Notes under the pieces: model-generated
The model's database searches: none
The model's input: only the letters and a program-made list of their open reading frames with translations
What the model was told of the DNA's origin: nothing
Position numbers and translations under genes: made by a program
Part shown: positions 1 to 44,003 of the stretch, one piece after another
How the letters are laid out: each line of letters starts with the position of its first letter
Position numbering within the stretch: the first letter of the stretch is position 1
Assembly (NCBI GenBank): GCA_947630155.1
Contig: CANRGM010000002.1
Span: forward strand, 1 to 44,003
Direction: 5' to 3'
Length of the DNA: 44,003 bases
From: an uncultured Clostridia bacterium
GTDB taxonomy: Bacteria > Bacillota > Clostridia > TANB77 > CAG-508

Positions 1-733
1 TAAGGAAAAAATTAATTTTGAAAATGTTGTTGGATTAAATCAAACTACAAATGACAATTATTCTATTGCTATAACAGGAGATGATACATATAAAATTCTA
101 GATAATCAAAAAAATGAAATTAAAGAAAATGAGTATGAATATTTGAATTATATAGATGGAGATTATTTTATAGCATGTAATAATCAAAAATATGGAGTTG
201 TAGATATTAATGGTCAACAAATAGTTGAATTCAAGTACGATTTTATTGAAAAAATAGGAAATACAAAATTGTTACAAGCATTGGTACTTCAAGAAAATAA
301 AACTGATTTGATATTAGAAAATAAGGTAATATCAAGTATGATAAATTGTGATATATACCTTGAAGACAATTATCTAATTCAGAGATCAAGTTCTGATTTA
401 AAATATATAGGAATTGATGGAACTATATTAAAGAATACGCAGATTTTGAATAATGAACTTTATGCATCTAAACAAGGCGAAAAATGGGGATTTGTTAATA
501 AAAATGAAGAAACAATTGTAAAGGCAGATTATGATTTTGTAACAGAATTCGATGAATATGGTTATGCAGGAATAAAAAAAGACGGAAAATGGGGAGTTAT
601 TAATCTAAATGGAAATGTAGTGATTGAGCCAACATATACAATTGATTGGAACAGTCCAAAGTTTATTGGAAAATATTATGAATATGATACTGGGTACAAT
701 GAACCATATTATATATGTAATGATATTTTATAA
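1..733 (+). CDS. WG-repeat (KWG-type) protein, 5'-truncated by window edge
   Basis: Frame is open from position 2; repeated KYGVVD/KWGFVN/KWGVIN motifs. Confidence 0.8.
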   Translation, partial: KEKINFENVVGLNQTTNDNYSIAITGDDTYKILDNQKNEIKENEYEYLNYIDGDYFIACNNQKYGVVDINGQQIVEFKYDFIEKIGNTKLLQALVLQENKTDLILENKVISSMINCDIYLEDNYLIQRSSSDLKYIGIDGTILKNTQILNNELYASKQGEKWGFVNKNEETIVKADYDFVTEFDEYGYAGIKKDGKWGVINLNGNVVIEPTYTIDWNSPKFIGKYYEYDTGYNEPYYICNDIL

Positions 734-790
734 AAGGTTTATAGGTAGAGCCATTTTTAAAACCTAAATAATTTAGATAGGGAGATTAAA

Positions 791-2038
791 ATGTATAAAA
801 AATTAGGAATTAGTGAAAAAGTATTAGAGTTATCAAAAAAAGTAGAATTAGATATAGAAGATGAATTCAAAAAAATAGATGAAATATGTGAGTATAACAC
901 AGCTAAGGTATTACATGCATTTCAAAAATATAATATATCTGATATGCATTTTGGAACTACAACAGGATATGGTTATGGAGATATAGGAAGAGATACAACA
1001 GAAAAAGTATTCGCAGAAGTTTTGGATGCAGAAGATTGTTTGGTAAGAAATCAATTTATATCTGGAAGTCATGCATTAACAGTAGCATTATTCGCATTTT
1101 TAAGGCCAGGGGACACAATGCTTAGTATAAGTGGTAAGCCATATGATACTTTAGATAAAGTTATTGGAATAGAGGAGAATAATAGCTCTTTAAAATCATT
1201 TGGTGTTAAATATGAACAAATAGATATGATTGAAAATGATTTTGATTATGAAAAAATCAAGGAAAGAGTATTACAAGGAAATGTAAAACTTATTGAAATA
1301 CAGCGCTCAAGAGGATATGCTACCAGAAAAAGCATAACATTAGATAAATTAGAAAAAGTTATAAAGTTGATAAAAGAAAACAATAAAGATGTCATAATAA
1401 TGGTAGATAATTGTTATGGAGAATTTGTTGAAAAATATGAACCAACTTCTATAGGTGCAGATGTTATTGTTGGATCATTAATAAAAAATCTTGGGGGCGG
1501 AATTGCTACAAATGGGGCATATATTGCCGGAAAGGCTGACTTAGTAGAACTTGCTGCAGAGAGATTAACAGTGCCAGGTCAAGGGAAAGAAGTTGGACCA
1601 AGTCAGGGAATGAATAAATATATTTTACAAGGTTTATTTATGGCACCAAGTGTTGTAAGAAGTAGTTTAAAAACTGCAGTTTTTGCAAGTAAAATATTGG
1701 AAGATTTAGGATATAATCCTGTTCCAAAATTTAATGAAAAAAGATCAGATATAGTTCAGACTATTGAGTTTGGAAGTGCAGATAAGGTTATTAAATATTG
1801 CCAAGGAATACAGATGGGTTCTCCTATAGATTCTAATTCTGTACCAGAACCTTGGGATATGCCTGGATATACTGACAAAGTAATAATGGCTGCTGGTGCA
1901 TTTACACAAGGTTCATCAATTGAATTATCTTGTGATGCACCCATTCGTCCACCATATATAGCATTTATGCAAGGTGGCTTAACATATGAGTATGGTAAAC
2001 TAGGCGTGATGAGAGCAATATCAAACTTAGAAGATTAA
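791..2038 (+). CDS. Methionine gamma-lyase family / YnbB-like PLP-dependent protein
   Basis: GYGYGDIGRD, VDNCYGEF, GSLIKNLGGG, AAGAFTQGSSIELS motifs. Confidence 0.9.
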   Translation: MYKKLGISEKVLELSKKVELDIEDEFKKIDEICEYNTAKVLHAFQKYNISDMHFGTTTGYGYGDIGRDTTEKVFAEVLDAEDCLVRNQFISGSHALTVALFAFLRPGDTMLSISGKPYDTLDKVIGIEENNSSLKSFGVKYEQIDMIENDFDYEKIKERVLQGNVKLIEIQRSRGYATRKSITLDKLEKVIKLIKENNKDVIIMVDNCYGEFVEKYEPTSIGADVIVGSLIKNLGGGIATNGAYIAGKADLVELAAERLTVPGQGKEVGPSQGMNKYILQGLFMAPSVVRSSLKTAVFASKILEDLGYNPVPKFNEKRSDIVQTIEFGSADKVIKYCQGIQMGSPIDSNSVPEPWDMPGYTDKVIMAAGAFTQGSSIELSCDAPIRPPYIAFMQGGLTYEYGKLGVMRAISNLED

Positions 2039-2091
2039 GTGGTTTATAAGTCCGTATAAAACTTAAATATTATAAATGGAGAATTGAAAAA

Positions 2092-3474
2092 TTGAAGGTT
2101 GTAATTATAGGTGGAGGACCTGCAGGAATGATGGCTGGAATTTCTTCTGCTAGAAATGGTAATGAAGTTGTAATTTTAGAAAAGATGAATATGCTAGGTA
2201 GAAAATTGCTAATTACAGGAAAAGGTAGATGTAATATAACTAGTAGTTTAGATATTTCTGAGTTTATTCAAAATATACCAGGAAATGGAAGATTTTTATA
2301 TAGCTGTTTTGAAAGATTTACAAATAAAGATATAATAGAGTTTTTGGAAAAACACAAGGTTAAAGTAAAAGAAGAAAGAGGTAATAGAATCTTTCCTGTA
2401 AGTGATAAATCCATGGATGTATTGAATGCTTTTGTAGAAGAATTAAAAAGTTTAAATGTTAAAGTTGTAACTAATGCAAAGGTTGAAAAAATACTAGCTG
2501 AATATTCAGAGACAGACAAAAATGAAAAATCAGACTCACAGGAATCTTTTACAACAGAAAATAAGAAATTGACTACAAAAAAAGTAATAGGTGTAGAATA
2601 TATAAAAAATGGAAATAAGTTAGTAGAAAAAGCTGAGAAAGTAATTTTAGCTACAGGTGGAAATAGCTACCAAGCAACAGGTTCCACCGGTGATGGTTAT
2701 AAAATTGCTAAAGAATTAGGACATACTATAACTAAGATTGTACCATCATTAGTTCCAATGGTAGCTAACAATGTAAAAGAAATAGAAAAAAATAATCAAG
2801 TTATATATAATAGTCAATATGCATGTTCTCAAAGATTATGTAAAGATTTACAAGGCTTAAGTTTAAGGAATGTTGAAATCAAATTTATTGATGTAGATAA
2901 AAATAAGACTATATATGAAGATTTTGGAGAAATGGTATTTACTCATTTTGGTATATCTGGTCCAACTATATTAAGTGGAACTGCACATTTATTAAGATAT
3001 AAAAATGTGGAAGAATTATTGAAAAATGGAAAGATAATCTTAAAGATTGATCTAAAGCCTGCATTAAATGAGGAAAAATTGGATTTGAGAATTTTGAGAG
3101 ATTTTGAAAAAGATAAAAACAAAAATTTCAAAAATAGCTTAAATGAGTTATTACCTCAGAAATTAATAAAACCAGTTATATATTTGTCAGGAATTGATGA
3201 GAATAAAAAAGTAAATATGATTACAAAAAATGAAAGATTAAATTTAGTAAAAATATTGAAAAATTTTTCAGTAGTAGTTACTGATTATAGTTCTATCAAT
3301 GATGCAATAATTACTTCTGGTGGAGTTAGCATTAAGGAAATTAATCCTAAAACCATGGAATCAAAGTTAGTAGAAGGATTATATTTTGCTGGTGAGATAA
3401 TTGATGTAGACGCATATACTGGTGGATTTAACTTACAAATAGCGTATTCAACTGGATATGTGGCAGGAGAATAA
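2092..3474 (+). CDS. HI0933/BaiN-family NAD(P)/FAD-dependent oxidoreductase
   Basis: GGGPAG, TGKGRCNIT, FTHFGISGP, GGFNLQIAYSTG motifs; TTG start after GGAG. Confidence 0.92.
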   Translation: MKVVIIGGGPAGMMAGISSARNGNEVVILEKMNMLGRKLLITGKGRCNITSSLDISEFIQNIPGNGRFLYSCFERFTNKDIIEFLEKHKVKVKEERGNRIFPVSDKSMDVLNAFVEELKSLNVKVVTNAKVEKILAEYSETDKNEKSDSQESFTTENKKLTTKKVIGVEYIKNGNKLVEKAEKVILATGGNSYQATGSTGDGYKIAKELGHTITKIVPSLVPMVANNVKEIEKNNQVIYNSQYACSQRLCKDLQGLSLRNVEIKFIDVDKNKTIYEDFGEMVFTHFGISGPTILSGTAHLLRYKNVEELLKNGKIILKIDLKPALNEEKLDLRILRDFEKDKNKNFKNSLNELLPQKLIKPVIYLSGIDENKKVNMITKNERLNLVKILKNFSVVVTDYSSINDAIITSGGVSIKEINPKTMESKLVEGLYFAGEIIDVDAYTGGFNLQIAYSTGYVAGE

Positions 3475-3533
3475 TGTGTGAAAGTGATAAATTCTACAAT
3501 AATATTTAAGTTTTATAATAAAGGAGAAAATGT

Positions 3534-4163
3534 ATGTTTTTAACAATTCAAGAAGAAAGATTAGAAGAAGAAATTGTGGAAAAAAAATCAAAATTTATCG
3601 GAACTTTATTTTATGTTCAAAAAGAAGATGATGCACAAGAAATAATAAAACAAATAAAAAAACAGTATCATGATGCTAGACATAATTGTTTTGCATATAG
3701 AATAATGACTGAAAATGGTGTTGTAGAAAGATTTAGTGATGATGGTGAACCAAGTGGAACAGCAGGTGGACCAATGTTGAATATTTTGAGCAAAAATAAT
3801 TTATGTAATGTTTTAATTATTGTAACAAGATATTTTGGAGGAATTTTGCTTGGAACAGGTGGTTTGGTAAGAGCATATTCTGAAGCAACAACCAAAGTTA
3901 TAAATACTGCAAGTATAGCAAACGAGACTATAGGTATGGAATTAGAAGTTGAGATTGAATATACTCAATTAGAATTACTTAAATATTATTGTAAGAAAAA
4001 TAATATAAATATAGTAAATATTATATATGAAAATAATATAAAGTGTTATTTAGAGGTTACAGATGAGGAGTTAAAAGATTTCTTAGATAAAAATAAGAAT
4101 GATTGTAATATTTTAGAATATAAAATTATTATGAGAAAAAATATAAGGAAAACGCTAGTTTAA
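3534..4163 (+). CDS. YigZ/IMPACT family protein
   Basis: KKSKF, HNCFAY, SDDGEPSGTAG, VTRYFGGILLGTGGLVRAY. Confidence 0.93.
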   Translation: MFLTIQEERLEEEIVEKKSKFIGTLFYVQKEDDAQEIIKQIKKQYHDARHNCFAYRIMTENGVVERFSDDGEPSGTAGGPMLNILSKNNLCNVLIIVTRYFGGILLGTGGLVRAYSEATTKVINTASIANETIGMELEVEIEYTQLELLKYYCKKNNINIVNIIYENNIKCYLEVTDEELKDFLDKNKNDCNILEYKIIMRKNIRKTLV

Positions 4164-4248
4164 CAACAAAAATGAACATCAAAAATATTAATAAAAATAC
4201 ATCAGATGGAAAAAATTTACAATTATTGGAAAAAATTTCCAAAAACTA

Positions 4249-4277
4249 TTGCAAAATTTTTATACAAAGAATATAAT
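4249..4277 (+). promoter_or_regulatory. SigA-type promoter of spo0A
   Basis: TTGCAA-17 nt-TATAAT. Confidence 0.6.
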
Positions 4278-4334
4278 ATGAATTGTAAAATTTTTCCAAT
4301 TTTACAAAAATATTTAAACAGGAGGATGAAAAAG

Positions 4335-5153
4335 GTGGATAATAAAATAACAGTATTAATAGCAGATGATAATCATGATTTTGCTATGACATTATTACAA
4401 GCATTAAAAGAAGAAAAAGATTTAGAAGTAGTAGGTGTAGCAAAAGACGGAAAAGAAGCATCTGAATTAATATCAATTACAAAACCAGATATAGCAATAT
4501 TAGATGTTATAATGCCACATTTAGATGGACTAGGTGTATTAGAAAAAATAAACGAATCACAAATGGAAAAGAAACCAATGTGTATAATGTTATCAGCAGT
4601 AGGACAAGAAAAAATAACACAAAAGGCAATAGATTTAGGAGCACAATATTACATAATTAAACCATTCGAAATAAATGTATTAATAAAAAGAATAAAAGAA
4701 ATAAAAGCAGTTCAACCAATGGGAAACAAAGTAAGTTTTATGAGTAAAGAAATTAGAGCACCTTACATAGAGATACAACAGGAAAAAAGAAATTCATCAG
4801 ATAATTTGGAGGCGTTAGTTACAAACATAATTCATGAAGTTGGAGTACCAGCACATATTAAAGGATATCAATATTTGAGAGAAGCTATAATGATGGTTGT
4901 AAATGATATTGATGTAATTAATCAAATTACAAAACAATTATATCCAGAAATAGCTAATAAGTACCACACAACTCCAAGTCGTGTTGAACGTGCGATTCGT
5001 CATGCCATAGAGGTTGCATGGGCACGTGGACAGATTGATACAGTAGAAAGTATATTTGGATATACAGTTTCAACAACTAAAGGAAAACCTACTAATTCTG
5101 AGTTTATTGCTATGATAGCAGATAAGTTAAGATTAGAAATGAAGACAGCATAA
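4335..5153 (+). CDS. spo0A: Sporulation master regulator Spo0A
   Basis: Receiver domain [11 protein letters not shown] plus [13 protein letters not shown] and [15 protein letters not shown]; likely start is GTG 4335 after AGGAGG (4320-4325), not 4206. Confidence 0.97.
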
Positions 5154-5194
5154 ATAATTAAAAGACCATAAATCTTTATGGTCTTTTAATTATT
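5153..5194 (+). terminator. Intrinsic terminator after spo0A
   Basis: 20-bp inverted repeat AATAATTAAAAGACCATAAA / TTTATGGTCTTTTAATTATT. Confidence 0.75.
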
Positions 5195-5288
5195 TTATGA
5201 AATAAAATTTTTTAAATTTATATATCATAGAATAAAAAGCAAAAAATAGCATACTCTACAATAATAAGTTACAAATTGTGGAGGAATT

Positions 5289-5849
5289 ATGTATAGCAAT
5301 AGTGTACAATATAAAAGATTCGTATGGGAGTTGAATAACATTATCAATTTAAGTAGTGGTGAAAGAAATATAGTTTTTCTTTGTTTGGGAACAACAACAA
5401 TTATAGGAGATTCTTTTGGACCAATTGTGGGGACTTTGTTAAAGAAAAAATTTGAGAAAAGTAATACAGTAAAAATTATGGGTGATTTGAAAGATGCGAT
5501 GACATACTCTAAAATAGAAGAAAATATTGATTATATAAAAGAAAAATATTCGAATAGTTTAATAGTAGTATTGGATGCAGCGTTGTCGGACAAACACGAT
5601 ATAGGAAAAATTTTTATTCAAAATAGAGGATTGAGATATGCAGAATCTTTACACAAACAGAATAATTTTCTTGGGAATATTAGTATAAAGGCAGTTGTTG
5701 GTGAAGATATGAATAATAATATACAAAATTTTAAAACTTTAAAGAATGTATCATTTGAACAGGTAAAATCAATGTCTGATATTGTTTCAAAAGGTATTAT
5801 TGATGTTATGAATAAAAAAGAAAATAATGGAAAAAATATCTGTAAATAG
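5289..5849 (+). CDS. yyaC: YyaC/DUF1256 spore protease-like protein
   Basis: FLCLGT..IGDSFGPIVG and VLDAAL motifs; SigE-like -10 CATACTCT upstream. Confidence 0.8.
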   Translation: MYSNSVQYKRFVWELNNIINLSSGERNIVFLCLGTTTIIGDSFGPIVGTLLKKKFEKSNTVKIMGDLKDAMTYSKIEENIDYIKEKYSNSLIVVLDAALSDKHDIGKIFIQNRGLRYAESLHKQNNFLGNISIKAVVGEDMNNNIQNFKTLKNVSFEQVKSMSDIVSKGIIDVMNKKENNGKNICK

Positions 5850-5944
5850 TTTCTAATAATTTGAGGAAAGGGGAATATAGTTATTTAATAAGGCATTAGT
5901 GCTAGACAAAAAAATGTATTAAATAAGCTATATAATTAAAATTT

Positions 5945-6295
5945 ATGGATATTAATAAAATGAGAAATATTGTTATTTTAAAGAATTTACCCTCTAATAT
6001 TGTTGAAGAGGCATTTGTTATATTGAAAAAAAATCAGAAGATAAAGAAATTGGAATATGCAGATAGTAAATCTGATAATTTCTCGGAGAACATTGAAAGA
6101 AATGATGAGGATGAGTATGTTGTAAAAGAAGCTGAATTATTAATATCCAATTATATAAATGAATTAGAAAATCAGGATTTATCAGGTAAGAAGGCAAGTT
6201 CTGATTTAGCTAGAAAATATAAGAATTTAAAAAGATTTGCGATTTTTTTAGGGTGTGTTGTATCAATAAGTTTTTTATATATTGTTAGTTTGTAG
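5945..6295 (+). CDS. Hypothetical protein with C-terminal TM helix
   Basis: ORF with LKNLPSNIVEEAFVILK N-terminus and hydrophobic C-terminus. Confidence 0.75.
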   Translation: MDINKMRNIVILKNLPSNIVEEAFVILKKNQKIKKLEYADSKSDNFSENIERNDEDEYVVKEAELLISNYINELENQDLSGKKASSDLARKYKNLKRFAIFLGCVVSISFLYIVSL

Positions 6296-6349
6296 TATAT
6301 TTAATCATAAAAAAATTATTGTGCATAAAACCTACAATGTAACATATAA

Positions 6350-6387
6350 ATTAAAAGACAAGTATTACGTAATACTTGTCTTTTAAT
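6350..6387. repeat. Perfect 38-bp palindrome
   Basis: ATTAAAAGACAAGTATTAC|GTAATACTTGTCTTTTAAT with no loop. Confidence 0.9.
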
Positions 6388-6414
6388 ATTATACAAATAG
6401 GGAGATGGTTGCAT

Positions 6415-7431
6415 ATGGAAAGAGTTATTTCCCCAGAGGAAAGAATTAGAAGGGCAGAGGAAATTTATTATAGAAGAAGAGCACAGGGGATAAGAGTATC
6501 TACAAGCTCAGTAAATGTAGGAAATGGTAATAAAATTTCATTAGGAAGAAAAATGATTATACAAATTCTGATTTGTGTTGTTATATATACTACGTTTTGG
6601 TTAATAAAAGGATATAATAATGTATTTAGCGAAAATGTAATAAATGAAACTAAAAACATATTAAGTTATGATATTAATTTTCAAAATTTGTACAATCAAT
6701 GTATGGAATATTTTAACAAGAATTTTAATAGTATTATAAAAACAGATGATAATCCACAAGATAGTAATAATGCTAATGATGATGGATCAAATCAAAATAA
6801 TTCAGGTAATCAAGATACACAAAATTCTGAGGAAAATGTAAATGCTGAAAATCAACAAGGAACTGAAAGTGATACAAATGAGCAAGGACAAACAGATAAT
6901 AATGATACTAATGAAAATGATAATTCTCAAAATATTTCGGAAGAAAATAACACATCTCAAGGTGAAATAACAGATGGAACAAAAAAAGCTAAAATTGATG
7001 CTGAGAATACAGCACAAATGAATGAAGATGTAGAATACATAAAACAAAATTATAATTTAATACATCCAATTGAAGGAATAGTAACTTCAAGATTTGGAGA
7101 TAGAGATGAAACCGAGATAATATCAGCGTTTCATCAGGGGATAGATCTATCAGGAACAACTGGAACTCCAATTCATGCTGCAATGGAAGGTACTGTTGTT
7201 GCAGCATCATATGCTGGAGGTTATGGAAATCATTTAAAAATTCAAAATGGAGATGTTTTAACAGTGTATGCACATTGTAGTGAATTAGAGGTAGAAGTGG
7301 GTGATTATATTAATCAAAACCAAGAGGTTGCTAAGGTTGGTGCGACAGGAGATGTAACAGGTTCACATTTACACTTTGAAATAAGAAGAGATGGCAGATA
7401 TGTTAATCCAGAATTAATAATGAGTTTTTAA
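6415..7431 (+). CDS. M23 family peptidase, SpoIVFA-like
   Basis: TM helix, acidic N/D/Q linker, HQGID, YAHC, HLHFE motifs; paired with an M50 gene; likely ATG at 6415 after GGGAG. Confidence 0.85.
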   Translation: MERVISPEERIRRAEEIYYRRRAQGIRVSTSSVNVGNGNKISLGRKMIIQILICVVIYTTFWLIKGYNNVFSENVINETKNILSYDINFQNLYNQCMEYFNKNFNSIIKTDDNPQDSNNANDDGSNQNNSGNQDTQNSEENVNAENQQGTESDTNEQGQTDNNDTNENDNSQNISEENNTSQGEITDGTKKAKIDAENTAQMNEDVEYIKQNYNLIHPIEGIVTSRFGDRDETEIISAFHQGIDLSGTTGTPIHAAMEGTVVAASYAGGYGNHLKIQNGDVLTVYAHCSELEVEVGDYINQNQEVAKVGATGDVTGSHLHFEIRRDGRYVNPELIMSF

Positions 7432-7486
7432 AGGATTCAATAATCAAATTTAAATGGAAATTTTAGGGGAAAGGGCAATATGAAAA

Positions 7487-8149
7487 ATGCAAATAAAAAT
7501 AAATCTAAAGATATTTATTTTCATAGTAATTTTCTATATAACAAGGCAAATAGAAATATATGGAATATTAATGCTATTTGCTTTTTTACATGAATTAGGT
7601 CATTTATTTGCTGGTATTTGTTTAGGATTTAAGCCACAATCACTAACTATAAATCCCTTAGGATTGTCCGTAAATTTTAAAGTGAAAGCCAATGATTATA
7701 ATGATAAAGTAAAAAAAGGAAATATATTAGCTATAAAAAAATTAATAATAGCTATTAGTGGTCCATTGGTTAATTTTATGTTAGTAATACTTGTTTCTAT
7801 ATTTGATTTAAAAATATTTGGAATTACACATGAACAACTAGTTTATTCAAATTTATTGATAGGGTTATTTAATATGATACCTATATATCCATTAGATGGG
7901 GGAAGAATTTTAAAAAATGTTTTACATATTACAACTGGTTTAAAAGATACATATAATTATTTGAGTCTTATATCACATATAAGTGTGATAATTCTAACAA
8001 TGTTTGCTAGTATAAGTATATTATATTTAAAAAATATAGCAATTTTATTTATTATAGGATATTTGTGGTATTTGGTAATAACAGAAAATAAATTATATGC
8101 TCAAAAAATGAGAATGTATGAAGTTATAAGTAATTCAAAGGAGTTATAA
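7487..8149 (+). CDS. M50 site-2 protease, SpoIVFB-like
   Basis: HELGH, GPLVN and NMIPIYPLDGGR motifs. Confidence 0.9.
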   Translation: MQIKINLKIFIFIVIFYITRQIEIYGILMLFAFLHELGHLFAGICLGFKPQSLTINPLGLSVNFKVKANDYNDKVKKGNILAIKKLIIAISGPLVNFMLVILVSIFDLKIFGITHEQLVYSNLLIGLFNMIPIYPLDGGRILKNVLHITTGLKDTYNYLSLISHISVIILTMFASISILYLKNIAILFIIGYLWYLVITENKLYAQKMRMYEVISNSKEL

Positions 8150-8165
8150 TATTTAAAGTAACCAA

Positions 8166-8204
8166 ATAAAAAACAGAGAAATTTGGAGTTTCTCTGTTTT
8201 TTAT
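8166..8204. terminator. Bidirectional terminator between convergent genes
   Basis: ATAAAAAACAGAGAAA / TTTCTCTGTTTTTTAT. Confidence 0.75.
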
Positions 8205-8246
8205 CTGGTTATCTATAAATATTATGTAATATCATTTAAAAATTGA

Positions 8247-8723
8247 TTAATCAACATGAGTATGTTCTTTTTCTAATTCAGAAGTACAATGTGGGCATCT
8301 TGTTGCTTTGTAAGAAATTTCTGTATAACAGAAAGGACATAATTTTGTTTCTGGTTCTTTCTCTTCTTCAACTTTTTCTGATTTATGTCTTTTACCAACA
8401 GGAACTTTAGCTGATAATTTTTCTAGTTGCTCTTTACTTTTTCTATTTGCTGTGTTAACTAATTTTATCATTAAGAATAAGATGAAAGCAACTATTAAAA
8501 AGTTGATAACTGCAGTGATAAATGAACCATAATCTAAGGCTTGGTCATTCCATAGTGGGATAGTTCCTTTTACATCAGCGCCACCGATTAGGCCTAGTAG
8601 TGGTTTTATGAAGGAATCTGTAAATGCAGTAACTATGTCGGCGAAGGCACCTCCGATTATGACACCAATTGCTAGGTCCATTACATTACCTTTTGAGATA
8701 AATTCTTTGAATTCTTTGAACAT
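8247..8723 (-). CDS. mscL: Large-conductance mechanosensitive channel with C-terminal CxxC..CxxC zinc ribbon
   Basis: [23 protein letters not shown]; [13 protein letters not shown]; CPFC..CPHC. Confidence 0.95.
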
Positions 8724-8822
8724 AAAATTTCCTCCTTATAAGTTTTCGTATAGTTTTAATATACAGTAAAATGCGAAATTTGTCAAATTTTTGGGGGTGG
8801 GGAGGTGCTTTTTTGGGGGGCC

Positions 8823-8981
8823 GTCCAATTTACTAATTATGTAACACCATTAAATATATTAACATTCCGTTCGTTTGCTGGCGTGGGGATTTGGGAGGAA
8901 GACGTGGGGTGGGGGCGCCAAACTGCGCACTCCACTTCATGTTAATATATTTAATGGTGTTACATAATTAGTAAATTGGAC
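8823..8981. repeat. 159-bp hairpin element, copy 1 (non-autonomous element or structured RNA)
   Basis: Perfect 43-bp arms 8823-8865 and 8939-8981 around a 73-nt G-rich core; second copy at 43685. Confidence 0.9.
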
Positions 8982-9066
8982 TACTCTACTGTTGGGGGGT
9001 GGAGAGTAACTAAGGGGGAAGAAAAAAATGTTAATAAAAGTGTGATTTGTAGAATAAATATTAAAT

Positions 9067-9772
9067 ATGAGTAAGTTTATTATTTTGTTTATAATTTTAA
9101 GGATGACGTATATGAATCAAGATATTGGAAAGTTAAATATTAATACAAACAGTAATGGGGTTGAAGTATTTAATAATCAAGAAGAAATAAGGAAAGAAAA
9201 CGTTTTTACTTCAGAACCAATACCTAATAATGTATATGAAAAAATGCTGGGAAAATCTATTCCTATGGAGTACAAAGATGTGGTAAATATAGACGAATTG
9301 AGATATTTGAAAATAACATATTGGGGATTTGATAGTAAAACTCATGTTGGAGAAATGATAGTAAATTCTAATGTTGATCAAGAGGTTTTAGATATTTTTA
9401 ATGAGTTGTATGAAATAAAATATCCGATAGAAAAAATTAATTTAATAGATAAGTATAATGCTAATGATGAATTATCTATGTCAGATAATAATACCTCTAG
9501 CTTTTGTTATAGAGTGGTTTCAGGCACTAATAATTTATCTAACCATGCAAAACGGTGTAGCAATAGATATTAATCCATTATATAATCCTTATGTAGTAAA
9601 TGGGACAGTAAGTCCAGTGTCTGCTAAATTATATGTTGATAGAAATTTAAATTTAGAACATCAAATAAATAGAGATGATGATGTGTATAAGATTTTTGCT
9701 AAATATGGTTGGGATTGGGGAGGAGATTGGAGTAATAAAAAAGATTATCAACATTTTGAGAAAACAAAATAA
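9067..9772 (+). CDS. M15 family (D,D-carboxypeptidase-like) metallopeptidase, split by a +1 frameshift at CGG 9553
   Basis: Skipping C9553 gives SNHAKGVAIDINPLYNPY...WGGDW..KDYQHFE (234 aa); could alternatively be a pseudogene or sequence error. Confidence 0.85.
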
Positions 9773-9872
9773 ATTTGATTATGATTATTATGTATTAATA
9801 TATACAGTTTATTAATGAGCCATTCAACTCAACAGCTAGACCATAATATGCAAGTTGGGTTAAATGGCATAT

Positions 9873-10391
9873 TCATTTCTCATCATATGTTACATGTTGT
9901 TTGTTTTGTGAATTTTTAACAGTTTTCTTATACATTTCTAAAGCCTCCATATTTTTATCATAATCGTCTAATAAAATTCCAAGCCTTAATTGCCTATCTT
10001 TTAGCTGATTTGATACTGATTTACATGCATCAGTATTTTTATTTTTAGATAGTCGTGTATATATCTTTTCTAATCTTTCTTGTAATTTTCTTTTTATAAT
10101 TCTGTCTAAAGCTATTTTATAGGAGCCAAAATCTGATGAGTGAGATGAATTTGATGATTGATATTTTCTATAGTTTTCTATAATTTTCATGTTATAATTA
10201 AAATTTTTAAAAATATATAGAATTCCATTTTTTCTATTTCTGATATGTCTTCCATATTCTGGAACATCAGAAGAAAGTTCTAATTTGCTTAATTCATGAG
10301 AGATAGTATCTCTAATTTTTTTATCTATTTTTTTAGAATTTTTTGTTATGGATTCTATGTTAACTTTTAAATTATCTTTAAAATCATTCAT
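9873..10391 (-). CDS. Hypothetical basic/coiled-coil protein
   Basis: 172-aa ORF with AAGGAAGTG RBS; no recognisable motif. Confidence 0.65.
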   Translation of the reverse strand: MNDFKDNLKVNIESITKNSKKIDKKIRDTISHELSKLELSSDVPEYGRHIRNRKNGILYIFKNFNYNMKIIENYRKYQSSNSSHSSDFGSYKIALDRIIKRKLQERLEKIYTRLSKNKNTDACKSVSNQLKDRQLRLGILLDDYDKNMEALEMYKKTVKNSQNKQHVTYDEK

Positions 10392-10498
10392 AATATCACT
10401 TCCTTTTTACTCCATATAATATATTTTATGATTTTGATTTATATTAGATTACAGATTTTGAAAAAATTAGTATTATTTTGTCTACTTTTAGTCTGTAT

Positions 10499-10577
10499 TT
10501 GTTGTCAATGGGGACGGAGATTTTTGACACACCTTTTTATTTATTGTGTCAAAAATCTCCGTCCCCATTGACAACAA
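10499..10577. repeat. REP/REPIN-like long hairpin
   Basis: Perfect 33-bp arms TTGTTGTCAATGGGGACGGAGATTTTTGACACA with a 13-nt loop, between divergent genes. Confidence 0.85.
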
Positions 10578-10707
10578 TTTTAAAAGAAAAAAATAAAAGA
10601 AGTATTGTAATAAAATCAACCTTATGATATGATTTCATCAAGGTTTAGTGTGGCTAACTAAAGATAAAATTAAAACAAACATAACAAAAGAAAGGGGAGA
10701 TTAAATA

Positions 10708-13700
10708 ATGAAAAAAGTGCTAAGATTTATGATTGTCATTAGCATTTTATTTTCTTTATTGGCTGGGAATATCTCGGCAATTGCTGTTAATGTTGAAAAT
10801 GATAATACATTACAAAGTACAAGCAGTAAAGAAAATGAAAATGCAAATAACAATGAAAAGGATACAGCAACAGATGATACTAATGAAAGTGAACCAAAAG
10901 ATGATGCTAATGAAAGTGAACAAACAGATAATTCTAATGGTAGTGTAACAACAGATTCAAGTGATAATTCAAACCAAAGTACAGATCAAGAAAATTCAGG
11001 TGAAGGCAATGATGACAAAGTATCTGAAGAGACAAGCTCTGGCAATGAAGATAATAATGAGTCTGATGAAGTGAGTTCAAAATCAACAAGTAGTTCAACT
11101 AATGGAACAGAAAATAATAATTATACTAATAAAGGTACAAGAAACATAAGTACACAAGAAAATGAAAACTTAAATCAAATAAGTAATTCTATAGAAGAAC
11201 CTGAAATAAAAACTGGAAAACTCTTTATTAATATAGATTTAAGATTACCACAGAGTCAACCAGATTTAAATGTTAGCCTAAACAAACAACATACTTCTGA
11301 TTATGAAAAAATTACAGAAAAGTCATATGATGGTGAAAAAGCATATTATACATATGATAATTTAAATCCAGGGATATATATTTTATCTATAAGTGGAAAT
11401 GGATATCAAAAATTTACCCAAAATATTGAAATACAGGAAAATATGACATCAGAACTAAGCCTTATTAATGGACATGATAGTGATAATTTATCAATAGTGG
11501 AATCAAAGCAAGTTGGTGTGATTGGAATTGGAGATATTTATCCAAATGGTCAGCCAGATGGAATAATAAATTCAAATGATGAAACAGAAATGGTCAACCA
11601 AATTGAAAGTAGAAAATATAATTCTAAATATGATTTAAATCAAGATGGAAAAATAGATATTATAGATTTATCTTATATTTCAATAAATAAAGATAAGGGA
11701 TATACAGGAGGTAAAATTTCGTATATAGCAAATATAGATTTAGCTGAAGCTAAAATAACATCTGATATAGGCGTTGTAGAAGAAACAAATGGTACATTAG
11801 AAGATTTATTAAAGAATAATGAAAAATATGTAACTTTGAAACCAACACAAGGAGAAATTTCATCTGTAAATCCTGTAGAAATTACTTTAGATTTAGGGGA
11901 AAATAATGCTCCTTCAGAAGCTATTACAATTGCTCCATCTGCAAATTCTGAAAATAATATAGAAAGTGGTATAGTTACAGTTGAAACTGTTGAGGGAGAT
12001 ATAATAGAAGCTAAAATAGCAAAGAATACTATAGATGCTATAAAAAATAATTTAGCAACTATAAATAGTGAAAATGTTATGGCAAATAATAATAAACCAT
12101 TATATAAAATTGCTACATTAGGTGATACACCAATTGCATTAAAAGCAGAAACTACAAAAGCTGAAACAAATGCATTGGTTACTATAGATAATGATGGTAC
12201 TATTGTAATAAATTTAGGAAATAAAGTTGCAGTAAAGAAAGTTACAATAAAAGTAACAGGAACTAAAAGTAATAAATTAGCAGATATATCAAAAGTAGAA
12301 TTTTTAAATGGAATGGATGATAGAATTCCAGCACCACAACTAGATATTCCTACAAATGTTACAGGAATTCCAGGTAGTGAGCAATTTACTGTATCATGGG
12401 ATAGTATGAAAAATGTAACAGGTTATGAAGTATCTATTACATCTAATGGAATAACAGAGCATATTATTGCAGAAGGTCATACTGTAACAATAGAAAGTTT
12501 CAATAATGATAAAATTGTAAATTATACAGAATATGAAGTAAAAGTTCAATCTATAAATGGTGAGTGGAAGAGTGGATATAGTAGAGCAATTAAAGTAACA
12601 CCAAAACCAGATAATAGACCAGAACCACCAGATAATTTGAAGCTTACAGGTGGCAATAAGGAAATTTCTGCTACATGGAAAAATATGAAAAGCACACAAT
12701 CATACAATGTATATTATAGATTATATGAAACAGGTAATTACATAAAAGTTGCAGAAAATATTCCAACAAATAGTTATACAATTACAGGTTTAGCTGAAAA
12801 AGAGAAATATCAAGTATATGTAACAGGTGTTAATGAATTGGGTGAAAGTAAACCATCAATAGTTAGTGTTGCAGAAACATCAGTTATTGAACCTGCAAAA
12901 CTGCCAAAATATAAATTAATTAATACAGCAACAGAAGAAGGTAAGGTAACAAATCATATTACTAATGCAACATTAAATAAGTGGAGTATGGTTGATAGTC
13001 CATTAGATTCAGGAAAAACTGCATTAGGTGTTGTGGATAATAATTTCCGTTCATATTATCAAGCAGATGATTGGGATGTTGGTGGACATTATACAGGTGA
13101 AAAAACACCTACAATAGAATTTGATAATTATTATACAATGAGTTATTTTACAATGGCACAAATTGAAAATTTAGGATCAATTGAAAAAGCTCATGTAATG
13201 TATTGGGACAAATCAGGAAATAAAAAATTAGTAGAAGCATCACAGGTAGTTACAAGAAAAGATGATAACGGAAGAGATTATACTGTTATAAAACTTGATG
13301 AGCCTATAACTACAAATAAAATAAATATAGGTGTTGGTAGAGGTTCATCATACATAAGAAAGATTACTATTGCTGAAATGTGTTTCTATTATGATGATTC
13401 ACTTGAAAGAGATATAAATGCATTATATGCAGACCAAATGCATGTAACATTAAAAGATAATGTAACAAGCGCTACAATAGATGAATTACAAAAAAGATTA
13501 GATACACCTGATGAAGTAAGTGGAGAATATAATCCAGAAAAAGAAAATCTTCAAAAAGAAATTGATACAGCAAGAGAGATATTAAATAATAAAAACTTAA
13601 ATAAAGCTGTACAAATAGATACAACTGTAACATCTGCAAAAGATGGACATATTACATTTAAAGGTGGATTAAATGCTTGGCAACCATTAGGAGTTGTTGC

Positions 13701-16332
13701 ACATGGTGGAGAAACTATTACAATTTATGTAGGAAATCCAAACAAAAAAATAGGAGATAATACAAACTTACAATTAATTTCAACTCAATACCATCCAGAA
13801 GCAGCATATTGGAAGAGTAATTCTACTCCAACATTAAAGGTTGGTAAAAATGAAATAACTATTCCAAAAATTGGAAGCTTGGATACAGAAAGTGGAGGTT
13901 CTTTGTATATTAATTATACAGGAAATAACCCAAATGAGGTTTATGGTGTTAGAGTAAGTGGTGGTCATGAAATTCCAGTATTAGATTTAACAAAGGTAAC
14001 TACTGAACAAGATAAAAAGACAGCTGTTAAAACTTATGTTGAAGAATTGGAAAAGGTAGTTCCACAAATTGAAAGCGAACACAATAAGGTTCATAAAGGA
14101 AGCGGAAAATCTGAAATAGATCGTAACTATGTTGAAAAAGATTGTATACTTGGTGCAACAGAAATAGTTTTAGATCAAATGATGTATTCTGTATCATCAA
14201 AGAGAATACTTGCAGGCTTAGGTGATGGAACAATAGATGAAAAAACAGAAAAATTATATAATTCATTAGTAGCAATGAGTGATATGGTAGATTTATTCTA
14301 TTCTCATAAAGGATTAACTAAAGATCCTGAAGCAGAAAAAATAAATCAATATCCATCAAGTAGATTAAATATTCGTTATCATAGAATGTTCGCAGGTGCA
14401 TTTATGTATGCTGGAGGACAACATATTGGTATTGAATGGAATGAAGTTGCAGGATTATCACAAGGAAATCCAATAGTAACAAATGCACAAGGAAAATATG
14501 TATCAGGGAATTATTTTGGATGGGGAATTGCCCATGAAATTGGACATATCATAAATGAAAGTGCTTATGTACATGCCGAAGTTACAAATAACTATTTCTC
14601 AGTATTAGCACAAGCACAAGATACAAATGAATCAGTAAGATTCCAATATCCAGAAGTATACAAAAAAGTTACATCAGGAACAATTGGAAAAGCTTCAAAT
14701 GTATTTACTCAATTAGGTTTATATTGGCAATTACACTTAGCTTATGATAAAGGTGGATATAACTTTAAAATGTTTAACACATATCAAGAACAATATAATA
14801 ACTTAGTATTCTCAAGAATGGATACATATGCAAGAATGTACGCAAGTTTAAGTGCAAAGGATAAACCTGCAGGAGTAAAGGTTGAAGAAGGAAATGCAAT
14901 TGGATTAGTTTTAGATTCAAATTCAGATAATAATTTAATGAGATTAGCTTGTGCAGCAACTAAGAAAAACTTACTAGAATTCTTCGAAAGATGGGGAATG
15001 GTTCCAAATGAACAAACTATAGCATTTGCAGAACAATTTGAAAAAGAAACTAAAGCAATCTACTATATAAATGATGAAGCAAGAGCATATCAATTAGCAA
15101 AGAAATCTGCAATGGTTTCAGGAACAACAGTAGTTGCTTCATTAGAAAAAGAGGATAACAGCAATCAAGTAAAAATTAAATTAGGAAATAATAATCAATC
15201 AGCAAACTCAGAAGCAATGTTAGGATATGAAATAATCAGAAGTTATTGGGATAATGATAAAGAAGTTTCAAGACCAGTAGCATTTGTAACTGCTGATAAC
15301 ACAGAATATATAGATACAATTGAAACTGTAAACAATAGAGTATTTACATATAAAGTTATAGGATATGATAAATATCTAAATGAAACTAAAGAGTTAGTAT
15401 TAGATCCAGTAAAAGTATCACATGATGGAAGTCTTGGAAAAGATGATTGGGTAATAGAAACAAACTTAGTTTCTGATGAGGATTCTACACAAGATGCAGA
15501 TGACAATTCTGGAACACCATGTGAACCAGAAAAGGTAAAAGCAATTTCAAAAATAGCTAATAAAGATTATAGTGATGATTATGAAGGAACAGCTCCAAAT
15601 AATCAAAATGGAGAAATTATAATATCTTTAGATGAAGTTAAAACTTTAGTTGGACTAAAATATAAAGCTGGTAATGTTAGAGCAATTACAGATTATGAAA
15701 TTCAAATAAGTACAGATAAATCAAATTGGGAAACAGTAAAAGTAGGTAAATTTAGATTAGATGATAACAAAACACAAACTGTCTACTTTAACAAAGATAA
15801 TGATGACAGACTATATACATATAGAGCATCATATGTAAAACTTGTAATAACTGATCAAAAAGTAGTTTCCATTGCAGAATTAGATTTACTTGGTGAAACA
15901 GGTGATAATGTAGAATTAGTACCTAATGGAATTGGTAAATTAACTTCAGATTTACAATATGGAACTAAAGAGCAAGTTATTCCAGCAGGATCTATTGTAT
16001 TTACAGGAACTTATAAAGGTAACCCAGCTTATAATGTTGTAAAACTATGGAATGAGAATAATGAAATAGTTGAAGGAAGTCAAATAATATTAGCTGATGA
16101 ACCTGCTCATGGAGAATTAGGAGAAGTAAGTGAAGGTATATGGATTTACTGGATTGAGCCAACTGATACAGAAGCCTATAATAAGATTCCAAAATCAGTT
16201 AGAGCAGAATTGTATCGTGTTGATAATGCTGAAACAAATGAAGGAGAAAGATTAACAAGTGATACATTACGTGTAAGTGTACCAAGTAAATTACCTTCTA
16301 TCACACTTGATAATATAAAAACTTTAGAATAA
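10708..16332 (+). CDS. Secreted multimodular M60-like zinc metallopeptidase (dockerin-like repeat, Fn3 x2, M60 catalytic domain, F5/8-like module)
   Basis: Signal peptide; DLNQDGKIDIIDL; Fn3 patterns; WQPLG..A, GG.LY and WGIAHEIGH..EVTNN gluzincin motif. Confidence 0.85.
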   Translation: MKKVLRFMIVISILFSLLAGNISAIAVNVENDNTLQSTSSKENENANNNEKDTATDDTNESEPKDDANESEQTDNSNGSVTTDSSDNSNQSTDQENSGEGNDDKVSEETSSGNEDNNESDEVSSKSTSSSTNGTENNNYTNKGTRNISTQENENLNQISNSIEEPEIKTGKLFINIDLRLPQSQPDLNVSLNKQHTSDYEKITEKSYDGEKAYYTYDNLNPGIYILSISGNGYQKFTQNIEIQENMTSELSLINGHDSDNLSIVESKQVGVIGIGDIYPNGQPDGIINSNDETEMVNQIESRKYNSKYDLNQDGKIDIIDLSYISINKDKGYTGGKISYIANIDLAEAKITSDIGVVEETNGTLEDLLKNNEKYVTLKPTQGEISSVNPVEITLDLGENNAPSEAITIAPSANSENNIESGIVTVETVEGDIIEAKIAKNTIDAIKNNLATINSENVMANNNKPLYKIATLGDTPIALKAETTKAETNALVTIDNDGTIVINLGNKVAVKKVTIKVTGTKSNKLADISKVEFLNGMDDRIPAPQLDIPTNVTGIPGSEQFTVSWDSMKNVTGYEVSITSNGITEHIIAEGHTVTIESFNNDKIVNYTEYEVKVQSINGEWKSGYSRAIKVTPKPDNRPEPPDNLKLTGGNKEISATWKNMKSTQSYNVYYRLYETGNYIKVAENIPTNSYTITGLAEKEKYQVYVTGVNELGESKPSIVSVAETSVIEPAKLPKYKLINTATEEGKVTNHITNATLNKWSMVDSPLDSGKTALGVVDNNFRSYYQADDWDVGGHYTGEKTPTIEFDNYYTMSYFTMAQIENLGSIEKAHVMYWDKSGNKKLVEASQVVTRKDDNGRDYTVIKLDEPITTNKINIGVGRGSSYIRKITIAEMCFYYDDSLERDINALYADQMHVTLKDNVTSATIDELQKRLDTPDEVSGEYNPEKENLQKEIDTAREILNNKNLNKAVQIDTTVTSAKDGHITFKGGLNAWQPLGVVAHGGETITIYVGNPNKKIGDNTNLQLISTQYHPEAAYWKSNSTPTLKVGKNEITIPKIGSLDTESGGSLYINYTGNNPNEVYGVRVSGGHEIPVLDLTKVTTEQDKKTAVKTYVEELEKVVPQIESEHNKVHKGSGKSEIDRNYVEKDCILGATEIVLDQMMYSVSSKRILAGLGDGTIDEKTEKLYNSLVAMSDMVDLFYSHKGLTKDPEAEKINQYPSSRLNIRYHRMFAGAFMYAGGQHIGIEWNEVAGLSQGNPIVTNAQGKYVSGNYFGWGIAHEIGHIINESAYVHAEVTNNYFSVLAQAQDTNESVRFQYPEVYKKVTSGTIGKASNVFTQLGLYWQLHLAYDKGGYNFKMFNTYQEQYNNLVFSRMDTYARMYASLSAKDKPAGVKVEEGNAIGLVLDSNSDNNLMRLACAATKKNLLEFFERWGMVPNEQTIAFAEQFEKETKAIYYINDEARAYQLAKKSAMVSGTTVVASLEKEDNSNQVKIKLGNNNQSANSEAMLGYEIIRSYWDNDKEVSRPVAFVTADNTEYIDTIETVNNRVFTYKVIGYDKYLNETKELVLDPVKVSHDGSLGKDDWVIETNLVSDEDSTQDADDNSGTPCEPEKVKAISKIANKDYSDDYEGTAPNNQNGEIIISLDEVKTLVGLKYKAGNVRAITDYEIQISTDKSNWETVKVGKFRLDDNKTQTVYFNKDNDDRLYTYRASYVKLVITDQKVVSIAELDLLGETGDNVELVPNGIGKLTSDLQYGTKEQVIPAGSIVFTGTYKGNPAYNVVKLWNENNEIVEGSQIILADEPAHGELGEVSEGIWIYWIEPTDTEAYNKIPKSVRAELYRVDNAETNEGERLTSDTLRVSVPSKLPSITLDNIKTLE

Positions 16333-16363
16333 AAAAATCACAAAATTCTGAAAGGAGGACAAA

Positions 16364-17281
16364 ATGAAATTTAAGAAATCAATTATAATAGGTATTGTAC
16401 TTCTAGTTATAGTTATTATTGCTGTTAAAAGTCAAATATCGGCTAGTAATGATGATCAAGATAATTCTGTTCCAATAGATAGAACAAGTGTAATATTAGT
16501 CAAAGATGAAAATGATGAAAAATTAATTCATGTTCGTCTAGGAATGAAAGAAGACGCAAGTGTTGCATCTTTCCAAATTGGTTTAGATTTAAATATAACA
16601 AATGATGCAGAAGTTGAATTTACATGGAGTGAAAATTTAAATGAAGAAAAATTCAAAGAGTACAGATATAACAAACCAAGCAATGATACATCAGATAGAT
16701 TAGAAAAAAGATTGAATCTATATTATGTTGGAACACAAGAATTAAATGATGGGGAAAATAATGAACTTGATATTGGAACAATCAAAATTACAGAAAATAA
16801 AGAAGCAACAGTAAAAATATCTCCAGATGCTGAATTTACAACTATTGAGTCAATAGGTTATACACCTACTGAATTAGAAATTAAAGAAGAGGATACGTTG
16901 AGTTATATAATGAATGATGAAACACCAGGAACTTCAGAAACACCAGGAACTTCAGAAACTCCAGAGACTCCAGGAACTCCAGAGACCCCAGGAACTCCAG
17001 AGACTCCAGGAACTTCAGAAACTCCAGGAACTCCAGAAACACCAGGAACACCAGGAAACCCAGGAACCACAGAAACTCCAGGAATCCCAGGAACTCCAGA
17101 AACTCCAGAAGAACAAAAGGATAAGGGAGTTGCAGGAATAATTCCAATTATATATCCAAATACAGGTATAGTTTGGGTAAATAATGTATTATTTGCAGCT
17201 GAAATAGTGGTATTTGCCGTAATAATTTTGGCTATTATACGCAGAATAAATAAAAAACAAGTAAAACGCAGTAAACATTAA
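16364..17281 (+). CDS. Surface-anchored protein: cohesin-like domain, PT-rich stalk, YPNTG sorting-like motif and TM
   Basis: Signal peptide, beta-rich domain, (E/G)TP repeats, YPNTG, hydrophobic helix, basic tail. Confidence 0.7.
   Translation: MKFKKSIIIGIVLLVIVIIAVKSQISASNDDQDNSVPIDRTSVILVKDENDEKLIHVRLGMKEDASVASFQIGLDLNITNDAEVEFTWSENLNEEKFKEYRYNKPSNDTSDRLEKRLNLYYVGTQELNDGENNELDIGTIKITENKEATVKISPDAEFTTIESIGYTPTELEIKEEDTLSYIMNDETPGTSETPGTSETPETPGTPETPGTPETPGTSETPGTPETPGTPGNPGTTETPGIPGTPETPEEQKDKGVAGIIPIIYPNTGIVWVNNVLFAAEIVVFAVIILAIIRRINKKQVKRSKH
16919..17110 (+). repeat. Coding 9-bp tandem repeat (GAA/GGA ACN CCA) encoding ETP/GTP
   Basis: About 21 degenerate 9-bp units. Confidence 0.9.
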
Positions 17282-17287
17282 AATATT

Positions 17288-17327
17288 AAGAGAAATTTAG
17301 GGACGTCCCTTAAATTTCTCTTTTTTT
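17288..17327 (+). terminator. Terminator hairpin with GGGACGTCCC core
   Basis: AAGAGAAATTTAGGGAC/GTCCCTTAAATTTCTCTT followed by a T tract. Confidence 0.75.
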
Positions 17328-17361
17328 CTACTCTACTAAAAAATCAATTCTTTAAAATTGG

Positions 17362-17390
17362 TTTACACTGATAAATAAAGATGTTATAAT
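17362..17390 (+). promoter_or_regulatory. SigA-type promoter of MFS/ABC-F operon
   Basis: TTTACA-17 nt-TATAAT with extended TG. Confidence 0.7.
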
Positions 17391-17426
17391 AAATAAAAAT
17401 AATCTATTTAAAAGGATGTGATAATT

Positions 17427-17462
17427 ATGATTAAAAGTAACAGCAAAGTGATTTTGAACTAA
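17427..17462 (+). CDS. Putative leader peptide MIKSNSKVILN
   Basis: AAAGGATGTG RBS then an 11-aa ORF in a ~175-nt leader. Confidence 0.45.
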   Translation: MIKSNSKVILN

Positions 17463-17570
17463 TATATAATATAAAAAGCTAAATGTTAATTACATATATT
17501 TGAGGTTATATATTTTTTGAAAATCACTGAAAAAGAAAATTTAACAAATAAAAAATAAGGAGAACTGAAA

Positions 17571-18788
17571 ATGAAAAAATATATAACAAAAACAAAAGAA
17601 AAAAATGTAATTAAAATAAATATGAGAATAATGGGATTATTAAACCTGTTAATGGATTTCAAATTGTATGGAGCATTTGCTATAATTTATTATTCAGAAA
17701 TATCAAATTCAATGATGTTAGGAATGAGTATATTTAGCATAACAATGATATCTGCTGCCATTTTTGAATTCCCAACAGGTATTATTGCAGATAAAATAGG
17801 AAGAAAAAACACAGTGATTATGGGATGCATAAATTCATTGATTTATGCAATTATTCTGGCTTTGACTAACTCATATACTGGTTTAGTTGTAGCTGCAATA
17901 TTTGAAGGATTAGAAAGAGCATTCTTTAGTGGAAATAACACTGCTTTTATATATGATACATTGAAAGAAAATGACAAAGAAAATGAATATAAACATTATT
18001 TAGGAAAAGTAAATTCTATGTATTATGTAGCTGGAATTTTAAGCACAATATTAGGAGCTGTAATATCATATTTCACTTCAATAAAAGTATTAATTGTGTT
18101 TTCTGTAGTTCCAAGAATATTTGAAGTAATATTAGCATTTGCCTTGAAAGATGTAAAAAAATATTCAAATGAAGATGAAAATATTTTTGCTCAAGTAAAA
18201 AATGTAATGAAATTAGTAAAAAACAATAAAATACTAAAAAAACAAATAATAGCAGATGGAATTTCTGAGGGAATAGGAGAAGCTACATATCAATTTAGAA
18301 GTGAATTTTACAAAATGGTGTGGCCGTTATGGAGTGTTGGAATTCCTGGTATTCTATGTAATGTTGGAGCTTTTATTGGAAGTTGGTTTAGCGGAAAAGT
18401 ATTGAAAAAATGGGCTAATGAAAAAGTAATAATATTTTCAAACCTATTTAGCATTGCATCAAATTGGCTTAGTTTATTAATGAACAATGTGTTATCTCCA
18501 TTTGTAATGATTACAAATTCAGTATTTACAACAGATGTAGCTACAAGTGATATATCTCAAAGTTTATATAAAGATGAATATAGAAGTAGTATGGGCTCAT
18601 TAAAATCTCTTGTAGCAAGTGTGTTATATGCCATCTTTGCTATTTTAGTAGGATTTATTGCTGATTGGAAAGGTGCTGTAGTAGCTTTATTTTTAGCACA
18701 GATATTGAAATTTATTGTTGTGGGATTATATGGTAAAATTTATGTAATGAGAAAAAATGATAAAATTTCTAAAAAAGTGTTGACATAG
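17571..18788 (+). CDS. MFS transporter
   Basis: EFPTGIIADKIGRK motif A; about 12 hydrophobic segments. Confidence 0.9.
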   Translation: MKKYITKTKEKNVIKINMRIMGLLNLLMDFKLYGAFAIIYYSEISNSMMLGMSIFSITMISAAIFEFPTGIIADKIGRKNTVIMGCINSLIYAIILALTNSYTGLVVAAIFEGLERAFFSGNNTAFIYDTLKENDKENEYKHYLGKVNSMYYVAGILSTILGAVISYFTSIKVLIVFSVVPRIFEVILAFALKDVKKYSNEDENIFAQVKNVMKLVKNNKILKKQIIADGISEGIGEATYQFRSEFYKMVWPLWSVGIPGILCNVGAFIGSWFSGKVLKKWANEKVIIFSNLFSIASNWLSLLMNNVLSPFVMITNSVFTTDVATSDISQSLYKDEYRSSMGSLKSLVASVLYAIFAILVGFIADWKGAVVALFLAQILKFIVVGLYGKIYVMRKNDKISKKVLT

Positions 18789-18808
18789 TTTATAGAGGAG
18801 GAATTTTC

Positions 18809-28254: not shown

Positions 28255-28336
28255 GTAATATAAGATTATTGACTTTTACAATGTTCTATGTGATAATTAA
28301 AATATGTTAATTTATAAAAATAAAGGAGGAAATATT

Positions 28337-28888
28337 ATGTGGATTGTTTATGTATTAATAGCAATTGTAGTAATAATTTTATTGTATGTTTTGGCAACAT
28401 ATAATGGTTTGGTAAAACTAAGAAATCGTGTAAATGAAGCTTTTTCAACAATGGATGTATATTTGAAAAAAAGATGGGATTTGATTCCTAATATTGTTGA
28501 AACAGTAAAAGGATATGCAAAACATGAAAAAGAAACATTAGAGGAGGTAATAGGCCTTAGAAATACTCCTTATGAAAAAATGAGTAATGAGGATAAAGTA
28601 GAATTAAATAATAAGTTATCACAAGGAATAAATAAATTAATTGCAATTTCAGAAGCCTATCCAGATTTAAAAGCAAATCAAAATTTTATAGACCTATCAA
28701 ATCAATTATCTAAGGTTGAAGAGGATATTGCTAACTCTAGAAAATTTTATAATGCAACAGTAAGAACTTTAAATGACAAAATACAAATTTTCCCAAATAA
28801 TATAATTTCAGGAATTATGGGATTTAAAGTTCAAACAATGTTTGAAGCTGATGAAAGTGAAAGAGAAAATGTTAATGTTAAATTTTAA
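28337..28888 (+). CDS. lemA: LemA family protein
   Basis: KRWDLIPNIVETVKGYAKHE; EAYPDLKANQNF; ATG 28337 after AGGAGG. Confidence 0.93.
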   Translation: MWIVYVLIAIVVIILLYVLATYNGLVKLRNRVNEAFSTMDVYLKKRWDLIPNIVETVKGYAKHEKETLEEVIGLRNTPYEKMSNEDKVELNNKLSQGINKLIAISEAYPDLKANQNFIDLSNQLSKVEEDIANSRKFYNATVRTLNDKIQIFPNNIISGIMGFKVQTMFEADESERENVNVKF

Positions 28889-28904
28889 TCATTGGGAGGA
28901 ATAC

Positions 28905-30917
28905 ATGAAACAAACAATAAGTAAAGTACTATTGTCTTTTATAATTATTCTATCAGTTTTTTGTATAAGTTGGACCAGTGTAGAAGCTACTAATAATATT
29001 AGTAGCTTAGATTATTATTTGAAAGATTCGGAATATAATAACATTAGCGAAACATCTGATACAACTCCAAGTCAAAACAGCCTATATAAAACAAATGATT
29101 ATGTGATAGATAGTTATGATATTGATATAAAAGTAAATGAAAATAATACTTATGATATAACAGAAACTATAGATGCCTATTTTAATGCAAGCAATAAACA
29201 TGGAATCTTTAGAAAAATTCCATTAAGAAATACTATTACAAGACTAGATGGTACAACAACGGAAAATAAGGCTAAAATTACTAATATAAGTGTTAATGAT
29301 AGTTATTCAATTTCAAGAGAAAATGATAATTATGTTATAAAAATAGGTTCAGCAGAAAAAACAATAAAAGGTAAGAAAAGATATATAATTAAATACAATT
29401 ATAATATTGGAAAAGATCCCTTAAAAGATATTGATGAATTGTATTACAATATTATAGGCGATAAATGGGATACTGTAATTGGTAATATAACTTTTAAAAT
29501 AACTATGCCAAAGGAATTTGATAGTGATAAATTAGGATTTTCATCAGGATATAGAGGTTCTATAGAGAATTCTGAAATTAATTACAATGTAGACGGAAAT
29601 ACTATTTCAGGTAGCTATAATGGAATTTTGTCACCATATCAAGCTTTAACTATAAGATTGGAATTACCAGAAGGGTATTTTGTTGGAGCAGGTTTTTTAA
29701 CAATGTCTGATTATATTATTTTTGCGATACCTGTAATATTTGTGTTTATATCACTGATTTTGTGGTATAAATATGGGAAAGAAGATGAAACTGTTGAAAC
29801 TGTAGAATTTTATCCGCCTAATGGATTAAATAGTTTAGAGGTGGGTTATATATATAAAGGTGAAGTTACCAATAAAGATGTAATATCATTATTGATTGAT
29901 TTAGCCAATAAAGGGTACATAAAGATTGAGGAATATAAAGAAGATGAGGGAAGTAAAGTATTAAGTAGCAAAAATAAAGGCTTTAAAGTTATTAAATTAA
30001 AAGAATATGATGGTAATAATGAAATAGAAAAAAAATTTATTAATGGTTTATTCAAAAAATTTGCTGGTGTAGGTGAAGAAGTAACAAGTGATGCTTTGAA
30101 TTATAAATTTTATAGTACAATTGATGAAATAAAATCAAAATTTAAAAATAAAAAAGAAGATAAAATATTTAGCTATAACACTAAACAAAAAATAATTATA
30201 AATATTATGATAATTATAACGATATTATTAATTACAATAAAACCATTAATAGAATATTCATTTCCAGAAATGATAATTCCAGCATTAGTGTTTCCAGGTA
30301 TTGCACTTTTAACTATAAATGAACTCGTGTTTAATAACAAAAATTCTTATGAAAAGGTATTTGGAATTATATGGGCATTTATGTTTGGAGGAATACCATG
30401 GAGTATTATGGTACTACCGGCTCTTTTATCTGAACCTTTTTATCTTGTAGGCTATTTAATAGGTATTGCATGTATTATTATGATGATGAGATGTAAAAAA
30501 TATCTGAATAAAAGAACACCATATGGTAATGAGTTATATGGAAAAATAAAAGGTTTTAAAACATTTTTAGAGACAGTGGAAAAGGAAAGACTAGAACTTA
30601 TGGTAGAAAAAGATCCAACATATTTTTATAATATTCTTCCATATACATATGTTCTAGGTATTTCTGATAAATGGATAAGTAAGTTTGAAACAATAGCATT
30701 ACAGCCACCTAGTTGGTATGATAGTACTAATGCTTTTGATGTTATTACCTTTGCTACATTTGTTACAGGAACAATGAGTACAGCTAACAGGGTAATGACA
30801 TCTACGCCACGTAGCAGTTATGGTGGAGGATATTCAGGAGGATTTTCAGGAGGTGGTTCTTCTGGAGGAGGATTCTCAGGAGGCGGCTCTGGCGGAGGCG
30901 GAGGCGGTTCTTGGTAG
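28905..30917 (+). CDS. DUF2207 family membrane protein
   Basis: HGIFRKIP, ELYYNIIG..W, Gly-rich tail ending GGGGGGSW; follows lemA; ATG 28905 after GGAGG. Confidence 0.9.
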   Translation: MKQTISKVLLSFIIILSVFCISWTSVEATNNISSLDYYLKDSEYNNISETSDTTPSQNSLYKTNDYVIDSYDIDIKVNENNTYDITETIDAYFNASNKHGIFRKIPLRNTITRLDGTTTENKAKITNISVNDSYSISRENDNYVIKIGSAEKTIKGKKRYIIKYNYNIGKDPLKDIDELYYNIIGDKWDTVIGNITFKITMPKEFDSDKLGFSSGYRGSIENSEINYNVDGNTISGSYNGILSPYQALTIRLELPEGYFVGAGFLTMSDYIIFAIPVIFVFISLILWYKYGKEDETVETVEFYPPNGLNSLEVGYIYKGEVTNKDVISLLIDLANKGYIKIEEYKEDEGSKVLSSKNKGFKVIKLKEYDGNNEIEKKFINGLFKKFAGVGEEVTSDALNYKFYSTIDEIKSKFKNKKEDKIFSYNTKQKIIINIMIIITILLITIKPLIEYSFPEMIIPALVFPGIALLTINELVFNNKNSYEKVFGIIWAFMFGGIPWSIMVLPALLSEPFYLVGYLIGIACIIMMMRCKKYLNKRTPYGNELYGKIKGFKTFLETVEKERLELMVEKDPTYFYNILPYTYVLGISDKWISKFETIALQPPSWYDSTNAFDVITFATFVTGTMSTANRVMTSTPRSSYGGGYSGGFSGGGSSGGGFSGGGSGGGGGGSW

Positions 30918-30980
30918 AATTAAACTTCGTAAAGATGAACTTTTCATGAATTTAAGCCAAAGAATTTATTTTTTTAAATC

Positions 30981-31020
30981 AATAATTCGAAGAAATAAAA
31001 GTTTATTTCTTCGAATTATT
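30981..31020. terminator. Bidirectional terminator
   Basis: AATAATTCGAAGAAATAAA / TTTATTTCTTCGAATTATT between convergent genes. Confidence 0.7.
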
Positions 31021-31035
31021 TTGATTATAAAAAAA

Positions 31036-31755
31036 TCAGATTTTTAAAGATGTTTCTAAAGCAAGAAGAATCATATCATTTAGAGACTTTTCTCTATCTT
31101 CAGAAGAAATTTGTTGCTTTTTGTAGTGAGAGTCAACTACTGTTAGTAGGCAAGCTGCCTTTTTATTTAAGTATTTTGCTGTGTAGAATAAAGCAAAAGA
31201 TTCCATTTCAGCAGCTTTTAAATTAAAATCTTTAGGTAATCTGTCAAGTAAAATATTTAAATTTTCAACATAATAATCAAAACATTCTCCACAAAGTACA
31301 TTTGCAGGAATGCAATTTATATTTTTTTCATTTGAAGTTTCTTTTATAAGTGAATTTAAATGTTCATCAGCTTCAATTAAATGACAATCTGCATTATTTA
31401 ATGCTTTAGAAAAATTGCCTTCAGTGTAACTTTTTTCAACTAAAATAGTATCAAAAATATTTAATGATTCATCATATGCTCCACAAGAACCTATACGAAT
31501 TATAGTATCTACATCATAGAATTTATATAATTCATAACAATAAATTCCCATACTAGGCATTCCCATACCAGATGAGAAAATTGTTATTTCCTTTCCTTTA
31601 TATGTTCCGGTATAAGCTAACATATTTCTAACTGAATTGACTAATCTAGGATTGTCTAAAAAATTTTCTGCAATATATTTTGCACGTAATGGATCTCCAG
31701 GACATAAAACTATTTTTGCAATATCATCCTTTTGAGAACTAATATGTGGTGTCAT
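31036..31755 (-). CDS. deoD: Purine-nucleoside phosphorylase
   Basis: TPHI, PGDPLRAKYIA, GMGMPS, IRIGSCG, EMESFALF. Confidence 0.95.
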   Translation of the reverse strand: MTPHISSQKDDIAKIVLCPGDPLRAKYIAENFLDNPRLVNSVRNMLAYTGTYKGKEITIFSSGMGMPSMGIYCYELYKFYDVDTIIRIGSCGAYDESLNIFDTILVEKSYTEGNFSKALNNADCHLIEADEHLNSLIKETSNEKNINCIPANVLCGECFDYYVENLNILLDRLPKDFNLKAAEMESFALFYTAKYLNKKAACLLTVVDSHYKKQQISSEDREKSLNDMILLALETSLKI

Positions 31756-31996
31756 AATAAATTCCTCCCTTACATTTTTAGAATTACTATAGTATATCTT
31801 AAATTTGATATTTTACTATAATATAAAATTAATTTATAAATAGTTGAGTTATTTTAAGTATATACTACTTACTGGTTTTGGTCAATGAGAAAATTTTATT
31901 GACTTTACTGACACAATATGTGATAATTAATTCATAGAAAAACTGTTAATAATGATTTAAGTTTATTATATAATATTTAAGTAAAGGAGCAAAAAA

Positions 31997-32635
31997 ATGG
32001 CTATATTTTGTATTTTAGTTGGATTTATTATTTTAGGAATATCATTATATATTATAATAAAAACTAAACAATTAAATAAAAAAGGAGTTAAAATTATAGC
32101 GACTGTTGTAAATTGCGAAAAAATAGAAAAAAAACTTAATGATAAAACAGTAGAACTTGGATACAATACTACTTTTAGTTTAGAATATAAAGGAGATATT
32201 TATGAAGAAACTCTAAAAACATCTAAATCATATGAAGTAGGAAGTAATCATAAAGGAACATATATTCATAATGGAAAACAAGGAAATTTGTATTTAGAGA
32301 AAGAAGGAATTTTTAATGGGAGCATACAAAGCGGGCTCCTTGTGCTTTATTTATCAGGAATTCCTTTCTTATTAGCACTAATTTTTGCAGCTCCTGTTAA
32401 TCAAGAAATATCATTTGCTATTTTATTCATATATATTTTGGCATTTGTAATAGGCATTAGTCTAGCACCTAATACTTTTTCAAGGTTTAAATATGATGAT
32501 CCTCAAAGTGCCAAAGGAGTTAGTTTAAAGGAATTTTTTAAGATAATAGAAAAACCTAACAAAGATGATGAAAATATAGATAAGAACGAATTAGATAGTG
32601 ATCCTATTAAAAATAATAATAAGGATGAACAATAA
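31997..32635 (+). CDS. Hypothetical membrane protein (DUF3592-like architecture)
   Basis: N-terminal TM, G.K..ATVV beta domain, two C-terminal TMs. Confidence 0.7.
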   Translation: MAIFCILVGFIILGISLYIIIKTKQLNKKGVKIIATVVNCEKIEKKLNDKTVELGYNTTFSLEYKGDIYEETLKTSKSYEVGSNHKGTYIHNGKQGNLYLEKEGIFNGSIQSGLLVLYLSGIPFLLALIFAAPVNQEISFAILFIYILAFVIGISLAPNTFSRFKYDDPQSAKGVSLKEFFKIIEKPNKDDENIDKNELDSDPIKNNNKDEQ

Positions 32636-32767
32636 CATTTTATTTATAAATTTAACTAAAACTATTGAAAAATAAAAAAATACATGCTAGAATAATTTTA
32701 GATTTAAAAAAAACCGCGTTTTTTGTGGAAATTTTTTAAATCTTTTTTTATTTTCAAAATATCATAA

Positions 32768-34417
<1,650 letters not shown>

Positions 34418-34439
34418 TCTTGTAAAAGGTTGTAATTAC

Positions 34440-34468
34440 TTGACAAAAGCTATGTTCATTGATAATAT
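34440..34468 (+). promoter_or_regulatory. SigA promoter of yqeG operon
   Basis: TTGACA-17 nt-TAATAT with extended TG. Confidence 0.65.
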
Positions 34469-34494
34469 AATGGTGAAATGCAAGGGGGAATATA

Positions 34495-35001
34495 ATGCTA
34501 ATTTATCCAGATTTTTATTTTGATAATGTTAGAGATGTGAAATTAGACTTTCTAAGAAAGCATAATATAAAAGGTCTTATTTTAGATGTTGATAATACAT
34601 TAATTGATTTCTATAAAAAGTTTGAAGAGGGTACTGAACAATGGGTACAAGAATTAAAAAACGCTGGAATAAAATTTTGTATAGTTTCTAATACTAATAA
34701 AATTGAAAAGGTTAAATATGTTGCAGAAAGTTTAGATATTCCATATTTTTATTTTTCAAAAAAACCATCAAAAAAGGGATTTATGAAAGCAAAAGAAGAA
34801 ATGGGATTGAATGTAGAAAATATTGCAGCAATAGGTGATCAAATAATGACTGATGTTATAGGGGCTAACAGATGTAAAATGTTATCAATATTGGTAAAGC
34901 CAATATCAGAGCAGGATATTTTTATTACCAAAATCAAAAGACCATTAGAAAACAAAATTATTAAAAGATATTTGAAAAAAATGAAGAAAGAGAAGGTATA
35001 A
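34495..35001 (+). CDS. yqeG: YqeG family HAD IIIA phosphatase
   Basis: LDVDNTL, VSN, KKP, IGDQIMTDVIGANR. Confidence 0.93.
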   Translation: MLIYPDFYFDNVRDVKLDFLRKHNIKGLILDVDNTLIDFYKKFEEGTEQWVQELKNAGIKFCIVSNTNKIEKVKYVAESLDIPYFYFSKKPSKKGFMKAKEEMGLNVENIAAIGDQIMTDVIGANRCKMLSILVKPISEQDIFITKIKRPLENKIIKRYLKKMKKEKV

Positions 35002-35002
35002 A

Positions 35003-35752
35003 ATGTTTATTAATAATATACATATTTTCTGGTTTGTTGGAATAGGATTATTAGGTTTAGTAGTTGGAAAATTTATAGGACTAATGAATCAAAATTTGCC
35101 TGAACATAAGGAAATTCTAGATATAGAAACCATAAAAGAATATATGAAAAACTCAAATGCTAATTATGCATTAATGATAATTACAAGTGTAATATATATA
35201 GCTCTTTTACGCGTAATAGGAATGGAAGATATAATAGAATTACTACAATTCTTAATTCTTACTCCTATGTTAATTTCTGCATTTTGTATTGATTATAAAT
35301 TACAAATAATTCCAAATAGATTAACTATAACAATGTTAGAGGTTGGTATTGCATTTAGTTTTTTTAGAGGAATAAATAACTTAAATATAGCAGTAGAAAT
35401 GTGGCTTGGAATGATAGTTGGTGCAACAATATTTTTAGTATTAACATTTTTAGGAAACTTGGTATTTAAAAAGAAAACAATGGGATTTGGCGATGTAAAG
35501 CTTATGGGAACTCTGGGCTTGTTTTTTGGCTGGAGAAATATAATAGCAATATCAATATTGTCATTCTTCATTGCCGCAATATTCAGTATTATGCTAATAA
35601 TAAAATGTAAAGTAAAAAAACAAGAAGTAAATGAATTTATTCCATTTGGACCATTTATAGTATTAGCTGCTTTTGTAGTGATGTTCATACCCTTAAATAT
35701 TTGGATAAGGTTAATTTTTACTGTTTTCACATTTGGTAGATATAATATATAG
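35003..35752 (+). CDS. A24 prepilin peptidase
   Basis: ID...IIPN and MGFGDVKL aspartate motifs; IPFGPF. Confidence 0.88.
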   Translation: MFINNIHIFWFVGIGLLGLVVGKFIGLMNQNLPEHKEILDIETIKEYMKNSNANYALMIITSVIYIALLRVIGMEDIIELLQFLILTPMLISAFCIDYKLQIIPNRLTITMLEVGIAFSFFRGINNLNIAVEMWLGMIVGATIFLVLTFLGNLVFKKKTMGFGDVKLMGTLGLFFGWRNIIAISILSFFIAAIFSIMLIIKCKVKKQEVNEFIPFGPFIVLAAFVVMFIPLNIWIRLIFTVFTFGRYNI

Positions 35753-35809
35753 TTACACATAAGAAAAAAATATTAATGTAATTATTTAGAAAGATAAAAG
35801 GGTGATGAT

Positions 35810-36877
35810 ATGAATGAAAAAATAGAAGCTTTAAGAGAAAAATTAAAGAATTTAGATTTACAAGGAATGATAATTACAAATCCTGTAAATATTAGGTATT
35901 TAACTAATATAAATGCAGAAGGAGTATTGCTTTTAACAAGAAGAGAAAATGTGTATATTACAGATGGAAGATATATGGAAAAAGTTAATAATACTCTTAC
36001 AATTAATGATGAAATAATAGTTTATGATTTTAAAGAATTGAGCAGAGAGGATTACGAAAATTTCTTTACTTTTTGTGAAAATGTAGGCTTTGAAGAAGCT
36101 AATTTGACTTATGCTAAATATAAGGAATATATGCATAAATATAAAATAAATAACTTTGAAGAGACCGAAGGTTTACTAGAAAAAATGCGAATTGTAAAGA
36201 AGGAAGAAGAAATAGACTCAATAAAAAAAGCATGTATTATTACTGATAATTGTTTTGAGTATATAAAAAAATTCATAAAAATCGGTATGACGGAAAAAGA
36301 AATTGCTTTTGAAATAGAAAAATTCTTTTTAATGAATGGAGCTGATGGATTAGCATTTGATACAATAGTTGCTTCAGGTGTTAATTCTTCTATGCCACAT
36401 GCTATACCTACTGATAAAAAAATTGAAGATGGAGATCCTATTACAATAGATATGGGTTGTAGATATAATGGATACTGTTCTGATATGACAAGAACAATAT
36501 TTGCAGGACATGTTCCTGTGTATATGAAACCGGTATATGATTTAGTTTTAAAAAATCAATTAAGAGTTTTAGAAGAATTAAAAGAAGGTGCTAATTTAAA
36601 ATTAATTTCAAAAGGAGTTGATAGTGATTTTAAATTAAATGGTGTTAGTATGGTTCATAGCCTTGGCCATGGAGTTGGATTAGATATTCATGAATATCCT
36701 TTTATAAATTCTAAGAATGATTTTGTTTTAAAGGAGAATATGGTTGTTACTGATGAACCTGGAATTTATATTCCTGGAAGGTTTGGAGTTAGAATAGAGG
36801 ACACTGTTTTAATTACTAAGTATTCATCTCAGAATTTGACAATGTCTGAAAAAGGATATGTTGTAGTTGGAGTGTAA
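35810..36877 (+). CDS. Xaa-Pro aminopeptidase (M24)
   Basis: SMPHA, DMG..GYCSDMTRT, HSLGHGVGLDIHE, EPGIY, GVRIED. Confidence 0.95.
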   Translation: MNEKIEALREKLKNLDLQGMIITNPVNIRYLTNINAEGVLLLTRRENVYITDGRYMEKVNNTLTINDEIIVYDFKELSREDYENFFTFCENVGFEEANLTYAKYKEYMHKYKINNFEETEGLLEKMRIVKKEEEIDSIKKACIITDNCFEYIKKFIKIGMTEKEIAFEIEKFFLMNGADGLAFDTIVASGVNSSMPHAIPTDKKIEDGDPITIDMGCRYNGYCSDMTRTIFAGHVPVYMKPVYDLVLKNQLRVLEELKEGANLKLISKGVDSDFKLNGVSMVHSLGHGVGLDIHEYPFINSKNDFVLKENMVVTDEPGIYIPGRFGVRIEDTVLITKYSSQNLTMSEKGYVVVGV

Positions 36878-36968
36878 TAATACCTAAACTGTGAAATTGA
36901 GGAAATAATAGAATAAATATAACAATTATGGAAATACTATAAAAAAAGTTTAATAGGGAGTTTGACTT

Positions 36969-38969
36969 ATGAGAAAAAAACTTTTTTATATAGTATTTTT
37001 TTTACTCGTTTTTTATCTAATAAATATATTTAACGAATCACAGGCAACTACAAAACTAAATGGTATAGAAAACTTCCCAGATAGTTATAAACCATATTTA
37101 TACGAATTAAAAAAGAAGTATCCCAATTGGGAGTTTACTGCATTATATACTGGGATTGACTGGAATACAGCAGTTGATAATGAATATGCTAATGATAAGA
37201 ATTTAGTCCCTTTATCATATTCTGATGAGTGGAAGTGTTTGTTACCTGGAAAGTATAATGTAGAAATAGATTCTGGTTGGGTTAATGCATCAAAACATGC
37301 AATTAGATATGTTATGGATCCCAGAAATTTTTTAAATGAAGTCAGGATTTTTCAGTTTGAAAAATTAACATATGATGAAAATATAAATACGGAAAGTGGT
37401 GTTGATAAGATTCTGTATGGTACAGAGTTTTATAATAAGGCTGTTTCATATAGAGAGGCTAATGGAAATGTAGTTAATACTACAAACACATATGCTAATT
37501 TAATAATGAATGCAGGAGTTTATAGTGGAGTTAGTCCATATCATTTGGCAGCTAGAATTAAGCAAGAAGTAGGACCTTTTTTAAGCCATAATTCAATAAG
37601 TGGTAAAGTTCAGGGATATGAAGGTCTATATAATTTTTATAATATAGGTGCAACAAGTTCAGCAGAAGTTTTAGGTGCAATAAAAAATGGATTAGATTAC
37701 GCCAGAAATGGAAGTGGAGGATTGTCAAATGAAGAAATTCAAAATCAATTAATACCATGGAATACTCCAGAAAGGGCTATAAAAGGTGGAGCTGTTTTTA
37801 TAGGTAAAACCTACATTTTAGTAGGTCAAAATTGTTTATATTTACAAAAGTTTGATGTAAATAATGATAGGTCTAGTAGTTTGTTTTGGCATCAATATAT
37901 GACAAATTGCCTAGCTCCATATAGTGAATCAAAATCTATATATAATGGTTATGATAAGTTAAATATGCTTAATTCATCTATTGGATTTGTTATTCCAGTC
38001 TATGAAAATATGCCAAGTGAACCTGTAAGTAGTCCAAATATTAGTTCAAACGATTTTGTTGAAGATAATACTAAAGTATATGCAAATGTTACAGGAAATC
38101 TTAATGTTAGAAGTGGCCCTGGAACATCATATGAAATATTAATTTCAATTCCAGCAAATCAAACATTCACCAGAATAGGAAAAGGTGTTCAAAATGGGGA
38201 AAGATGGGATAAAATTTTACTAGATAATGGAATTATAGGGTATGTATTCCAATCATATGTGGAAGAGGTACCTGCTCAAGTTCCAGCACAAAGTATTCGT
38301 TTAGATATTAATAATCTCCAACTTATTGAAGGTAAAACTATGAAAATTAATGCATATGTTCTTCCAGCTGATGCAACAAACAGAGATTTAATATGGAGTT
38401 CTGAAAACTCCAATATAGCAGAAGTTAATCAAAATGGTGAGATTACAGCAATTTCTGAGGGGCAGACAGTTATAAATGTAAAATTAAAAGATGGAGAACT
38501 TAATGCAAAATGTAATATAAATGTAATTAATATAGATGAAGAGTTTTACTTTGAATTAGATGAAAGAGTTACTTTAAATGGAGATGAAATTTCTAGCATA
38601 AATTCAAGTAGTGTAGGCGATTTTAAAAAGTTGGTAAATACAAATCTTAATATGGAATTTTATGATTCAAAAGGTGTATTATTAAAAGATGATTCTATGA
38701 TTGGTACAGGTTATAGATTATGTCTTAAAAATGATAATGGTGATGAAATATATAATTATTATTTCATTATATATGGTGATGTTAATGGTGATGGTTCAAT
38801 AAATTCATTAGATGTTTTAGTTTTACAAAAATATATTTTGGAAATGAAAGATTTAGATGAATTATATTTAAAGGCAGGAAATATATCTAAAAATGGCAAT
38901 TTGCCTTCATCATTAGATGTGCTTAAAATTCAAAAGCATATTTTAGAAATTAAAAATATTGAGCAATAG
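36969..38969 (+). CDS. Secreted cell-wall hydrolase-like protein (glucosaminidase-like, SH3, Ig-like Big_2, C-terminal dockerin)
   Basis: YNFYNIGA, YLQKFDV, HQYMTN; LNVRSGPGTSY; GDVNGDGSINSLD duplicated dockerin repeat. Confidence 0.8.
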   Translation: MRKKLFYIVFFLLVFYLINIFNESQATTKLNGIENFPDSYKPYLYELKKKYPNWEFTALYTGIDWNTAVDNEYANDKNLVPLSYSDEWKCLLPGKYNVEIDSGWVNASKHAIRYVMDPRNFLNEVRIFQFEKLTYDENINTESGVDKILYGTEFYNKAVSYREANGNVVNTTNTYANLIMNAGVYSGVSPYHLAARIKQEVGPFLSHNSISGKVQGYEGLYNFYNIGATSSAEVLGAIKNGLDYARNGSGGLSNEEIQNQLIPWNTPERAIKGGAVFIGKTYILVGQNCLYLQKFDVNNDRSSSLFWHQYMTNCLAPYSESKSIYNGYDKLNMLNSSIGFVIPVYENMPSEPVSSPNISSNDFVEDNTKVYANVTGNLNVRSGPGTSYEILISIPANQTFTRIGKGVQNGERWDKILLDNGIIGYVFQSYVEEVPAQVPAQSIRLDINNLQLIEGKTMKINAYVLPADATNRDLIWSSENSNIAEVNQNGEITAISEGQTVINVKLKDGELNAKCNINVINIDEEFYFELDERVTLNGDEISSINSSSVGDFKKLVNTNLNMEFYDSKGVLLKDDSMIGTGYRLCLKNDNGDEIYNYYFIIYGDVNGDGSINSLDVLVLQKYILEMKDLDELYLKAGNISKNGNLPSSLDVLKIQKHILEIKNIEQ

Positions 38970-38997
38970 GAAATATTCCTAGAAAGGATGGATTTTT

Positions 38998-40332
38998 ATG
39001 AAAAAAATCGTTATTAGTGTATTTTTTGTATTATTGTATTTTGTGTATTTTTCACATGTTGAGGCAGCTGGAACAGTGAATTTATCAGCAAGTAGCAATA
39101 CTGTTAATGTTGGAGATAATTTCACAATTAGTGTAAACTTAAGTGGAGCTTCAGTTGCTACATTGACTACAAGATTAAGTATAGATGAAGAAAAGGTTCA
39201 ATATGTTTCTGGACCAAGTAATAGCAATTATTTGAATGGTAGAGTAATATATACTTGGACAGATCCAACTGGTGGAGCATCTCCTTTAACAGCAGGGAAT
39301 ATAGCCACATTTACTTTTAAAGCTATAAGTGCTGGTAATGCAAATTTTGGAGTATCTGGAGAGTTTTTTACACCTGATGAAACATCTGTAGAACCTGTAT
39401 TTTCTGGAGTTACAGTTAATGTAAATGATGGTAATAATATGGATAATCCAAATGAAAATAATGGTCAAACAGAAAATCAACAAGGTCAGCAAAATGATGG
39501 ACAAGATGAAAATATAGTAGGAGGACAAACAAATAATCAAGATGTTGAAAATAATGTAACAAATGAAGGAACTAACACAGATGAGAATAATCCTAATATT
39601 AATCAACAGGATTCAAGAAGTAGTAATAATAATTTAAGAACCTTGCAATTAAATGTAGAAGGGATAAGTCCAAGATTCAATAGTAGAACAACTCAATATT
39701 ATCTTACTATTACAGAGGATGTAAATAATATAGAGGTTATTGCAGAACCTGAAGATACTAAAGCAAGTGTTCAGGTTATAGGAAATACTAATATACCATT
39801 AGGTTCAAGCCAGATTAGGATAATTGTAACAGCAGAAAATGGAAACAGAAAGGAATATTATATTAGTGTTAGTAAAACAAATGATATAGAACTAGCAAAT
39901 GCCAATTTGGAAAATTTAGCTATTGAAGATGTTACTCTTGTACCAGAATTTAGTCCTGATATTACAGATTATACAGCAGAAGTATTTGGAGATATAGATA
40001 GTCTTAATATTTTAGCAGTTCCTCAAAAGGAAAATGCACAAGTTTTGATAGAAGGAAATGAAAATTTGCAGTATGGGGAAAATTTAATAAGTGTTATTGT
40101 TAATGCTGAAGATGGAATAAGCAGTAAAGTTTATAATATAACTGTTGTCAAAACTGAAGGAATTCTTAGTGATACAAATGAAGATACTGAATTACAGAAT
40201 ACCGAAAATGTGGATAATGCTGTTGAAAACAATGTGAAGATGCAAAGAATTATAATAGTAGTGTTTGTTATTGCCTTGGCAATTTGTCTAATTATTTGGG
40301 CTGTTTGGAGAAAAAGAAAAAATCAACAATAA
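38998..40332 (+). CDS. Membrane-anchored protein: cohesin-like domain and two cadherin-like beta-sandwiches
   Basis: Signal peptide, V.VGD.FTISV cohesin-like start, L..L...F.....Y repeats, C-terminal TM and basic tail. Confidence 0.78.
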   Translation: MKKIVISVFFVLLYFVYFSHVEAAGTVNLSASSNTVNVGDNFTISVNLSGASVATLTTRLSIDEEKVQYVSGPSNSNYLNGRVIYTWTDPTGGASPLTAGNIATFTFKAISAGNANFGVSGEFFTPDETSVEPVFSGVTVNVNDGNNMDNPNENNGQTENQQGQQNDGQDENIVGGQTNNQDVENNVTNEGTNTDENNPNINQQDSRSSNNNLRTLQLNVEGISPRFNSRTTQYYLTITEDVNNIEVIAEPEDTKASVQVIGNTNIPLGSSQIRIIVTAENGNRKEYYISVSKTNDIELANANLENLAIEDVTLVPEFSPDITDYTAEVFGDIDSLNILAVPQKENAQVLIEGNENLQYGENLISVIVNAEDGISSKVYNITVVKTEGILSDTNEDTELQNTENVDNAVENNVKMQRIIIVVFVIALAICLIIWAVWRKRKNQQ

Positions 40333-40338
40333 TTACTA

Positions 40339-40375
40339 TTTTGGAGCTTTTTAGAATACCTAAAAAGCTCCAAAA
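40339..40375. terminator. Bidirectional terminator
   Basis: TTTTGGAGCTTTTTAG / CTAAAAAGCTCCAAAA. Confidence 0.8.
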
Positions 40376-40384
40376 AATTTATAT

Positions 40385-44003: not shown

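Follow-up and report, generated by a model that had tools for sequence, protein, structure and literature searches.

The window, a 44,003-nucleotide stretch of DNA from an uncultured Clostridia bacterium, contains two copies of a dispersed hairpin element that belongs to a real and previously undescribed family. We file this family as a REPIN-like variant rather than as a member of REP/REPIN, because its size and its relation to RAYT genes depart from those of that class. Our best explanation, which we hold with roughly even confidence, is that the element is a non-autonomous mobile DNA, a very large REP/REPIN-like intergenic palindrome found in one genus of uncultured gut Clostridia. Such an element would move as folded single-stranded DNA. 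Cutting and joining would be the work of an HUH/Y1 (RAYT-type) transposase that acts in trans and recognises the GTAG/CCG foot, possibly together with the core. The arms would be re-symmetrised by template switching during replication, to which selection for a foldable single strand may add. Two features are left unexplained by a purely selfish hairpin: the conserved core with its covarying helix, and the families that share the same ends and differ in their cores. A limited search of titles and abstracts in the literature found no such element described in Clostridia.

Structure of the element in the source genome and across species

The coordinates of the two window copies and of nearby features are shown in Table 1. 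The sequence-only reading of this DNA had described two hairpins with perfect, mutually compensated arms, and the description proved accurate in every detail and far beyond chance. The repeat finder recovered the arms of copy 1 as 43 nt with 100% complementarity, 73 nt apart, and those of copy 2 as 48 nt with 96% complementarity (43685–43732 and 43796–43843), the first 43 nt being perfect. The RNA folds of the plus and minus strands had z scores of −11.9 and −11.3, and none of 200 shuffles (0/200) was as good. The two copies form a direct repeat of 190 nt with 87% identity (8804–8993 and 43666–43855). They lie in the same orientation, with GGGGGCC on the left and TACTCTAC on the right. In a base-by-base reading, the left arms differed at 7 of 43 positions, and every one of these differences was mirrored in the right arm as a Watson–Crick pair; the cores were identical at 67 of 73 positions. 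The conserved unit is slightly wider than first proposed and extends over 8810–8992 in copy 1 (copy 2 in Table 1).

Table 1. Positions in the window of the two copies of the element and of neighbouring features
Feature	Positions	Strand	Evidence or remark
Copy 1, left terminus, conserved (T-run, G-run, CCG at the hairpin foot)	8810–8822	+	16-copy alignment A1
Copy 1, left arm of stem P1, 43 nt	8823–8865	+	Repeat finder, A1, RNAalifold
Copy 1, core, 73 nt	8866–8938	+	Invariant columns in A1; same blocks in other species
Copy 1, right arm of P1	8939–8981	+	Repeat finder, RNAalifold
Copy 1, right end TACTCTAC(TG); its minus strand has the GTAG tag at the palindrome's 5' foot	8982–8992	+	A1, other species
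Different repeat: inverted pair of ~29-nt hairpin units carrying GGGGACGG	10486–10590	.	Inverted repeat; also found beside the Y1 gene of G016
Copy 2, whole conserved unit; arms 43685–43727 and 43801–43843, core 43728–43800	43672–43854	+	
Promoter-like site of the downstream gene, TTGACT-17-TATTAT	43914–43942	+	Outside the element

The genome that holds the window (G000) has 1,147,388 bases in 101 contigs, with 28.3% G+C and an estimated completeness of 99.3%. We found 17 distinct loci of the element in these 1.15 Mb, and the proposal of a dispersed REPIN/MITE-like family was borne out. Fifteen loci hold canonical copies; one copy (C83) has unrelated outer arms, and another (C74) is a 239-nt variant in which a longer hairpin replaces the G-rich middle of the core. 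Repeats of this kind break assemblies, and many copies lie at contig ends. A 77-nt fragment that ends contig C60 is the left part of the copy that starts C82, so that the assembly is broken there by the repeat, and several other copies are found within a few hundred bases of contig ends.

Alignment A1, made with 16 copies, defined a conserved unit of about 183 nt, from TTTTGCAG…CCG to CTACTCTAC(AG). Similarity fades upstream of TTTTGCAG in the 16 left ends and after CTACTCTRY in 25 right ends. The unit begins with a T/G-rich left end that finishes in CCG, followed by a long stem, an invariant inner stem, the core of about 73 nt, and the right end CTACTCTAC; the stem of free sequence spans 20–43 bp. 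In the left arm of copy 1, the outer part and a 4-nt block are variable and the inner ATATATTAA block is invariant. In the core of this copy, a G-rich middle that varies separates two invariant blocks, TTCGTTCGTTTGCTGGCG on the 5' side and …GCGCCAAACTGCGCAC… on the 3' side. RNAalifold predicted 61 pairs on A1, and in 23 of them at least one copy had changed on both sides with the pairing kept.

We also read 26 elements from 20 genomes to compare the anatomy across species. Constant features were the CCG of the 5' foot, the inner stem (ATATATTAA / TTAATATAT), and two blocks of the core, one 5' (…CCGTTC·TTGCTGG…) and one 3' (…CCAAACTGCGC··TCAC·TGCAT). The 3' foot carries CTACTCTAC, which reads GTAGAGTAG on the minus strand, so that GTAG stands immediately at the palindrome's 5' foot. 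This right-end tag was present in 16/16 aligned copies of G000, with the variants TATTCTAC and a degenerate form in C83, and in most of the 26 elements from the 20 other genomes. The minus-strand GTAG pointed out in the sequence-only reading is therefore a conserved feature of the hairpin foot in the species whose elements were read. The sequence and length of the outer stem are free: the arms differ by species and the core is constant. The middle of the core is about 30 nt at its shortest and more than 100 nt at its longest, and in many elements it forms a hairpin of its own.

A short helix in the core covaries. The 5 nt before TTGCTGG pair with the 5 nt after CTGCGC, as GTGAC/GTCAC in six elements, CAGAC/GTCTG in two, GTGCC/GGCAC in one, and ATGAC/GTCAT in one. 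The commonest form, GTTCC/GTCAC, accounted for 28 of 168 in a count whose automatic register is imperfect for the G000 type, and it keeps two central pyrimidine mismatches. As single-stranded DNA, the isolated 73-nt core was only as stable as its shuffles (z 0.07–0.43), so its conservation is mostly one of sequence and not of a strong fold. Two other candidates for the core were rejected: a small ORF, since the reading frames differ by eye between the two window copies, and a G-quadruplex, since the G-tracts are not conserved among the copies in A1.

Distribution, turnover, and families with the same ends

Among 29 other genomes of the genus, BLAST searches detected the element in 8, the distant matches covering only the core and the inner stem; 31 genomes of the family or order from outside the genus had none. 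With a covariance model derived from A1, matches appeared in 19 of the 29 genomes. There were dozens in G003, G016, G024, G027, G012, and G029 and single weak ones in some others, in counts that include weaker reverse-strand matches of the same hairpins. An exact-motif scan of 185,579 species genomes returned at least 113 stretches. The 80 stretches listed all had titles of uncultured Clostridia, "Clostridium sp.", "Lachnospiraceae", Bacillota, or uncultured bacterium, and where a host was named the source was gut or rumen (goat, rabbit, Hadza, chicken, deer). Phage and plasmid collections and a motif scan of viral contigs had no match to the element. Together with their sister families, these repeats make up a visible share of the intergenic DNA in very small genomes of gut Clostridia.

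Copies of the element are gained and lost between species. The sequence-only reading had advised looking for empty sites in related strains, and the locus of copy 2 was empty in 5/5 relatives (G003, G016, G024, G027, and G012), this copy being private to G000 among the six genomes compared. The empty sites keep both the last part of the gene upstream and the promoter downstream; because of this conservation, the promoter-like site next to copy 2 (Table 1) is not considered part of the element. In G016, the closest species, 7 of the 17 G000 loci are filled and 10 are private to G000; likewise, 10 of 17 G016 copies examined are private to G016. Clean filled/empty pairs were obtained at three loci: filled in G016:C6 and empty in G000 C25:108-117, filled in G000 C37 and empty in G016:C1, and filled in G000 C16 and empty in G016:C8. 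Four more loci are empty in G000 and filled in a relative (two in G003, one in G012, and one in G024). Four DNA runs mapped on 41000–44003 had no joint skipping the element.

The inserted blocks measure about 215–230 nt and consist of the 183-nt unit with 15–20 nt on the left and 20–35 nt on the right that are poorly conserved. The statement that no target duplication accompanies the element agrees with the three clean pairs, which had no consistent one; a possible 10-nt repeat was seen at one junction and none at the other clean junctions, in between-species intergenic alignments that, at 80–93% identity, are too noisy to fix the exact ends and the target.

G000 contains two or more further families that have the same ends (GTGCTTTTGCAG····CCGTC … GACTACTCTRY). 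One is the 239-nt variant, and the other is a family of about 270 nt and about 20 copies, whose long arms are its own and whose conserved core differs. One site between genes has the 239-nt variant in G016 and a member of another family with the same ends in G000. A third, unrelated repeat, formed by GGGGACGG hairpin pairs such as the one at 10486–10590, is also dispersed and sometimes lies inside other families; it is the candidate substrate of the transposases of the genus.

The sharing of GTAG/CCG ends by families A, A2, and B, which carry different conserved cores, raises the idea of a new class of modular hairpin elements, an idea that we regard as rather unlikely. The ends would be a mobility module, and the cores would be exchangeable cargo that acts as RNA or as protein-binding DNA. 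Insertion would be directed to existing copies or to the T-tract that follows terminators, so that one site could come to carry A2 in one species while a second species carries B there. The palindrome would repair its own arms by template switching, with no dedicated transposase next to any copy. If the cores are functional modules, these families would show how a mobile hairpin can carry a small functional unit to many genes.

Arm symmetry, strand, and gene context

We made a stem census of 166 distinct elements by local alignment of the left arm to the reverse complement of the right arm; the median stem was 41 bp. The census gave 6273 Watson–Crick pairs, 45 G.T on the plus strand, 45 A.C (equal to G.T on the minus strand), 104 transversion mismatches, and 65 gaps, and 91 of the 166 stems were perfect. 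Selection on an RNA stem should produce an excess of wobble pairs and an asymmetry between strands. Neither was seen. The earlier suggestion of complementarity kept at the level of DNA rather than in an RNA stem was supported, both by the lack of wobble excess and by symmetric changes in orthologues.

Seven orthologous pairs from G000 and G016 were compared. Identity was 95.2% in the element (1139/1196), 91.4% in the 70-nt flanks (837/916), and 93.9% in farther flanks (6119/6518). Symmetric changes of the arms involved 2 bp in one pair, 5 bp and one deleted bp in another, and 3 bp in a third; a single unpaired arm position was noted by eye among the orthologous copies. By our estimate, the arm sequence drifts at about the neutral rate, with both arms changing together. 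Several of the symmetric changes are transversions or an indel, so no wobble intermediate is possible for them. The simplest cause of the symmetry would be templating from arm to arm, as in template switching at quasipalindromes, and PMC7202029 and PMC8604942 report that template switching homogenises the arms of inverted repeats. Whole-element gene conversion from other copies is possible as a contributor and could mimic arm-to-arm templating; some derived arm variants, however, are absent among the 16 aligned G000 copies. The orthologous copies are a natural record of symmetric arm evolution and could make the self-correction of bacterial palindromes measurable.

An RNA reading takes the element to be mainly a multicopy small RNA or a cis-acting UTR hairpin involved in mRNA stability or processing, with DNA mobility only as its means of spread. 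Once transcribed, REP, ERIC, and Correia elements have effects of this kind. We judge this reading unlikely. In favor of an RNA are the core conserved across species, its covarying short helix, and the variable terminal hairpin. The hairpin folds better as RNA on the plus strand (−94 kcal/mol) than on the minus strand (−75.2 kcal/mol), and PMC3733652 regards many REPs as plausibly transcribed. In G000, the gene downstream shares the orientation of the element in 13 of 14 cases, and the gene upstream does so in 8 of 15. Where the orientations agree, the copy often begins no more than about 25 nt from the stop codon or terminator upstream; by eye, the left end of many copies directly adjoins the T-tract of that terminator.

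In the relatives, the downstream gene was co-oriented at 17 of 28 loci and opposed at 11, and both neighbors were opposed at 8. No sigma-70 promoter or intrinsic terminator of its own was predicted in or at the element, and no promoter is disrupted by the two window copies. The equal counts of G.T and A.C in the census, below those of transversion mismatches, and the stability of the core, equal to that of its shuffles, also count against an RNA. A perfect RNA duplex of 43 bp would be a substrate of RNase III. The window had no Rfam match at gathering thresholds (0), and a relaxed search gave only generic plant and animal miRNA long-hairpin matches, at 48 bits against a threshold of 150. The sister families had the same outcome in Rfam, and the tRNA/tmRNA search found none. 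With no wobble preference, no promoter or terminator of its own, and no Rfam match, the structured ncRNA that the sequence-only reading had proposed as an alternative receives little support.

The genes downstream of the copies, judged from their N-termini, are topoisomerase-like, truA-like, gatA-like, pheT-like, and Hsp33-like, a P-type ATPase, and others. A riboswitch or leader was excluded because these genes are functionally unrelated.

All 17 copies in G000 have the G-rich strand of the core on the strand of positive GC skew. Among the matches listed, the stretches from other genomes were 82 with positive skew, 32 with negative skew, and 3 ambiguous, and 8 of 11 hand-picked cases had clearly negative skew. 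A strict replication-strand rule, which holds in G000, was therefore rejected, failing as it does elsewhere. The bias to the G-rich (leading) strand is real and not absolute; it is inseparable from gene orientation, because the gene calls are simple ORF calls. G-runs of at least five are enriched about 15-fold within 150 nt of the copies, always on the same strand: 17 of the 236 G-runs outside elements fall in the 0.47% of the genome near copies.

Another possibility is a DNA site useful to the host, for example, one where a protein reads the core at the tip of a cruciform. Selection would act at each locus, and recombination between copies would spread the site. The 5' core block, unchanged in 7/7 orthologous pairs against 91.4% identity in the 70-nt flanks, fits such a site, as do the persistence of the element across the genus, the A2 and B members found at the same intergenic site in two species, and the three families with the same ends. 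We nevertheless find it decidedly unlikely: neighboring genes are functionally unrelated, turnover is fast (10 of 17 loci private to each of two close species), the identity of the element (95.2%) is close to that of the coding flanks (93.9%), and no candidate binding protein was identified.

Transposase genes and comparison with known systems

The window has no transposase, in agreement with the sequence-only reading. In the G000 assembly, the Y1 domain PF01797 is absent, and so are the RT, IS110, and TnpB domains. PF01797 was found in 20 of the 29 other genomes of the genus, mostly in single open frames of about 240–275 aa. Three Y1 representatives scored best on NF047646, "REP-associated tyrosine transposase" (78.6, 60.3, and 67.3 bits, with a cut-off of 80), and pass Pfam Y1_Tnp. 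In G016, the Y1 gene adjoins glmM-like and metG-like genes, and the same spot in G000 falls in a gap that separates the ends of contigs C96 and C15. Because the syntenic site falls in a contig gap, the G000 genome probably has a Y1 gene that was left unassembled.

Inverted hairpin repeats with GGGGACGG or GGGGACAC lie on both sides of the Y1 genes in this genus, and these repeats are themselves dispersed in the genome. A GGGGAC-type inverted repeat different from the element was present on both sides of 8/8 RAYT-like genes inspected, and the search of 14 Y1 loci of the genus found no element within about 1.5–3 kb. Presence of a Y1 gene does not track that of the element (14 of 20 element-positive genomes and 6 of 10 element-negative ones), and no Y1 gene was found in the high-copy genomes G003 and G027. 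Membership of the REP/RAYT system, the earlier idea, is not established: RAYT-like genes do occur in the genus, but the repeat beside them is another one in all eight genes inspected and none of the 14 loci lies near the element. We also considered a link of the left end to the transposase-flanking repeat through a shared CCGTCC, and rejected it, as the two do not change together across species. We infer that the element is mobilised by a Y1 enzyme.

The element could instead be an ordinary MITE, with arms that are the terminal inverted repeats of a DDE transposon moved by cut-and-paste. Its long inverted arms, small size, intergenic location, and many copies would suit a MITE, which we still consider very improbable. 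The outer arms vary from copy to copy, and the ends (…TTTTGCAG…CCG and CTACTCTAC) lie outside the arms and are not mutually inverted. The arms change between species while the core stays constant, and the three clean filled/empty pairs lack a consistent target duplication. A search for inverted arm pairs 300–6000 nt apart found two in G000; the one that was read and one MAG pair enclose small membrane proteins and no transposase.

A folded single-strand site for a tyrosine recombinase, in the style of integron attC or of elements that exploit Xer, is more improbable still. Two conserved stem blocks, which would be the binding arms, with a hypervariable and always paired 4-nt block between them, and the variable terminal structure would speak for it. 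G000 has three tyrosine recombinase genes, and a copy lies 184 nt from one of them. Against it, the copies are dispersed singly and not in cassette arrays, only 1 of 17 is near a recombinase gene, which could be chance, and the insertion junctions share no core.

Several known families resemble the non-autonomous mobile palindrome that we prefer. Correia/NEMIS, ERIC, RUP, and bcr1 are intergenic elements of 100–180 nt with long hairpins that can act as RNA when transcribed. Their terminal inverted repeats are conserved, and they make target duplications of fixed length that go with a DDE transposase. In contrast, the element described here has arms of free sequence and conserved ends outside the arms, and no duplication was found at its junctions.

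In the portion of PMC3733652 that deals with TIRtrons, TIRYT genes are accompanied by inverted repeats with a GGGGWSAS motif, and the Y1 genes of this genus, single genes of about 220–265 aa, resemble them. The repeat of TIRtron type is unlike our element, being of a different sequence family; the two share only the CCGTCC hexamer at the element's left end, which may be chance. Template-switch mutagenesis of quasipalindromes, as described in PMC7202029 and PMC8604942, resembles our case in the multi-base, perfectly symmetric changes between orthologous copies. It differs in being a mutational process and not a family of elements, and its action here would be deduced from the pattern of changes.

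The closest comparison is with REP and REPIN. The element extends their idea to Firmicutes-type genomes, in which little of this kind has been described, and to a hairpin that is much larger and bears a core. The differences concern size and arrangement. The element has 160–240 nt, against 20–40 nt for REPs and about 70–110 nt for REPINs, and it consists of a single 43-bp stem that closes a conserved 73-nt core, and not of two short REPs. None of the RAYT-like genes inspected has the element on its flanks, and no REPtron was found. The element is often found between divergent genes and rarely between convergent ones, whereas REPs lie mostly downstream of genes according to a passage of PMC3733652.

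The likenesses are nevertheless extensive. Passages of PMC8266576, PMC6006769, and PMC3733652 present REPs as defined by a 5' GTAG and bound as folded single-stranded DNA, and a passage of PMC3116915 describes compensatory changes as common in REPIN hairpins. Like the GTAG-tagged repeats of Di Nocera et al. 2013 (PMC3733652) and the REPINs of Bertels & Rainey 2011 (PMC3116915), the element occurs between genes in many copies as a palindrome, and one of its strands has GTAG at the 5' foot. The bias of the element to one strand is a further REP-like feature. In REPs, GTAG or GTGG stands 0–2 nt 5' of the palindrome, as it does here. In both, the ends are not inverted repeats of each other, there is no consistent target duplication, and changes in the hairpin are compensated. 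In both, the repeats persist with turnover in one lineage, and RAYT-like genes occur in that lineage.

A second family with shared ends

The genome holding the window (G000) contains a second family of ~270 nt with ~20 copies: the four entered as copies in the table and ~16 more. Its conserved ends are those of the hairpin repeat family under study, but its arms are others and its conserved core is different. It had no match in Rfam. At one intergenic site, G000 has an element of the ~270-nt family and the closest species of the same genus (G016) has the 239-nt variant of the hairpin family, a longer form. This points to re-targeting of a single site, or to an exchange of inner parts between elements with common ends.

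Repeat copies and other sites
Feature	Location	Details
~270-nt family copy	G000 C19:14162-14431	
~270-nt family copy	G000 C13:19690-19959	
~270-nt family copy	G000 C31:11475-11744	
~270-nt family copy	G000 C88:935-1201	
~270-nt family member, shared site	G000 C5:22381-22640	
239-nt variant, shared site	G016 C49:32803-33041	
Inverted pair of ~29-nt hairpin units	window 10486-10590	with GGGGACGG; arms 46 nt, 87% complementary

Flanks of the elements and contig ends

T-run/G-run motifs (e.g. TTTTTGGGGG) lie beside the elements on the same strand, at 8785-8822 and 8990-9020 in the window and in the flanks of many other copies, and in some cases they repeat the left end in tandem, in degenerate form. 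Runs of at least five G were enriched ~15-fold within 150 nt of copies, and terminator T-tracts adjoin the left ends of several.

The final 25 bases of the window's contig (43979-44003) occur a second time near one end of contig C47, and C60 carries at its end the same element copy as C82 does at its start. The contigs can probably be joined at these places.

The ~29-nt repeat and the RAYT-like gene

Immediately downstream of the inverted pair is a very long ORF of 1874 aa (10708-16332). In another ORF (16364-17281), ~19 tandem repeats with a period of 9 nt (16892-17144) keep the reading frame and encode a Pro/Thr/Glu/Gly-rich stretch of a character typical of surface-protein spacers.

Further copies of the ~29-nt unit are dispersed across the genome. 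In G016, the unit occurs in inverted orientation on both flanks of a RAYT-like Y1 gene (an IS200-like tyrosine transposase). The site of this gene (L263:2787-3840) is syntenic to an assembly gap in G000, between the ends of C96 and C15, with repeats at its borders; the gene is probably present there in G000, though unassembled. The gene of G016 and its flanking units, with a GGGGWSAS-type motif, resemble the layout of a REPtron or TIRtron, in which such a gene lies between inverted repeats.
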